Origin: Planctomycetota bacterium
GTDB lineage: Bacteria; Planctomycetota; UBA8108; SXIK01
NCBI GenBank assembly: GCA_965223265.1
Contig: OZ244999.1
Coordinates: forward strand, 864,001 to 928,000
Reading direction: 5' to 3'
DNA length: 64,000 nt
Shown here piece after piece: positions 1 to 64,000 of the stretch. The notes under the pieces were generated by a model, which was not told where the DNA came from, made no database searches, and was given only the letters and a program-made list of their open reading frames with translations. A program made the translations under genes and the position numbers. Position 1 is the stretch's first letter; every line of letters starts with the position of its first letter.

Positions 1-2
1 AG

Positions 3-893
3 TTCGATAGTGAGCACAAGCCGCTCGCTGCTGAGTTTCGCCGCACGCGTGTGCGCAATGACTTTCGACTCAACTACGACGAGGTCGACCTCATTCTGCG
101 AGGCGAGCGTCACCTGTTGGCTGAGCAGTTGCGTGCATTATGGCAGGTCGTGGTGTCCCTCAGAGGTCGCCGCATTGCCGCCGGCGGGGTGGCGTTGGAA
201 CGACCGGACCCGGACGTGCAGGTCGGCGCTGACGGTGCGATCCGGGTCGACCTGAAGGATCGAGACACTCCTGCAAATCGACTCGTCAGCGAGTGCATGA
301 TTCTCTACAACCACGAGGCTGCACGCTATCTCGTTAGGCATGCGGTCCCGGGGATCTTTCGCAGCCAGCAATCGAAGGTGGCGACGGATCCTGCAGTCGA
401 ACTTAAGGACCCATTCTCGCGCTATAGCTTTTTTCGTCAGCTGGGGCCGTCACACACTTCGCTCGAGGCGCTGCCTCACAATCTTCTCGGACTGGACTGC
501 TACGTCCAATCAACGTCACCACTGCGGCGTTACGGCGACCTTGTGATCCAGCGTCAATTGGTCCGCCATCTCCAAACTGGCACCCTCTGCTACAGCGCCG
601 AAGAGTTAGCCGATCTCCTGCGTCGCGGCGAGTCGGTACTGAAGGAACTGGGACGCCTGGAGGTAAAGCGAAAGCGTTACTGGCTGATCAAGTGGTTGGC
701 GCAGCAGGGTGAGCTTGAGATCGCCGCCTGCGTGCTCGAAGTGCGTCCACGTGATTGTTTGGTGGAGCTCATTGACTACGGTCTGAGAGGTCCGGCGTTG
801 GTTCACCAGCCGCACGAAGGAGACCATGTCACCGTATCCGTGGCGCACGCGGATGCCTGGGATGACGCAGTGCGATTCCGTCAGGTACGGTAG
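3..893 (+). CDS. RNase II/RNase R family (RNB domain) exoribonuclease, 5'-truncated by window edge
   Basis: Frame is open from position 3; motifs LVSECMILYN and HNLLGLDCYVQSTSPLRRYGDL match the RNB signature; S1-like C-terminus. Confidence 0.9.
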   Translation, partial: FDSEHKPLAAEFRRTRVRNDFRLNYDEVDLILRGERHLLAEQLRALWQVVVSLRGRRIAAGGVALERPDPDVQVGADGAIRVDLKDRDTPANRLVSECMILYNHEAARYLVRHAVPGIFRSQQSKVATDPAVELKDPFSRYSFFRQLGPSHTSLEALPHNLLGLDCYVQSTSPLRRYGDLVIQRQLVRHLQTGTLCYSAEELADLLRRGESVLKELGRLEVKRKRYWLIKWLAQQGELEIAACVLEVRPRDCLVELIDYGLRGPALVHQPHEGDHVTVSVAHADAWDDAVRFRQVR

Positions 894-1020
894 CGGTTGC
901 TGCTGACCTTCCGTGACGCTCTGCACTCGCCCGCAAGGGCCGACGTCATGGAGGCCGCGGGCGCGCGGCGAGCCGCCGCAAGCTCAAGACGCAGCCCGGG
1001 GGAACACGAGCGCGTGACGC

Positions 1021-2193
1021 CTACAACGACTTTCGCGGTTTGAGCTTTCGGAGCTCGTTACGGAACTCTTCGAAGCCTTCAGATTCCCGCAATCGTTTCA
1101 GGTCGCCGTCTGACCGCAAGCTCTCGAGGTGGGTCGGATCTAGCTCGATGCAGCGCCGCAGGTTCTTCTTGGCATTCTCAAGATCACCTTTGAGGCTGTA
1201 CGAACACGATGCGTTGTAGTAGACGAGTGCAACGTTCTGACGCAGCCGTTGCTTTTGCGCTGCACTGGATACCTGTCCCGAAATCAGCAGATAGTTGCGC
1301 TCAACGAGTGGGATGAGTCGCTCGTAACAACCAGTCGCGCTCGTGTAGTCACGGATTTCGTAGTAGAGCTCGGCAAGTCGAAGATCGCGACTCATGGCTA
1401 TGTCAGGATTCTCGACCAAACTGATGTCCAGTGACTCGAGTGTGCTCAACTCCTGGTCGACCGCGTGTGTATCCCCGAACACGGCGAGAAGAATGCCTAT
1501 GCGCTCGACAAGCGCTGGGGCGAGCAGCGGATCGTGGAAGAGCCTTCGTAGCTCGGGAAGCAGATCCCTATCACCCGTATCGGCGAGCGCGTTGCAAGCG
1601 ACCATGCGAATACCGAACGTTGTGGCTTCGTCGTCGATCAGTAGTAGCAGCGCCCCTGAGACGTCTTCTCCTTCTTCTCGGAGCTGATCGTACTGCCCGT
1701 CGTAGCGCAAGTTGGTGGCGAGTCCTGCTTGCAAAACCGGTGTGATCTTCGCGGCGAGCTGCCACCGTGCGATCTCCCGAAGTGCGGCGCGCACAGAATC
1801 CTCCGAGGCAGCACTCAGCGCTTGTGACACCGCGGGGAGACCGGTGGCGCCAAGCTGTATGAGTTCGTCGCGCAGGAGCTGGCGCTGTCGCTCGAGCCTT
1901 ACGTCGTTGGGAGCAGCGCTCGTCCGCCCGTACACTTCGACGAACTTTGCGACGGTTGCAGCTGAGTCCGCGCTCGCGATGGATGTACACACAAGCGCGA
2001 CAAAAAGCGTCAGCACTCGGCTGAGTCGTCGCGCTTCTCTTCGCGGCCGCGTCATGCGCGGGCTCAGGGAACGAGGAGACGTTCGAGAGAGATGAACAGG
2101 AGGCGCAGGCGTTTCGCTAGGTCGAATGATCTTCTTTGTGTTCATGATCGCTGGCTTCAGAATACCGGCCTTTGGGTCGATCGCCCAGCACAA
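1021..2193 (-). CDS. Secreted HEAT/TPR-repeat protein (true start may be 2145 or 2055)
   Basis: Hydrophobic signal-like segment (LTLFVALVCTSIASA), helical repeats, C-terminal TPR (YYNASCSYSLKGDLENAKKNLRRCIELDP...DGDLKRLR). Confidence 0.7.
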   Translation of the reverse strand: MCWAIDPKAGILKPAIMNTKKIIRPSETPAPPVHLSRTSPRSLSPRMTRPRREARRLSRVLTLFVALVCTSIASADSAATVAKFVEVYGRTSAAPNDVRLERQRQLLRDELIQLGATGLPAVSQALSAASEDSVRAALREIARWQLAAKITPVLQAGLATNLRYDGQYDQLREEGEDVSGALLLLIDDEATTFGIRMVACNALADTGDRDLLPELRRLFHDPLLAPALVERIGILLAVFGDTHAVDQELSTLESLDISLVENPDIAMSRDLRLAELYYEIRDYTSATGCYERLIPLVERNYLLISGQVSSAAQKQRLRQNVALVYYNASCSYSLKGDLENAKKNLRRCIELDPTHLESLRSDGDLKRLRESEGFEEFRNELRKLKPRKSL

Positions 2194-2390
2194 TCATTCC
2201 GTCGCGTCCTAGCCGTCACGATCTCGCCGCCACGATCACCTGAACATCATCACCACGCCTGGGCCCTCGCACACTGCGCGGTTGATCGAGAGCTGCTCCC
2301 ACGAGTCACTTCGAGGCGTGCTCGACTCGTCGTCGCCAAGAGAGACCCGCGGCAGAAACTCTTCAGGGCCCCACGGCTTTTGCTCGCCGT

Positions 2391-2556
2391 TTAACAGCCC
2401 GTTGAAAAGTCATTCGGCCGAGAAACTGGCCTCTTCACGCCCAGATCGACCGCGGCGAGCCTCGAAAATCTCGGAGATTACCTGCGTTCGCCGCGACCGA
2501 TCTGGACGCGAAGCGACCAGTTTTCGACTCGAAGCACTTTTTCAACAGGCTGTTAA
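2391..2556. mobile_element. Palindromic MITE copy 1 (IS5/IS1182-like ends), TTAA on both flanks
   Basis: TTAA-CAGCCCGTTGAAAA...TTTTCAACAGGCTG-TTAA; closely similar copies at 27343 and 49561. Confidence 0.85.
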
Positions 2557-3130
2557 CCACGGAGAACCAATCCCCAGCGAGCGGGCGCGCATCGCGCAAA
2601 CGCACCGCGAAGTGGACGTCGTAGCGTGGATCCGCGGGCAGGTCGAAGGCGTCAACACTGCCGTGTGCCTCGAGAATCCTTGCCAGTGCGAGGATGACCT
2701 CACTTGCACGTCGACTGCCTTCGACGTGTTGGCCAGCGAAGCTCCCTCGGTAGACAAGCCACCACTCCTCGGCGGCTCCTTCATAGAGCGGAGACAGGCC
2801 CACAGTCATTTCGTTCAACTCGTTCGGCTGCAGTGGGTGCGTTTCTCCGGCATTCGCGTTCGCGAGCTCAGCGATCGCCCGTTCGACAAAGAACTGACTG
2901 AGCCGTTTCCGGCTAGACGCCTCGGTAAGAAAGCGTTTCAGGGCGCGCGCCGCGGGTCGGTCCGGAGCGGCGACCAGAGCTCGCCCTAGGGCCACGTCGT
3001 CGTTTTGGAGACGTGCGTAGTGATATCGCTCTAACAGCTGATCGCGCTTCATGAGCGCGCCGAAAACGACGATCGCTGCGCCGAGGAGAAGGAAAGCCAC
3101 GATGCAACGAGTTCGCCTGGCAGAGCGCAC
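2435..3130 (-). CDS. Membrane-anchored hypothetical protein whose C-terminus reads into the MITE
   Basis: N-terminal TM helix; directly follows tkt; last ~39 aa are encoded by the MITE. Confidence 0.6.
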   Translation of the reverse strand: MRSARRTRCIVAFLLLGAAIVVFGALMKRDQLLERYHYARLQNDDVALGRALVAAPDRPAARALKRFLTEASSRKRLSQFFVERAIAELANANAGETHPLQPNELNEMTVGLSPLYEGAAEEWWLVYRGSFAGQHVEGSRRASEVILALARILEAHGSVDAFDLPADPRYDVHFAVRLRDARPLAGDWFSVVNSLLKKCFESKTGRFASRSVAANAGNLRDFRGSPRSIWA

Positions 3131-3136
3131 CGAAGG

Positions 3137-5146
3137 TCAGAGTCCGAGCAGCTCTTTCGCGGTGGCCGCGACTTTTTCTGCGGTGAAGCCGAAGTGCTCC
3201 GCTAATACCTTTGCCGGGGCGGAAGCGCCAAATCGGTTCAGACAATGAATCGCGCCGTCGCACGTGGAGTATTTCTCCCAGCCGAGGCTCACGCCAGCTT
3301 CGACGGCGAGCCGGCGTCGGGCGTCGGGCGGCAACACGGAGCTGCGGTACTCTTGTGACTGGCGCTCGAAGATCTCCCAACTCGGAAGGCTGACGACGCG
3401 TACACTGTGACCGCTTTGCCGCAGAAGGGCGGCAGCGTCCCGGCAAAGCGACAGCTCCGACCCTGTCCCGATCAGAATCAAGTCGATGTGGTCTCCGCTT
3501 TCTTTCTCGACCACGTAGCCGCCTTTTTCGGCGCCGCGACCAAGCCCCGTGTCGTCGTAGCAAGGTAGGCCTTGGCGCGTCAGTACGAGAGCTGTCGGCC
3601 CGTCGGTTCGTTCAAGAGCGCAGAACCACGCGGCTGCTGTTTCGTTGGCGTCGGCCGGGCGGATGACGTCGAGGCCAGGGATGGCACGGAGAGCGGCGGT
3701 GTGTTCGACAGATTGATGTGTTGGGCCGTCCTCTCCCAAGAAGATGCTGTCATGTGTGAACACATAAATCACCGGCTGGTGCATGAGCGCAGCAAGTCGG
3801 ATCGCCGGACGCATGTAATCGCTGAAGGTCAAAAACGTCGCACCGTAAGGGCGGACTCCGCCGTGGAGCGACAAGCCGTTCAGCATTGCCGCCATGGCGT
3901 GTTCTCGCACGCCGAACCAAAGGTTTCGGCCAGCGAAGTCTTCACGTGTCACCGCCGCGGCGTCTTTGACAGCGGTGTTGTTGGAGCTCGCCAGATCGGC
4001 GGACCCACCAATGAGCTCTGGAATTGCCTCCGCGATGCTATTGATCGCTGCTCCGGACGACGCCCGTGTGGCGATGGGTTTGTCGGCACTCGTCGCTCGC
4101 GGCAGTTTCGCCTCCCAGCCCGCCGGCAATTGACGTGCGTGCACCCGGTCCCACGTCGCCGCGGCGGCACGGTTCTCGTCCGACCAAGCCTTGAAAACAG
4201 CAAGCCACTTTGAACGTTCGGCCGCGCCACGCTCGGCGGCAGCCTTGAACAGCGGCCGCACCGCATCGGGTACGGTGAAGGGGGGGAAGTCCCAACCGAG
4301 ATGTCGCCGAGTATTTTCGAGCTCGTCGGCGCCGAGGGGGGCGCCGTGGGTCTTGCTTGTGCCAGCGAGGTTTGGGCTCCCTTTGCCAATCGTTGTTTTG
4401 CAGAGAATCAAGCTCGGGCGAGATGTCGCCCCCCTTGCTTCCTTCAGTGCTGCACGAATCGCGTCGCGATCGTGTCCGTCGATTCGTGACGTGTGCCAAT
4501 CGTAAGCCTCGAATCGCTTTTGAACGTCTTCACTGAAGGTCCATTTCGTCGGGCCATCCAGACAGATATCGTTGTCGTCGTAGAGAACGATCAGCTTTCC
4601 GAGTCCGAGATGTCCGGCAAGGGACGCGGCCTCGTGACTGATGCCTTCCATCACATCGCCGTCGCTTATCAGAGCGTAGGTGTGGTGGTCGACGACCGTG
4701 TGGCTGTCAGTGTTAAAGCGCGCGCCGGTGAGGGCTTCGCCCAGTGCGAGGCCGGCGGCGTTCGCCAAACCTTGCCCGAGCGGGCCGGTCGTGGTCTCGA
4801 CGCCGTCTGTCTCGCCGTATTCCGGGTGGCCGGGCGTCTTCGATCCGAACTGGCGAAAGTTTTTCAACTCATCGAGGGAGACGTCATATCCGCAGAGGTG
4901 CAGGAGCGAGTAGAGCAGCATCGATCCGTGCCCAGCAGAGAGGACGAATCGATCTCGGTCTGCCCAGTTGGGCTGTTGTGGATCGAACTTCAGGAACTCT
5001 GTAAACAAGACGTAGGCGATGTCGGCCGCACCCATTGGCAGGCCGGGGTGCCCCGAGTTCGCTTGCTGGACCGCCTCGGCGGAGAGGATGCGAATCGTGT
5101 TGACAGCGAGGTTTTCGAGGTCTGGTTGCACCGCAGCCGGCGACAT
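3137..5146 (-). CDS. tkt: Transketolase
   Basis: [28 protein letters not shown]-type TPP motif (SDGDVMEG), [15 protein letters not shown]. Confidence 0.97.
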
Positions 5147-5169
5147 GGGTTAATACTCCTGGACGGTCA

Positions 5170-5213
5170 ATTCTTCTCGGGGCTTATTCTTCTCGGGGCT
5201 TATTCTTCTCGGG
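5170..5213. repeat. 16-bp tandem repeat (ATTCTTCTCGGGGCTT x ~2.8) upstream of tkt
   Basis: Read directly from sequence. Confidence 0.85.
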
Positions 5214-5267
5214 ACGCCGCGAGCGGTTCGGGTCTCTTGACCCTCGCCGTCGATGCCCTTGGCCAGC

Positions 5268-5319
5268 ACCGATGTTCACAGTACCGATGTTCACAGTACC
5301 GACATGAGACGGTACCGAC
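5268..5319. repeat. 15-bp tandem repeat (ACCGATGTTCACAGT x2 plus degenerate copies)
   Basis: Read directly from sequence. Confidence 0.8.
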
Positions 5320-5425
5320 GACCAGCGGAACGAAATCATCCGAATCGGAGATCGTAAGTTGAGCCCCGCGTCGTCGCAACAGAAAAGACACGAACAGAAA
5401 CGTCGCCGCGCAGTACGACAGCGAG

Positions 5426-6754
5426 TCAGCGAAACGATGTTCGTAGCAGCGGCGCCAGTCGGCCGTTCTGGGCGAGCGTGGGCGCCGTGCCGTCGAGCCA
5501 AATGGCGTAGCGTTCGACGACGACGCTGCCGGTGCGCGGCGGGATCCAGCGGCAATTCGATCGGTAGTCCCAACCGAGTGCACCGCTCTCGAGTTCGTCT
5601 CCGTCGCCTTTGGCCATTGTCAGATAGGACCACGGTATGCGACCGAAGTACGAATAGTGCTGCCCAACTTGATCGTGTTTGTCGTTCTCCGTCGGGTCGA
5701 TCGGATACCACCCGATCCGCGGCAGATAGATTTCTACCCAGCGGTGAAACACGCGATCGACATGTGGCAGTGCGCCAGCCGGATCATCGAGCCAGCTGCC
5801 GCCTGCATAACGAGCCGGTATGCCGCTGAGGCGGCACAGAGCGATCATAAGGTACACGTATTCGGAGCAGGAGCCAGTGCCACGCTCGAGAACCTGCGAC
5901 GCTGAGTCCCAGGTGTCATCACGCTCGTAGCGCAGTTGATCGATCACGTAATCGTGGATGCGGCGAATCTGCTCGAGCACGCCGTCATTATCGGTGGCAC
6001 GAAGACTTCTTGCAGCGGCGATCAGGCGAGGGTCGCTGAGGCGGTACTTCTTTCCGTCACGCAGGTACTGACGCAGAATGCTTGGGGGAATTTCGTCATA
6101 ACCGCCAACGTCTCGTTCGGTGATATTCCACTGCACGTCGCGCAGCGACACGCGTACGGTCGCGTAGATATCGAGCCGACCACGAGCCGCCAGCTCGTCG
6201 ATGTGAAACAGAGCTGTTTGCTGACGCCATCCGTTGACTCGTGTCTTCTCTGGCGCGGGACGGAATGTCACTGAGTGGACTCTTTGGTGCACATCATCGC
6301 CCGGGATTGCGATCGCGACGTCGACGCCAAAAACAGGATTGTTTGAGAGATTGACGACGCTGTGAACGAACCGAAAGGTGACCTCGCGCCGCGGGCCTTC
6401 GTCACGAAGCAGCTCCCTCAGGCTTAGGCGCGACACGGCGGATGGGGCGATCGCTGAGCCGAGCGGCGTCGGCGTCGGAAAACTGTGTGCGCGCGCCAAT
6501 CGAGGCAGTTTCAGCTCTGACGCGGCAACGCTCGCATCCAGAGTATGCGCGTAATGGCCATGAACCGCAGGAATGGCGCGGCTGCTGCTCTCGTCGGCGA
6601 CCGGGGCGGTCCACGCGTTCGATGGATTCTCGGCGTCGTGGAGGTTCCGTTCCGGCCCTGCGCTGACCGGGTCAGATCGAAGAAGGCAGCAGGCGCCGAG
6701 GAGGTAGACAACCATCCGCAGATTGCCCGTGGGAGGGGAATGTACAGCACGCAT
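5426..6754 (-). CDS. Secreted transglutaminase-like domain protein
   Basis: Cys-His-Asp triad motifs GSCSEY, FHRWVEIYLP, GWYPIDPT; signal-like N-terminus. Confidence 0.85.
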   Translation of the reverse strand: MRAVHSPPTGNLRMVVYLLGACCLLRSDPVSAGPERNLHDAENPSNAWTAPVADESSSRAIPAVHGHYAHTLDASVAASELKLPRLARAHSFPTPTPLGSAIAPSAVSRLSLRELLRDEGPRREVTFRFVHSVVNLSNNPVFGVDVAIAIPGDDVHQRVHSVTFRPAPEKTRVNGWRQQTALFHIDELAARGRLDIYATVRVSLRDVQWNITERDVGGYDEIPPSILRQYLRDGKKYRLSDPRLIAAARSLRATDNDGVLEQIRRIHDYVIDQLRYERDDTWDSASQVLERGTGSCSEYVYLMIALCRLSGIPARYAGGSWLDDPAGALPHVDRVFHRWVEIYLPRIGWYPIDPTENDKHDQVGQHYSYFGRIPWSYLTMAKGDGDELESGALGWDYRSNCRWIPPRTGSVVVERYAIWLDGTAPTLAQNGRLAPLLRTSFR

Positions 6755-6966
6755 AGACCAAGATTCTACCGGCTGCTACAAGGGACTCCAAGAAGCGCTC
6801 ACGGAAACGGAAATCGTCGGCGCAAGCGCTTTACAATCGGTCTGTGGAGACGTTAGCTTGCCGTGCGGCCCGACGGACCTCGTCCGCGCTCTCGCCCGCA
6901 CAGCTCAGGGTGTGTGGCCCGAGTTCGAGCGCTGGCGTGCAGTTACTGAGGAGAACGAGACGAGCG

Positions 6967-7497
6967 ATGAGCGGACGACCGTACAAGGAACATATCCGCG
7001 AGATTCCGGATTTCCCGCGGCCAGGTATCAAGTTCAAAGACATCACACCGCTCCTGCGTAACGGGCCGATGTTCCGCGACGCCGTCGACGAGATCGGGCG
7101 TCACTGCGAAGAGGCCAGCCTTCACCCGGAGTACGTCGCATGTCCAGAGGCGCGGGGTTTTATCTTCGGAGCGGCGCTTGCTTACCGACTCGGCGCGGGA
7201 TTTGTTCCGGTGCGAAAGCCCGGGAAGCTCCCCTTCAACGTCAAGAAGGCTCAGTACGAGCTCGAGTACGGCACTGACACGGTCGAAGTCCACGTAGACG
7301 CCGTGGAGCCCCAGTCTCGTGTGCTGCTTGTCGACGACTTGTTAGCAACCGGTGGGACGATGGGGGCTTGCATCGACCTTCTGCGTGAGAGCGGTGCAGA
7401 TCTGCTTGGCTGCATCTTTCTCGTCGAACTTGCCTTCCTCGATGGTCGCGACAAGCTGGCAGGCTTACCGGTTCACTCGCTCGTGACCTATTCGTGA
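6967..7497 (+). CDS. apt: Adenine phosphoribosyltransferase
   Basis: IPDFPRPGIKFKDITPLL, EARGFIFG, PRPP-binding motif VLLVDDLLATGGT. Confidence 0.97.
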   Translation: MSGRPYKEHIREIPDFPRPGIKFKDITPLLRNGPMFRDAVDEIGRHCEEASLHPEYVACPEARGFIFGAALAYRLGAGFVPVRKPGKLPFNVKKAQYELEYGTDTVEVHVDAVEPQSRVLLVDDLLATGGTMGACIDLLRESGADLLGCIFLVELAFLDGRDKLAGLPVHSLVTYS

Positions 7498-7509
7498 GCG
7501 GCACCGAGG

Positions 7510-8337
7510 TTACATCTCGACGGCGAATCTTTTCTCGTGCGTCAAGATATAGTACAGCTTCTTGAGAGCCTCGTTTTCGATTTGGCGGACCCGCTCACGG
7601 GACAGATTGACGCGTTCACCAATCTCTTTGAGAGTCATGGGATCGCCGTTATCGAGTCCGTAGCGCATGCGCAGAATTTTTGATTCTCGCTCGTCGACCG
7701 AGGCGAGCAGCTTTTCCACCATCTCCATTTCGACTTCGTCGAAGAGGATCTCAGCGGGCTGGCGTGCGTTCTTGTCTTCGAGGATTTCGCTCAGCGTCCA
7801 CATATTCTCTAAGCTGATCGTCTGGTTTGACGAACTGGAAGCACGCAGCGCAGTCTTAATGATCCCCAGGTTCTCGGGGGGAATCTCCATTTCGTGTGCG
7901 ATCTCGTGAATCATCGGCGGTCTGCCCAACTTGATAGTGAGCTCCGACGCCATGTTCTTCCACTTCGAAATCAACTCGACCATGTAGGACGGTATGCGGA
8001 CTGTCTTGACGGTATCGATCAGCGCGCGCTTGATGGATTGTTTGATCCACCACGTAGCATACGTGCTGAAACGACACTCGGCGTCCGGGTCGAATCGCTC
8101 GACTGCCTTCAACAGACCGAGGTTTCCTTCCTCAATGAGATCGAGGAGGGATAGGCCGCGATCGACGTAGTTCTTCGCGATACTGACCACTAGGCGCAAG
8201 TTCGCCTTGGTCATCTGCTCGCGCGCCTCTGCATCCCCTTTGCGAACCTTGATGGCGAGTTGCTTTTCCTCGTCCGCGGTTAGCAGCGGAATGCGATTGA
8301 TCTCTTTGAAATAGGTTTCGAGTCCTGCTTCTTTCAC
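7510..8337 (-). CDS. RNA polymerase sigma-70 factor, RpoD/RpoS-like (no region 1.1)
   Basis: [57 protein letters not shown]. Confidence 0.93.
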
Positions 8338-8864
8338 AGTCGGTTTCTATCGCATGGGGGCAAAATGGTTACGCCGACGACAGGGCGAGAGTCCTGCGTC
8401 CCTCGAGAAATCTATTCACGAGCCGCTGCCGGGCGCGGAAACGATCACCTTCTTGGGCGACGCACCGAAGCGATCGTAGAGCCACAGCGAAGGGCCGCTG
8501 CGTCACGGACCGAGTCGGAGTCGCCCCTCTGGAAGACCGCAGCCGAGCTTGCGACAGGGGGTCGTGGGTGGATGAACGGGTTTGGATTTGTTTGTCAGGG
8601 CGCCAGCGGGGTGACAAGTTCACTTTCCCCTTGGCACTAAGCTATCGACAAAACATGGCCGCGGTCTGAGCCGATTTCGGAGTTCTGTCGTTTCTGTATC
8701 TATCTTTTGCTTAAGAACTTGCGATACTTAAACAAAGATTGGACGGCGGCACGGGCGGGACTGAAAACGGGACGCCGTCTAGATAACGCACCGAGGGCGT
8801 TCACATGCGGTGCAAGTGTCGCAATCTACGACGTTTTCGCTGCGCCGCCGCGGCGCGGAGCAGG

Positions 8865-11800
8865 TCAGCGGGCGCTGCGTCGACTCCACCAGCTCCGAGC
8901 AGCCCCGACAGCCTTCTTGATGGCTGCTTGTCGTTCTTCGGCGTTGTTGATCCCCAGTGCCGTGAGGCCGCCGAAATCATCGCCTGCCTCATTGCGGATC
9001 GAGCGAAAGATCGCTCCGATAACCTCGACGTTGCGATAGTCGATCGTCGGTAGCTCGATGAGGAACCGTTCGAGAATGCGTTCTTTGAGTAGCGGCTGGA
9101 TGGGTGTCTCGCTCAGGAGGTAAGACTCAAGCGCCCGGAACATGCCGTTGTGGGTGGGGCGACCACGGCTGCTTAGCTCAGGCAGCGCTTCGAGGATGGC
9201 GGTCGCGCCGCTCTCCTCGCCGATCTCCGCCAAGAATCGAGCCACGCGCAGACGGTCATCGCTCGAGCCGGTAGGGCGCTGCCCAAGCCAAGCACGGTAG
9301 AAACTCACCCCTGTGTCATTGCCGCGAAGGAAGAGCAAGTGGGCTAGCTCAGTCGAGGGTTGACGCTGAAAGAGCGCTGCGACTGCCTGAGTGTCGTCAG
9401 GCAAAAGGATCGTTCGCAGGAGGTGTGGTAATCGAGCGATCATGAGTGGATTCGCGCCGCCCTCGTGACGAAGTATGTGACGATGCGTGACCCAGGCCCA
9501 GAGTGCTTCGGCGTCAGACGGTGCTTCGTCGCCATCGAGATCTTCCGCTCGAGGCAACAGAAGAAGGAGCGTCTTGGTCTGGGAGCCGAAAGGCACTTGC
9601 AGGGTGAAGGCACCGAAAAAGTGAGGCGAAGTTTCTTCGATCTCGGCGCGTATTCTGCGGTCGAACACGCCTTTCAACTCGGCGACGCCAGTAAGGATTT
9701 GCGGCGATCGTGGGTGCAGGCGATACCGCGTCATTGGCACGCGAGCGTTTTCGTCGGCTGACTTCACTCGTGTTGAAGAGATCTGTGGAACCAGCCGGCG
9801 TCGAATTGGGTTTTTCCAACGATCGGAGCTGCTATGCTCTTCGCCGACGCGGAGGACGATCCTCCGGCCATCGAGGATCCTCGGGGAAACCGGTGCCGGA
9901 GTCGACCCTCGGGAGGCGGCCGGCAGGCGAAGATCGAACTCGTAGAGAACGAACACGTCTTCACCAGCGCTCTCTTGGTCGCCAGGGGCGTCGTTTGACG
10001 TGGTCGCGATCGTCTGTTGATCTTGAGCTCGATCGAGCCACTCCTCCCACTGTTTCCAGTCCACGCCTTCTGGGCCGAGACGTTTCGGGGTTTTGGGCAC
10101 ACGGGTTAAGAATCGTAGATGTGCAGTGAGTTGACTCAGGTAGCTGCGGCGCGTCTTTGACTCATGATCGTTCTCTGAGGAGGACTCGAACGAGCGTCCT
10201 AAGTCGATCAGCGTTCGCACCAAAGTCGGCAGTCCGTTCGAAGGGGCTCGCACGGCGAGCAGAATGCGAAACAGAGCGCCCGCGTTGGAAGGCGAATACG
10301 TTTGCCGTACAACTTCGTCCAGGAGCTTCAATTCCTCTATTGTCGCCGTTCGCGCGCGGAATGACGCTTCAAGTTTGCGGACGAGATCCTGATCGCGAGG
10401 TTCTCGCAATCGCGGCGGCAAGAGTTGCAGCAATGTCGCGCGTTCCTCGTCGCGCGCTCCGGGAAGACGCGCCGCGATGCGGCGCCACGCATCGAAGAAG
10501 ACGTCGATCGCGATGCGACTTCCGTTTACCCGATCGCCGGCGAGCGCTTGGAGCTCGTTTAACGCCCGATATGCGATCTGGCGATCGGCATCGTCGTTGC
10601 GATCGATCAACGCGGCGGCGCGGGCGAGTAGATACTCCGTTTCTTTGCTCCGCCAATCAAGTCGCACTAACACCTTACGTTCGAGAGCCGCTTCCAACGT
10701 CGCCCTCGCTGACTCTGGCGCGATTCCCGGTGCCGACAGACCATCGGCCAGGCTGGCCGTCAAAGAATGAATCTCCTGCGGCGGCGCAGTCGCGATGAGA
10801 CGGATGATTTCCAACAACGCACGGGCGTCTCCCGCACTCGCAAGAAACTCGAGGGCTCGCCGCCGTGCGTCGCTTGAGAGTTCGATCGACCCTGTTGTCC
10901 GCTGCGAGCTCGGAAGCGCCTCGTCACCCCAGAAGGCGTCTCGCAAGCGCTGTACATCGCGCGTCGCGAGTGCTTGGAGTAACTCGGATGCGTCCTTGAG
11001 ATCGTCGACGCCGCCGTCGAGCAGTTCTGTACCGACGTGGGTGACGACGTCGACAGCTGCGGTCCTCTCAAGTTCTCCGTCACTGCGCAGCTGAGCGCTG
11101 AGCCGATGACGAAGGTTTTCCGTTGCGTGAGAGGGGCCGCTCTGCTCGCTCAGCTGGGAGCGACGTGCGAGTCTGACACCGATGACGGTGACGTACGTCC
11201 TACGACGTCGTGCCAGAGAGATTCCCAGACCGTCGTAGCGGCACTCCTCGGATCGATTTAAGAGCGCCACGAAGTTCTGTCGGGCTTCCCACGGAATCGT
11301 CAGCGGCGGAAAGTCGCCGCGGCTTTCCCGGGTCACATCGAGGACGATTTCTGAGTGTGTTTCATGGAACGAAAAAGTAGCGGAGTAGCGAAGCTCCACA
11401 TGCGGAACCGCAGAGCCCGACACCGGTGACAGCCGAACCGTCAGGCGTTGAGATCGACTTGCCGGTGCGACGGCCACCGCAGACGCCACGATTTCCGGGC
11501 GGTCGTCGACCCGCACGCGGAAGATCGCGATTTCGCCCAGCAAAGGATCGACGGCGTCGAGCAGTCTTCGGGCACGATAAGCCTGCTCTATATTCGGTGC
11601 TTCGAGAAGAGGCTCGAGAAACGGCCCGACCATCTGCCCCCACGACTGAAGCTGCTGCATGGCGCGCTCGCGTTCCTGCCAGCGCACGCTGCCGAGCTGT
11701 TTGACGAGGTCAGACACTTCGTCATCGGTCGGCCCCGGGGCCGGATTCCTCGGCGGCGCGGTCGTTTCTTTGCCGTCGGCATGCGGATGCGCCAGAACGG

Positions 11801-11891
11801 TACACAGGAGCACGCCGAGCGATAGAAGCCGTAGGCTCGCACACGATCGTCTCATTCTCGAAGAATACCGGATTCTGAGAGAGTGTGCCAA
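8865..11891 (-). CDS. Large secreted helical (HEAT-like) hypothetical protein
   Basis: 1008-aa ORF, signal peptide, N-terminal LVKQLGSVRWQERERAMQQL HEAT-like unit. Confidence 0.65.
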   Translation of the reverse strand: MAHSLRIRYSSRMRRSCASLRLLSLGVLLCTVLAHPHADGKETTAPPRNPAPGPTDDEVSDLVKQLGSVRWQERERAMQQLQSWGQMVGPFLEPLLEAPNIEQAYRARRLLDAVDPLLGEIAIFRVRVDDRPEIVASAVAVAPASRSQRLTVRLSPVSGSAVPHVELRYSATFSFHETHSEIVLDVTRESRGDFPPLTIPWEARQNFVALLNRSEECRYDGLGISLARRRRTYVTVIGVRLARRSQLSEQSGPSHATENLRHRLSAQLRSDGELERTAAVDVVTHVGTELLDGGVDDLKDASELLQALATRDVQRLRDAFWGDEALPSSQRTTGSIELSSDARRRALEFLASAGDARALLEIIRLIATAPPQEIHSLTASLADGLSAPGIAPESARATLEAALERKVLVRLDWRSKETEYLLARAAALIDRNDDADRQIAYRALNELQALAGDRVNGSRIAIDVFFDAWRRIAARLPGARDEERATLLQLLPPRLREPRDQDLVRKLEASFRARTATIEELKLLDEVVRQTYSPSNAGALFRILLAVRAPSNGLPTLVRTLIDLGRSFESSSENDHESKTRRSYLSQLTAHLRFLTRVPKTPKRLGPEGVDWKQWEEWLDRAQDQQTIATTSNDAPGDQESAGEDVFVLYEFDLRLPAASRGSTPAPVSPRILDGRRIVLRVGEEHSSSDRWKNPIRRRLVPQISSTRVKSADENARVPMTRYRLHPRSPQILTGVAELKGVFDRRIRAEIEETSPHFFGAFTLQVPFGSQTKTLLLLLPRAEDLDGDEAPSDAEALWAWVTHRHILRHEGGANPLMIARLPHLLRTILLPDDTQAVAALFQRQPSTELAHLLFLRGNDTGVSFYRAWLGQRPTGSSDDRLRVARFLAEIGEESGATAILEALPELSSRGRPTHNGMFRALESYLLSETPIQPLLKERILERFLIELPTIDYRNVEVIGAIFRSIRNEAGDDFGGLTALGINNAEERQAAIKKAVGAARSWWSRRSAR

Positions 11892-12032
11892 GCTCTCCCG
11901 GCGCGGCCAACGATCTACCTTCTGGAATCGTTCCGCTCGTCCGGGTGAGGTCGCCCACGATCGACGTGTGACGTTCGACGCTGATATATTCTCGCGCCGG
12001 TGATTCCCCGTGACTCTTGACGAGACTGACGT

Positions 12033-12809
12033 TCATTCGGAGCGCAGATTGCTCCTGTCCTCCAGCCATCGCCAGCAGAATCGTACCCGGACGCCCGGGA
12101 CGAAGTCGATCACGCGCACGACGAGGACGCGCCCAGGTTCAACGCGCGTCGGGTGCGCCATGCGGAGAGCGTAGGTATGGCCAACTTGGATCTTTGTCAC
12201 CAGCTGCGTTCCATCGGGGCGCGAGAAGAAGGACCGCTCGTCGATGCGCGCGAAGTCGTTGAACTCGTCGTCGTAGGGAAACACCCGCTGTTCGAACCTG
12301 CGCCGATTCAGTCGTAGGCCGTAGAACATCGAGAATTCGTCGTCGGGGGTTTTCTCGCGTCCGAGATCGACAATACGTCCACTGCGATGGTAATCCTGCA
12401 CGAGCGCGAGGCGTTCGCCGTCGAAGTGGATATCGCCGACGTAGTCTCGAAGTTCAGCGTCGATTTGGAAGCTATGACCGAAATCCCGTCGGTCGAAGTC
12501 GTAGAGGTTCAGGGTGTGGTCAAGAGCATAGAGCTCTGCTACCCATTTTTCTGGACCGTGCTTGACGGTCTCATCCTCCTCGATGCCGTGAGCGCCGCCA
12601 ACGAAGAGCGCTATCGCAACCGCAGACGCGAACGCGACGAATAGCACCGATATTGCGGAAATTCGGTCCCGCTGGTGAGTCTCAACTGCGGCGACGTGCA
12701 CTTCGCTCAACGACGCTCCGCGCGATCCATTACCGACGTGGCCTATGTCGCCATTGCCTGACACCTTTCTCAGAACTCGAGGTCTCGACTTCGAGAGACG
12801 CAGCAACAT
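12033..12809 (-). CDS. Hypothetical protein with one TM segment
   Basis: GGAGGA Shine-Dalgarno (SD) before ATG 12809; hydrophobic segment followed by a beta-rich domain. Confidence 0.6.
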   Translation of the reverse strand: MLLRLSKSRPRVLRKVSGNGDIGHVGNGSRGASLSEVHVAAVETHQRDRISAISVLFVAFASAVAIALFVGGAHGIEEDETVKHGPEKWVAELYALDHTLNLYDFDRRDFGHSFQIDAELRDYVGDIHFDGERLALVQDYHRSGRIVDLGREKTPDDEFSMFYGLRLNRRRFEQRVFPYDDEFNDFARIDERSFFSRPDGTQLVTKIQVGHTYALRMAHPTRVEPGRVLVVRVIDFVPGVRVRFCWRWLEDRSNLRSE

Positions 12810-13370
12810 GATTCCTCCACGAGTTTCATGCGGTGATTGACCGCAAGCGCTTCTCCAGACCATTTACGTCCACAAGCATCCGGCTGATTCCATTCGGGAT
12901 GCGAGACCCACGGCGCAAATCTGCGACGCTTCTTGGTCTTGGGACGTTGGTCCAGACGTTCCTATTCACTTTGTGTCGCTCGCGGCCTCGAGAGTCCGAG
13001 AATCCTTCGGTCGGCGTGGTTCGTGTCGACGGAGAACCTTCGACCTCAACCGAGACATTATCACGAGTTTTCCACGGAGAGCGCAGCTCCCCCAGCCGGA
13101 TGTTCGATCAAGGAGTGTGTCCAAGAAGTCGATACACCGTTTGGCAGCGTGTCGAATCAAGCTGTCAGCTACCTGACAGAAAGTGTGGTTGGAGTTCGAA
13201 GCGCTCTTGCTTCGTGGACGTACTTCTGAAGTGCGCGACCTTGGCGTGTGCGAGCGACTCTCACGTTTGAGCTGTCTGGTTGTCGAGCCTGTGATGCAAC
13301 TGGGCGGCGTAGCTTTCAGTCGACGACTCTGTCCGATTGACGCCGCCGAACTCGCTTCGTATGAGTTGAT

Positions 13371-15023
13371 ATGGAAGAGACGAAAGAGTTGGAATTCGAG
13401 ATCCTGCACGACGGCCCCAGCCACCGTCGCGTCGAGGGCTCGTGGCTGACCAAGCTAGATGTCGTTGCGGAGAAGCTACTGCATCTGAGGTCCGACTCGG
13501 GTGCTGTTGCCCAGGCCATCCTCGAGACGGCACTTGAATTGGTCGACTACGACCGCGGGGTGATTCTCTCTGTTGCGCGCGCCGATGCAGACACTTTGAC
13601 ACCTGACTCTCTGCAAATTTTCTCGTCGAGAGCTCGTAGCCAGGACGATTCGACCGTTTCGTGGGGCGACGTTCGCAACCCAGAATTCGTCGTCAATCGT
13701 TCGGTGGTCAGCCGCGCTCTCGTCGCAGACAAGCCAGTGATGGTCAAGAGCGCTCTGCAGCATCCGGAGCCCGACTCGGAATCTCAGCTGCGCGACGTGC
13801 TCTGCGCGCCGTTCGAGCTCACTGCTGACGCACGGGTTGTTCTCTATCTCGATCGCACTGCGGATCTCACCCGTCCTGAGACCAACGTCGACGCTTTCAA
13901 GACATGCGGTGGCCGTCTGCTGCCACTTCTTTCTCGCGCTTTCCTCCTTCAACAACTCTCGGAGTCTGACGACTCGCGCTCGGCAGACGAGCCTGCACCG
14001 CTCGCTGGTGGTGAAGAGACGCCATCGTTTCACGGCATCATTGGTGCCGACGAGGCGTTGCAGAAGTTGTATCGCGTGATTGACAAGGTCAAGGACAACG
14101 ACCTAAACATCTGCATCATCGGTGAGAGTGGAACCGGTAAGGAACTGTTGGCGCGCGCAGTGCATGAAGCCGGGTCGCGGCGCGCGAACCGCTTTGTCGC
14201 CGAGAACTGCGGCGCGATCTCCGAGACACTGCTGGAAAGCGAGCTTTTTGGGCACGTCAAGGGCGCGTTCACAGGTGCCGAAGAGGATCGAGAAGGACTC
14301 TTCGAAGTCGCGGACGGCGGAACGCTGTTCCTGGACGAGATTAGCGACACGTCGGAGAGTATGCAGCGCAAGCTACTCCGAGTGCTGCAGGAAGGCGTGA
14401 TTCGTCGCATCGGTAGCAAAGATATCATCAAGGTCGACGTCCGCGTCATCTGTGCATCGAACCGCGATCTTAAGGGACTCGTCGACAAAGGAAACTTTCG
14501 CGCGGATCTCTACTATCGACTCAATGTGATCACCCTGGAAATGCCTCCTCTGAGAAAACGTCAAGGAGACATTCCGCTTCTCGTCGAACACTTTGTGCGC
14601 CAGGTTTGCAGCGAGGAAAAGTTCTCGAAACGATTCAGCGACAGCGCCATGAAGGCTCTGGTCGAGTACGGTTGGCCGGGCAATATCCGAGAACTTCGCA
14701 ACGTCGTCCGTCGCGTGCTCTTGACCTCCCCGAGGCGCGTGGTCGCGCGGAAGGACGTGGCAGAGTTTCTCAAGTCGGGCGGTCCCGTCGCGCACTCCGG
14801 GGAGCATATCCGTCGTGAGGACGACCAAATGACGATTCGCATTCCGGCGCGGGACTCGTTCAACGAGATCATCGACGAGTGTGAGAGGGTCGTGCTCGAG
14901 CATGCGCTGAACGAATGCTCCTGGAACAAGTCCCGCGTCACAAAGGTTCTCAAGATTCCGCGCCAGAGTCTCTACAACAAGATCGCCAAATTCGACTTGC
15001 AGCGCACTTGGGATGAGAGCTGA
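13371..15023 (+). CDS. Sigma-54-dependent enhancer-binding protein (GAF-like + AAA+ + Fis HTH)
   Basis: GESGTGKEL, ESELFGHVKGAFTGA, LFLDEI, FRADLYYRLNV, WPGNIRELRN, C-terminal HTH. Confidence 0.95.
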   Translation: MEETKELEFEILHDGPSHRRVEGSWLTKLDVVAEKLLHLRSDSGAVAQAILETALELVDYDRGVILSVARADADTLTPDSLQIFSSRARSQDDSTVSWGDVRNPEFVVNRSVVSRALVADKPVMVKSALQHPEPDSESQLRDVLCAPFELTADARVVLYLDRTADLTRPETNVDAFKTCGGRLLPLLSRAFLLQQLSESDDSRSADEPAPLAGGEETPSFHGIIGADEALQKLYRVIDKVKDNDLNICIIGESGTGKELLARAVHEAGSRRANRFVAENCGAISETLLESELFGHVKGAFTGAEEDREGLFEVADGGTLFLDEISDTSESMQRKLLRVLQEGVIRRIGSKDIIKVDVRVICASNRDLKGLVDKGNFRADLYYRLNVITLEMPPLRKRQGDIPLLVEHFVRQVCSEEKFSKRFSDSAMKALVEYGWPGNIRELRNVVRRVLLTSPRRVVARKDVAEFLKSGGPVAHSGEHIRREDDQMTIRIPARDSFNEIIDECERVVLEHALNECSWNKSRVTKVLKIPRQSLYNKIAKFDLQRTWDES

Positions 15024-15178
15024 GCCGTCAATGGCGTGCGGCGGGAATTGAGCGCAGCTCTCCGCGGTGTCCGAACTCAGTGCGGCACTTGCCGCGGCCG
15101 AGGCGCTGAGCGCCGGCCCCCGCCATAGCTGCCGTCGAGCGCGCCCGGTCGTCTCCATGGCGTAGTGCCGCAGGCGTT

Positions 15179-15233
15179 CTGTCAAATTGACAGCCCCCGG
15201 CGTGCGCGACGCTGCTGCGTGTCAGTTTGGCAG
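15179..15233. promoter_or_regulatory. Pair of palindromic enhancer-like (upstream activating sequence) sites, TGTCA-N3-TG(A/G)CA
   Basis: CTGTCAAATTGACAG at 15179-15193 and TGTCAGTTTGGCAG at 15220-15233, 40 bp apart, ~80-120 bp upstream of a -24/-12 box. Confidence 0.65.
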
Positions 15234-15300
15234 GAGGTAGGATTGGGCGGATTCACGGTAAATCCCGCGTACTTCTCCACCTCCCGCGCCGGATAGGTAA

Positions 15301-15317
15301 TTGGCACACGCTTTGCT
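15301..15317 (+). promoter_or_regulatory. Sigma-54 (-24/-12) promoter
   Basis: TTGGCACACGCTTTGCT matches TGGCAC-N5-TTGCW exactly. Confidence 0.8.
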
Positions 15318-15546
15318 CGAAGTGTCGCGTCGCCCACCAGGGGGATGCTCTTGCCGGGGAGAAGGCGACCGCGCTCGACACGGGTGCGGCCGATCCCAGC
15401 GCGACTCCCCCCGAGGCGGCGGTGACGGTTCCAGCTCGAGGATCGGGCCTTCTCGAGGCGTCTCTGACGTCATAAAGGATCTCTCTCGGAGACTCCCGTG
15501 GCTGCTGCAGCCTCGGGGTACCACGTAGCTACTCTTGCGGACGACC

Positions 15547-15963
15547 ATGCTCGACCCGATCAACGCCGGCACGGCGCTGCGGATTCTTCTCGTCGACGAC
15601 GACCACGGCAGCCTCGAAAGCCTCCAGAGCTTTCTGACGGTGGAAGGTCACGTGACGTTCGCGGCGGCGGGGGGAGCGGAGGCGCTCGATATCGTTCGCG
15701 AGCTGAAGCGGACGGAGCGCCGCTTGGATCTATCAATTCTTGACTACAACATGCCTGACGAAACTGGCGTCGATCTCTTCCGCAAACTGAGTTGCGAGCT
15801 GCCGGGGCTTGAAGCGATCTTCGTGACCGGTCAGATGGGGGTCGCCTTGGAGCGGACGGTTCACGCCGTTGGCGCCAGAGCACTGGTCCCCAAGCCGGTG
15901 GATGTCGGGCGCATGCGGAATGTGCTGCACGAGTTCGGGCGCGAACGGAGGAGGAGAATCTAG
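15547..15963 (+). CDS. Single-domain response regulator (receiver)
   Basis: ILLVDDD, ILDYNMP, FVTG, VPKPVD receiver motifs. Confidence 0.9.
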   Translation: MLDPINAGTALRILLVDDDHGSLESLQSFLTVEGHVTFAAAGGAEALDIVRELKRTERRLDLSILDYNMPDETGVDLFRKLSCELPGLEAIFVTGQMGVALERTVHAVGARALVPKPVDVGRMRNVLHEFGRERRRRI

Positions 15964-16094
15964 GGAGAACGATTCAGCTGGGGCGCGGTTGTGCGGCGCC
16001 CGAGAAAAAAGGGTTGCGATCAAGTTGGTAATGAGTAGCCTCGAGCAATTCTTGTGGCTGAGGCGTCCAAAATTTCATAGGAGTCGAACGAATC

Positions 16095-18088
<1,994 letters not shown>

Positions 18089-18130
18089 TAACGCCCCTGC
18101 TCCGAATTGTGCGCAGACGAGTTATCCTTC

Positions 18131-18170
18131 AACGGGCAGTCCATCAGACTCGATGGACTGCCCGTTTTTT
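18131..18170 (+). terminator. Intrinsic terminator after groEL
   Basis: 15-bp perfect stem AACGGGCAGTCCATC/GATGGACTGCCCGTT ending in a T-run. Confidence 0.9.
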
Positions 18171-18254
18171 GTACCCGCATGCCGCTGGGTGGGCTGCAAA
18201 ACAGTCGCGAAAGAGCGGAGGGCGACCGGCTCCATGAGGCCAGAAGTGTGAGAA

Positions 18255-18782
18255 ATGCGGGTTAAGGCACGCATAAGCAGTGGTGCTCGCTGGCCGACCT
18301 CGAGGTTTGGGCGGCTTGGCGCCCTGTTCGTCTCCGTACTATGTTGCGCCTTGACGTGGGGCTGCTCGCAGCCTTCACTTCGTACCGAGTACTCGAGCCT
18401 GCAGCAGGTTTGGCAAACAACCGCGGGGCCGTTTCGCCTGAGTCTCCTCGTCAGCATGGAAGTCATCGCCCGCCAATCGGCGGAACCGAAGCTGGCTGCC
18501 GCGCCGAAGACCGTGCTCTTTCGCTTTCGCAACCAGGACGTCGAGACGGCGCACTTCTACTTCGGGCGTCGATTCGTCGTCTGTCGGCGACGTTTGTTTA
18601 CAGAGGACGCCGTCGTCATGGGAGCTGATGACTTTGCAGAACTGATCGCCGCGGAGCGCTTCGAGGTCTATCTGGAAGGCGGTCGACGGTTCCAACCGTC
18701 GCCATCAGGGCAATCCCTCCTGCGCCGCTTCGCCGCGCGCGTCGGGCTTGTGTCAACCGACGAAAGATCTGCAACTCCGTAG
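18255..18782 (+). CDS. Putative lipoprotein, hypothetical
   Basis: Hydrophobic stretch ending in lipobox-like LTWGC. Confidence 0.5.
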   Translation: MRVKARISSGARWPTSRFGRLGALFVSVLCCALTWGCSQPSLRTEYSSLQQVWQTTAGPFRLSLLVSMEVIARQSAEPKLAAAPKTVLFRFRNQDVETAHFYFGRRFVVCRRRLFTEDAVVMGADDFAELIAAERFEVYLEGGRRFQPSPSGQSLLRRFAARVGLVSTDERSATP

Positions 18783-18840
18783 CGCGCGTTGTCGCAAGGG
18801 CGACCTGAAACGAGTCGGGCAGAAGCGAGTCGGGCCGTGA

Positions 18841-20982
18841 TCAAGACTCGACTCCATCGTCGGGGTCTGAACCGGAGAAACGAGGAAACTCGTCGTAGCG
18901 AGGCGTGCGAGATCGGCCTTCTTTCCAGCGGTAGAATTTGGGCGGATGGATGTCACGTCCATTCAAGTAGCACCCGTCCAGTTCCGGTGGCCACAGCTGC
19001 GCTTGACTGTAGAAGTAAAGCGGGATTGCGGGCATGTCGAAGAGAAGAATCTCCTCGGCAAGACGTAAGAGGGTGTTTCGAACGCGGTATGACTCCTGAA
19101 GCTTCGCATCAGGCGCTGCTGCGTCATACGCCGCGATCGCAGTTCGAAGGAGCTCTTCGGGAGCAGGAAGGCCCTGCCCCCGACGTTTTGCCGCTAGCGC
19201 GACGTCGAGCTGAGTTGATTTGACATCGGCGAGGAGTTGTTGCCGTTTGGCGGGATCCGACAGGTACGAGTCGATGCGCGAGGCGTAGGAGTTGACGAGT
19301 CGGTCATAGAACGGGTTCGCATAGCGCGAATCATTGTTCGGATTGCCACTCGTGAACAAGTCCAAGAACGTCGTCGAATCTGGATAGTCACCGATCCAGC
19401 CCGAACGCGCGATATCGAATCGGTTGCCTCGCTTCGTCTCGAGGTAGACGCCCCACTCCTGATTTGTGAGTTCGCAATCGATGCTCAAGTGGCGTCTCCA
19501 ATCGGCCTGGATGAACGCCGCGACGCTCGCGTGGGTCTCGCTCGTGTTGTAGAGGATTTTGAGCTGCGGGATGTCGCCGATTTCCTCCCGTACCTCGCTG
19601 ACCAACTGTTTCGCTCGGGCGACGTTGTGCTGCAGTCGAGTCTCTTCGTCATCCGCTTCGCCGTGGGCGCCAAACAGCGGTCGCGTTGGATAGGACGGAA
19701 CGCCTGGCGGAACGAGGCCGTAGGCCGGAACGTGGTAACCTCGAGTGACGACATCGGCGATCGCTTCGCGGTCGACGCAGAGCGCCAGCGCACGCCGTAG
19801 TTTCCGTCCCGCGTTGCCAGAGAACGCCGGGTGATTCATGTTGAGGTTGTAGTAGTAAATCGCAAAGCGCGGGCCGTGGTTGACGTGCGTGGCGCTCGCG
19901 CTTCCCTTGTGGTCAAGGAGGTCACCTTTAACCGAAGCAGGAAGTTCAGGTGTCCGGTCGATGTCGCCGTTGAGGTACAGGTTGAGAGACGTGGTGTACT
20001 CTTCAACCGCGAGAGCCTCGAGAACGTCGAGTCCACGAGCCTCGAAACTGCCCAACTGCCTCAGCAGTTCTGCGTCACGTTTTAGCGCTGGATCCGGATT
20101 GGCAAGCGACTCGAACTCCGCGAGCCGCTGCCGCGCATAGACTTCGGTCTCCCAGTAGTGGGGATTCTTCCGCAAACGGATAAAGGAGTTGAAGCGCCAC
20201 TGCTCTAGATAGTAAGGCCCATTGGTGACGATGTTCTCCGGTAGCACCCAGCTATGGCCGTGTACGACGACGACATCGCGCGGCACTGGTAGATATGACG
20301 TGAAGCTCGTGAGGATGGTGAAGTAGGGGATGTTACTGTGCAGTCGGACCCTAAGAGTTGAGTCATCGATCGCCTCGACGCCGACTTTTTCTCTCCACAA
20401 TCCTTGCCGGCGCGAGATGAGGGCCTTGTAGTCTTCCGGTAGGAGGTCCGTCGGCTGAGCGACGATGATGTCGGGGTGCTCGGTGGCATAGTTCGCGATC
20501 AGCGACTTCCACTCGTCGGCAACGATTTGTTCGTACTCGCTGTAGCCGTCGATCGCATGAAACAAGAATGCGTACTCCGAGCCCATCTCTGGATGCGCAT
20601 GCGCGCTCCACGTCCAAACGAAGTCGTGAGCGGTCACGCGCAGCGGCTTCCCGTTCGCAGTTGCGACCTCTCCGGCTTTGATCCAGTAGGCGTCGTCTCG
20701 TAGATGAAAAGTGTAGGTCAGGCCGTCGACGTCCCATCTGCGTGCGACCGCTGGTACGGCTTCCAGCGACCTCGGATGGTACTGAGTCAGGCCCTCGAAA
20801 AGCGCGACTGCCAGTTCCGACTCCGGATGCCCGCTCATGCGGATGGGGTCGAGCGTCTGCGGCTCCGTGAGGTTGTTCCAAACGAAGTCTGCACGCGGTC
20901 GTGCGTCGCCTGTGAATGTCAGAAAGAAAACCGCGAGACACCCGAGGCATCCGGCCAGCACGATATATAAGTTGCGGTACAC
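18841..20982 (-). CDS. oppA: Peptide ABC transporter substrate-binding protein (OppA family 5) with insertions
   Basis: EPQTLDP, LFEGL, VTNGPY, RSGWIGDYPD, DMPAIPLYFY. Confidence 0.88.
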   Translation of the reverse strand: MYRNLYIVLAGCLGCLAVFFLTFTGDARPRADFVWNNLTEPQTLDPIRMSGHPESELAVALFEGLTQYHPRSLEAVPAVARRWDVDGLTYTFHLRDDAYWIKAGEVATANGKPLRVTAHDFVWTWSAHAHPEMGSEYAFLFHAIDGYSEYEQIVADEWKSLIANYATEHPDIIVAQPTDLLPEDYKALISRRQGLWREKVGVEAIDDSTLRVRLHSNIPYFTILTSFTSYLPVPRDVVVVHGHSWVLPENIVTNGPYYLEQWRFNSFIRLRKNPHYWETEVYARQRLAEFESLANPDPALKRDAELLRQLGSFEARGLDVLEALAVEEYTTSLNLYLNGDIDRTPELPASVKGDLLDHKGSASATHVNHGPRFAIYYYNLNMNHPAFSGNAGRKLRRALALCVDREAIADVVTRGYHVPAYGLVPPGVPSYPTRPLFGAHGEADDEETRLQHNVARAKQLVSEVREEIGDIPQLKILYNTSETHASVAAFIQADWRRHLSIDCELTNQEWGVYLETKRGNRFDIARSGWIGDYPDSTTFLDLFTSGNPNNDSRYANPFYDRLVNSYASRIDSYLSDPAKRQQLLADVKSTQLDVALAAKRRGQGLPAPEELLRTAIAAYDAAAPDAKLQESYRVRNTLLRLAEEILLFDMPAIPLYFYSQAQLWPPELDGCYLNGRDIHPPKFYRWKEGRSRTPRYDEFPRFSGSDPDDGVES

Positions 20983-21032
20983 GGAAAGGGCCTCCGTCCG
21001 AAGTTTGAGCTGACGTCGTGTGAGATGAGCCT

Positions 21033-22007
21033 CTAGCGTTTCTCGGCTTGAGGTTCCGGCTGCTCTGATTCCAGCTCGGCGAGCAGTTCTTTGAAGTACG
21101 CGATGGTCGCCGACAAACCGTCATGCAGCGACACAGCGGGGTTCCAGCCTAGCTGGCGCTGGGCCAACGTGATGTCGGGCTGGCGCTGCCTCGGATCGTC
21201 GCTCGGAAGTGGTTTGTCGATCAGACGGGCTGGGGACTGCGTCAGCTCGATGACCTTACGTGCGAGCTGCGCGATCGTGATTTCTTCTGGGTTGCCGAGG
21301 TTCACGGGGCCGATGAATTCGTCTTGATTCATCATCCTGACCATGCCCTCGATCAGGTCGTCCACGTAACAAAACGATCGCGTCTGGCCGCCGCCACCGT
21401 AGACCGTCAGGTCCTCTGCACGCAACGATTGAACGATGAAGTTCGACACGACACGCCCATCCTCCGGATGCATGTTTGGACCATATGTGTTGAAAATCCG
21501 AATCAGTCGGATGTCTACACCGTTACTGCGGTGATAGTCCATGCAGAGAGCTTCGGCGACGCGTTTTCCCTCGTCGTAGCAGCTGCGTTCACCGATTGGG
21601 TTGACGTTGCCGCGGTACGTCTCTGGCTGCGGATGAACTTCTGGGTCGCCGTAAATCTCCGACGTCGACGCCTGCAAGATTCGTGCTCCCGTGCGACGAG
21701 CCAGTCCCAACATGTTCACCATGCCGACGGTAGAGCACTTGATTGTCTTGATGGGGTTGAACTGGTAGTGAATCGGTGAAGCAGGGCACGCTAAGTTGTA
21801 GATTTGTTCCACTTCGACGTGGAGGGGCTGGACGATGTCGTGACGTACGAGCTCGAAATGTCGGTGCCCTATAAAAGGCTCAATATTTCGCCGCTGACCG
21901 GTGAAGAAATTGTCAACGCAAATGACATGGTTGCCACTGCGCAGGAGGCGCTCGCAGAGATGGCTCCCTAAGAAGCCTGCACCACCAGTGACGAGTATAG
22001 TTTTCAT
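21033..22007 (-). CDS. UDP-glucuronate decarboxylase (UDP-xylose synthase), SDR family
   Basis: [40 protein letters not shown]. Confidence 0.93.
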
Positions 22008-22016
22008 GGAAGCGAT

Positions 22017-23792
22017 CTATGGCTGTTGAGTTGACGGTTTCGTCTCGGAATTGTCGGCTGGCACTGTCTTCGACGAGGCAGCCGGGTGAGCCGGTACGGC
22101 GGCCGCAGGCCCACCGTCGCCGGTCGCGCGTCGATCCTGGCTCGAGATGACAGGCAGCAGAATCCGCGACGGGTAACGGGTGCTGTGGTAAACGGTGTTC
22201 TGCGCGATTCTCGTCTCTCGGTCGGCCCGGAGCGGTTTTCCAGTGTTTGGGTTGGGATCGAATCTGGGGTCATTGCTACTCGTGACATGAACGGCGAGAC
22301 GATGGCCTTTCTGGAGAACGATGGAGGTCGACCAAAGATCGATCCGAACGTGGGTGGCCTCGCCGGGGGTGAGAAACGATTCACGGTCAATACCGTTTCG
22401 GTAGCGGCAGCGAAGAATGCCATCGAGAATGAGGGCTTCATATCCATCAGGATACACGTCGACGAGCTTCGCTGCGAAATCTGTGTCGATCGCATCGGAG
22501 GCCACGAACAGATCGACGTAGACCCGTCCGCTGATCTCGAGCGGAGATTCAAGAGGCGGCGAGGCGAAGCGTAGATAGTCCTGACGCTGGCCGACCAGTC
22601 GCTGGTCGACCGGTCCTTTACCTCCCAGAATCAGGTTTGCCCCACCCGTTGTCGGGACCGGGTTTTTGGGGTCGTATGAGTAGGACGTCGAGCCTCCTGC
22701 GACCGGCGCCCGCTCGGGCGAAAGGCCCCTTTGCGGTTGGAGAAAATACGATGTCGGTCGCGACGACGGCGGCCAGGTCATCGCCGTGCGCCAAACGCAG
22801 CTACCAGGAGCCGGATTGCGCGGGTCCCCCAGCACGTAGTAGCGAACTGGGGGCTCCGCCTCGATGCCGTTGCGCTCGTTCTTCAGCCAGCGAGCGAACC
22901 AGCGGAAACAATCTTGCCCGAGCAGCGCTTCGCTCACGTGTGCATCCGGAAACTCGAGATCGCCGTCCATGCGCCCGTGCGCATAGGGTCCCATGAGGAG
23001 TTTCTGGTTTCCCGCTGCAAGCCCGGAACCCTTCGACTGCAGGCCGACAAAATTGTCGATCGCGCCTTGTGAGAAGATGTCGAACCAGCCGCCCACCTCG
23101 TAGATCGGAATCGTGATCTTGGAATGAAACGCGGGAATCTCGCGCCAGTCCCAATAGCGGGAGCCTGCGGGGTTGCGAACGTTTGCCGTGATCGCGGCGG
23201 CCGCTCCCTGGCTCATGAGCCAGCCGTCGTTCATCTCTTTGCGGTAGGCACCCCCCATAAACACTGTTTGGTTCCGCGCACTCGCCGACGCAACGATGAC
23301 ATACGCGCAGCGCAGGTGCGGGGGGGATTGGGTCGCAGCCAGATGTGCGGTGATGCCGAGCGCTGACCCACCGTACATACCGATCATGCCATCTGACCAC
23401 TCTTCCTTCGCCACCCATTCAATGGTGTCGTAGCCGTCGATGTGGTCTGTGCGGAACGGTTCGTATTCTCCTTCGGACTCGAACTTGCCTCGGCAGTCCT
23501 GTGCGACGAACGCGAACCCATGCTCGTTGAACTTCGTGGCGATGGACTTTAAGCCATTTTTGTTGTACGGCGTGCGCGCCAGAACGCTCGGCCACGGCCC
23601 GTCGCCCGGCGGGAGGTGAATCGTCGTTGCCAGCAACGTGCCGTCGCGCATGGGGGTTTTCGCCTCAAGGCGGTGCTGCTCTGCCTCGGGCGCAGCGCTG
23701 GCAGACGAAGCCAGAGTGACCGCGAATGTGAGGATCAGGCGAGCGAGAGCCCGTCGCGCTGCAGCGCGGCTCGTTTCCCCTTGTGTGCTCAT
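22017..23792 (-). CDS. CocE/NonD family serine hydrolase
   Basis: PMRDGTLLA, RTPYNK, QDCRGKFESEG, GMYGGSALG, GGWFD, SSNDPRFDPNPNTG. Confidence 0.9.
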   Translation of the reverse strand: MSTQGETSRAAARRALARLILTFAVTLASSASAAPEAEQHRLEAKTPMRDGTLLATTIHLPPGDGPWPSVLARTPYNKNGLKSIATKFNEHGFAFVAQDCRGKFESEGEYEPFRTDHIDGYDTIEWVAKEEWSDGMIGMYGGSALGITAHLAATQSPPHLRCAYVIVASASARNQTVFMGGAYRKEMNDGWLMSQGAAAAITANVRNPAGSRYWDWREIPAFHSKITIPIYEVGGWFDIFSQGAIDNFVGLQSKGSGLAAGNQKLLMGPYAHGRMDGDLEFPDAHVSEALLGQDCFRWFARWLKNERNGIEAEPPVRYYVLGDPRNPAPGSCVWRTAMTWPPSSRPTSYFLQPQRGLSPERAPVAGGSTSYSYDPKNPVPTTGGANLILGGKGPVDQRLVGQRQDYLRFASPPLESPLEISGRVYVDLFVASDAIDTDFAAKLVDVYPDGYEALILDGILRCRYRNGIDRESFLTPGEATHVRIDLWSTSIVLQKGHRLAVHVTSSNDPRFDPNPNTGKPLRADRETRIAQNTVYHSTRYPSRILLPVISSQDRRATGDGGPAAAVPAHPAASSKTVPADNSETKPSTQQP

Positions 23793-24099
23793 GCGTGGAA
23801 TCAGTTGTCCTTCCCGCGGAGGCTCGCAGTTGGCGCGGCGGCGGCAGTGCACGTCTCACGCTCGGAGTGCGTCTGCGCCTCTTGCTGTCGAAACGACACC
23901 CTCCATCCATTCGACGCGAGCTGCTGTGTCGAAATCGAGCGTGTCATTAGAATCGGGCTTTCCTAACAGTGCAACGCAGAATCGAATCGCCTACAGTTTT
24001 GTTCAGAGCAGCGTCCGACAAGTCGCGTTCGATGCGATCAAATCACTTCCACACACGGCACCAACGCGGCATGCTATGCGTTTCGCGGAGCCCGTAACG

Positions 24100-25065
24100 A
24101 TGACCGAATCGAGCCCGACGAGGGAGCTGATACTTGCCGTCGACCTTGGCGGCACGAAGACCGCTGTCAGTTTGTGGCGCGGTTGCCGCGGCACTCGTCC
24201 TCGGCGCGTCAGCAAAGAGCGCTGGCCAACGCTGAAGACGGGACCTGAACCGAACCTGGAGCTGATCGTTGTCGCGGCGCGGCGACTGGTCGCGGCTGAG
24301 GGGCTCCGGTTCGACGACGTTGACGCGGTCGGCGTGAGTGCCGGTGGCCCGGTCGATGTCGACGCCGAGACGATCGTTTCGATTCCAAACCTCGCCGGTT
24401 GGCAGGGTGTTTCGCTGGCTCGGCAGCTTGAGTCTGCTCTCGGAGTTCCCGTCTCCATGCAGAACGACGCGAAGGCGTGCGCGCTCGCCGAATGGCGGTT
24501 CGGCGCTGGTCGCGGTGCGAGCGACCTTGTCTTCCTCACCTGTTCGACCGGTATAGGTGCCGGCGTCATTTCGGGTGGTTGCCTTCTCCACGGCGCTGCG
24601 AATCTGGCGGGCGAGGTTGGACACCTTGAGATCGTGGCGGACGGGCTGCCATGCGGTTGCGGCCGACGCGGCTGCCTTGAGGCCTACGCTTCGGGCGCCG
24701 GCATGGCCCAGCGGCTCCGAGCCGAGCCGCTCGCTGTCCCGAAGCCGCCCTTTTCAGCCCGCGACGTCGTCGCGCTCGCCAAAACCGGTTGCCGCGAGGC
24801 CGAAGAATTCCTGCACACTACCGCCGACTACTTGGCAGTCGGCCTAGCGCACGTTGTGTACTGTTTCAACCCGCAGCGCATCATTCTGGGCACGATCGTC
24901 GTCGGCGCCGGCGAGCTTCTGTTGGCGCGGCTGCGCTCGGAGGTGACGAGGCGTGTCTGGCCGGAGCTGGCGTCGGGGCTGGAAATCCTCCCGGCCGCGC
25001 TCGGGGACGATCTTGGCGACCTCGCCGCGGTCGCCGTGGTTGGCATGAAACCTGAGCTTGGCTGA
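24100..25065 (+). CDS. ROK family sugar kinase
   Basis: AVDLGGTK, NDAKACALAEW, GEVGH..CGCGRRGCLE zinc motif. Confidence 0.92.
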   Translation: MTESSPTRELILAVDLGGTKTAVSLWRGCRGTRPRRVSKERWPTLKTGPEPNLELIVVAARRLVAAEGLRFDDVDAVGVSAGGPVDVDAETIVSIPNLAGWQGVSLARQLESALGVPVSMQNDAKACALAEWRFGAGRGASDLVFLTCSTGIGAGVISGGCLLHGAANLAGEVGHLEIVADGLPCGCGRRGCLEAYASGAGMAQRLRAEPLAVPKPPFSARDVVALAKTGCREAEEFLHTTADYLAVGLAHVVYCFNPQRIILGTIVVGAGELLLARLRSEVTRRVWPELASGLEILPAALGDDLGDLAAVAVVGMKPELG

Positions 25066-25362
25066 CTCGCGCCAGCTGATCCGTATCGCTTCGTGGCCTC
25101 GTCGCCGGTGTCCAATCCGCCTGAAAGAGGCATGAGGGCACTACGCAGGGCCGGCGGATGATCTCTGCGAAGCCCGGCTCTGAAGGCGATCCGAAACGCT
25201 GCGCAGAGTGACCCGAGAGCGTCCTGATCCTTCGATTACGGGTCCACTTCATGGACGTTCTTTTGGGAGCGGGATTTGGGGCACCGGCGCTTAAGCTCTT
25301 TCTTCGCTGAGGTTTGCAGTCTTTTTGTGGGCGTCTGGCGCGATCCTTGAAGAAGGTAAGGC

Positions 25363-25815
25363 ATGAATGCCCACACTCAAACGCTCACCGACCGACGCTT
25401 CCTTCCCGACCGCCGCGAGGCGCCGACGTCTGTCTTTGACCTTCTCCGTGGCTATCGTCGTCGCGGCGTGTGCCGTCGCCAGGAAGACGCCGGTAGAGGC
25501 TACCTGGATCGCTTGCGGCCCGAAGTCGTGGCGATCTCGCTTGCGATCGTAGTGCTTTCAGCCCTCGACGCGCTGTTCACGCTCCTGCACCTCCAGGGAG
25601 GCGGGGTCTTTGAGGCGAATCCCGTGATGCGCCTGGCGATCGGTGAAGGCGTTTCGTTCTTTCTCCTCGTCAAGGGCCTGTTGACGATCGGTGGTGTGTT
25701 CTTCCTCGCCCTGCACCAGAACTATCGCGGTAGCATCGTGGCGCTTATGTTCTGCGGCGTCGGATACTTCGCTCTGACGGCGTACCACGTCGGGCTGTTT
25801 GTCGGAATCGTTTGA
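25363..25815 (+). CDS. DUF5658-like membrane protein
   Basis: DRR/RRR N-terminus, LSALDALFTL, EANPVM motif, three hydrophobic segments. Confidence 0.7.
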   Translation: MNAHTQTLTDRRFLPDRREAPTSVFDLLRGYRRRGVCRRQEDAGRGYLDRLRPEVVAISLAIVVLSALDALFTLLHLQGGGVFEANPVMRLAIGEGVSFFLLVKGLLTIGGVFFLALHQNYRGSIVALMFCGVGYFALTAYHVGLFVGIV

Positions 25816-26050
25816 CCGAGCTCCCCATACGGTCAAGCGACACTTCGATCGCATCAGGTGTGATTCGCTGGCAGATTGACCCTTGCCAGCGCTGCCAGCC
25901 CTGCTAAGATCGTCCGCCGGTGGAGTCTGACGGTCGATTGGAGTGGGAGCTCTCGCGTTGCCGTCGACGGAAGCCAAGTCTCGGCTCTCCGTCGGAGCTT
26001 CGCCATACGTTCACGTCAGTGACGTGGAGAATAGCGGGTCGCGTGCCGTC

Positions 26051-27325
26051 GTGAGATTGATCGGGAACAAGAGCAAGCTCGTTGGTGAGATCGAAAAGCT
26101 GCTCACCGACAGAGGCATCACCGGCGGCACGTTCATCGATATCTTCACTGGCACTGCGAGCGTTGCGCGCCATTTCAAGACGAAGGGCTTTCGGGTCATC
26201 GCCAACGACCTCTTGGCGATGTGCTACGCCCAGGCCGTCGCGACAGTCGAGGTGAGTGGATTTCCTCGCCTGAACCGATGGGCGGACGCCCATCGCGCCG
26301 AGCTCGAGAGTGACGACTTCAGGAAGAGTTTTGAGGCGTTGACGCATCCGGACGCGTCCTCTGTGGCGACAAGGGTTCGGCGGTCGGCGGCGGCACGACG
26401 GGTGAGCAAATCGAGGCAGGCTTCGCTACCGCTGCGGCGCTGCATTCACTTTCTCAACGAACGACTGGCGCCGAGAGAGGGAATGGTCTACCGCAGTTTC
26501 TCAGTCGGAGGCGGCTCCGATCGGCAATACTTTTCCGCTGAAAACGGTCGTCGCATCGACGCGATTCTTCATCACTTGCGTAGCGAATACCTCAGCGGCG
26601 TCCTCGAACGGCGTGAGCTGTACGTCCTGGTTGCTGCTCTGCTCGACGCGGCCGACAGGGTGGCAAACATCTCGGGTACGTACGGCGCCTTCCTGAAGCG
26701 GCTGCAACCGAACGCTGCGAAACGTCTCGAGCTTCAGGTGCCAGAGATCCTACACAGTCGTCTCAGCCACCGAGCGTTTTGTCGCGACGCCAACGATTTG
26801 ATTCGTGAGATTGAAGGTGACACGCTTTATGTCGACCCGCCCTACAACCGGCGCCAGTACGCTGCCAACTATCACGTCCTACAGATCATCGCGGAGTATC
26901 ACACGATTGAGGATCTGCCCCTTTTTGAAGCGAGCCTTTACGGCAAGACGGGCTTGCGGCCGTACGATGCCTTGAGGTCGCTCTTCTGCGTGCCCGCAAG
27001 CGAAAGAAACCGGGAAACAAACGTCTTCTCCGCGTTTTCTCGGCTTATCCTCGAGTCGAATGTTTCTCACGTTGTGGTAAGCTACAACGAGGAAGGTCTT
27101 CTAAGCCGAGAACAGATCGGCTCGATATTGGCGGAGTTCTCCGGCCGGTCGAGGTTCGACTACAGCACGGGTTTTCGTGAGGTCCGATACAAACGTTTCC
27201 GCAGCGATTCGGACCGAACCGAGACGAAGGGAACCGGAGCCAAACGTCAGTACAAAGTGCTGGAAGGGAAGGCGAAGGATCAAGTTGGCGAGTGGCTCTT
27301 CTTTGCTTCACGGTTGTGCGACTGA
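26051..27325 (+). CDS. DNA adenine (N6) methyltransferase, D12 class, orphan
   Basis: MRLIGNKSKL start, SAM motif FIDIFTGTASV, catalytic YVDPPY, YAANYH. Confidence 0.9.
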   Translation: MRLIGNKSKLVGEIEKLLTDRGITGGTFIDIFTGTASVARHFKTKGFRVIANDLLAMCYAQAVATVEVSGFPRLNRWADAHRAELESDDFRKSFEALTHPDASSVATRVRRSAAARRVSKSRQASLPLRRCIHFLNERLAPREGMVYRSFSVGGGSDRQYFSAENGRRIDAILHHLRSEYLSGVLERRELYVLVAALLDAADRVANISGTYGAFLKRLQPNAAKRLELQVPEILHSRLSHRAFCRDANDLIREIEGDTLYVDPPYNRRQYAANYHVLQIIAEYHTIEDLPLFEASLYGKTGLRPYDALRSLFCVPASERNRETNVFSAFSRLILESNVSHVVVSYNEEGLLSREQIGSILAEFSGRSRFDYSTGFREVRYKRFRSDSDRTETKGTGAKRQYKVLEGKAKDQVGEWLFFASRLCD

Positions 27326-27342
27326 GCCTCTACGCTTGCCGA

Positions 27343-27509
27343 TTAACAGCCTGTTGAAAGAGTGCTTCGAGCCGAAAACTGGTCTCTTCGCGTCCAGATC
27401 GGCCGCGGCAAACGCAGGTAATCTCCGAGATTTTCGAGTATTGACGCGGTCGAGCTGGGCGTGAAGAGGCCAGTTTCTCGGCCGAATGACTATTTCAACG
27501 GGCTGTCAA
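27343..27509. mobile_element. Palindromic MITE copy 2 (inverted relative to copies 1 and 3)
   Basis: TTAA-CAGCCTGTTGAAA...TTTCAACGGGCTG-TCAA; reverse complement of the 2391 and 49561 copies. Confidence 0.85.
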
Positions 27510-27593
27510 GGCACAAGTCGGAGGCGGAAAGCGTGCTCACGACGGTGGCCGATGTCAGAGGGCGGCGGCATTGCGAGTGACGCGGTGAGCTGA

Positions 27594-28415
27594 ATGATGA
27601 AGCGCAAATGCAAGATCCTTTGCCTGTGGAATCAACGCTCCTCGGAGTGTGATGCGGAGGCTTCTGTCCTGGTGCGGCGGCTTCAAGATAGCGGAATGGA
27701 CGTCGGGACCGATGCGGAAGCGTTCGATGGCACGGCCGATTTGATTGTGCTGCTCGGCGGCGACGGGTTTCTGATGGAGTCGCTTCATGATCTCGACTAT
27801 CCCAAGATACCGGTGTTCGGCGTCAACTTTGGGTCTGTGGGGTTTTTGATGAATCGAAAGAGCAGCCTGCGGATGCTGCTTGAGTCTATAGAATCCGACC
27901 GTTTCGTCGCCGAGAAACACGCCGTGTTGGAGGCGCGGATTGAGACGATGGACGGCGAGTCGCGAAGCGTTCGGGCGTTCAACGATTTTTTTCTTGAGCG
28001 AGCCACGCGTCAGAGTGTCCGCGTTCGAGTGTCGCTCGACGGCGTCGCGTTGAATCAATACGCGGGCGATGGATTCGTGATCTCGACGGCGGCAGGTTCG
28101 ACGGCGTACAACCTCGCGGCGCGTGGGCCGGTACTTCATCCCGATGTGCAGGGGTTAGTCATGACGCCGCTGTACCCGCATCGCGCGTTTCCGTTTCATT
28201 CGATGCAGTTTCCGTTGGTCGTGCCGCTCACTACGCGGATCCGGATTGAGGTCAACGAACCCGAAAAGCGGTCGATGCGTCTGGTCGCAGATGGGCGGTC
28301 ATACGAGGAGATCACGTGGCTCGAGGTTGGCCATGCAGGGCACGACGTGAGACTCTTGCGGACGCCTGAGCATAGTTTCGCTCGCACATTGAAACAAAAG
28401 ATCATCGGCGAGTGA
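27594..28415 (+). CDS. nadK: NAD(+) kinase
   Basis: LGGDG, GVNFGSVGFL, FND, GDGFVISTAAGSTAYNLAARGP. Confidence 0.93.
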   Translation: MMKRKCKILCLWNQRSSECDAEASVLVRRLQDSGMDVGTDAEAFDGTADLIVLLGGDGFLMESLHDLDYPKIPVFGVNFGSVGFLMNRKSSLRMLLESIESDRFVAEKHAVLEARIETMDGESRSVRAFNDFFLERATRQSVRVRVSLDGVALNQYAGDGFVISTAAGSTAYNLAARGPVLHPDVQGLVMTPLYPHRAFPFHSMQFPLVVPLTTRIRIEVNEPEKRSMRLVADGRSYEEITWLEVGHAGHDVRLLRTPEHSFARTLKQKIIGE

Positions 28416-29020
28416 GCTGGACAAAGGGTGCCGTTCGGGGCGCTAGGCGGTCGTGGCCTGTTTGGTGGCAGGTGACGTCGCCTGAAGTTCTGTCTTTTCC
28501 GGCTGGGCCAAACTCAGACTTTGATCGGCTGCTCCTGCTGGTAAGATGGAGATGAGAAACGTCGACAAGTCTGTTGTACGCTGAGCGGCGGTTGCTGATT
28601 GCGGGGGCGACCCTGAGGCGACCCTGACCGTGGGCGGCGTCGGCGACCGGCAGGCCCGTCTTGCCGCCGGTCGAGTTGACGGCGAGTCGTCGTAGCGGAG
28701 TTCAGCGACGGAGAGAGCGCTTGCGGCGGCTCGCGATCGCGAAGACTCAGCCGTAGAACTGCGCACGTAGTTCAGTGGAGCTCCTGGAGCTCAATGGAGC
28801 AAGTAACCCGTTGAGAACGTCAACCGGCCGGGTCGCGGAGACATTTACGTCCAGCGAGGAAGTCGCTTCAGGGCTTCACCGTGTGCCGCTCCGGCTCGTC
28901 GATTCTCGGCAACGGCAGCAAGGACGAAGTCGTTCGACGACAGCGTGCCGGCGCCGGCATTGGCGCTCGTGGTGCTCTCAGGAGGGCCGGACGAAACTTT
29001 TTGAAAGTGCGCAGGATTTC

Positions 29021-29094
29021 TCGGGGGTAACGAAAAGTATAGGAATCCCGGCGAATTCCTCCGCCGCGGCCAGCGCGAAATGGCCAAACTCGAG
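29021..29094 (+). mobile_element. Solo right-end remnant related to the IS701-like element at 48112-49560
   Basis: ATGGCCAAACTCGAG (29080-29094) is identical to the last 15 bp of that IS; upstream TCGGGGGTAACGAAAAG resembles TCGGGGGCGACAAAAG at 49479. Confidence 0.55.
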
Positions 29095-29139
29095 TCAACG
29101 CTGTGACGTGTGCTTAGCCCGACAGCGAAGGAAGCGTCC

Positions 29140-30729
29140 ATGAAGCGCCGGCATGTGATCGATGAGCTCGACCCGGCGTGGGTGAGCTCGGCGGCTGCTC
29201 ATAGTGAGACGTTTCGTCACGTGCTTCGCCAGCTGGCACGGGGCGCGTCGATGAAAACGCTGCGCATGATCTTGCGATTTCTGGCAGAAGTCGTCGACGC
29301 GGAACGCGTTTTCTTCTATCGGATGCGAGCGTGTGGTGGATTCAAGGTCGTCGCGGCGTGCAATCGAGACGGCGAGACCCTTGAGTCGCCGGCTTCGCGT
29401 CTCAGCCACTATGCGGTGCAGCTCGCGGCTTCCGAGCAAGCACCCGTAGTCATGACCGACGCAGCGAGCGATCGCCGCTATCGGTCTGAAGAGACGCTCG
29501 AAGGAAAGCGTCCGGCGCAATCGATTGTCGTCGTCCCGATGCTTGACGAGGGGGAAACCTTTGGAGGGTTCTACGCGGATCACCGATTTCGCGGCATGCA
29601 ACCGGACCTCCGGCGAGAAGATTTGCATGACTGGCTCGCGTTGTCGGAGTTGGCGCTGAGGCTGCGCGCCAAAAAGAGTTTGAGGCGCGTTTCGAAGTCG
29701 CCGTCACCGGAGTCGCCGACCTCGTCAAGGCCGCGTGTTGCTCTACCGTGCCGGCATGAGAGCGTACCGGAGCCGGTGTTGGAGGACTTTCATGGCTTTC
29801 GCTCGGCGAATCCGGATCTCAGGGATTCGTTCGAGCTGTTGGCTCGGACCTCCTCGTCGAGACTGCCAGTTCTGATTGTCGGTGAGACCGGTACGGGAAA
29901 GTCGCTTCTGGCGCGATCTGTGCACGCGTCGAGCATCCGATCGGCAGCGCCGTTCGTCACGCTTCACTGCGGCGCGTGCGCCGAGAGTCTTGTTGAGAGC
30001 GAGCTTCTCGGGCACAAGCGGGGGGCGTTCACCGGAGCCGAATCAGATCATGATGGCCTTCTCGTCGCAGCTGACAGTGGCACGCTCTTTCTCGATATGA
30101 TCGACGAAGCCGGGCCTCGAGTTCAGGCAAAGTTGCTGCGCGTTTTGGAAGAAGGGGAAGTCAGGCCTCTAGGTGCAAAGCATTCGATTCCTGTCGATGT
30201 CCGATTGGTGAGCGCCGCGTGCTCGCGTCTCGAGGCGCTCGCCAGTAGCGGTGAGTATCGCAGTGACTTGGTGTTTCGTCTCAACACCGTCGTGATTGAA
30301 ATTCCGCCGCTGCGGGAGCGCCGAGAGGATGTCTTGCCGCTTGGCGCCTTTTTCTTGGCGCGCGGCGCTGAGGCAGAGCGCTGCGAGGTTCCCAAGTTGA
30401 CGGACGAGGCTGCAGTGCGTCTCGTCGAGTATTCATGGCCCGGCAACGTTCGTGAGCTGGAGCACGAGATGCAGAGGCTTGTAGCGCTTCGTCTCGAGAA
30501 GGTACGGGCTAGTGATCTGTCGGTCGACGACGCTCAGGGCTGGAGCACACAGGCTGGGGACAAGCGGCGTGAGTTGAGTCTCGAAGAGACCGTGAATCGT
30601 GCGGAGAAACGTGCCGTCGCCGACGCTCTGGTTCGTTTTAAAGGCAACCGCTCGCGTGCGGCGCGCTATCTCGCCATCACCCGTAAGGCACTCTATCGCC
30701 GGTTGAAGAAGTATGACTTGGGAGAATGA
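29140..30729 (+). CDS. Sigma-54-dependent enhancer-binding protein (GAF + AAA+ + HTH) with altered Walker B
   Basis: GETGTGKS, ESELLGHKRGAFTGA, LFLDMIDE, WPGNVRELEH, GNRSRAARYLAI. Confidence 0.9.
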   Translation: MKRRHVIDELDPAWVSSAAAHSETFRHVLRQLARGASMKTLRMILRFLAEVVDAERVFFYRMRACGGFKVVAACNRDGETLESPASRLSHYAVQLAASEQAPVVMTDAASDRRYRSEETLEGKRPAQSIVVVPMLDEGETFGGFYADHRFRGMQPDLRREDLHDWLALSELALRLRAKKSLRRVSKSPSPESPTSSRPRVALPCRHESVPEPVLEDFHGFRSANPDLRDSFELLARTSSSRLPVLIVGETGTGKSLLARSVHASSIRSAAPFVTLHCGACAESLVESELLGHKRGAFTGAESDHDGLLVAADSGTLFLDMIDEAGPRVQAKLLRVLEEGEVRPLGAKHSIPVDVRLVSAACSRLEALASSGEYRSDLVFRLNTVVIEIPPLRERREDVLPLGAFFLARGAEAERCEVPKLTDEAAVRLVEYSWPGNVRELEHEMQRLVALRLEKVRASDLSVDDAQGWSTQAGDKRRELSLEETVNRAEKRAVADALVRFKGNRSRAARYLAITRKALYRRLKKYDLGE

Positions 30730-30753
30730 CTGGCCGCGGGTGACGGCTCGAGC

Positions 30754-31143
30754 ATGACGTTGAGAGGAAAGGACGTTCACGTGACGAGTGACTTCGAAGG
30801 CCGATTGGGCTACGAAATGGGCCCAAGCATCGAAGGGGACGCGATGCAGCTCGTGGCTCGATCGCTAGGGTGGACTTACGTCGAACCCGACGCCGTCGTC
30901 GTCTCTTGTGGGACGCTGCGGCGCGTGGCGCTCGGCTTCGCTGTCGTCAAGCGGTGTTTGCCGCTGGCATTCACTAGTGAGCGCGCAGTGATCCTCTCAG
31001 ACGACCTCATGTCCGCTCTAGAGGTGGCGTCGAACCCACAGCTCCTTGGGCCGCCATATCACCGGCAGGTAGACGTGGTGCTGACGACGCCGGCGGTTGT
31101 CGACGCCATGATCGAGAAGCGTCGGACGCTCGTGCGGGAATGA
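30754..31143 (+). CDS. Stand-alone GspE/PilB N-terminal-like domain protein
   Basis: VARSLGWTYVEP..FAVVKRCLPL..VDVVLTTPAVVDAMIEK resembles the T2SSE_N pattern. Confidence 0.55.
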   Translation: MTLRGKDVHVTSDFEGRLGYEMGPSIEGDAMQLVARSLGWTYVEPDAVVVSCGTLRRVALGFAVVKRCLPLAFTSERAVILSDDLMSALEVASNPQLLGPPYHRQVDVVLTTPAVVDAMIEKRRTLVRE

Positions 31144-31182
31144 TCCGCGCAAGCGTTTGGCGGGCAAAGTCGTAGTGGCAGA

Positions 31183-31329
31183 TCAGTCTTCGGTCGAGTG
31201 CAGCTCGTTCGGCACGACCGCAGTCTTGACGACGGAAACGATCGAGTGGGTCGCTGGGCAGTAGACGATTTCCGTCTTATCGAGAGCCAGGATGAACACG
31301 CTGGATTCTGCGTCGGAGTTGTACGCCAT
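31183..31329 (-). CDS. Putative small protein (48 aa)
   Basis: GAGGTG SD 5 nt before ATG; sits in an otherwise empty gap. Confidence 0.4.
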   Translation of the reverse strand: MAYNSDAESSVFILALDKTEIVYCPATHSIVSVVKTAVVPNELHSTED

Positions 31330-31624
31330 TTGAGCACCTCGTCGTGGTTTGGATTCGTTGGACACCATGAAGATCATCAAACTCCATACCGGCCCTTGAA
31401 CTTTGTCCTAACCACGAAATCCTCTTCTGGTTAGGGTTTGCGCCTCGTGCGACGTCGAGAGTCGAGATGTCTAAACCTTGGACGCTGAACCCGCGTTCGG
31501 AACCGGTCCGAACGAGCCCGGCAACCGTTCCCGATGCGGGGCGGCTCGAAGAGGCGGCCCGGCGAAAGTCTCACTCATCCTCCCGCTCGCGCAGCTCAGC
31601 GTCTCGTCTGCGTCGTTACCGCGT

Positions 31625-33058
31625 TCAGCTGCGGCCGGCCAAACGCTGCGTCAGCTCGCGGAACTTGTCCCCTCGCTGCATGAAGTTCGTGAACATGTCG
31701 TAGCTGGGGCATGCTGGAGATAGCACGACCGAGTCGCCGGGCGCCGCGAGGGAGCACGCCGCTGCGACCGCTTCCTCAAAGTTGGCGGCGCGGTGAATTG
31801 CGGGCCCGCCGCGGCGGGACGGGATTTCGGCTTCGATTTCCGTCGCAGTCTCGCCGATGAGAACTGCCGCGCGTGTGCGCTGTGCGATGCGGCGACCTAG
31901 GCGTGAAAAGTCTCTCGCTCCAGAGCGTGCTCCACCGCAGATGAGCACCATGTGTGGGCCGAGTGCATCGAGCGCTGCGAGCGTCGAATCGGGATTGGTC
32001 GAGATAGAGTCGTTGACGAAGCGGACACCATTGACCTCGTGACATGGCTCAAGGCGATGCTCCACTGTCTTGAAGCTGCGCACTCCTTCGGGCACGACGT
32101 TCGCCGCAACTCCCATAACTGTTGCCGCCGCCGCAGCGGCTGTCGCATTGAGAAGATTGAAGCTCCCCGGGAGCTTGAGGTCGGCGCGCTCAAAGAGCAC
32201 CGACGCGTCGTGACCCGCGGCACGGTCGCACCAGTAGACGAACCCGCTAGATAGGTCCGCCCAAACGCCGTCAGCTCGTGGCAGCGGGCGGTGCGTTCGG
32301 CCAAAGTAGATCGTCCGCCGCGGCGACGTTTTCTTCCACGAGCGAACGCGGGCGTCCTCTGCATTCAGAATCGCAACGTTCGGCGCGCCGCCCGATTCCA
32401 GAATCACTCGCTTCGCTTCGACGTAGGATTCGTAAGTCCCATGTCGATCCAAATGATTCGGCGACAGATTGGTGACCACCGCCACGTCGGGGCGGCGTTC
32501 GATGGAAGCCAGATCCTCGAGTTGAAAGCTCGAGATTTCGACGACGACCCACTCGTTCTCGCGGATTCTGTTCAGCTCAGGCAGCAGCGACCGGCCGACG
32601 TTGCCGCCGACCTTTGTCTCCGGCCACTTACGGCGGGCAAGGTGTCCGGTGAGGCTTGTTGTCGTCGTCTTGCCATTGGTACCAGTGACGGCGCAAATGC
32701 GCCCTTTGGTGTGTTTGAAAAAGAGATTCAGCTCCGTCTCGAGTGGGATGCCACGCTGGCGGCACATTTGCAGTAGCTTTGTGTCCCTCGGTACGGCTGG
32801 ACTCGGAATGACGAGATCTGCACGAAGAAAATCCTCTTCGCGGTGCTCGCCGAGCACCCACGTGACGGGCAAATGTGCGAGCTCGTTGACGACAGGCGCC
32901 AAAGCGTCGCGCTGGCGAAGATCAGTGACGGTAACGTTCGCGCCATGTTGGCACAAAAACTCGGTGACGCCTTTGCCACCACCAAAGAGTCCAAGGCCCA
33001 TGACAGTCACTTGACGACCTTGGAACGACGAAAGGGGTTCAACTTGGCGTAGAAACAT
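31625..33058 (-). CDS. murD: UDP-N-acetylmuramoyl-L-alanine:D-glutamate ligase
   Basis: VTGTNGKTTT, GGNVG, EISSFQL, NHLDRH, EHRLE, NDSISTN, LSPACPSYDMF. Confidence 0.96.
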   Translation of the reverse strand: MFLRQVEPLSSFQGRQVTVMGLGLFGGGKGVTEFLCQHGANVTVTDLRQRDALAPVVNELAHLPVTWVLGEHREEDFLRADLVIPSPAVPRDTKLLQMCRQRGIPLETELNLFFKHTKGRICAVTGTNGKTTTTSLTGHLARRKWPETKVGGNVGRSLLPELNRIRENEWVVVEISSFQLEDLASIERRPDVAVVTNLSPNHLDRHGTYESYVEAKRVILESGGAPNVAILNAEDARVRSWKKTSPRRTIYFGRTHRPLPRADGVWADLSSGFVYWCDRAAGHDASVLFERADLKLPGSFNLLNATAAAAAATVMGVAANVVPEGVRSFKTVEHRLEPCHEVNGVRFVNDSISTNPDSTLAALDALGPHMVLICGGARSGARDFSRLGRRIAQRTRAAVLIGETATEIEAEIPSRRGGPAIHRAANFEEAVAAACSLAAPGDSVVLSPACPSYDMFTNFMQRGDKFRELTQRLAGRS

Positions 33059-33114
33059 CGCAAATCAACGCTGGATAGCTTGAGAAGTGGGAAGGCGTCG
33101 GGAAACCGACCTTT

Positions 33115-33603
33115 TCACCGCGCCGACGGCGGACCTGGCGGTCGACCGAGGTCGGCGCGCATGCGATCGACCCGCCGCTCGAGCGCGATTCTCTCCGCTT
33201 CGGTGAGCAGATCGTCTTCGATGCCCCTTGAGGCATCAGGGTACTCGGTCAGCTCCACACGCAACCCATGCACGTCTGTGATCGGCACGGGCACGAGGAG
33301 CTCCGTGAACAAGTCGAGCGGAAAGTACTCGTACCAAGGAATGCGCAGCGGCTTGCGTAGATGTTCGGCGCGGTACGCGACGACGCGGTCGTCGCGTACC
33401 TCCTTGTGGCGGATTTCGACGTCGGCCGTGCCGTAGAACGTGAAGGGCCACTGCGTCGGGCTTCGGCCGAGCTCCGTGCCGTTGACGAAGACCGTTGCAC
33501 CGGGAGGCAGCGAGTCGACCCGGAGAACACGCCGAAGGCAACCCGCTCCGGCGAGCGCGAAGGCAACAAGGGCGATGACGATCAGGCGGCCGATTCGCTG
33601 CAT
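33115..33603 (-). CDS. PEGA-domain lipoprotein
   Basis: Lipobox AGAGC; VDSLPPGATVFVNGTELGRSP; PWYEYFPLD. Confidence 0.8.
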   Translation of the reverse strand: MQRIGRLIVIALVAFALAGAGCLRRVLRVDSLPPGATVFVNGTELGRSPTQWPFTFYGTADVEIRHKEVRDDRVVAYRAEHLRKPLRIPWYEYFPLDLFTELLVPVPITDVHGLRVELTEYPDASRGIEDDLLTEAERIALERRVDRMRADLGRPPGPPSAR

Positions 33604-33884
33604 GGCGGCGGGATTATACCGAAGGCGACGAACGCAACGCGAGTGAAAAGCTGCGCGCATGCACGTGGTGAGACTCGTGGGGAACGGCGTCGGTGGGGGC
33701 GTTTACTGCGCCAGCGAGCCGGTTATACTCTGAGGCCTGGTTCGAGCGTTGCGAACATGTCGGACGTACCTCAGGCATGGTCGTCCAGTGGTGTCATCGT
33801 CCATGCACGAGTGACGGCGAGGCAACGTTGAAGTGGCTCAAGTGCAAGTGATGGCCCGACCAAGGTGAAGAGTATGGTGAAGCG

Positions 33885-34298
33885 ATGACGAAGAGATGGT
33901 ACAGCGATGGGCTTCAGTTCACTTGTACCCAATGTGGTCGCTGCTGTACCGGGGAGCCGGGGTACGTCTGGGTGACCAAGGCGGAGGTCGCGGCTCTAGC
34001 GGCGCATCTCAAGATGGATCTCCATGCTTTTGGTCGGCGTTACCTGCGGCGTATTGGTCGACGGTATTCACTAGTCGAAAAGTCCAACAACGATTGTGTT
34101 TTCTACGACGGCGGCTGCACGGTCTATTCCGTGCGCCCAAAGCAATGCCGGACGTATCCGTTCTGGCCTGAGAATCTACGTTCGCGAACGGCCTGGGAAG
34201 AAGTCGCCCAGGAGTGTCCCGGGGCGGGCGCCGGTCAGCTCTACCCGGTGGAAGAGATTCGGCGAATCGTTCGCGGTGACAGCGCGGCGTCGTCGTAG
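33885..34298 (+). CDS. YkgJ/UPF0153 family cysteine-cluster protein
   Basis: CTQCGRCC, CVF, CTVYSVRPKQCRTYPFW, CPG. Confidence 0.92.
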   Translation: MTKRWYSDGLQFTCTQCGRCCTGEPGYVWVTKAEVAALAAHLKMDLHAFGRRYLRRIGRRYSLVEKSNNDCVFYDGGCTVYSVRPKQCRTYPFWPENLRSRTAWEEVAQECPGAGAGQLYPVEEIRRIVRGDSAASS

Positions 34299-34301
34299 GA
34301 C

Positions 34302-36512
34302 GTGGGGCGCGTTCCCTGGAGGAAACCATCAGTGGTGACTCATGCTGTCGCATCTCCACCGCAGCCCGCAGCCGCCGGCGTGCTGCTGAGCAGCCGATCT
34401 GGAATCGCGTGGGTGGTGTTCCTGATCCTTGTCGTCACGCATGGTTGCGCCCGGAGCGCGCGCCCGCTACAGCCGCCCAGGCGGACAGTTGCTGAACGTG
34501 ATTTTCGCCTTGTCGAAGAAATTGAGTGGGCCCGCCTGCCGGGCAGCCACGTCGCCCTCAGCACTCATTTCGAGTCGGAATGGCCGCAGGTACGTGAGCG
34601 TGCCGCGCTGGCTTGGCGTCGCCTTGGTCGTGGCGGAGACGATGAGGTGATCGCACGTCAGTTTGAGGTCGATGCCGATGCCGCTGTGCGGGAGGCTCTC
34701 GCTGCAGCTGCTTCCGTGTGCTCGCGACGCACCGCGACGCAAATACTTCGCAAGGCTCGGGAGTTCCCGGCAGATGTGCGAGCCAGTGCTGCCGCGGCGC
34801 TTGAACGTGCGGGCGGTGAACGAGCCGTTGAGCTCGTGTCGACTTTTCTCAGCGACGACGATGCCAGCGTTCGATCCCAGGCGATCTTTGGGGTCGGAGT
34901 GAACCTGACACCTCAACTTGCCGGCGTCGTGGCCGCACGCCTGCCCGCGGAGACTGATCCGACGGCGCGTTGGGCGCTGTGGAGCCTCGCCGCGCGAAGC
35001 GTCGCCGTGCGCGACAAGCTGCTGGAGCTGCCTGACGCCCACAGACTCCTGGGCGAGGCTCGCGACGACCCGAACTTTCTTGTCGCCTATTTCGCGCGGC
35101 AAACCGCTGCACGACTCGCGGGGCGGCAAGAAGTCGTCGCGGCGCTGGAAGTCGCCGCCGCGGAAGATCGGTTCTGGCTCGTGCGGACGAGTCTCCTAGA
35201 AGAACTCACGGCGAAGATCGACGCGCAGCGCAAGAGCGGCAGGAACTCGCAGTCAACTGAGAAGCTGTTGCTTGTGGCTGCTACGAAAGCGCTGGAGAGT
35301 CCCGATGCTTTCGCGCTACGAGATCGAGCGGCAAGGGCGCTCGCGTGGATCCAAGATTCGGCGTTGGTGAACGATACCGAGCGCTTCGTCTTGGCGATGG
35401 CGCCGCATCTCAAGGCGGCTTGGATTCGAGGTCTTTGCGCGGCGAGCTCTCCGACGCATGATGACGGTCGCACGGCAGCGGAGCGTGATGCTGACGGCGA
35501 GTGCGCTCCGTGGGTCCTTCGTGCGCTGCGACTTGACGAGTGCCTCGTGGATCCGTCTCCCGCAGTTCGCAGAGCGGCTCTGATCCGTTCCCTGAAGTGC
35601 GACGTGAAGCGCGGCGTGGACGGTCCGCAGAATTTCGCCGCCGCGGCGGATCCAGCGCTGCGTGCAGAGTGGGTGCGGGCTGCACCGTTGGTGGACGCGG
35701 CGGCGGTCGCAACCTTCCTGAACGATGCGTCGCCTCGCGTGCGGGAGGCAATGCTTCTCCGTCTCCGCAGTGACGAGAGCGTTCCCGTGCCGTCTGACTT
35801 TCCTCACGAACTGGCCGCGCACCACGGCTGGCTTGAGCGGATGCTGTGGATCGATGTAGCGGTGGTGCGCCTCGGCGCAAGCGCCTCGCACCCGATCCTA
35901 CAGCGGGGCCTGCAGGACTCTATCGCGAGCGTTGCCCTCCATGCCTTCGAAATGGCGCGTCGCGTCTCTGGCGATACCGTGCAGTCGCCAGCTGGTTTGA
36001 ATTCGCGTCTGCGCTTGAGTGTTTCGCCGTGGGTCCCGCGGCGAAATCTCGAGCACGAGGGGCTGCCACCGCGCATAGTCATTCATGTAGACGGTAGCGA
36101 ACGGTTCGTCATCGCGCTCGATACCCAAGCGGCACCCGTTCACGCCGCCATGCTGGTCGCCTTGGCGCGTTCTGGTTACATGGTGGGGCGGAAAGTTGGC
36201 GGGGTCGAGCGTGACGAGGGCGTCCTGTTCGCCATGGGAGCTTCGGACCCTTGGCTGGCCGGGCCGATTGTGCCCGAGCTCTCTCCCGTCCCTCTGCGGC
36301 GCGGTGCCGTCGTCGGCGTTCACGGCTATCAGCCGCCCGCCCGATTCGATGTCGGCCGCTGGGATGACCCCGGCAGCTTTCGCGTCCTCCTGTGCCCGCG
36401 CCCCGCGCTTGCAGCGACGACGACTCGCTTCGGGGAGGTGGTACTGGGCATGGAGGTTGTCGACGGACTGCGTCCAGGTGCGACCATCACAGCGGTCGAG
36501 GTCGTCGATTGA
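34302..36512 (+). CDS. HEAT-repeat lipoprotein with degenerate C-terminal cyclophilin-like domain
   Basis: THGC lipobox-like; DxxxxVR HEAT repeats; AP..LVALARSGY, RGAV, FGEVVLGMEVVD. Confidence 0.7.
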   Translation: MGRVPWRKPSVVTHAVASPPQPAAAGVLLSSRSGIAWVVFLILVVTHGCARSARPLQPPRRTVAERDFRLVEEIEWARLPGSHVALSTHFESEWPQVRERAALAWRRLGRGGDDEVIARQFEVDADAAVREALAAAASVCSRRTATQILRKAREFPADVRASAAAALERAGGERAVELVSTFLSDDDASVRSQAIFGVGVNLTPQLAGVVAARLPAETDPTARWALWSLAARSVAVRDKLLELPDAHRLLGEARDDPNFLVAYFARQTAARLAGRQEVVAALEVAAAEDRFWLVRTSLLEELTAKIDAQRKSGRNSQSTEKLLLVAATKALESPDAFALRDRAARALAWIQDSALVNDTERFVLAMAPHLKAAWIRGLCAASSPTHDDGRTAAERDADGECAPWVLRALRLDECLVDPSPAVRRAALIRSLKCDVKRGVDGPQNFAAAADPALRAEWVRAAPLVDAAAVATFLNDASPRVREAMLLRLRSDESVPVPSDFPHELAAHHGWLERMLWIDVAVVRLGASASHPILQRGLQDSIASVALHAFEMARRVSGDTVQSPAGLNSRLRLSVSPWVPRRNLEHEGLPPRIVIHVDGSERFVIALDTQAAPVHAAMLVALARSGYMVGRKVGGVERDEGVLFAMGASDPWLAGPIVPELSPVPLRRGAVVGVHGYQPPARFDVGRWDDPGSFRVLLCPRPALAATTTRFGEVVLGMEVVDGLRPGATITAVEVVD

Positions 36513-36749
36513 GGACCCGGATGGTCGTTCGGCGTCGGCTCTCTGCGGCGCTGGCTAGTCGGCTCGAGGGGGTGATAACGGCCGCTTTCGTGGTTTTGTA
36601 AGCCTTTTATTCACCACGCGTTACCGTTGTTTCCTCGGTGCCAAAGTAGAAAAAAACGGCGGACCGTCCGACAATATTTGGGGGAAGCGAGCTACTCGCT
36701 CGCTCCCTCGTGGGGCGATCACGAACCGTCTTGCAGAGGTCAGAGAGAC

Positions 36750-37358
36750 ATGTCGCAGGGAATTCCGGCCGACCATGCCCTCCGACGCCTCTTTCGAGGC
36801 GCGGTCGACCGGGCGTTTACGTGCCACCGCGAGCTCTACGCGCCAGACGTCGCGTCACACCTTTCCGACAGCTTGCTTGCCGACTTCGTCCACATGGACG
36901 CAGTCTACCGACTTTGCAGTGCGGACGGGCAGCGGCTCGAAGATCTTCCCGAAATGCTGCAGGTCTCTGTGCAACCTGAAGGACCGGAGCGCCGACTCGA
37001 AGTCGACCGCTACATCGGCGATTTCACCCTTTTCATGCTGGGGTTCTTTCCTCGCGCACTGCATCTCCATCACCTCTTCGCCCCAAAGCCGATGATCTCT
37101 CGCGTCGGCAAGCTGCTCGTGCAGTTCGAGCAGACGACCGATTTTTACTCCGCCGAGGGGCGCAACGCCTACGGCCGCGCCGCGGAGACAGCGCGACTGT
37201 TTGATCCACAAGCTCGTCAGACCTTCAGCCAACTGGCGGATCGCTACGATGGCTATCGAGAGTTGATGACGACGGTCAAAGAGATTCTCGCCGACACGCC
37301 GCAGGTCAAAGAGATCGAGAACGCCCTCGACGACGGCGCTGGCGGAGACGTCGACTAG
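36750..37358 (+). CDS. Conserved-looking hypothetical protein
   Basis: 202-aa ORF with normal composition; RYIGDFTLFMLGFFP core. Confidence 0.7.
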   Translation: MSQGIPADHALRRLFRGAVDRAFTCHRELYAPDVASHLSDSLLADFVHMDAVYRLCSADGQRLEDLPEMLQVSVQPEGPERRLEVDRYIGDFTLFMLGFFPRALHLHHLFAPKPMISRVGKLLVQFEQTTDFYSAEGRNAYGRAAETARLFDPQARQTFSQLADRYDGYRELMTTVKEILADTPQVKEIENALDDGAGGDVD

Positions 37359-37560
37359 CCGAGTTCGATTTTATCGTAAACTTGACCGCTGCGACGTGCC
37401 GATCCTTTCAACGTGAGCAGCCCCCGGGCAGGACGGCGGCGATTCGAGTGGCCGTCCTGATCGCCGACTGCCGTGTGAAACGGCCGCCGCGTGTCACGTC
37501 GCGGTGTCGGTCGAGATGTCTGCAGAGATGGGCTGCACGACCGCTTGAAGGAGACTTGCT

Positions 37561-38295
37561 ATGTCGCTTCTGAAGCTCACGTCTCGTTTGCTTCTCATCA
37601 CCGTCGGTCTCTTCCTTTTCGCGCTAGGTTGCGAGACGGTTGTGCAGCAGGAGGGTACCTATTCGTTGCCGTCTGAGAAGAAGGAGCAGTTCTCTATTCT
37701 TGACTCCCGCTTAAAGTCGCTACGATCACAGGCGAAGCAGTACCCGAAAAAGCATTCTTTGCACTATCAGATCGCGGGTATCCACTTTCAGAAAGAAGCG
37801 TATCAAGAGTGCGTCTCAGCTCTGGCTCGCGCGATCGATCTTTCCCCAAATCAGTCCCGCTACCATTACCATATGGGTCGCGCCTACGAGAAAATGGGTG
37901 AGCTCGGCCAAGCGGAACTTAGCTTTGAGAAGGCCGTGCAGCATGTGCCGCCAGGGCGCTACACTGGACCGCATGCCGCCTACGGCTACATTCTAGCTCG
38001 GAACGGCAAACTGGAGCGCGCCAAAACGCAGTTTAAGCTGTGCACGCGGATCGAGCCGGATGACCCCTCGTTTTATTATTGGCTCGGATCTTTGAGTGAT
38101 ATGACTGGCGACGTCGAGGGGACCATCCACAACTACCGCGAGTACCTTCGTCGTGGTGGGTGGGAGTATCGTAAGAAGGCTCTTTTCGTTCTTAGCAAGC
38201 TCGGGATCGACATGGAGGTGACCGAGCCAGCCACCGTGCACCGAGAGCTCTCGCCTGAGAATCTGCCCGACGATTTCGCGGCACCGGAAGAGTAA
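37561..38295 (+). CDS. TPR-repeat lipoprotein
   Basis: AAGGAG SD, lipobox ALGC, four TPR units. Confidence 0.85.
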   Translation: MSLLKLTSRLLLITVGLFLFALGCETVVQQEGTYSLPSEKKEQFSILDSRLKSLRSQAKQYPKKHSLHYQIAGIHFQKEAYQECVSALARAIDLSPNQSRYHYHMGRAYEKMGELGQAELSFEKAVQHVPPGRYTGPHAAYGYILARNGKLERAKTQFKLCTRIEPDDPSFYYWLGSLSDMTGDVEGTIHNYREYLRRGGWEYRKKALFVLSKLGIDMEVTEPATVHRELSPENLPDDFAAPEE

Positions 38296-38325
38296 CCGGG
38301 CGGCGCGAGGGCGTTCGCCTCTGGC

Positions 38326-38354
38326 TTGCGACGCGTCGACCCGGGCGCTATGCT
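38326..38354 (+). promoter_or_regulatory. Sigma-70-type promoter upstream of thiS
   Basis: TTGCGA-N17-TATGCT. Confidence 0.5.
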
Positions 38355-38555
38355 ACTCTCTTCTGAATCGCAACCGCCCCCGCGAGCCGACCCGCCCGAT
38401 CCTATTCGTTGATCCGGCTCAGCCGGCGTCCCGCGCGCGTCAGGCCACACCTGGCCTTCTTTCGTGCTCGCGTGGATGTGTTCGCGGGTCCTCGACTCGG
38501 CACGTAAGCGCTCGGCCGAGTGGCTCTGTTGTCGACGGGAGAGACGCGCCGCAGC

Positions 38556-38759
38556 ATGATTCGCATCACGGTGAACGGAAACCGCCAATCCTTTGACTCT
38601 GAGCTGACCGTCTCTGATCTACTCGAGCAGCTCGGTGCGCCAAAAGGGGCGGTCGCTGTCGAGGTCAACCAGGCCATCATCCCGCGCAGCGCTCATGAGC
38701 TGCATCGGCTCGAGGACGGCGACGTCATTGAGGTCGTCACCTTCGTCGGGGGTGGGTAA
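38556..38759 (+). CDS. thiS: Sulfur carrier protein ThiS
   Basis: ITVNG, VAVEVN, C-terminal VTFVGGG; adjacent to thiG. Confidence 0.95.
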   Translation: MIRITVNGNRQSFDSELTVSDLLEQLGAPKGAVAVEVNQAIIPRSAHELHRLEDGDVIEVVTFVGGG

Positions 38760-38893
38760 GCGATCTGGCACCGGCCCGGCTGGGTCGGCGAACCGAGATT
38801 CTTTAGCGCGCAGCGCGGCGTCAGCATGTTACGCTGCCGAGCGATACCCCGAGGCAGGACTGATCGGGCTCACGACATAGGAAAACTCAACGG

Positions 38894-39685
38894 ATGACAC
38901 AACAGAAGCACGATGGACCGCTCAAGCTCGGTCAACACGAGTTCCGCTCGCGACTGATTGTTGGCACAGGCAAGTACCGATCTTTTGAAGAGATGCGGGC
39001 GTGTCATGAGGCGTCGGGCGCTGAGATGGTCACGGTCGCTATCCGGCGCGTTGACTTCGACGCTGAGAAGAATCTGATCGATTTCATCGATCGGGATCGC
39101 CTCACCATTCTGCCGAACACCGCAGGCTGTTACTCCGCCGTCGACGCAATTCGTGTGGCCCGGATGGCACGCGAGCTTTTGGAGACGGACCTGATCAAAC
39201 TGGAGGTGTTGGGTGACGAGAAAACGCTGCTCCCAGAGCCGATCGAGACACTGAAAGCGACAGAGACTCTTGTGGGCGAAGGATTCACGGTCTTAACGTA
39301 TACGTCCGATGACCCCATCTTGGCGCGGCGTTTGGCTGAGGCGGGAGCGACCAGCGTGATGCCGGCTGGGTCTCCCATCGGTTCGGGGCAGGGGGTGCTC
39401 AACCCAAACAATATCGCGATCATCCTCGAGAGCATCGACGTCCCGGTGATCGTCGACGCTGGGGTCGGTACGGCGTCGGATGTCGCGATCGCTATGGAGC
39501 TGGGTGCCGACGGCGTGCTGCTGAATTCAGGAATCGCCCTCGCGGAGGACCCGCTGAGGATGGCAAGGGCAATGTGTCTTGGTGTCGAAGCAGGTCGCCT
39601 CGCATATCTGGCTGGCCGGATACCACGAAAACTGTACGGCTCGGCGTCCAGCCCCCTTGAGGGCGTCCCGTTGAGTCGGCGTTGA
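38894..39685 (+). CDS. thiG: Thiazole synthase
   Basis: [36 protein letters not shown]. Confidence 0.97.
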
Positions 39686-39757
39686 TCGTTTGGTCGCGGT
39701 GAAAACGAGGGACGCGTCGTCGAAGCTCTGATCGTTTATGCCACGCTAGCCGTCGCG

Positions 39758-40507
39758 GTGCTGGTGCTGGTTGCGCTCCACCGCTGGGGATTTCGCCGGC
39801 CGGCCGCGCCGTGCGAGCCTCTTCTTGCCACGCCGTTCGATGCGCTACTTCTTTTGTTCTTCTGGTTTTTGGCGCAGGCCGCGGCCCATACGATTGTTGG
39901 TCAATTGCTCGGCACGCAAGAGTTGAGCGCCGACGTCGTGTTTCTCTCCAGCCTCGTCGTCGCCGCGCTCGTGTTCTTGGTGCTCGCCGCCTACGGCCGT
40001 GTCACGGGGCAGAGCTGGTCTGCCTTCGGATTTCGCCTGCCGCACCGCAGTGCGCTGTGGTTGCCGCTGTTTCTGCTCGCTTCGTGGTGGCTCGTTCAGT
40101 GTGTCGCACTCGTGTGGAAAGCGATGCTGGACAGAGGCGGCTACAACACCGAACCGCAGCAAGTGATCTTTATCCTTCGCGACCTTGCTGCAGACCATGA
40201 CGTTCTGGCAGTGGTGAAGTTTGCGGTGGCGTCGATTCTCCTCGCTCCGTTGATCGAAGAGATCGTATTTCGCGGCTTTTTTTTCGCTGCGCTCGAAACT
40301 CGGTTTGGATTCGCTCTCGCAGCGAGCATCTCGAGTTTCATTTTTGCGGTGGTTCATCTCAACCTGTTGACGCTGGCGCCGCTTGCTCTTCTCGGTTTTA
40401 TCTTCTGCTATCTTTATCAGCGCACGGGATCACTGTGGCTGCCCATCGCCTATCACAGCCTTTTCAACGGCGCGAACACGATTCTCGGGATTCTCGGGGA
40501 GTCGTAG
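39758..40507 (+). CDS. CPBP (CAAX/Abi) family intramembrane metalloprotease; start uncertain
   Basis: APLIEEIVFRG, FAVVH, HSLFN. Confidence 0.9.
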   Translation: MLVLVALHRWGFRRPAAPCEPLLATPFDALLLLFFWFLAQAAAHTIVGQLLGTQELSADVVFLSSLVVAALVFLVLAAYGRVTGQSWSAFGFRLPHRSALWLPLFLLASWWLVQCVALVWKAMLDRGGYNTEPQQVIFILRDLAADHDVLAVVKFAVASILLAPLIEEIVFRGFFFAALETRFGFALAASISSFIFAVVHLNLLTLAPLALLGFIFCYLYQRTGSLWLPIAYHSLFNGANTILGILGES

Positions 40508-40520
40508 GGACGGCGGGGCT

Positions 40521-40587
40521 GGAGCGGAGGCAGAGCCAGATACAGATACAGATACAGATACAGATACAGAGACGGAAGGCAGAGACA
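40521..40587. repeat. Hexamer-phased repeat tract (GANNCN; CAGATA x ~5.7), left part
   Basis: gag gca gag cca gat aca gat aca ... gag acg; continues beyond the IS at 42242-42272. Confidence 0.9.
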
Positions 40588-40619
40588 CCTATGGTCCGAC
40601 TGTTGTCAACGGGGGAGCT

Positions 40620-41060
40620 TTCTTTTCTTGATTGTCTTCAATCCGACGTGGGGCAGTTGGGTTGCCTGGGGGTCCGGGGGGCGGCGGGTAGAGCGCCCCC
40701 GGGCTCTGTGCAGCCCGGAAGGTACCGCACGCGGGAGAGATCATTTTCGTAGTAGTGCTGTGTTGTCTTTGGGCTGGCGGTAAAGAAGCCAAGTGTTCGG
40801 TTCGCTCTGAGCGCCGGGGCGGCAAAGCGCCTCGCGGCCAACTCCTATGCGTGTCCGCTCTCTGGCGGATCACCTGATACTGCGTTCGCATCGCGGCAGG
40901 CGAACCGACAAGGACGGTTCCTTCTGAGAAGCACGGCGGCTTGGAAAGCCAGCCCAGCCTCTGCTCGAACGCGTCCTACAGTCGGCCAAGAATCCGAGTC
41001 AGCCCTGCAGGTCCCTCCGTTTGAGTTGGGTTGGTGTGTTGAGCCTGTTGCTGGTCATCG
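40620..41060 (-). ncRNA. Candidate bridge RNA / seekRNA region of the IS110 element
   Basis: ~470 nt without a credible ORF downstream of tnp; nested stems 40771-78/40948-55 and 40798-805/40900-07 plus inner hairpins; boundaries uncertain. Confidence 0.65.
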
Positions 41061-41062
41061 AA

Positions 41063-42190
41063 TTAGGAACTGAGCCGTGCCAACGGAGGTGGTACGTCAG
41101 TGCTGAGGAATCGCCAGAGCGAAATGAGCAGCTTTCTGGCTAAGGCGACGATTCCCGCCTTGCGCGAGCGCTTGGTGCCTGGCCCATAGCGCTGGCAGAA
41201 CCATTGAGATAGCTGGCTCTGTGGCTGAAAGCGCAGCCAGTTCCAGGCAGCCTGAACCATGAGTGTGCGTACACGCCCGTTGCCAGCTTTGCTGATTCCT
41301 TGCTCGCGTTTGATGTTGTCACTGCGCCAGGGAACGCTCACCATTCCTGCCAGGGCTCCGATTTCACGGCGATTGTTGAACTTACGCCAGAAGAACTCGT
41401 AGTAGAGCGTTGCGGCAGTGTACATGCCGATGCCGCGCAGGCTGTTGAGCTTGCCGACTTTCTTGCAGGCCTCCGGCGAGTTGGTGAGCGTTTCGAGAGT
41501 CTCGGCCTCAATCTCAGCGATTTGCTCTTCGACAAGCTGCAGCCGAGCGTGCTCGCGTAGCATGCCTGCCTTGGCATGCGGGGGGATCGCAGATCCATCG
41601 GGGCCGCGTAACGTGTCGATGATTTCAGGCAGCTTCTTGAGGCGGGCGCGGATGCCGAACTTGATCAACATGTCCTTGAGGCGATTGATGTGCCGAGTGC
41701 GATCCTTGACAAGGCGCTGACGCTCTCTTGGCAGGCGGCGCTCGTCCTCGATCTGCACGCTCGGCACGTTGACAACGCGCAGTGGGCTGCGCGACGAGCC
41801 GTGGTGACGGATCAAAAGATCGAGCATCTTCTCTCCGTCGAGGCGATCGGTCTTTTGACGCTTGGCGCGCTGATCGACCTCGCAGCTAGCCGGGTCAATG
41901 ACGGCGTTGTGGATCCCACTGTCTACGAGCCAACGGTGCAGCCAGAATCCATCGCGGCCAGCTTCGTAGCAGCTCACCACCTCAGCTTGCGGCGAAAGGC
42001 GCAAGCGCGCCTTGGCTTTCGAGAGCTCTTCCTGAAACTCCGCAAGGTTTCCCGCCTCGACCGTCCTGCAGCGCGGCCGGCTCCCCGCAACACCGCTGAC
42101 GAGCTTCCACGTTGTGTTGCCAACGTCAATTGCCACGTGAAGAACTTCGCTCATGTCGGTAAGCTGTCCCTGGGTCGTTCTTGTTGCCAT
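41063..42190 (-). CDS. IS110 family transposase/recombinase (DEDD RuvC-like + Tnp serine domain)
   Basis: AIDVG, CYEAGRDGFWLHR, KTDRLD, GIG, PWRSD, GISKAGN, ALARKLL; AGGAG SD. Confidence 0.95.
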   Translation of the reverse strand: MATRTTQGQLTDMSEVLHVAIDVGNTTWKLVSGVAGSRPRCRTVEAGNLAEFQEELSKAKARLRLSPQAEVVSCYEAGRDGFWLHRWLVDSGIHNAVIDPASCEVDQRAKRQKTDRLDGEKMLDLLIRHHGSSRSPLRVVNVPSVQIEDERRLPRERQRLVKDRTRHINRLKDMLIKFGIRARLKKLPEIIDTLRGPDGSAIPPHAKAGMLREHARLQLVEEQIAEIEAETLETLTNSPEACKKVGKLNSLRGIGMYTAATLYYEFFWRKFNNRREIGALAGMVSVPWRSDNIKREQGISKAGNGRVRTLMVQAAWNWLRFQPQSQLSQWFCQRYGPGTKRSRKAGIVALARKLLISLWRFLSTDVPPPLARLSS

Positions 42191-42333
42191 CTCTTCACTC
42201 CTAAAAAAGACTATGGTACACGAGGACGGCCCATAGTTTCTGAGACGGAGACGGAAGGCAGAGACAGAGGCCACGCCCACGCACACCGATTGAGCTGAAC
42301 GTAGAGAAGAGCTCTGCTGCCCCGGGCGTGCGT

Positions 42334-42469
42334 GCGGCGGCGGTTTTGTCGATCGTAACCGAACGAGAGACGGCCTCAAGGGTGCCCTCGCTGCGCTCGG
42401 CGCTTCGCGCCTTCTGAGAGTGACCGCGCCCCGTCTCTCGTTCGGTCGGCGGCAGTGAAACGCCGCCGC
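42334..42469 (+). other. Branched hairpin (structured RNA or REP-like element) upstream of the four-helix-bundle gene
   Basis: Perfect 16-bp IR 42358-73/42431-46, outer 9-bp IR 42334-42/42461-69, inner CTCGCTGCGCTCG and CGCTTCGCG motifs. Confidence 0.7.
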
Positions 42470-42514
42470 GTCGGGCGTCGGCGACAGGTCACTCAGCCGT
42501 TACCGGAGTCACAC

Positions 42515-42837
42515 ATGGGCTTTCTTGCTCTGGATCACACTTTTGGCATTGTTCGTCAGCTGCGTCCCCTTGTCTCGAGCATCCGTCGTCACGACTCAAA
42601 GCTTGCCGCTCAGCTGCGCGATGCCGGTTCGTCTGTGGCACTCAACCTTGGCGAGGCAATCGGCGTCAAGGTCGTGACCGCGGACACCTTTGGCGCATTG
42701 CTTCGGGTAGCGCCGAAGAGGTGCGCACGGCGCTCAAGGTTGCCGCAGCGTGGGGCTATATCGATGCATCGCAGATCGACGCGGTACTTGCGGACATCGA
42801 TGCGCTGCAGGCGATGCTTTGGAAGCTGATTCGCTAA
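42515..42837 (+). pseudogene. Four-helix bundle protein (23S rRNA IVP / Avd-like) with a single-base frameshift
   Basis: GGAG SD; LAAQLRDAGSSVALNLGE continues in another frame as GNRRQGRDRGHLWRIASGSAEEVRTALKVAAAWGYI...LWKLIR*; one G missing near 42655. Confidence 0.85.
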
Positions 42838-42884
42838 CGTGGCCTCGGCTCGCTGCGCTATTCGGTGCGGCGGGTTTGATAAGG

Positions 42885-42950
42885 AGGCAGAGTCGGATAC
42901 AGATCCGGAGTCAGGTGCAGACTCAGCGGCACCCCACGCACACACCGCAT
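42885..42950. repeat. Degenerate GANNCN hexamer tract downstream of the four-helix-bundle gene
   Basis: gag gca gag tcg gat aca gat ccg gag tca ggt gca gac tca, then CCCACGCACAC as also seen near 42276. Confidence 0.7.
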
Positions 42951-43031
42951 CACCGGTCGCCCGGCGCTCAGCTCGCAACCGTCTGCGCGAACCCTGGGCG
43001 CTTCACGGTGAGCCTTGGCGGCAAGAGCAGC

Positions 43032-44642
43032 CTAAAAGCCCGTGCCGTCCTGCGTGCGTCGGAAGCGGTAGTAGACCTCGAGCGTCATGGCGCCAATCGC
43101 CGTGGAGTAGACGCGGCCCCCTGCGATGCCCCACTCGCCGATGGGGTCCCAGCTGCCGTCTTCGTCGCCGCCAACGCGCTGCGACTCGAGGAGGGCTTGC
43201 TGCATTTTTGGGTTCCATTCCGCCCACGGTTTGCCGCCGTACTGAAAGAGCGCGTAGGAGGCATAGTACCAGTAGTACAGGTTGATCGTCGAAAGCACGC
43301 GCCCCTTCTGTTCGCGCCACTCGGGTGGGTGACGCATGAGCACGCTGACGCCGCCTTTGATCGCTGCGTCCTTTCGCGTCTCACCAGCGAAGAGGCGGCA
43401 AAGTACGGCTACGGCTGTCATGCACGACGGTTCCTTCGAGTACGGGTACGGTTCGCCGAAGTCATCGAGCTTCGACCCCGGGTCGCCGGGGTCCTGATAG
43501 CCTGTGCGCCCTCTGGTGTTGGTGGCCGCGCGGAACCATTCGAGTGCACCGGAAAAGGCCCGGTCATACTCTTCCGTTTCGATGTCCAGCTTGTAGTTCT
43601 TTGCGGTCTTCAGAGCTAGAACCATCCAACCGGTGACGGAGGTGTCGTTGTCGCCGTCGGCGATGCCGTAGCGCCAACCAAGAGTGTCGTTGCGAGCGCG
43701 CAAGATCAACTTGACGGCGTCTTCCACCGAGTTCTTGAGGAGAAAGTCGTCAGACATGACGAGAAGCTCGGCCATCGCCATGGTTGCAATGGCGTGGTTG
43801 TAGATCCAGTGCTCGTCATTGCTTGGACCTAGCTGGCCGTAACGGCCATTGGAGTCGACGTCGGAGCTCTGTACTTGCTGCTTTTTCATGTAGTTCATGG
43901 CGCGCCGCAGCACCTGGCGGTACTCGGGAATCTCACCGAATCTGTGGGTGTGGCCATATCCAAGAAAGGCCAGCATGGCGAGACCGGTGACGCCAACATC
44001 GGCGGTCTCCCAGCCGCGGTCGGTGGGGTACCTTTTATGGTTTTTGTTGCGGCTCTCACCGCGTTTCGAGCGTTCGGCGAAATCGGCAGCATGCCAGCCG
44101 CCGTCGGAGCCTTGGTGGCGCATGAGCCACTCGAGTGCCGCGCGCACCGCCTCCTCGGTCGCAACGCTGCCTCCTTCGGCGATGATCGTTCCACGGTGGG
44201 AACGTTCGCCGTAGAGGCTGGCGGCTCCGCCAGTGATTCCGATTGGTGTCGCCAAGTCGTTTGCGCGGTGGACGTTCGTCTGGTTGTCGAGGCTCGTGCC
44301 CTTCGGGATGTCGGGCGTCACCTCGTCTGGTTTGCGCCGCTCCGGCAGCTCCGTGGGTTTCCGACTCAGGATCTCTTGGTTGCGTTTGACGTCTCGTTTT
44401 CTAGTCGGATCGTACTCCGGTACTTTTTGTGGCGGCCGCACCGTGATCGCCGGCGCCGGTGGCTCCTTTTCTTTCTCCGGCAGGAGAATGGCCAGAAGCA
44501 CGAGCACGAGCGCTAAGTGAAGAACTGCCGAGATGGCCCAGTACGGCGTCTCGGTCAGCCAGCGTGGGCGCTCGTAGACGACGTTCTCATCGCCGTCCCA
44601 GTCGTCGAGATCGCGCCGGTGATGATCGGAGACTTGCGGCAT
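43032..44642 (-). CDS. Prenyltransferase/squalene-cyclase-repeat membrane-anchored protein
   Basis: WAISAVLH TM, ALEWLMRHQGSDGGW, YNHAIAT, GWRY..DTSVTGW, YYWYY, GGRVYSTA..LEVYYR. Confidence 0.88.
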   Translation of the reverse strand: MPQVSDHHRRDLDDWDGDENVVYERPRWLTETPYWAISAVLHLALVLVLLAILLPEKEKEPPAPAITVRPPQKVPEYDPTRKRDVKRNQEILSRKPTELPERRKPDEVTPDIPKGTSLDNQTNVHRANDLATPIGITGGAASLYGERSHRGTIIAEGGSVATEEAVRAALEWLMRHQGSDGGWHAADFAERSKRGESRNKNHKRYPTDRGWETADVGVTGLAMLAFLGYGHTHRFGEIPEYRQVLRRAMNYMKKQQVQSSDVDSNGRYGQLGPSNDEHWIYNHAIATMAMAELLVMSDDFLLKNSVEDAVKLILRARNDTLGWRYGIADGDNDTSVTGWMVLALKTAKNYKLDIETEEYDRAFSGALEWFRAATNTRGRTGYQDPGDPGSKLDDFGEPYPYSKEPSCMTAVAVLCRLFAGETRKDAAIKGGVSVLMRHPPEWREQKGRVLSTINLYYWYYASYALFQYGGKPWAEWNPKMQQALLESQRVGGDEDGSWDPIGEWGIAGGRVYSTAIGAMTLEVYYRFRRTQDGTGF

Positions 44643-44667
44643 GTTTTTGGACCTCAGCTAACTGGCG

Positions 44668-44961
44668 TCAATTCTGCGAACTTCGTGCTGAGCGGTGAGC
44701 GCCGGTGCGACGCTCGGACGGAGCGTCGCGCGCAACACCGCCTGCCGGCTGCGCTGAGCCGAGCGTGGTACGTGGAGGTGTGAACGGGAACGTTGATGCG
44801 GCCGTCGCCTGTGCGGGTTCGTGCGCTCTTTCCCGGGAGGTTAACTCTGACCGAGAGACTTGCCACCACACGGCGCCGCTCACACCCACCGTGAGCAGGG
44901 AAAAGATGGCGACGAAGACGAAGAAGTACTTCTTTTCGTGGCGGGGCTCTTCTTTGGGCAT
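44668..44961 (-). CDS. Small membrane protein, hypothetical
   Basis: Single TM helix; co-oriented just upstream of the cyclase-repeat gene. Confidence 0.5.
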   Translation of the reverse strand: MPKEEPRHEKKYFFVFVAIFSLLTVGVSGAVWWQVSRSELTSRERAHEPAQATAASTFPFTPPRTTLGSAQPAGGVARDAPSERRTGAHRSARSSQN

Positions 44962-45089
44962 GAACTTTCTTCGTGCGAGACGAGCTCTTTGGCGGGGCCG
45001 CAGCGTATTCGAGTTGGGTGCTCTCTGCTACGATCTTCTGTGTTTGGTGCCGGGAGGTTCCGTTCGCTGCGCGCGGTTCACACGGGGCG

Positions 45090-45105
45090 TGGAAGCGACG
45101 TTGCG
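45090..45105 (+). promoter_or_regulatory. Possible sigma-54 promoter for the glycosyltransferase pair
   Basis: TGGAAGCGACGTTGCG keeps GG-N10-GC spacing but deviates from TGGCAC. Confidence 0.3.
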
Positions 45106-45256
45106 TTTGGATCCGTTTGCGCTTGAATGAGACACAATGCAACGACGGTCCCGAAAAGAAGTTCCGAGACCACGCCACCCTCCAAGGATGACGATTATGA
45201 GGGGTGAGGGTTCGGACAGCAAGAAGGAAGGAAAGAGTTCGGTTGAGGTACTGCAT

Positions 45257-46276
45257 ATGACGCGACAGACCCATTCGAGCGATCATCACCGCGTCCGCGT
45301 GGACGCGGGGCGGGGCATCGCCTCGGAGAAGCCCCGCACCGCGGTCGTCATCGTTCACTATGGCGACGCGACACCTCTGAAACTCTGTCTTGCCTCCCTG
45401 CGGCGTTCGCGTGGTGTGGACGTCACCGTTCTGTTGATCGACAACAACGTGCGCTCTGATCGTGCCGCCCAAGCGGCGCTCGCGGCGCGGCAGGCGGGCG
45501 CTGCGTATTACCGTTTTCCCGAAAACCTTGGTTTCGCGGCGGGTGCGAACGCAGGGCTGCGGTTAGCGCGACTATCGGATCCCGACGTCATGGTCGTCGT
45601 CAACTCCGACGTACGTCTTGGGCGAAACTGCCTGGCGACGCTCGCGCGAACCGTTCTCGCGGGCGCCTTCACGGGCATCGCTGGACCGCTCCTCCTTGAT
45701 GCGGCTGCAGTTCGGCGGGTCTGGAACGGCGGCACCTGCGTGGAATGGCCGTCGGCTCGACCACGGAGTCTGAGCGCGGGTGCTTCTTACCGTCGCGTTC
45801 GACCCGACGATCCGGCAGGCGCGGAGGTCGATTTCGTTTGCGGCGCAGTCCTGGCTCTACGGCCTTCTGTTTTCGAACGGCTCGGCGGTTTGGACGAGGA
45901 CTACTTCCTCTACTACGAAGACGCGGATCTCTGTTTTGCGGCGCGACGGGCTGGCCTGCGTGTCGTCGTGCGCTCTGACGCTCGTGCCTGGCACCGCGGT
46001 GGGGCGTCGTTCGACGGCCGTCTGCCGGAGGCCATCTACTACCGAACCCGCAACCGGTTGCTGTTTTCGGCGCGATGGAGTCCGGTGTTGGTGACGGGTT
46101 GGTGGAGTCGGAGCACGACGATCGCACGCGTCCTGGGGCGCGGCGTCGGGAAGATCTTGACCGGCAGAAGGGCGGAAGGTCTGATGTTGTTTGCTGCGAT
46201 TCGGGATTACATCACCGGTCGCCGCGGGCGTGGGCCCTCGCTCGTGTGCGTCGGCGAGGGCGGCCCCGGCACCTGA
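45257..46276 (+). CDS. Glycosyltransferase family 2
   Basis: VVIVHY, IDN, NLGFAAGANAG, NSD, GGLDEDYFLYYEDADLC. Confidence 0.92.
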   Translation: MTRQTHSSDHHRVRVDAGRGIASEKPRTAVVIVHYGDATPLKLCLASLRRSRGVDVTVLLIDNNVRSDRAAQAALAARQAGAAYYRFPENLGFAAGANAGLRLARLSDPDVMVVVNSDVRLGRNCLATLARTVLAGAFTGIAGPLLLDAAAVRRVWNGGTCVEWPSARPRSLSAGASYRRVRPDDPAGAEVDFVCGAVLALRPSVFERLGGLDEDYFLYYEDADLCFAARRAGLRVVVRSDARAWHRGGASFDGRLPEAIYYRTRNRLLFSARWSPVLVTGWWSRSTTIARVLGRGVGKILTGRRAEGLMLFAAIRDYITGRRGRGPSLVCVGEGGPGT

Positions 46277-46311
46277 GCCGAGAGATCTTTTGAGTCACCC
46301 ACTGGCACGAC

Positions 46312-47136
46312 ATGAAGCAGGACGAGATCTCGAGACCACGCGGCCATGAGGTCGATCTCACGATCGTAGCGCCGGTCTACAACGAGGCGGCGAACATTCG
46401 TGAGCTGTCGCGCCGCGTTCGCGCTGTTCTTGGCGACGTGAGCCGGCGTCTCGGGCTGGTTGGTGAGTTCTTGCTCGTCGACGACGGCAGCACCGACGGA
46501 TCGTGCGCCATGGCCGCCGCGGAGAGTGCCAACGATTCGCGGGTACGCCTCTTGCCGCTCGGGCAGAATCGCGGTCAATTTGCGGCTCTGATGGCGGGAC
46601 TTGCTGCAAGCCGCGGCGAGTACGTGATCACGCTCGACGCCGACCTCCAGAACCCGCCTGAAGAGATTCCGCGCCTACTGGCGGCGATGCGTTCTGGTCA
46701 CGATCTGGTGACAACGATCCGCTCGCGGCGGCGTGATTCGACATTTCGACGTCACGCGTCGCGCCTCTCGAATCGCCTATCGACCTGGATCGCAGGCTGC
46801 TCTGTGCGCGATCACGGGTGCATGCTCTGCGGCTATCACGCAGCACTCGTGGATGTGATGTGTCGGCGGCGCTTTGGACTGCGTTTCATTTCGGCTCTCT
46901 CCCGTCTTCATGCCAAAAACCCTGCTGAGGTCGAAGTCGCGCACGCCGAACGGGCCTGTGGGCGTTCACGCTACACGTTCGGACGATTGGTCAAGCTGCA
47001 GCTCGACGCCGTGGTTTCTTTCGCGCGCATGCGCCGCTTGGCGAGACGGCTCAAGCGCAGCGGAGCCTCGCGGACCGCGGTGCCGTCGTCAATTGAGGCT
47101 GGTGGCGGAGCGGCTGACGCGAAGTTCACCAACTGA
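46312..47136 (+). CDS. Glycosyltransferase family 2, ArnC/polyprenol-phosphate glycosyltransferase-like
   Basis: PVYNE, VDDGSTD, NRGQFAA, LDADLQNPPEEIP, DHGCML. Confidence 0.9.
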   Translation: MKQDEISRPRGHEVDLTIVAPVYNEAANIRELSRRVRAVLGDVSRRLGLVGEFLLVDDGSTDGSCAMAAAESANDSRVRLLPLGQNRGQFAALMAGLAASRGEYVITLDADLQNPPEEIPRLLAAMRSGHDLVTTIRSRRRDSTFRRHASRLSNRLSTWIAGCSVRDHGCMLCGYHAALVDVMCRRRFGLRFISALSRLHAKNPAEVEVAHAERACGRSRYTFGRLVKLQLDAVVSFARMRRLARRLKRSGASRTAVPSSIEAGGGAADAKFTN

Positions 47137-48094
47137 AAACGGGTTCACCACGGAGCCGCTTGAGACCTTCTATAGCCAGGTTGCGATCGAACTCTACCGC
47201 CGTCGATGCGGCGATCCGTTCAAGCGCCTCGATGGACGCTGGCGTTCGAATGCGGCCGACGGCCCGAATGGCTTGACGCCGTAGCTTCTTGTCGCGCTCG
47301 TCGAGAAGCCTCAGAAGAACTGGCAGCGCGTCGGGATCCGCGATCTCGCCGAGAGCGTGAGTCGCCGCGATGCGAACGTCCACGGCGTGCTCAGGATCTC
47401 GCGCGAACGCCGCGATCTCGGCGACGTGTTGGCGCAGCCGCGTCTGCCCGAGTCCGCGCAGAGCGGCAGAGACGAAATGCGGGGGGGCAAGTGCGTCGCG
47501 TAGAATTCCGACGAAGCCTGGAGCTGCATCGCGGCCGCGCACTCGCGCAAGACGGACAGAGGCGTTGCGAGCGATCTCCGCGTAGCGGTCGCCGAGCACG
47601 TAGAGAGCGTTGACGCCATCCACACCACCGATGCGTTCCAAGGTGCGTGCAACCTGCTGCAGCTGCTCCGTACCTGGAAAACGTTCGACGAACTCTAGGA
47701 GCGGTCGCGTCACTTCGGTACCAGCCGGCGGAGCGATCCCATCGAGTGTCGATGCCCACTGCGGCTGCAACTTACCATCCAGTACGAGTGCTTCGAGCAG
47801 TTCTGCGTTGCGTTCTTTGACGGCGGCGGCCGCCTCGGGGGTGAGTGTGAAGCGGCGAGATCGCCGCGACGAAGTCGTACGGCTCGCCTTCGGTGTAATT
47901 TCGGATGCCGTGAGAGGCGCGCCGTTGTCGCCGTCCGGCGCATTGGTCTCACCCTGCGGCGCGGCGGGTGTTGCGTCCGCTGGAACGATCGTCTCGCCTG
48001 GCTTTGGTCCCTGACTCCGCAGCAGCGCGGCGGCGAAAGTGATCAGGGCCAAACCGGCGTAGACGAAGAGACTGCGATATCTTTGCCAACTCAT
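47126..48094 (-). CDS. HEAT-repeat protein with N-terminal TM anchor
   Basis: VRIAATHALGEI, LRRQAIRAVGRI repeats. Confidence 0.8.
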   Translation of the reverse strand: MSWQRYRSLFVYAGLALITFAAALLRSQGPKPGETIVPADATPAAPQGETNAPDGDNGAPLTASEITPKASRTTSSRRSRRFTLTPEAAAAVKERNAELLEALVLDGKLQPQWASTLDGIAPPAGTEVTRPLLEFVERFPGTEQLQQVARTLERIGGVDGVNALYVLGDRYAEIARNASVRLARVRGRDAAPGFVGILRDALAPPHFVSAALRGLGQTRLRQHVAEIAAFARDPEHAVDVRIAATHALGEIADPDALPVLLRLLDERDKKLRRQAIRAVGRIRTPASIEALERIAASTAVEFDRNLAIEGLKRLRGEPVFSW

Positions 48095-48111
48095 GACGTG
48101 CTTATCTTAAC

Positions 48112-49560
48112 CTCGAGTTTGGCCATGGAATAGGCCGGTAAAGAAAGACACCTCCGCTACCGATAACGAAGTTGCAAAACACTATTATCGGACGGAGGTG
48201 AAGAGTGTCTCCAGTATCGTCGTTTCTGTCCCTCTTGGCCAGCTTTGCTCCACTGATGACGCCGTCGAGTTTTGAGAACTTCCAGTTGCTCGCCGGTGGC
48301 TGGGTCCTGAGCACGCGACGAAGGACGGTTACCGAGCTCATTCAGCGTGTAGGTGTGGTAGAACTGAAAAGCTACTCGACGTTCCATCGATTTTTCAATC
48401 GCGCACAGTGGTCGATCGACGAAGTTGGCCGCTTGGTACTGTCGCTCGCGCTGCGTCTGATTCCACCGGGTGGAGTTGTCCGCCTCGTCGTCGACGACAC
48501 GCTTTGCAAAAAAGGCGGGCAGCACATCTTCGGCAGTGGTATGCACCGTGATGCTTTGGCGTCGACTCGTAAGCTCGCGAGACTGAGCTGGGGCCACAAC
48601 TGGGTGGTCGTCGGCGTGATCGTCGAGTTCCCGTTCGCGCGTGGAATCTCGTGGTGTCTTCCGATCGCGTTTCGACTCTACGTCACCAAGACGAGACCGA
48701 AGAGCCAGCGGTGGCGTGAAGAGACCGTCTATCGCACACGTCCCGAGCTCGCAGTGGAGATGCTCGAGATGATCGCCAAATGGCACCCAAATAGGCGTTT
48801 CCTGCTGGTTGGCGATTCGGCGTATGGCGGTGGTTCGGTGTTGAGAAATCTTCCCGAGCGGTTTCACCTCACCAGCCGCATCGTCATGGATGCCGCGCTC
48901 TTTGCTCCGCCGCCACGGCGCTATGCGGGTACGGGGCGTCCACGGCGAAGAGGAAAGCGTCTGCCGAGTCCTAAACAGATCGCGTCTTCGAGAAGGCCAT
49001 GGAAAAAGCTGAATCTTCGACTCTACGGGGCGAAGCGTCGCGTTCTCGTCAAAGAGACCGAAGGCCTCTGGCTCAAGAGCGACTACCGCCCCATCAAGGT
49101 CGTCGTGGTGCGCGACCCTCGTGGTGTGAACAAAGACGAAGCGTTCTATTCCACCGACACCAAGGCGTCCGCAACGACCATTCTTCAGACCTACTCGCGA
49201 CGATGGAGCATCGAGGTCGCATTCGAAAACGCCAAGGGGCACTTCGGCTTTGAAGATCCACAGAATCGAACCGTCGAAGCCGTGCAACGCACGGCGCCTT
49301 TCGGTGCGTTGTTGTACAGCATGGTGATTCTTTGGTTCAACGCCCACGGTCATAAGAAATGTCGATTCCCAAATCGCCCTTGGTATGAACGTAAGTGCTT
49401 TGCTTCGTTTAAAGATATGGTCGATACGCTACGAGCCGAATCACTCCACGAGCACTTTCGACGCACCCCGGCTTCTGTTCGGGGGCGACAAAAGACCCTT
49501 CAGGCTGCGTTCGCAGCATTGGGGCTCGTTGCATGACCAGAATCCATGGCCAAACTCGAG
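48112..49560 (+). mobile_element. IS701-like insertion sequence with 18-bp perfect IRs and 5-bp TTAAC duplication
   Basis: CTCGAGTTTGGCCATGGA (48112-29) / TCCATGGCCAAACTCGAG (49543-60); TTAAC at 48107-11 and 49561-65. Confidence 0.92.
48205..49536 (+). CDS. DDE transposase (IS701/IS4 superfamily)
   Basis: LVVDDT, VGDSAYG, GRPRRRG, YSRRWSIEVAF. Confidence 0.93.
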   Translation: MSPVSSFLSLLASFAPLMTPSSFENFQLLAGGWVLSTRRRTVTELIQRVGVVELKSYSTFHRFFNRAQWSIDEVGRLVLSLALRLIPPGGVVRLVVDDTLCKKGGQHIFGSGMHRDALASTRKLARLSWGHNWVVVGVIVEFPFARGISWCLPIAFRLYVTKTRPKSQRWREETVYRTRPELAVEMLEMIAKWHPNRRFLLVGDSAYGGGSVLRNLPERFHLTSRIVMDAALFAPPPRRYAGTGRPRRRGKRLPSPKQIASSRRPWKKLNLRLYGAKRRVLVKETEGLWLKSDYRPIKVVVVRDPRGVNKDEAFYSTDTKASATTILQTYSRRWSIEVAFENAKGHFGFEDPQNRTVEAVQRTAPFGALLYSMVILWFNAHGHKKCRFPNRPWYERKCFASFKDMVDTLRAESLHEHFRRTPASVRGRQKTLQAAFAALGLVA

Positions 49561-49728
49561 TTAACAGCCCGTTGAAAAAGTCATTCGGCCGAGAAACCGG
49601 CCTCTTCACGCCCAGATCGACCGCGTCAATACTCGAAAATCTCGGAGATTACCTGCGTTTGCCGCGGCCGATCTGGACGCGAAGAGACCAGTTTTCGGCT
49701 CGAAGCACTTTTTCAGGCAGGCTGTTAA
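49561..49728. mobile_element. Palindromic MITE copy 3, abutting the IS701-like element
   Basis: TTAA-CAGCCCGTTGAAAAAG...CTTTTTCAGGCAGGCTG-TTAA. Confidence 0.85.
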
Positions 49729-49813
49729 CGTCTGAGCGGTCTCAAGGCGTACGCCTAACCGATAGAGATAGTCTATGCAGCGTTTCCGCGGAGCGATCAC
49801 TCAGCTCAGTCCG

Positions 49814-52800
49814 TCACTCGCAACGCAGGCCGTCGGGAGTCGGGTCGATCCCGGGTTCGTTGTACGGTTCGGCCGGAGGATCACCCGCGACGAAGAGGTG
49901 GCGGAGGAGTTGAATGGCGTCGCTGATGTCCAGCACGCCGCCGTCATCGATGTCTGCGGCTTTTTCGCAGCGCGGGGCTGGCTGCCCTGAGAATAGATGG
50001 TTGAGGAGACGTAGGGCATCGGCGAGATCGATCACGCCATCCCCGTTGATCTCGCCGCGGCGAAAGGTGGTCGGCAACTCCTCAAATGCCTTGACGCGAT
50101 AGATCTCGGCGGCGCCGCTTGAGGTCTCGGCGATCGCCACCAAGTCTGACCCTTCGACGGCGATGCCGGTGATGCCGCCCGAGCTGTCTATATGGCCGAC
50201 GGGGATGCGGACACCGGTGAGCTCGCCCGCCAGCGACATCTCTTGGACAAACGTGACATGCCGATCCTTGCGATCCGAGGTGGTGAAAAACAATGTGCCG
50301 CGCTGCGCCGAGAAATCGACGCCAAGATTGAAAATGAAATTGCGAAACGGCGGGTCCGGATGGGCGAATTCGCGGAGCAACTGCCCATCTGGGCTCATCT
50401 CTACGAATGTGTTCGAGTTGCGTCCCAAGTAGTAATACGAGTCGGTTGTCGAGCTCCACGTCAGACCGGTGGGGAACGTCACGAATGGCCCGGTCGGGCG
50501 CGGCGTCAAAATGATCTGATCCGACTTGCGCTCTCCGTCCATTGTGTCGGTGATGAAGCGGAATTCTTCTCGTCCGATCAGATCCAGGCTGGGGTTGCGA
50601 ATTCCGGCGATGTAGGCCAGCTCTCGATCGTCGCCCTGAATCTGTCGAATAGCGAACGTGAAGATCTTGAGTGGGGCGGGCACGGACGTGTCGAGCGATT
50701 CAATGAATCGAAAGTTGCGGTCGAACACGAAAAGCCTGCGCTCGTCGCCAACGCGGTTTGCCCAGACGTAAATGCGTCCGTCAAACGGATCAATCGCCAT
50801 CTGCTCCGGACGTGCCACTGGCCACAAACTCGCACGGATCAGCACTGCTCCGGGTCCAGTCTGAAGAGAGGAGTGCGCGAAGTCGCTGCTCTCCGCGCCG
50901 CGTACTCCACGTAGCCGGTAGTTGTGGAATCCGGAGGCGACGTTGAGATCAGTGGCTGACTCTGCATCGCCCGGAAGATCGCTCACCTTGGCGCAGTCAC
51001 GAAAGAGCTCCAAGCGGTCGTAGCCCCCCGGGTTGGTGAATGAGAAGTGGACATCGTTCTTGTAGCCGGGCTGCTGGCTGCTGAAGAACGTTGGCGGTTG
51101 TACGCTCGAAAGCACCGATCGGGTATGAATCAGCTGCGGGATGCGGGCAGTTACAGGGATAGTGAGGAGATTCTGTCCATCCGGAAGCGCCGCGAACGTC
51201 ACGCCCGACGTTCCTGCTGCTTCCCGCACGCCCCGCAGCGAGATCTCTGAGCCGGGCACGCTCGCGCCGCTCGACTTATCGACGCGTAGGATGTGGAGCT
51301 GGCGACCGCGGGAAGAAAACGTCCCGCCGCTGACGTAGAGCTGGTTTGGCTCGCCGGGCACTCCGTCGATGCCGCTCGCTGAGATGCCGCCAAGGTCGAC
51401 CCCGACTGGACGCGCTTCCGCCGCCAGGTAGGGGTGCGGAATCGCGTTGAGAACCGTACCGTCGAGCGCGACTTCATAGAGAACATCGGCGACTGATTCC
51501 ACAACCCAAATCGACCCGGCACCGTTCGCACCGTTCGCGTCGAACGTCAGCCCAAGGCCGAATCCGAGATCGGGGGGATCATCTGGATCCGCCAAATCCG
51601 GTAGCTGGAGGTCGATGATCGCATCGAGCGCGCCGACCGCCTCGAGCTTTCCGAGCTTTGACTGAGTCGCGTTGAGCACATAAATCGTGTCGTCTCGGGT
51701 GTCGATCGCAACTCCCGTGAGAAAATCTCCCGGCATGAGGAATTGCGGATCCATAGTGATGGTCTCGAGGTTGGTTAGGTCGGTGTCCAGGATGTGGACG
51801 ACGCCCGCTCGAGCCTCTGTCAGCACGACGAATCCAAGACTCGAGAGAGCGATGTCGACGTAGAGACCGGAGGGGAGCTGCGTGATGTTCTCGACCTGAC
51901 CCGGGCCGACGACGGCTGTACACTCGAGGGCACGGACGGCGGACTCGCCGTTGACGATGGGGCTCACGCGGAGGTCGTAAACGCCGTCCGGAAACGCTCT
52001 GCTCCACTGCGCTGCGTCGCCCGGCAACACATCGAGGCGTTCGCAGCCGTGCCAAATCTCAATGCTGTCGAACCCACCGTCGAAGTTCGTCCATGTGAGC
52101 CGGGCTTCGCTTTGCACCACCACGCACTCAAGATTTCGGACCTCGCGTTGAGGGGGAGGGCCTGCTTCGAGTAGGATCAGCTCGGCGTTGGACTCGACGA
52201 CGCAAACGAAGACGTCTTCGTTCGCACCGCTCTGTGGGTTGCGGAGTGTGCGCCGAACCACACCGCTGATACTGCCTCCCGCTTCGCAAGCGGAGACCGC
52301 GACCCCCGAGTATGTGCCGTCGACGTTGAGCCGCAGGATCGCTTCACCATCCGGCGGGCCGCCGGTGACGTAGAACCCGGCGAGCTGGTTGGCCTCAAAG
52401 ATCAGGTCGATGCCGCCTGCAGTCGACGCCTTGAGTCCGGTGCCTGGAAAGCCGTCGGGGTCGTCCGGATGCTCGAACGTCCGCAGGATGTTGCCGCTGA
52501 GATCGAACTCATAGATGAGAGTGCTATTGAATTCAACGGCGTACAGCGAGCCGTTTCGATTGTTTCCCGTCGGGTCGAAGGCGAGGCCGCGGAAAAACCT
52601 GCCGCCGCCTGACACCACCTGAAGTTGGAACGCGCGACCAGTGAGTTCGCCGGTTCTGTCGATCTCGGTGACGACGGTGCCGATGCCGCCGGTGACGAAA
52701 AGTGTGTCGTCGAGACTGTTGTACGCAATTCCAGTCGTGAAGCCGTTGGGTGCTGGGGAATTGATTGGATCGTCGAGCTGCGTCGACAAATCGGCAGAGT

Positions 52801-53098
52801 AGTGTTCGATGGAATCGTCGAGAAAAGACGTCACCCAAAACGTGCCGTCTTGGTCCTGGGTGAGGTCCTGAACTCCAACGCTCGCGGGTACGCCACGTAT
52901 GAGATCGCCCGGCAACGCATCCAGGGGGCTTTGGCCGTAGCACGCAAGAGCGACGAGCGCACACAGTAGTGTGGGACACGCGGCGCGCGGTTTGTCACCT
53001 GAGATGCCACCTGGAGCAAGGCCTTGACCATGATTCGGCGGCGCGTTCACGTTCGTCAAACATGGTTGATCGGCGATGCTCCATCCGACGATTCTCAT
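49814..53098 (-). CDS. Large secreted protein: three propeller-like modules with Ig/FnIII-like linkers and C-terminal dockerin-type domain; start uncertain
   Basis: Repeated E..(L/P)(S/D)G..L....HP motif; two GPG linkers; FRRGEINGDGVIDLAD...C..AADIDDGGVLDISD..DPT. Confidence 0.8.
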   Translation of the reverse strand: MRIVGWSIADQPCLTNVNAPPNHGQGLAPGGISGDKPRAACPTLLCALVALACYGQSPLDALPGDLIRGVPASVGVQDLTQDQDGTFWVTSFLDDSIEHYSADLSTQLDDPINSPAPNGFTTGIAYNSLDDTLFVTGGIGTVVTEIDRTGELTGRAFQLQVVSGGGRFFRGLAFDPTGNNRNGSLYAVEFNSTLIYEFDLSGNILRTFEHPDDPDGFPGTGLKASTAGGIDLIFEANQLAGFYVTGGPPDGEAILRLNVDGTYSGVAVSACEAGGSISGVVRRTLRNPQSGANEDVFVCVVESNAELILLEAGPPPQREVRNLECVVVQSEARLTWTNFDGGFDSIEIWHGCERLDVLPGDAAQWSRAFPDGVYDLRVSPIVNGESAVRALECTAVVGPGQVENITQLPSGLYVDIALSSLGFVVLTEARAGVVHILDTDLTNLETITMDPQFLMPGDFLTGVAIDTRDDTIYVLNATQSKLGKLEAVGALDAIIDLQLPDLADPDDPPDLGFGLGLTFDANGANGAGSIWVVESVADVLYEVALDGTVLNAIPHPYLAAEARPVGVDLGGISASGIDGVPGEPNQLYVSGGTFSSRGRQLHILRVDKSSGASVPGSEISLRGVREAAGTSGVTFAALPDGQNLLTIPVTARIPQLIHTRSVLSSVQPPTFFSSQQPGYKNDVHFSFTNPGGYDRLELFRDCAKVSDLPGDAESATDLNVASGFHNYRLRGVRGAESSDFAHSSLQTGPGAVLIRASLWPVARPEQMAIDPFDGRIYVWANRVGDERRLFVFDRNFRFIESLDTSVPAPLKIFTFAIRQIQGDDRELAYIAGIRNPSLDLIGREEFRFITDTMDGERKSDQIILTPRPTGPFVTFPTGLTWSSTTDSYYYLGRNSNTFVEMSPDGQLLREFAHPDPPFRNFIFNLGVDFSAQRGTLFFTTSDRKDRHVTFVQEMSLAGELTGVRIPVGHIDSSGGITGIAVEGSDLVAIAETSSGAAEIYRVKAFEELPTTFRRGEINGDGVIDLADALRLLNHLFSGQPAPRCEKAADIDDGGVLDISDAIQLLRHLFVAGDPPAEPYNEPGIDPTPDGLRCE

Positions 53099-53221
53099 GC
53101 CGACTCCGATTCTCCAAGCCGTGTTCGTCCACAGCCCTTTTTTCTTGGGTGCGGAATTCGATTCACCGTCAGACGCAGTTTTTACGCAATTCCTAGGCGA
53201 TCTTACCGGTCGTTCCGATTC

Positions 53222-53241
53222 GGTGCAAGATACGTTGCACC
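53222..53241. promoter_or_regulatory. Palindromic operator-like site
   Basis: GGTGCAA-N6-TTGCACC perfect inverted repeat upstream of the dockerin gene. Confidence 0.4.
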
Positions 53242-53379
53242 TACCATGCAGCTCGGCAGAAGCTAGCCTAGCTGCCCCTCGAACGAATCGATCGTGCCAC
53301 CTCCCAAGTGCGCACTGGCTTGGTCTATCGGCCGTCGGCTGCCGCGGGCTGCCAAAACGGCGATTGTTTGACCAGGCTG

Positions 53380-54858
53380 CTAGCGCTTCGTGAACGTGCG
53401 CCGCAAGAACCGAAGTGCCCGAACGCGAAGGCTCGCGAGGTGTGGGTTGACGGGCACTTGGAGCGTCTCGGGCCAAAAGTGCTCGAGCACGCGGTAGAAA
53501 AACGGGAAGTTGGGAAGTTGGCGCAGTGGCCGCGGTGCGGAGAGACCGGACTCCAAGAGAGCTCGGCAGTTGAATGGATGAAACGACTCCTGCACCAGGT
53601 CGAGTTCCGTCGTTCCTTGGGCGAGCCAACCGGCGGCACGCTGTTCCCAGTAGTACAGGTCGAGCGGTTCATAGCCGAAGTCGTCGTAGATCGTTGCCAT
53701 CTCGTTCAGCCAACGTTCGAGATCATCGAGAAGACGATCCGTCTCGTGCAGGTGGGCACGGTGACACATGTCGCCTACGGCGATTTTGCGTTCGGGGTCA
53801 CGACTGCCGGCCATGTACACCTGACAAATCTCAGCACAATGCCCTTTCACCGCCATCGTGTCCGCGTACTTGGATTCCAGAATCGCGTATGCCAGCGGGG
53901 CGTAGCCTTCGTGCGCGAGAGATGAGTGTTGCTGGTAGGTGTTCCAAAACTCCTCCGAAACCTGCTCCGGGCATTGCAAGATGTCGTGCGTCAGGCCGAG
54001 CTTTGGAAATAGCTTCTGCGGCACCCACAGGTCGTCTTGCAAATCGCTCAGACCTTGAAAGCTGAGCGTGTAGTAGCCGACGACGCTCTCTCCCAAATCC
54101 CTCGTGAGTGCCAACAGCGTGCGCGAATCGAGTCCGGCTGTCATTGGCACGGATAGGGGGAAACGCGCGGCCGCCGCGTCCATGAGACCTTTGAGTAACT
54201 CGGTGTACGTCGCGAACGCGTCGTCCACCGGTGCCGACGGGCATTGGCGAACCGGCCAGAATCGACTCACGCTTTGGGGACCCAAACGAAGCACGTGGTT
54301 CGGCTGCAAGCGGAGTACATCGGCGTATTCGCTCCATCCACATGGAAGCCAGTGTTCGCGATCGTGGTGCTTCTGGCCGGCTATGAACTCGTCGACGTGT
54401 GGATCGCGACTCAGACCCAGCTCTTCGTCTAAGAGAATCGGGTCGGCCGCGCACGCCACGCCTGCGTTGCCGCGCGAATAGGAGGAAGTGGTGTAGTAGA
54501 CGGGCCGGAGTCCGCAGGTGTCATTGAGGATTTGGATTTCGCCACCGAGGTTCACGATCATCACCCAGCGTCCACCGAAGACGCCTGTCGCCTCGTCGAG
54601 AGCGGCTCCTGTGCGAAGACGCTCAAGAACTCGGCGCGCTATGCCGGCATCTGTCTCATGCACGTTGAGGGGATCGAGCGCGAACCCTAACACCACCAAC
54701 TCGTCGCTTTCGATGGTCGCTTTGGTGGCAGCAAGGTCTGCGGCAGCGTAAACGTGGTAGGGACCGATCGACAGATACTGCCACTGGTCGATTTGCGGGA
54801 GTTTCTTCGGCCGCTCGGTACTGAGATACCAGTGACGGCGATGTTTCAGTCTGTTCAT
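53380..54858 (-). CDS. Asparagine-synthetase-like protein (Ntn-like N-domain + adenine-nucleotide-hydrolase domain)
   Basis: [41 protein letters not shown]. Confidence 0.7.
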
Positions 54859-55230
54859 CCGAAAAGTCTCAACCGACTCTTGACCACTCGAGTTCGGCGT
54901 TCTTCTTACACCCGAGGCAAACGTGCGTCTACAGGAATCGTCCACATCTTTCTTTCGGACGCGAACGTCTCGACGTGGCTTTTCGAACCAGCTAAAATAG
55001 TGAATTGGTGGTTCGGCTCCGTTGCGTGCGGCTGCGCTCATCACGGCACGCATTCGTCGGAGACTTCCGTCATGACCTCAGTGCCTGCAGCAGTGGCGAG
55101 CAAGTCTCGCGAGCAGGAATGGCGCGTTCGGCACCGAACGAATGTATTCTTACGGTCACTTTGTTGCTGCAGACCGTGTTGCAGTCCGTTTCGCCCCAGA
55201 CACTGGGACGAGTCTTCTTGTGAGCTTTGC

Positions 55231-56334
55231 ATGGGCAACGTATTTGGCAAGTTGTTCACCATCTCTACCTGGGGCGAGTCACACGGCGCCGGAGTCGGAG
55301 TCGTGATCGATGGCTGTCCGCCTCTGGTTCCGATCGTCGAGACTGAGATCCAAGCGGAACTCGCTCGGCGCCGGCCGGGCCAAAGTCGCATCACCACGCA
55401 GCGAAGTGAGGCGGACGCGGTCGAGATTCTTTCGGGAGTTCAGGAGGGCGTCTCCACGGGTGCACCCATTGCCCTTCTCGTTCGGAATCAAGACGCGAAG
55501 TCATCGGCTTACGATCACCTGCGCGATCTCTATCGTCCCTCGCACGCGGATTTCACCTACCAGCAGAAGTATGGCATCCGTACCTGGGAGGGAGGCGGTC
55601 GATCGAGCGCGCGCGAGACGATCGGGCGCGTCGCGGCCGGGGCGATCGCGCGGCGTATTCTGGCCGATGCCCATGGTGTCGAAATCGTCGCGTACGTGAC
55701 CCGCGTCCAGGATATCAGCAGCAATGTTGACACTGCGTCGGTCGGGCGGCGGGAGGTGGAGCAGAGCGCCGTCCGTTGTCCCGATCCTGCCGCGGCTGAC
55801 GAGATGATCGCGCGCATTGAGTCGGTGCGCAAGGATGGAGACTCCGTCGGAGGTGTCATCGAGCTTGTGGTCCGGAACGTCCCGGTGGGCCTCGGAGCAC
55901 CGGTGTTCGATCGCCTCGAAGCGGACCTAGCAAAGGCGATGCTATCCCTACCGGCGACGAAGGGGTTTGAAGTTGGATCCGGGTTTGACGGCACCCTTCT
56001 GACGGGAAGTCAACACAACGATCCCTTCTATACGGATGCGGAGGGTCGGGTTAGAACGCGGACGAACCGATCCGGAGGGGTGCAAGGTGGAATCTCGAAC
56101 GGCGAAGCCATCGTTGCACGGATCGCTTTCAAGCCAACTGCTACGGTCAATAAGCCGCAAGAGACGGTCACCGTCGCCGGTGAGGCGACGACGCTGCGGG
56201 CGAAGGGACGACACGATCCGTGCGTCCTGCCGCGAGCGGTGCCGATGGTCGAGGCGATGGCCGCTCTTGTGCTCGTGGATCATTGGCTGCGCCACCGTGC
56301 CCAGTGCGGCGAGCGGCGTGCCGAGCCGGAGTAG
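55231..56334 (+). CDS. aroC: Chorismate synthase
   Basis: [49 protein letters not shown]. Confidence 0.98.
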
Positions 56335-56430
56335 ACGTCGCCAGCATACTGCCTGGAATCCGCTGCACGTCGCTGTTGCGACCGCAGTGCGCGGCAGGCA
56401 GAAGTGAACAGCAGAGGCGCTCGATAAACA

Positions 56431-57066
56431 TTGAAGTCGTTGCCCCCGTTGATGTTGATCTCGGACGCCGGTCGCATTGGAGTTGAACGGTTTGTCTCCA
56501 TGCTTCCGTCGCTTTGGGGGGCTGGACTGCGCCTTCTTCAGATCCGCGAGCCCGAGATGTCGTCGCGTGAGCTCGATCTTCTCATCGCGCGCATTCACGA
56601 CACCGCACCCGAGGAGGCTGTCCTCGTCGTCAACGGATCGATCGATCTGGCTCACGCTCATAAGCTGCATGGCGTTCATCTGCGTGGAAACCAACTCGAA
56701 CTCATCGAGACCGCCCGCGCCAGGCTCGGCGACAGCTACCTGGTCGGCTTTTCGGCACACGGCGACGATGCCAAGACGGCGGGAGCAAGAGGCGCTGACT
56801 ATGTCACGTTCGCGCCTGTCTTCGAGCCGCTTTCGAAGACGCGAGCCGCACCGCCAAGGGGAATCGACAGCCTACAGAAGGTGTGCGAAGGTGTGCCGAT
56901 TCCGGTCTACGCACTTGGAGGCTTGAATGCACGACGGACGCGGCGAGTGCGTCTCTTGAGCGCTGCTGCCGGCGTCGCAACGATCGGCGCTGTTCTCGAT
57001 GCCCCAGACCCCGCTCGTGCGGTTGGCGAGCTCCTAGCGGCGTGGATCGGAGATGACGCGATGTGA
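56431..57066 (+). CDS. thiE: Thiamine-phosphate synthase / TenI family protein
   Basis: LQIRE, GVHL, GFSAH, ADYVTFAPVFEPLSK, PVYALGG; has VNG in place of IND so could be TenI-like. Confidence 0.75.
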   Translation: MKSLPPLMLISDAGRIGVERFVSMLPSLWGAGLRLLQIREPEMSSRELDLLIARIHDTAPEEAVLVVNGSIDLAHAHKLHGVHLRGNQLELIETARARLGDSYLVGFSAHGDDAKTAGARGADYVTFAPVFEPLSKTRAAPPRGIDSLQKVCEGVPIPVYALGGLNARRTRRVRLLSAAAGVATIGAVLDAPDPARAVGELLAAWIGDDAM

Positions 57067-57077
57067 GCCCTCGGCGC

Positions 57078-57743
57078 CTAGGAGAATCGGAGGCAGCAGC
57101 GTGCCTCGCGGCGTTCGAGTGTTGCGAGCACGATGGCGGCACCGATTCCTGCGCAGTGGGAGCCGGCTAGGTACTCGACCCCGAAGGCGGAGTCGAGCGC
57201 CGCAGCACTGACGAGCCAACCGCTGTGGACATATTCAAGCGCTGACTTCAGCGCCAGGCCAGCGCACAGAATCGCGCCCAAACGAGGCGAGAGGAGCTGG
57301 GCATGCGTTTCTGGATGTGGGTTCTCCCTGCCCGCATCTACCTCTGGGGTCGCTCGAGTCAGCAGCGACAGTGTGATCAGGCCATAGACGACTCCGGAGA
57401 GGCCGCAGTAGGTCGCCCAGCTTGACTCAACGTGGAGGATGCGGATGCCGGCGGCAACCGCAATGGCGAGCGCACAAAGCTCGATACTATAGCGGCGACA
57501 CCCAACGCGCCGCTCGCGAACGACGCCGAGCGGCACGAAGAGCATCAGGTTGAACAGTAGGTGGTAGTGTGTCGCATGCACGAGGTGCCCCGTCAGCGGG
57601 CGCCAGACGTCGTGACCTCGGGCACGCACGTCGATCAACAGAGTCGATAGTTGCGGCACAAGGAGGCTGACGGTCGCCACCGACGCTAGGAGGATCGTCG
57701 CGGGGGCGCTCCGCACCAGCCCGCGGCTTCCACTGAGTCTCAT
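57078..57743 (-). CDS. Rhombosortase (rhomboid-family intramembrane serine protease)
   Basis: WRPLTGHLVH..HLLFN, YCGLSGVVYG, K...E, SHCAG; overlaps the substrate gene by 4 bp. Confidence 0.85.
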   Translation of the reverse strand: MRLSGSRGLVRSAPATILLASVATVSLLVPQLSTLLIDVRARGHDVWRPLTGHLVHATHYHLLFNLMLFVPLGVVRERRVGCRRYSIELCALAIAVAAGIRILHVESSWATYCGLSGVVYGLITLSLLTRATPEVDAGRENPHPETHAQLLSPRLGAILCAGLALKSALEYVHSGWLVSAAALDSAFGVEYLAGSHCAGIGAAIVLATLERREARCCLRFS

Positions 57744-59065
57744 CCGAGGCGACGGGCCGTGCGTCGCGACTGCCAGCGTGCGCCGCCGTAGGCGAGGACC
57801 GCAAGCACGATCAGTGATGGGTCCACCGGCCCTCCACCGCTGCTACCTCCGCCTCCTCCTCCGCCGCTCGGCGGTGGCGTGGACCCGCCGCTACCAGGAT
57901 CTGTGGTCGTTGACAGGCAGCCGACAGCGGCGAGGTGATTCGCGATCTGTGTCTTACTCTCGGCGCTGTATTCGTCGAGGTTCGAAGAGCTCACGCTTTG
58001 ATACATGACGTAGCGAGGCGAGGATCCAGACGGATCGTGCTGCGCGTTCAAATTGTGACCCATTTCGTGCGCCACGAGAATTGGCATGATCGCCTTCGTG
58101 GCCAAGTCTTGGGAGAGTCCGAACGCCCATGGCAGATTGCAGAGCACGCCACGAAAAGCGATGCCGACGACCGTGCCGTCGAGGTCTTTCCCCGTGAAGA
58201 GATGGACCGCATCGCGGGCGATGGCGGCGTTGTTGGTATTCCAATGGTCTTGGAGTTCGTCGAGCAGCAGATCGGGATTGGTCTGGGTGTACGGTTCGGC
58301 TGCGTCTTGGTAGATGTTGAAATGAACGACCTCTATGGTGACGCCGAGCTCGGATTGGAAGATCCCGTCGACCTCGTTAAGGACCGCGTCAATTTCTGAC
58401 TGTGTCGAACTGCCGTAGCGTGTGAAGTAGGCGAAATCAACTTCCACGGCGAGTTCCAGGACCTTGAAGTCAGCGGTTTCGGCCTGCGGCTCGTCGTCGG
58501 CGGAAGAGGATTGGGGTGCTGTTGCGGTGGAGTTCACTTGGGAGTCGTCTGCGACGGGGTGCTCAGGGCTCGTTGCACACGAGCCGACCTCGACAGCGTC
58601 GAGATCTCCGTCGGTGTACACCATGTGGGCGCCGGCGAAGGAAGCTTGTGGCTGCGGGCGGATGAAAGTCCAACCTGCCGAGCTCTTGACGTAGCCACGC
58701 ACTCCATTGTCCGTGAGCGAAATGCGGACGACGCTGCTGTCAGGCTCGTCGACCAAATGGCCGCGAAAGAGGCGCGAGCGCTCTTGAAACGTGCGTCGCG
58801 TGCGCCCGTGTTCAGTGATCGTCTGTCGGAAACGTGCCGAGCGAAGGTCAACGGGCTCGAGGAGGACTTCATGAGACGCGTCGAAGAAGTAGAGCGCGCA
58901 GGGGCGACCCTCGTACGCTGCCGTTTCGATTTCATCGGGATCGAAAGCCTCGAGGTCGTAACGCGGTGGTTCTCCCTCGGCAACGGCAGTGGAACACATC
59001 GCGACTGCAAGCAGGCACTGCGCGAAGCGGCAGCTCAGACGTCGCTGCAGGTTCCTGAAACCCAT
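57740..59065 (-). CDS. Secreted M12/reprolysin-type zinc metallopeptidase with GlyGly-CTERM-like sorting tail
   Basis: Signal peptide, HEMGHNLNAQH, Met-turn YVM, tail SSGGGPVDPSLIVLAVLAYGGARWQSRR. Confidence 0.88.
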   Translation of the reverse strand: MGFRNLQRRLSCRFAQCLLAVAMCSTAVAEGEPPRYDLEAFDPDEIETAAYEGRPCALYFFDASHEVLLEPVDLRSARFRQTITEHGRTRRTFQERSRLFRGHLVDEPDSSVVRISLTDNGVRGYVKSSAGWTFIRPQPQASFAGAHMVYTDGDLDAVEVGSCATSPEHPVADDSQVNSTATAPQSSSADDEPQAETADFKVLELAVEVDFAYFTRYGSSTQSEIDAVLNEVDGIFQSELGVTIEVVHFNIYQDAAEPYTQTNPDLLLDELQDHWNTNNAAIARDAVHLFTGKDLDGTVVGIAFRGVLCNLPWAFGLSQDLATKAIMPILVAHEMGHNLNAQHDPSGSSPRYVMYQSVSSSNLDEYSAESKTQIANHLAAVGCLSTTTDPGSGGSTPPPSGGGGGGGSSGGGPVDPSLIVLAVLAYGGARWQSRRTARRLG

Positions 59066-59207
59066 GTCTCTCCTCCATCTTTACGATCTGCTCACTCCCC
59101 CCAACCGAGCACGATTTGCGACTGGGGACAGCCGGCTCGAACTCTCTCCCCTGGTACGATGAAGGCGAGTGGCCTGTCACCGGAGACTTCGAGTCGGGAG
59201 GATAGGA

Positions 59208-59223
59208 CGCAACCTCCGTGCCG
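59208..59223 (-). promoter_or_regulatory. Candidate sigma-54 promoter for the peptidase-rhombosortase operon
   Basis: Minus strand CGGCACGGAGGTTGCG (GG-N10-GC, GGCAC..TTGC). Confidence 0.55.
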
Positions 59224-59496
59224 CTCGCTACAGTTGATGTTTAAGCTGTGTGGGGAGAGTTGTTTGCAGCCTCTGCGAGAATCTGGCGCTCGGCTCCTGG
59301 GCTAGGTAGAACCTTCGCAGTCGGTAGAATGTACCCGCCGAGGCCGCCGCTGACGTTCCGAGATGGAACGGCAGAGAACTGTGGTAGAATGCCCTTCCTG
59401 CCGATCACGGTCTCCTGATCTCTCGCCTTGGCAGCGGCTCTCCCCGTCGGGCGCCGAAGTTGATCTGGTTCTCAAAGCTCAAGAAGGATCCTCAGC

Positions 59497-59730
59497 ATGC
59501 TGGGAGCTGTTTATCTCGTTTTTGCAGCAGTCGCTTTTGTCGGCTGGATATTTCACCATTCGTATCGCGACTGGACGTGGCTCCAGGAGCGGTGCGCCGC
59601 GTGGTTCGGCGAGAACTTTGACCCGGACTATCTTGCGTTACCGAATGAGTTTTGGGGGGCCCTTCTCTTGGGGCTCGGATTGGCGCTGGCGCTGGAAGGA
59701 TTCGCGAAGATCAGAGCCGCTCGCGTGTAA
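59497..59730 (+). CDS. Small two-TM membrane protein, hypothetical
   Basis: AAGGA SD, two hydrophobic helices. Confidence 0.55.
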   Translation: MLGAVYLVFAAVAFVGWIFHHSYRDWTWLQERCAAWFGENFDPDYLALPNEFWGALLLGLGLALALEGFAKIRAARV

Positions 59731-59857
59731 GCGTGCGCTTCGGGGATCTGTCGGGCAATGTGCGTTGCGGCGTGAACAGCGGCAGCGCGGGGTCCCGCGT
59801 GTGGCGCCGTCGACGCGCGGGAGGATCTCTCGATCAGCGCTGCAGGACTGCAGGACT

Positions 59858-61360
59858 CTACAGCCGAGCTTTTGCGATGGCGTTTTCCCACAGCGTGAGA
59901 TGGGCTCGGACCTCACGCAACGGCATCTTCGGGCGAAACTCTCGGGCGACGCGTGTGGTTTTGCGCACGGCTTCGAGCGACGGAAAGAGTCCGATCGCTA
60001 GCCCGGCGAGCGCGGCACTGCCGAGCGCTGTTGTGGAAATCGACGCCGGACGCTGCACGCGCAGTCGCAAGAGATCGGCTTGGTACTGCATGAGCAAGTT
60101 GTTGAGACTCGCACCGCCGTCGACGCGAAGATGGCGCAGCTTGCGATCGAGATCCGATTCAACTGCCCGCGCCAGATCGTGAATCTGCAGCGCTATGCCC
60201 TCGAGCGCCGCGCGCGCGACATGAGCCTTCGTGGTTCCGCGCGTCAGCCCACAGATCAGCCCGCGAGCGCTCGGATCCCAGTGGGGCGCACCAAGCCCGG
60301 CGAGCGCCGGGACGACCGCGACGCCACCAGAGTCAGGTACGCTCGCGGCGAGCGCCTCGATGTCACTGGCTTTCTCAAACAGACGGAGGCCGTCTCGAAG
60401 CCACTGCACGATCGCTCCGGCGACGAACGAAGAACCCTCTAACGCATAGCAAGGACGTCCGCGAAGTTCCCACGCGGCGGTCGAAAGCATACCGTGCCTT
60501 GACCGCACGATCCGCTCGCCCGTGTTGACGACCAAGAATGCGCCCGTGCCGTACGTACATTTGGCTTCACCACTGCGGAAGCAAGTCTGACCGAACAGGG
60601 CAGACTGCTGGTCGCCGATCGGGCTAGCGATCGGCACACCGTCCGGAAGGAAGCGCACGCCGTGAGTCTCGCCGAGAATCGCATCGTTGGCGTTGATCGA
60701 CGGTAGCAGATCTTTGGGCACGGAGAAGAGCTCGCAAAGAGCCGGACTCCAGCGCCTTTTCTTCAGATCCATGAGCGACGTCCGCGACGCGTTGGAAACG
60801 TCAGTGGTGTGCACCTTGCCACCGCTCAATCGCCACGTCAGGTAGGTGTCGATGGTGCCGAACACGAGCTTGCCGTCGCGTGCAGCTCGGCGAGCCCCTG
60901 TCACGTTTTTGAGCAACCACTCGATTTTGGTGGCGGAAAAATACGGGTCGATCACCAGGCCGGTAGTGCGCCGCACCAACTGTTCATCCTTCGTTCCCTT
61001 GAGCGGCTCACAGCGGCTGGCGGTGCGTCGATCTTGCCAGACGATCGCCTTGTGGATCGGTCGGCCTGAACGACGATTCCACAACGCTGTCGTTTCACGC
61101 TGATTCGTGGCACCGATGACCGCGATCTGCGACTTCGCGGCGCGGGCCTTTCTGAGCGCGCCGCGCACGGCTTGCTCGACGCTTTTCCACACTTCGTCCA
61201 AGTCGTGCTCCACCCATCCAGGCTTCGGAAAGTGTTGCCGAAACTCGACGAGATGTTCAGCGACGAGGCGCAGTTTTTCGTCGACCAGAACTGCCTTCGT
61301 TCCCGTTGTCCCTTGATCGATCGCGAGGATCAAATGCGGCCGGCGTTTTGACTTCGCCAT
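59858..61360 (-). CDS. glpK: Glycerol kinase
   Basis: AIDQGTT, GWVEHD, NQRETT, IVWQDRRT, TDVSNASRT, GDQQSALFGQ, KCTYGTG. Confidence 0.97.
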   Translation of the reverse strand: MAKSKRRPHLILAIDQGTTGTKAVLVDEKLRLVAEHLVEFRQHFPKPGWVEHDLDEVWKSVEQAVRGALRKARAAKSQIAVIGATNQRETTALWNRRSGRPIHKAIVWQDRRTASRCEPLKGTKDEQLVRRTTGLVIDPYFSATKIEWLLKNVTGARRAARDGKLVFGTIDTYLTWRLSGGKVHTTDVSNASRTSLMDLKKRRWSPALCELFSVPKDLLPSINANDAILGETHGVRFLPDGVPIASPIGDQQSALFGQTCFRSGEAKCTYGTGAFLVVNTGERIVRSRHGMLSTAAWELRGRPCYALEGSSFVAGAIVQWLRDGLRLFEKASDIEALAASVPDSGGVAVVPALAGLGAPHWDPSARGLICGLTRGTTKAHVARAALEGIALQIHDLARAVESDLDRKLRHLRVDGGASLNNLLMQYQADLLRLRVQRPASISTTALGSAALAGLAIGLFPSLEAVRKTTRVAREFRPKMPLREVRAHLTLWENAIAKARL

Positions 61361-61432
61361 ACGCAACTCCCTTCCCTTCACTCTTGTCTCTTCCCGTCTC
61401 CGTGGACATCGCGTCCCGACGCATCTCAACCG

Positions 61433-61966
61433 CTAGGGCGGTGGAAAGATTGTCTCGCCGTCTCCGTCTCGAATCTGCTCGACCGTGAGAAAGAAGCTGC
61501 GTTGTGGTGCCAAACGTCTGAACTCGATCGGCGTGCCGGTTGCAGGGTCGAAACGCACCTTGAGCGTTGCGCGGACGGGCTGGCCAGGAGTGTTCGTTGA
61601 CGCCGTCGCCATCTCCTGTTCCCGCTCGATCATGTCAAACAAGCCGTCCACGGTGTACGAGTCACGGACGGGCATCTGAACATCGTTGACACGCATTTCC
61701 ACGGCGCGAGAATCTTCGACGCGGGTGCTGACGCGTTCTTCAGACTGGCGATCGATTTTTTTCAGCAAGTCGATGCTGTAGTCCGTCAGACGTGCATCGC
61801 TCCAGCGCGCCTGAGCGTCGCGAAGCTGGGCTGCGTCGAGAAGCGGTGTGGTGTCACGGCGTAGGAACACAATGAGAAGGGCGACGATGAACACTCCGGC
61901 GGCCAAGCCCCATCCGAGGCGCGAGCGGCGCGCTCGATGGTCTTCGCCTGGAGGTTTCTGAGACAT
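61433..61966 (-). CDS. Membrane-anchored hypothetical protein (DUF6174-like)
   Basis: TM helix; A.ARW....DY, TVDGLFDMI, FDPATGTP pattern. Confidence 0.55.
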   Translation of the reverse strand: MSQKPPGEDHRARRSRLGWGLAAGVFIVALLIVFLRRDTTPLLDAAQLRDAQARWSDARLTDYSIDLLKKIDRQSEERVSTRVEDSRAVEMRVNDVQMPVRDSYTVDGLFDMIEREQEMATASTNTPGQPVRATLKVRFDPATGTPIEFRRLAPQRSFFLTVEQIRDGDGETIFPPP

Positions 61967-61993
61967 TTTGCGCCTTATTCGCCTATCGCCAGC

Positions 61994-62923
61994 TCACGTC
62001 GATGGCTGTTCGTCGAGCAGCGCGCGGTACGCCTTCCAAAACTCCTCTTCTGGCGGACCGACGACTTGCAGGTATTTCACCTGATTCGACGCGATAACCG
62101 CAACACCGTGGTGATAAAGAATCGCAAAGTCGTCTCGATTCTGCGCCGTGGCCTCGGCCTCCGGGAAACTCGCCACTCCGACAGCAAACGCGGGATTCAT
62201 CTTCTCGAACATCGATTTCGCTGCCACCAAGCTGGCGTCGCGATCGTCTCGGGTGCTGAAGTAGATCCCGACGAATCGAAGCTTCTTGTCCTTCGTATTC
62301 TGTCCGAGGAACTGGGCCATCGTCGAAACCTTACCGAATCGCGCCTTTTCGCAGTGCGCGCAGGAATCGAACGAGAACACGACGGTGAGCGCATCCGTCA
62401 GCTCCTCTTGTGGCCACGGCCGCTTCTCCCAGCTCTTCTTCTCGGGATTCCACCAGTCGACATGCGGTGGCGCCGTAAACGGTTTGCCAACGAATCGATC
62501 ACGAAGCTTGGATTCGTAGGCAGCCATGGTCTTTCGGTAACTGCCGATTTTGCCTCTCACGCGTTTGCGCTCGCCATCTCGACGGATCAACATGCGCAGG
62601 GTCGCGTTGACGTTTTCGTCTCGGAGTTCCCGGCTGAATTGTTCTGACGAACGCATGCGCACATCGTTGAGGAGCACGATTTGGTCGCCCTTTTTGAGGC
62701 CCATGAGCTCGGCGGCTGAGCCCGGAAAAACGTAGGCTACCTGGATCCCTTCTTGCTTTCCGATGGTCTCGACTGAGACGCCAAGAAAACCTCGATCTCT
62801 CGGTTGACTCTCCTCTTGTTGCCCCTGCTGTTCTTGGCTAAAGCAGAAGTTCGGCGAAACCAACGCCAACATGGGAACGAAGACGTACATCGATTTGATG
62901 CTGCGCGGTCGGTAGATGTTCAT
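61994..62923 (-). CDS. Secreted PDZ domain + thioredoxin-like (CxxC) protein
   Basis: GFLGVS..GSAAELMGLKKGDQI PDZ; FSFDSCAHC. Confidence 0.75.
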   Translation of the reverse strand: MNIYRPRSIKSMYVFVPMLALVSPNFCFSQEQQGQQEESQPRDRGFLGVSVETIGKQEGIQVAYVFPGSAAELMGLKKGDQIVLLNDVRMRSSEQFSRELRDENVNATLRMLIRRDGERKRVRGKIGSYRKTMAAYESKLRDRFVGKPFTAPPHVDWWNPEKKSWEKRPWPQEELTDALTVVFSFDSCAHCEKARFGKVSTMAQFLGQNTKDKKLRFVGIYFSTRDDRDASLVAAKSMFEKMNPAFAVGVASFPEAEATAQNRDDFAILYHHGVAVIASNQVKYLQVVGPPEEEFWKAYRALLDEQPST

Positions 62924-62984
62924 GGTTGATTCCGTTCGAAGGCGCGGACCGGCACTCGTTCAGAGAGGCCTATCCATTCAGATT

Positions 62985-63012
62985 GGCCGAATGACCTTTC
63001 AACAGGCTGTTA
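62985..63012. mobile_element. Solo end fragment of the palindromic MITE family
   Basis: GGCCGAATGACCTTTCAACAGGCTGTTA matches the end of copy 2. Confidence 0.7.
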
Positions 63013-63363
63013 TGCAAACGGGCGAGTTTTGATTATACGCTTTGTGGGTTCTTGAGTTGGGCGAATTCCGGGTTCTGAGCGTCGAGGTGCCGGAGTGGGG
63101 ACGATGGGAATAGACGTTGATCGACGCGAAGTTTGCTGCCTGCGCCAAGCTCGAGCCAGTCCACAGGCGACGTTGAAACCGGTTCCTCGATGTTCGCGCT
63201 GTCAGGCCAGCGGCACGCGGCGCGATAGCGCCGTCACACGACTCCGGGTCGAAAGAGTTGGCTCTGAAGTCGGTCGGCACCTATTTTGCGCCGTCTGCGC
63301 TGCCCTTCGACTTCGACTGGGCCACGCTGCGGCTGCGACGCCTGCCGCGCCTCGAACGGAGCG

Positions 63364-63999
63364 TCAAACCTCGACGGTTTTCTTCGACCGGACTGAACGC
63401 TCTTCGGCCAAACAGACCGAAAGCGACAGCGCCGCGTTCTCCGGCGACAGCCGAGCGGGCACTTCACCGCTGCGAACGCCGCCGACGACGTCCTGTAGCT
63501 GGCTGCGAAAGCCGTCCTTCGCACTCAATCGGAGCGGGTGCGACGACTTCTGGCCAAAGACAGTCGGCTGCGGCGTATGAGTCGAATTGAAGTGAATCGT
63601 GCCGCGCTCGAAGTAGGCATCGAATCCATGCTCGAATGGCAAGCTTGGGCTATTGATCCATCCTGCTTCAGAAGTCAGGAGGGCCTGGCCGCCGCGGTAG
63701 TGATAGGTCGTCCGAAGGGCGTCGATCTGCCGATCTCGAACGAGACCGTGGGACGTGACCGCGCGGGGGCGTCCGAAGAGGTAGACCATCAGGTCGGTGT
63801 CATGTATGTGCAAATCCACAGTCATTCCACCGGACTTCTTGGGATCGGCGAACCAACTGTCGCCCCAGTCTGGTTTGGCAATGATCCGGCGCAGGTGGAG
63901 CGCGAGAAGATCGCCGTGGCGGGCGCTGCGAATCGATTTCTCAAGGCCGGCGAACTCGGGAAAGTACTTGAGCACCTGAGCGACCATGAGCAGACGTCC
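63364..63999 (-). CDS. Gfo/Idh/MocA family oxidoreductase, C-terminal part (runs off window)
   Basis: LMVAQVLKYFPEF, SGGMTVDLHIHDTD, FGRP. Confidence 0.88.
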   Translation of the reverse strand, partial: GRLLMVAQVLKYFPEFAGLEKSIRSARHGDLLALHLRRIIAKPDWGDSWFADPKKSGGMTVDLHIHDTDLMVYLFGRPRAVTSHGLVRDRQIDALRTTYHYRGGQALLTSEAGWINSPSLPFEHGFDAYFERGTIHFNSTHTPQPTVFGQKSSHPLRLSAKDGFRSQLQDVVGGVRSGEVPARLSPENAALSLSVCLAEERSVRSKKTVEV

Positions 64000-64000
64000 A

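What the first reader, a model, noticed from the sequence alone, without database searches (positions are those of the whole stretch)
40587..42246. IS110/IS1111-type RNA-guided recombinase element with a long structured 3' ncRNA
Seen: an intact DEDD + Ser transposase, subterminal IRs, an outward TTGACA at 40604-09 (-), and a ~470-nt downstream region with nested stems. The predicted circle junction is CCATAG-TTTCTGAGACAC-CTATGG. On the RNA strand, an inner hairpin is flanked by CAGTATCAG (6/9 match to donor TAGTTTCTG) and CATAGGAGT (8/9 match to the other donor half read on the opposite strand, CATAGGTGT), the geometry expected of a donor-binding loop. TCTCAGAA also matches the junction. Established: IS110/IS1111 elements encode bridge/seekRNAs. 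Inference: a new programmable member; the target guide could not be pinned down by eye.
Basis: partly seen in the sequence, partly recalled or inferred. Interest (0 to 1): 0.78.

Follow-up and report, generated by a model that had tools for sequence, protein, structure and literature searches.

The report
Bridge-RNA insertion sequence targeting a microsatellite
This is a recently active jumping gene of the known IS110/IS1111 RNA-guided kind, whose own small RNA carries four short guide stretches that match its ends and a six-base simple repeat into which all eight genome copies are inserted.

Summary
The finding is real and its main reading holds. Window 40588-42241 (minus strand) is a 1654-bp IS110-family element. 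It has an intact transposase (Pfam PF01548+PF02371; NCBIfam "IS110 family RNA-guided transposase"), 10/12 subterminal inverted repeats and an outward TTGACA. It is present in 8 near-identical copies.

About 140 relatives (38-50% protein identity) carry a conserved structured RNA downstream of the transposase. In the window this lies at about 40771-41005. Four RNA segments covary with DNA across these relatives:
- RTG and LTG flank hairpin P0 and match the right and left flanks.
- RDG and LDG flank hairpin P3 and match the left and right element ends.

In this element:
- RTG (GCAGAGGC) pairs with the (CCTCTG)n hexamer repeat that flanks all 8 copies.
- LTG reads CUC-AG-AA.
- LDG (CAUAGG-AG) equals the predicted circle junction CCATAGG|AGAAAC.

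The boundaries were off by 1 and 5 nt, the circle junction was wrong, and the target guide was missed.

Three features are unusual: the microsatellite target, a T-for-A mismatch at the first core base in all 8 insertions, and a five-copy tandem array.

I file it as a new member of a known kind, of moderate interest.

The parts
40588..42241 (-). Whole insertion sequence, 1654 bp. In transposase orientation it reads AGAAACTATGG...CCATAGG.
   Evidence: The ends come from 8 copies whose similarity stops at ...GAGRCA|CCTATGG and ...CATAGTTTCT|GAGRC. The hexamer phase is preserved across the insertion. The core model is validated by an empty site of a relative.
41063..42190 (-). Transposase (RNA-guided recombinase) gene, 375 aa.
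   Evidence: Pfam PF01548 and PF02371. NCBIfam NF033542 at 194.6 bits against a cutoff of 140. Intact in all 8 copies.
42225..42236 (.). Left-end subterminal inverted repeat (CTATGGGCCGTC in transposase orientation).
   Evidence: Matches the right-end repeat at 10 of 12 positions. CTATG is conserved at the left end of relatives.
40589..40600 (.). Right-end subterminal inverted repeat (GTCGGACCATAG in transposase orientation).
40604..40609 (-). Outward-facing TTGACA (-35-like box), 16 nt from the right end.
   Evidence: A TTGAC-like box at a conserved distance from the right end was found in 51 of 64 motif-bearing entries. A role as half of a junction promoter is inferred.
40771..41005 (-). Predicted bridge/seekRNA domain. 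The conserved core is 40797-40964; the outer closing stem is 41000-41005 with 40771-40776.
   Evidence: An nhmmer profile found the motif in 72 of 80 downstream regions. It hits exactly the 8 copies in the genome. Fold. The RNA's true 5' and 3' ends are unknown.
40956..40964 (-). Right-target guide (RTG), GCAGAGGC-U. It is complementary to the top strand G+CCTCTGC of the right flank.
   Evidence: 8 contiguous Watson-Crick pairs in 7 of 8 copies; the window copy has 7 plus one G-T. Family covariation: 29 of 50 and 33 of 45 elements have at least 6 nt, against 5.6% and 9.1% in mismatched pairs.
40935..40954 (-). Hairpin P0, between the two target guides.
   Evidence: mean z -1.66; at least 4 bp in 44 of 52; the outer pairs are kept, and 4 of 6 pairs show changes on both sides.
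40922..40931 (-). Left-target guide plus core plus handshake-like bases: CUUCUC-AG-AA. It is identical to left flank CTC + AG + AA of the left end.
   Evidence: Family covariation: 33 of 53 and 19 of 45 elements have at least 3 nt identical to their own left flank, against 3.7% and 1.8% in controls.
40874..40884 (-). Right-donor guide (RDG), CGCAGUAUCAG. It is partly complementary to the left end AGAAACTATGG.
   Evidence: The variable base covaries with the left end in 37 of 45 relatives, 13.2 expected. In this element I counted 7 of 9 positions pairing.
40851..40873 (-). Hairpin P3, between the two donor guides.
   Evidence: RNAalifold. 94.9% of cells paired, and 7 of 8 pairs have compensatory changes.
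40841..40850 (-). Left-donor guide plus core plus one handshake-like base: GCAUAGG-AG-U. It is identical to right end CCATAGG + AG.
   Evidence: Matches the predicted circle junction at 8 of 8 positions. The family's variable positions covary with the right end: 47 of 49, 47 of 49 and 44 of 49.
40813..40838 (-). Hairpin P4.
   Evidence: mean z -1.80; at least 4 bp in 52 of 52.
40797..40805 (-). 3' strand of long-range helix P5 (GCGAACCGA). It pairs with 40900-40908 (UCGGUUCGC) and closes the multiloop that holds the donor guides.
   Evidence: At least 5 bp with the element's own partner in 30 of 52, against 69 of 208 with swapped partners. This is weaker evidence.
40570..40587 (.). Target tract on the right-flank side, a (CAGAGR)n-type hexamer repeat. 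CA at 40586-40587 is the target's own core (TG in transposase orientation).
42242..42266 (.). Target tract on the left-flank side (GAGACGGAGACGGAAGGCAGAGACA).

Best explanation
Window 40588-42241 is an autonomous, recently active IS110-family insertion sequence of the IS1111-like layout: short left end, transposase, long downstream non-coding region, subterminal inverted repeats.

The downstream region encodes a bridge/seekRNA of about 170-235 nt with two binding sites.

Target site:
- RTG (GCAGAGGC-U) lies 5' of hairpin P0 and pairs with the top strand of the right half-target.
- LTG (CUC-AG-AA) lies 3' of P0 and pairs with the bottom strand of the left half-target.

Donor site, inside a multiloop closed by helix P5:
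- RDG (GCAGUAUCAG) lies 5' of hairpin P3 and pairs with the left end.
- LDG (CAUAGG-AG-U) lies 3' of P3 and pairs with the bottom strand of the right end.

Inferred cycle: the element excises as a circle with junction CCATAGG|AGAAACTATGG. This would bring the right-end TTGACA next to a -10-like hexamer in the left end. The RNA-recombinase complex then inserts the circle, in one orientation, into (CCTCTG)n hexamer repeats between CTC and TG.

The RNA and the donor specify an AG core, but the repeat offers TG. The left junction therefore keeps AG and the right junction keeps TG.

Shown here: family membership of the protein, copy number and identity, the ends, the flanks, and family-wide covariation of all four RNA segments with the DNA.

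Inferred: that the RNA is made and bound, that a circle forms, that the junction makes a promoter, and that recombination occurs as in IS621 and ISEc11.
For: Protein:
- PF02371 (E 3.6e-14) and PF01548 (E 4.1e-10).
- NF033542 'IS110 family RNA-guided transposase', 194.6 bits against a cutoff of 140.
- E65, D104, D107 and S279 invariant in 21 of 21 aligned homologues.

Activity:
- 8 copies differ at 4 single-base columns plus an 89-bp duplication in 3 of 8.
- All 8 ORFs are open.
- They occupy at least 4 separate genomic places.

RNA motif:
- Found downstream of the transposase in 72 of 80 regions (79 genome loci plus this element).
- Found only at the 8 copies in this genome.

Guide covariation, with ends located independently of the guides:
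- LTG: at least 3 nt identical to the own left flank in 33 of 53, against 3.7% of mismatched pairs.
- RTG: at least 6-nt exact complement of the own right flank in 29 of 50, against 5.6%.
- LDG: 47 of 49, 47 of 49 and 44 of 49 agree at three variable positions (expected 30.6, 39.9, 19.4). The next base agrees in 2 of 49 (expected 2.2), which marks the end of the guide.
- RDG: 37 of 45 complementary (expected 13.2).

Replication on 80 metagenome loci:
- RTG 33 of 45 against 9.1%.
- LTG 19 of 45 against 1.8%.

Structure:
- P3 is 94.9% paired, with 7 of 8 pairs compensatory.
- Whole-structure covariation score is 0.514 against 0.169 in shuffles (0 of 500 reach it) and at most 0.181 when the pairs are slid.

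Boundary model:
- In the genome of relative L052 an exact empty copy of the insertion site reads GGATAA-AG-TCCAGC, with 40 nt identical on each side.
- The occupied site has AG on both sides of the element.

This element:
- RTG makes 8 Watson-Crick pairs with G+CCTCTGC in 7 of 8 copies.
- All 8 copies have the same orientation in the repeat.

Literature:
- The guide order (top-strand complement 5' of the bottom-strand match) and the downstream location match what Siddiquee et al. report for IS1111-type seekRNAs (PMC11187229, sections read).
- Donor-binding bases in a multiloop match Durrant et al.'s remark on IS1111 orthologues (PMC11208160, section 12).
Against: - No expression, circle-junction or activity data.
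- Rfam has no match.
- The fold is not more stable than shuffles (z -1.07).
- Hairpin P1 is not supported (mean z -0.18). Helix P5 is only moderately supported.
- The left-target guide pairs with only 3-4 bases plus the core G.
- Both target guides and the donor specify A at core position 1, but all 8 insertions are at T. The 'ideal' site CCTCAGCCTCTGC occurs 0 times in the genome. Either a core mismatch is tolerated or part of my core model is wrong for this element.
- RDG has 2 mismatches to this element's own left end.
- Some relatives show no LTG match: 11 of 53 score 0. This may be mislocated ends or real exceptions.
- No sigma-70-like promoter is found in the linear element. The junction -10 candidate (GAAACT) is poor.
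Confidence: 0.85

Rival explanations
1. The element is what it seems, but the boundaries and circle junction are those of the first reader: element 40587-42246, junction CCATAG-TTTCTGAGACAC-CTATGG. On this view CATAGGAGT reads right end plus flank rather than right end plus donor core.
For: In relatives the 3' donor-loop segment is identical to right end plus the next base of the flank in the integrated copy (44 of 49). 'End plus flank' is therefore literally what is seen there. In the window copy CATAGGTGT matches the RNA at 8 of 9 positions.
Against: - Bases 42242-42246 and 40587 vary or belong to the hexamer repeat among the 8 copies.
- In relatives the flank agreement is explained by the shared AG core plus one base. 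The empty site of L052 shows AG once.
- With the 40588-42241 ends the RNA matches the junction at 8 of 8 positions instead of 8 of 9.
Confidence: 0.05
2. The downstream conserved region is not a guide RNA. It would be a 3' UTR, a terminator or a protein-binding DNA site, and target choice would be made by the protein alone.
For: No RNA evidence was obtained. There is no Rfam hit. The fold energy is unremarkable.
Against: - Four separate segments covary with flanks and ends that differ between elements.
- Hairpins keep pairing through compensatory changes.
- The same arrangement is experimentally established in related IS (PMC11187229 and PMC11208160, sections read).
Confidence: 0.03
3. The copies are relics spread mainly by segmental duplication and homologous recombination, not by ongoing RNA-guided transposition. 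The tandem array at genome 487-496 kb arose by unequal crossing-over.
For: - In the array, long (89-bp duplication) and short copies alternate L-S-L-S-L.
- The long copies share 2-3 single-base variants.
- Two of the four spacers are the same 54 nt. This pattern fits duplication of an S-L unit.
- Tandem cargo repeats are also a reported by-product of an IS110 element (bioRxiv 10.1101/2025.10.25.684509, passages read).
Against: - Three copies lie elsewhere with unrelated flanks outside the repeat, and all are in the same register and orientation of the hexamer. At least 4 independent targeted insertions are therefore needed.
- All ORFs are intact.
Confidence: 0.07
4. The mechanism is the same, but the element and its roughly 380-aa relatives form a separate subgroup that is neither canonical IS1111 nor IS110.
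For: - The transposase is 375 aa (relatives 377-387 aa), against 330-350 aa quoted for IS1111.
- The junction spacer between the inverted repeats is 6 nt, against 7+3 quoted.
- The motif reads GMVSVPWRSD instead of GL-P----S(t)G.
- The only solved structure found is ISCro4, at E 3.8e-6.
Against: The layout, the inverted repeats and the guide order are those given for IS1111. No tree with named reference elements could be made, so this remains open.
Confidence: 0.3

Closest known systems
IS1111-type elements with seekRNA (ISEc11, ISPa11, ISKpn4, ISPst6; Siddiquee et al. 2024, PMC11187229, sections 4, 6, 8, 9, 10, 13 read)
   Same: - DEDD-plus-Ser transposase.
- Long non-coding region downstream of the gene.
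- Subterminal inverted repeats.
- RNA with a top-strand-complementary segment 5' of a bottom-strand-complementary segment around a hairpin.
- One fixed orientation in a specific target.
- Repeated sequences as targets (REP for ISPa11).
   Different: - The target is a hexanucleotide simple repeat.
- The transposase is about 30 aa longer.
- The spacer between the inverted repeats in the predicted junction is 6 nt, not 10.
- The SG of the catalytic loop is SD.
- Here nothing is shown experimentally.
IS621 bridge RNA (Durrant et al. 2024, PMC11208160, section 12 and passages read; Hiraizumi et al. 2024, PMC11208158, passages on handshake guides read)
   Same: - Two binding sites, each with two guides that read opposite strands of target and donor.
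- A 2-nt core shared by target and donor in relatives (AG here, CT in IS621).
- Guide bases just beyond the core that match the recombined product. These resemble handshake guides.
   Different: - The RNA is downstream, not upstream, of the gene.
- The order of guides in each site is reversed.
- The donor guides sit in a multiloop.
- The handshake-like bases follow the left guides rather than the right ones.
- The protein is so distant that IS621 is not found by phmmer at E 0.001.
ISCro4 transposase (PDB 9t56)
   Same: It is the only solved structure with detectable sequence similarity (E 3.8e-6, C-terminal domain).
   Different: The similarity is weak and partial. I did not compare its RNA or its target.
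ISPpu9 of Pseudomonas putida (PMC12288879; only the search listing and the start of the abstract seen)
   Same: An IS110-family element inserted in a genomic repeat (REP), with a small RNA gene downstream of the transposase.
   Different: It has orphan copies of the RNA gene elsewhere in its genome. Here the RNA motif occurs only inside the 8 copies.

Membership tests
IS110 family (RNA-guided DEDD transposases) | Protein has the RuvC-like DEDD domain and the C-terminal Tnp domain with the catalytic Ser. | tested here: met
   PF01548 and PF02371 above their cutoffs. NF033542 at 194.6 bits against 140. E65, D104, D107 and S279 invariant; first acidic residue D or E.
IS110 family (RNA-guided DEDD transposases) | Site- and orientation-specific insertion without a long target duplication. 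| tested here: met
   8 of 8 copies are in the same register and orientation of the hexamer repeat. The empty site of a relative shows only the 2-nt core on both sides.
IS1111 group | The longer non-coding region lies downstream of the transposase gene. | tested here: met
   475 nt downstream (40588-41062) against 51 nt upstream (42191-42241).
IS1111 group | Subterminal inverted repeats of about 7-17 bp (usually 11-13). | tested here: met
   12 bp with 10 matches.
IS1111 group | Terminal extensions of 7 bp (left) and 3 bp (right) beyond the inverted repeats. | tested here: not met
   Extensions here are 5 nt (AGAAA) and 1 nt (G). Relatives have AGATN and A, plus the AG core. The junction spacer is 6 nt, not 10. 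The count depends on how the repeat edge and the core are defined.
IS1111 group | Transposase of 330-350 aa with the GL-P----S(t)G motif. | tested here: not met
   375 aa, with motif GMVSVPWRSD. The relatives' consensus is GLVPxPxxSG.
IS1111 group | Transposase falls in the IS1111 clade of a tree with named references. | not tested
   No named reference sequences were available from the tools. Supplementary tables of the papers are closed.
Bridge RNA / seekRNA | RNA segments complementary to both strands of the target, differing between elements in step with their targets. | tested here: met
Bridge RNA / seekRNA | RNA segments matching the donor ends (donor-binding loop). | tested here: met
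Bridge RNA / seekRNA | The RNA is transcribed, binds the recombinase and is required for recombination. | not testable with these tools
Bridge RNA / seekRNA | The core dinucleotide is identical in target and donor. | tested here: not met
   For this element the donor and RNA specify AG, while the target is TG in 8 of 8 copies. The feature is met in relatives: A at core position 1 in 45 of 45.

The most novel reading that the evidence does not exclude
This element may have specialised on a degenerate simple-sequence repeat in a way not described for bridge or seek RNAs.
- Its guides place G and U where the repeat varies (C or T). Wobble pairs would then let one RNA read many repeat variants.
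- It inserts despite a fixed mismatch at the first core base, always keeping AG on the left and the target's TG on the right. This points to exchange on the 5' side of the core with no lasting heteroduplex.
- Because the target is a tandem repeat, the two target guides are complementary to each other and can close the target loop in the free RNA.
- Every insertion leaves fresh targets on both sides, which would seed tandem arrays of the element.
Probability: 0.3. Interest if true: 0.55.

Novelty: new member of a known kind. Interest (0 to 1): 0.42.

Why it matters
This report gives a complete, testable guide code for one natural element and, by covariation, for a large and so far unnamed set of roughly 380-aa IS110-family recombinases. 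More than 8000 database proteins match at E <= 1e-20, the scoring cap. The code specifies which RNA bases read the left flank, the right flank, the left end and the right end, that the core is AG, and where the element ends.

That is the information needed to try these enzymes as programmable recombinases.

The element also offers a natural case of insertion with a core mismatch and into a simple repeat. This bears on how strict the core rule is and on how such elements shape repeat tracts. It does not change the known picture of the mechanism.

Tried and rejected
- Rfam scan of 40000-43000 at E <= 1 found nothing.
- A protein search in 40 related genomes at E <= 1e-30 found no relative. There are therefore no close kin for an empty-site comparison of the window locus.
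- A blind search for inverted repeats (13-mers, up to 2 mismatches) did not recover even this element's own repeat and was dropped.
- Column-wise covariation on the nhmmer and MAFFT alignments recovered only P3 and part of P0. P1 is not supported. P5 could be tested only by a partner-swap fold.
- The first guide tests located the ends with the guides themselves, which is circular. They were replaced by tests with independently located ends.
- The metagenome scan gave no relative closer than 48%.
- The promoter scan found no sigma-70-like site in the linear element.
- Literature: 0 papers hold 'IS110 family' + 'microsatellite' + 'target site'. 2 papers hold 'bridge RNA' + 'tandem repeat' + 'IS1111' + 'target', and neither describes a simple-repeat target as far as I read. 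That reading covers passages of one paper and the listing only of the other. These two searches are the whole basis for saying a microsatellite target is not in print.
- Supplementary tables (for example Durrant Table 5, and the Siddiquee target logos) were closed and may already list this subgroup.
Full report
**What is there.** The minus strand of window 41063-42190 encodes a 375-aa protein, with AGGAG 7 nt upstream of the ATG. It matches Pfam Transposase_20 (E 3.6e-14) and DEDD_Tnp_IS110 (E 4.1e-10). It also matches NCBIfam NF033542 'IS110 family RNA-guided transposase' at 194.6 bits against a cutoff of 140. In an alignment with 20 homologues, E65, D104, D107 and S279 are invariant. The first acidic residue is D in 6 sequences and E in 15. 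The only solved structure that phmmer finds is the ISCro4 transposase, at E 3.8e-6. Rfam has no match in 40000-43000.

**Copies and ends.** The window's genome (9.18 Mb, one contig) holds 8 copies:
- the window copy;
- a head-to-tail array of five at 487-496 kb;
- single copies at 0.74 Mb and 5.87 Mb.

The copies differ at 4 single-base columns and by an 89-bp tandem duplication after window position 40658 in 3 of 8. All 8 reading frames are open.

Similarity between copies stops at ...GAGRCA|CCTATGG on one side and ...CCCATAGTTTCT|GAGRC on the other. In every copy the flanks are a (CAGAGR)n hexamer repeat, which reads (CCTCTG)n in transposase orientation. The repeat phase runs on across the insertion if the element is 40588-42241 (1654 bp).

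Its inverted repeats (10 of 12 matching) and its outward TTGACA at 40604-40609 are correct.

The 18-nt direct repeat around the window copy (40570-40587 and 42249-42266) is part of a pre-existing tandem duplication of the tract. It is not a target duplication.

**Relatives and the conserved RNA.** The protein has very many homologues at about 50% identity, 8000 at E <= 1e-20, which is the scoring cap. The best full-length hit is 71%. None was found in 40 taxonomically related genomes at E <= 1e-30.

I fetched 80 loci from species genomes (38-50% identity). Iterated nhmmer, started from the window's downstream region, found one conserved motif of about 130 nt in 72 of 80 downstream regions. These were 79 loci plus this element; L035 was dropped for lack of sequence. 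In the window the motif is 40808-40939. In this genome the profile hits only the 8 copies.

Read with more flank, the layout from 5' to 3' is:
1. outer stem
2. RTG
3. hairpin P0
4. LTG followed by AGAUGG (AGAAGG here)
5. a weak P1
6. P5 5' strand
7. P2
8. RDG
9. hairpin P3
10. LDG (GGAUAGAAGN in most relatives, GCAUAGGAGU here)
11. hairpin P4
12. P5 3' strand
13. outer stem

**Evidence for structure.**
- RNAalifold calls P3.
- On the MAFFT alignment of 52 sequences, P3 is 94.9% paired, with compensatory changes at 7 of 8 pairs.
- P0 keeps its outer pairs but is poorly aligned inside.
- The covariation score is 0.514, against 0.169 in shuffles (0 of 500 reach it) and at most 0.181 when the pairs are slid.
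- Windows for P0, P3 and P4 fold better than shuffles (mean z -1.66, -1.90, -1.80). P1 does not (-0.18).
- P5 forms with its own partner at 5 bp or more in 30 of 52 sequences, against 69 of 208 with swapped partners. This is weaker support.
- The window RNA alone is not unusually stable (z -1.07).

**Guides.** The decisive evidence is that four RNA segments change together with the DNA around each element. I located the ends without using the guides. The left end was found by AGATNCTATG (up to 1 mismatch). The right end was found by TTGAC, then 9-15 nt, then CATA..[AT]G. The RNA motif was found in 64 of 81 entries, a left end in 56 and a right end in 51.

- **LTG.** The bases before AGAU are identical to the element's own left flank for at least 3 nt in 33 of 53 elements, against 3.7% of mismatched pairs. 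11 of 53 score 0.
- **RTG.** The 46 nt 5' of P0 contain an exact complement of at least 6 nt to G plus the right flank in 29 of 50 elements, against 5.6%.
- **LDG.** Three variable positions agree with the right end, and with the first flank base, in 47 of 49, 47 of 49 and 44 of 49 elements (expected 30.6, 39.9, 19.4). The following base agrees in 2 of 49 (expected 2.2), which marks the end of the guide.
- **RDG.** The variable base is complementary to the base between AGAT and CTATG of the left end in 37 of 45 elements (expected 13.2).

On a second, independent set of 80 metagenome loci the rules held. RTG matched in 33 of 45 against 9.1%, and LTG in 19 of 45 against 1.8%. The flank base after the core agreed in 25 of 45 (expected 13.6), with 15 more showing RNA U opposite top-strand C. 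That is what pairing with the bottom strand through a U-G wobble would give.

An earlier version of these tests used guide-derived ends, so I set it aside as circular.

**Core and boundaries.** In relatives the left junction reads flank-AG-ATNCTATG and the right junction reads CATAGA-AG-flank. For relative L052 the same genome holds an exact empty copy of the insertion site, GGATAA-AG-TCCAGC, with 40 identical bases on each side. AG therefore occurs once in the target and on both sides of the inserted element, like the CT core of IS621.

The bases just after the core in LTG (AU) and LDG (N) match the recombined junctions. In this they resemble the handshake guides described for IS621 (PMC11208158, passages read). 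That likeness is an inference.

**This element.** All sequences are in transposase orientation.
- RTG GCAGAGGC (40957-40964) makes 8 Watson-Crick pairs with G+CCTCTGC of the right flank in 7 of 8 copies. The window copy has 7 plus one G-T.
- LTG reads CUC-AG-AA, matching left flank CTC and left end AGAA.
- LDG reads CAUAGG-AG, which equals right end CCATAGG plus the first two bases of the left end. That is the predicted circle junction CCATAGG|AGAAAC, matched at 8 of 8 positions.
- RDG pairs with the left end at 7 of 9 positions by my reading.

Its TCTCAGAA is the left-target guide. The target guide it could not find lies 5' of hairpin P0.

All three core-reading RNA positions, and the donor, specify AG. 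The repeat offers TG. In 8 of 8 copies the left junction has AG and the right junction has TG. All 45 relatives have A at that position. The 'ideal' site CCTCAGCCTCTGC occurs 0 times in the genome. CTCTGCCTCTGC occurs 60 times and CTCTGTCTCTGC 36 times. There are 75 degenerate tracts of at least 4 units.

I take this as insertion with a tolerated mismatch at the first core base, with exchange on the 5' side of the core. With only about 4 independent insertions, the fixed AG/TG pattern is not statistically strong.

Because the target is a tandem repeat, RTG and LTG are complementary to each other and pair in the predicted free RNA.

**Array.** The five tandem copies are separated by 36, 54, 72 and 54 nt of repeat. 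They alternate long and short forms, and the long forms share variants. That pattern fits duplication of a two-copy unit at least as well as repeated re-insertion. The two dispersed copies and the window copy show that targeted insertion happened several times.

**Comparison and novelty.** The layout, the inverted repeats, the downstream RNA and the order of guides (top-strand complement first) are those reported for IS1111-type seekRNAs (PMC11187229, sections read). Donor bases in a multiloop were noted for IS1111 orthologues by Durrant et al., who predicted bridge RNAs in 93% of IS1111 elements (PMC11208160, section 12).

Three quoted IS1111 features are not met: the 7+3 terminal extensions, the 330-350-aa size, and the exact catalytic-loop motif. 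The subgroup's placement is therefore open.

I found no paper describing a simple-repeat target for this family. The basis is only, and supplements are closed.

The finding is a new member of a known kind, with an unusual target and a natural core mismatch.

**Limits.** The RNA's true ends, the junction promoter (TTGACA plus a poor -10, GAAACT) and the recombination steps are inferred from the families named above.

Noticed in passing
window 42287-42396: A dispersed repeat lies just right of the element. At least 12 other places in the genome match at 84-96% identity. It contains a 16-17-nt inverted repeat, AACCGAACGAGAGACGG / CCGTCTCTCGTTCGGT. It looks like a REP- or MITE-like unit.
   Followed up: no
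window 40537-40587 and 42242-42266: (CAGATA)5.7 abuts the (CAGAGR)-type tract that holds the element. An 18-nt direct repeat, AGACGGAAGGCAGAGACA, flanks the window copy. It reflects a pre-existing tandem duplication of about 25 nt in the tract, not a target duplication.
   Followed up: partly
genome G000:C1:6414623 (+) and 5827939 (-), loci L013 and L012: Two solo relics of the element's right end, about 75 and 118 nt at 81-90% identity. One sits beside (CCCACG)n and (CTCTCA)n-type hexamer tracts, the other beside a CAGAGG-type tract.
   Followed up: partly
genome G000:C1, about 6414850-6415000: A tandem repeat of about 36 nt (GATTCCGAATCTGTCTCTGCCTCCGCCTCT) contains the hexamer-repeat motif.
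   Followed up: no
genome G000:C1:487196-496155: A head-to-tail array of five copies of the element, alternating forms with and without an 89-bp internal duplication. Spacers are 36, 54, 72 and 54 nt of repeat.
   Followed up: partly
L189 (G041:C2:1355103-1355116) against L052: An exact empty-site paralogue of a relative's insertion site in the same genome. The 40 nt on each side are identical, and AG is present once.
   Followed up: yes
alignment A1 (relatives of the transposase): The first residue of the DEDD tetrad is glutamate in 15 of 21 aligned proteins and aspartate in 6, including the window's.
   Followed up: no
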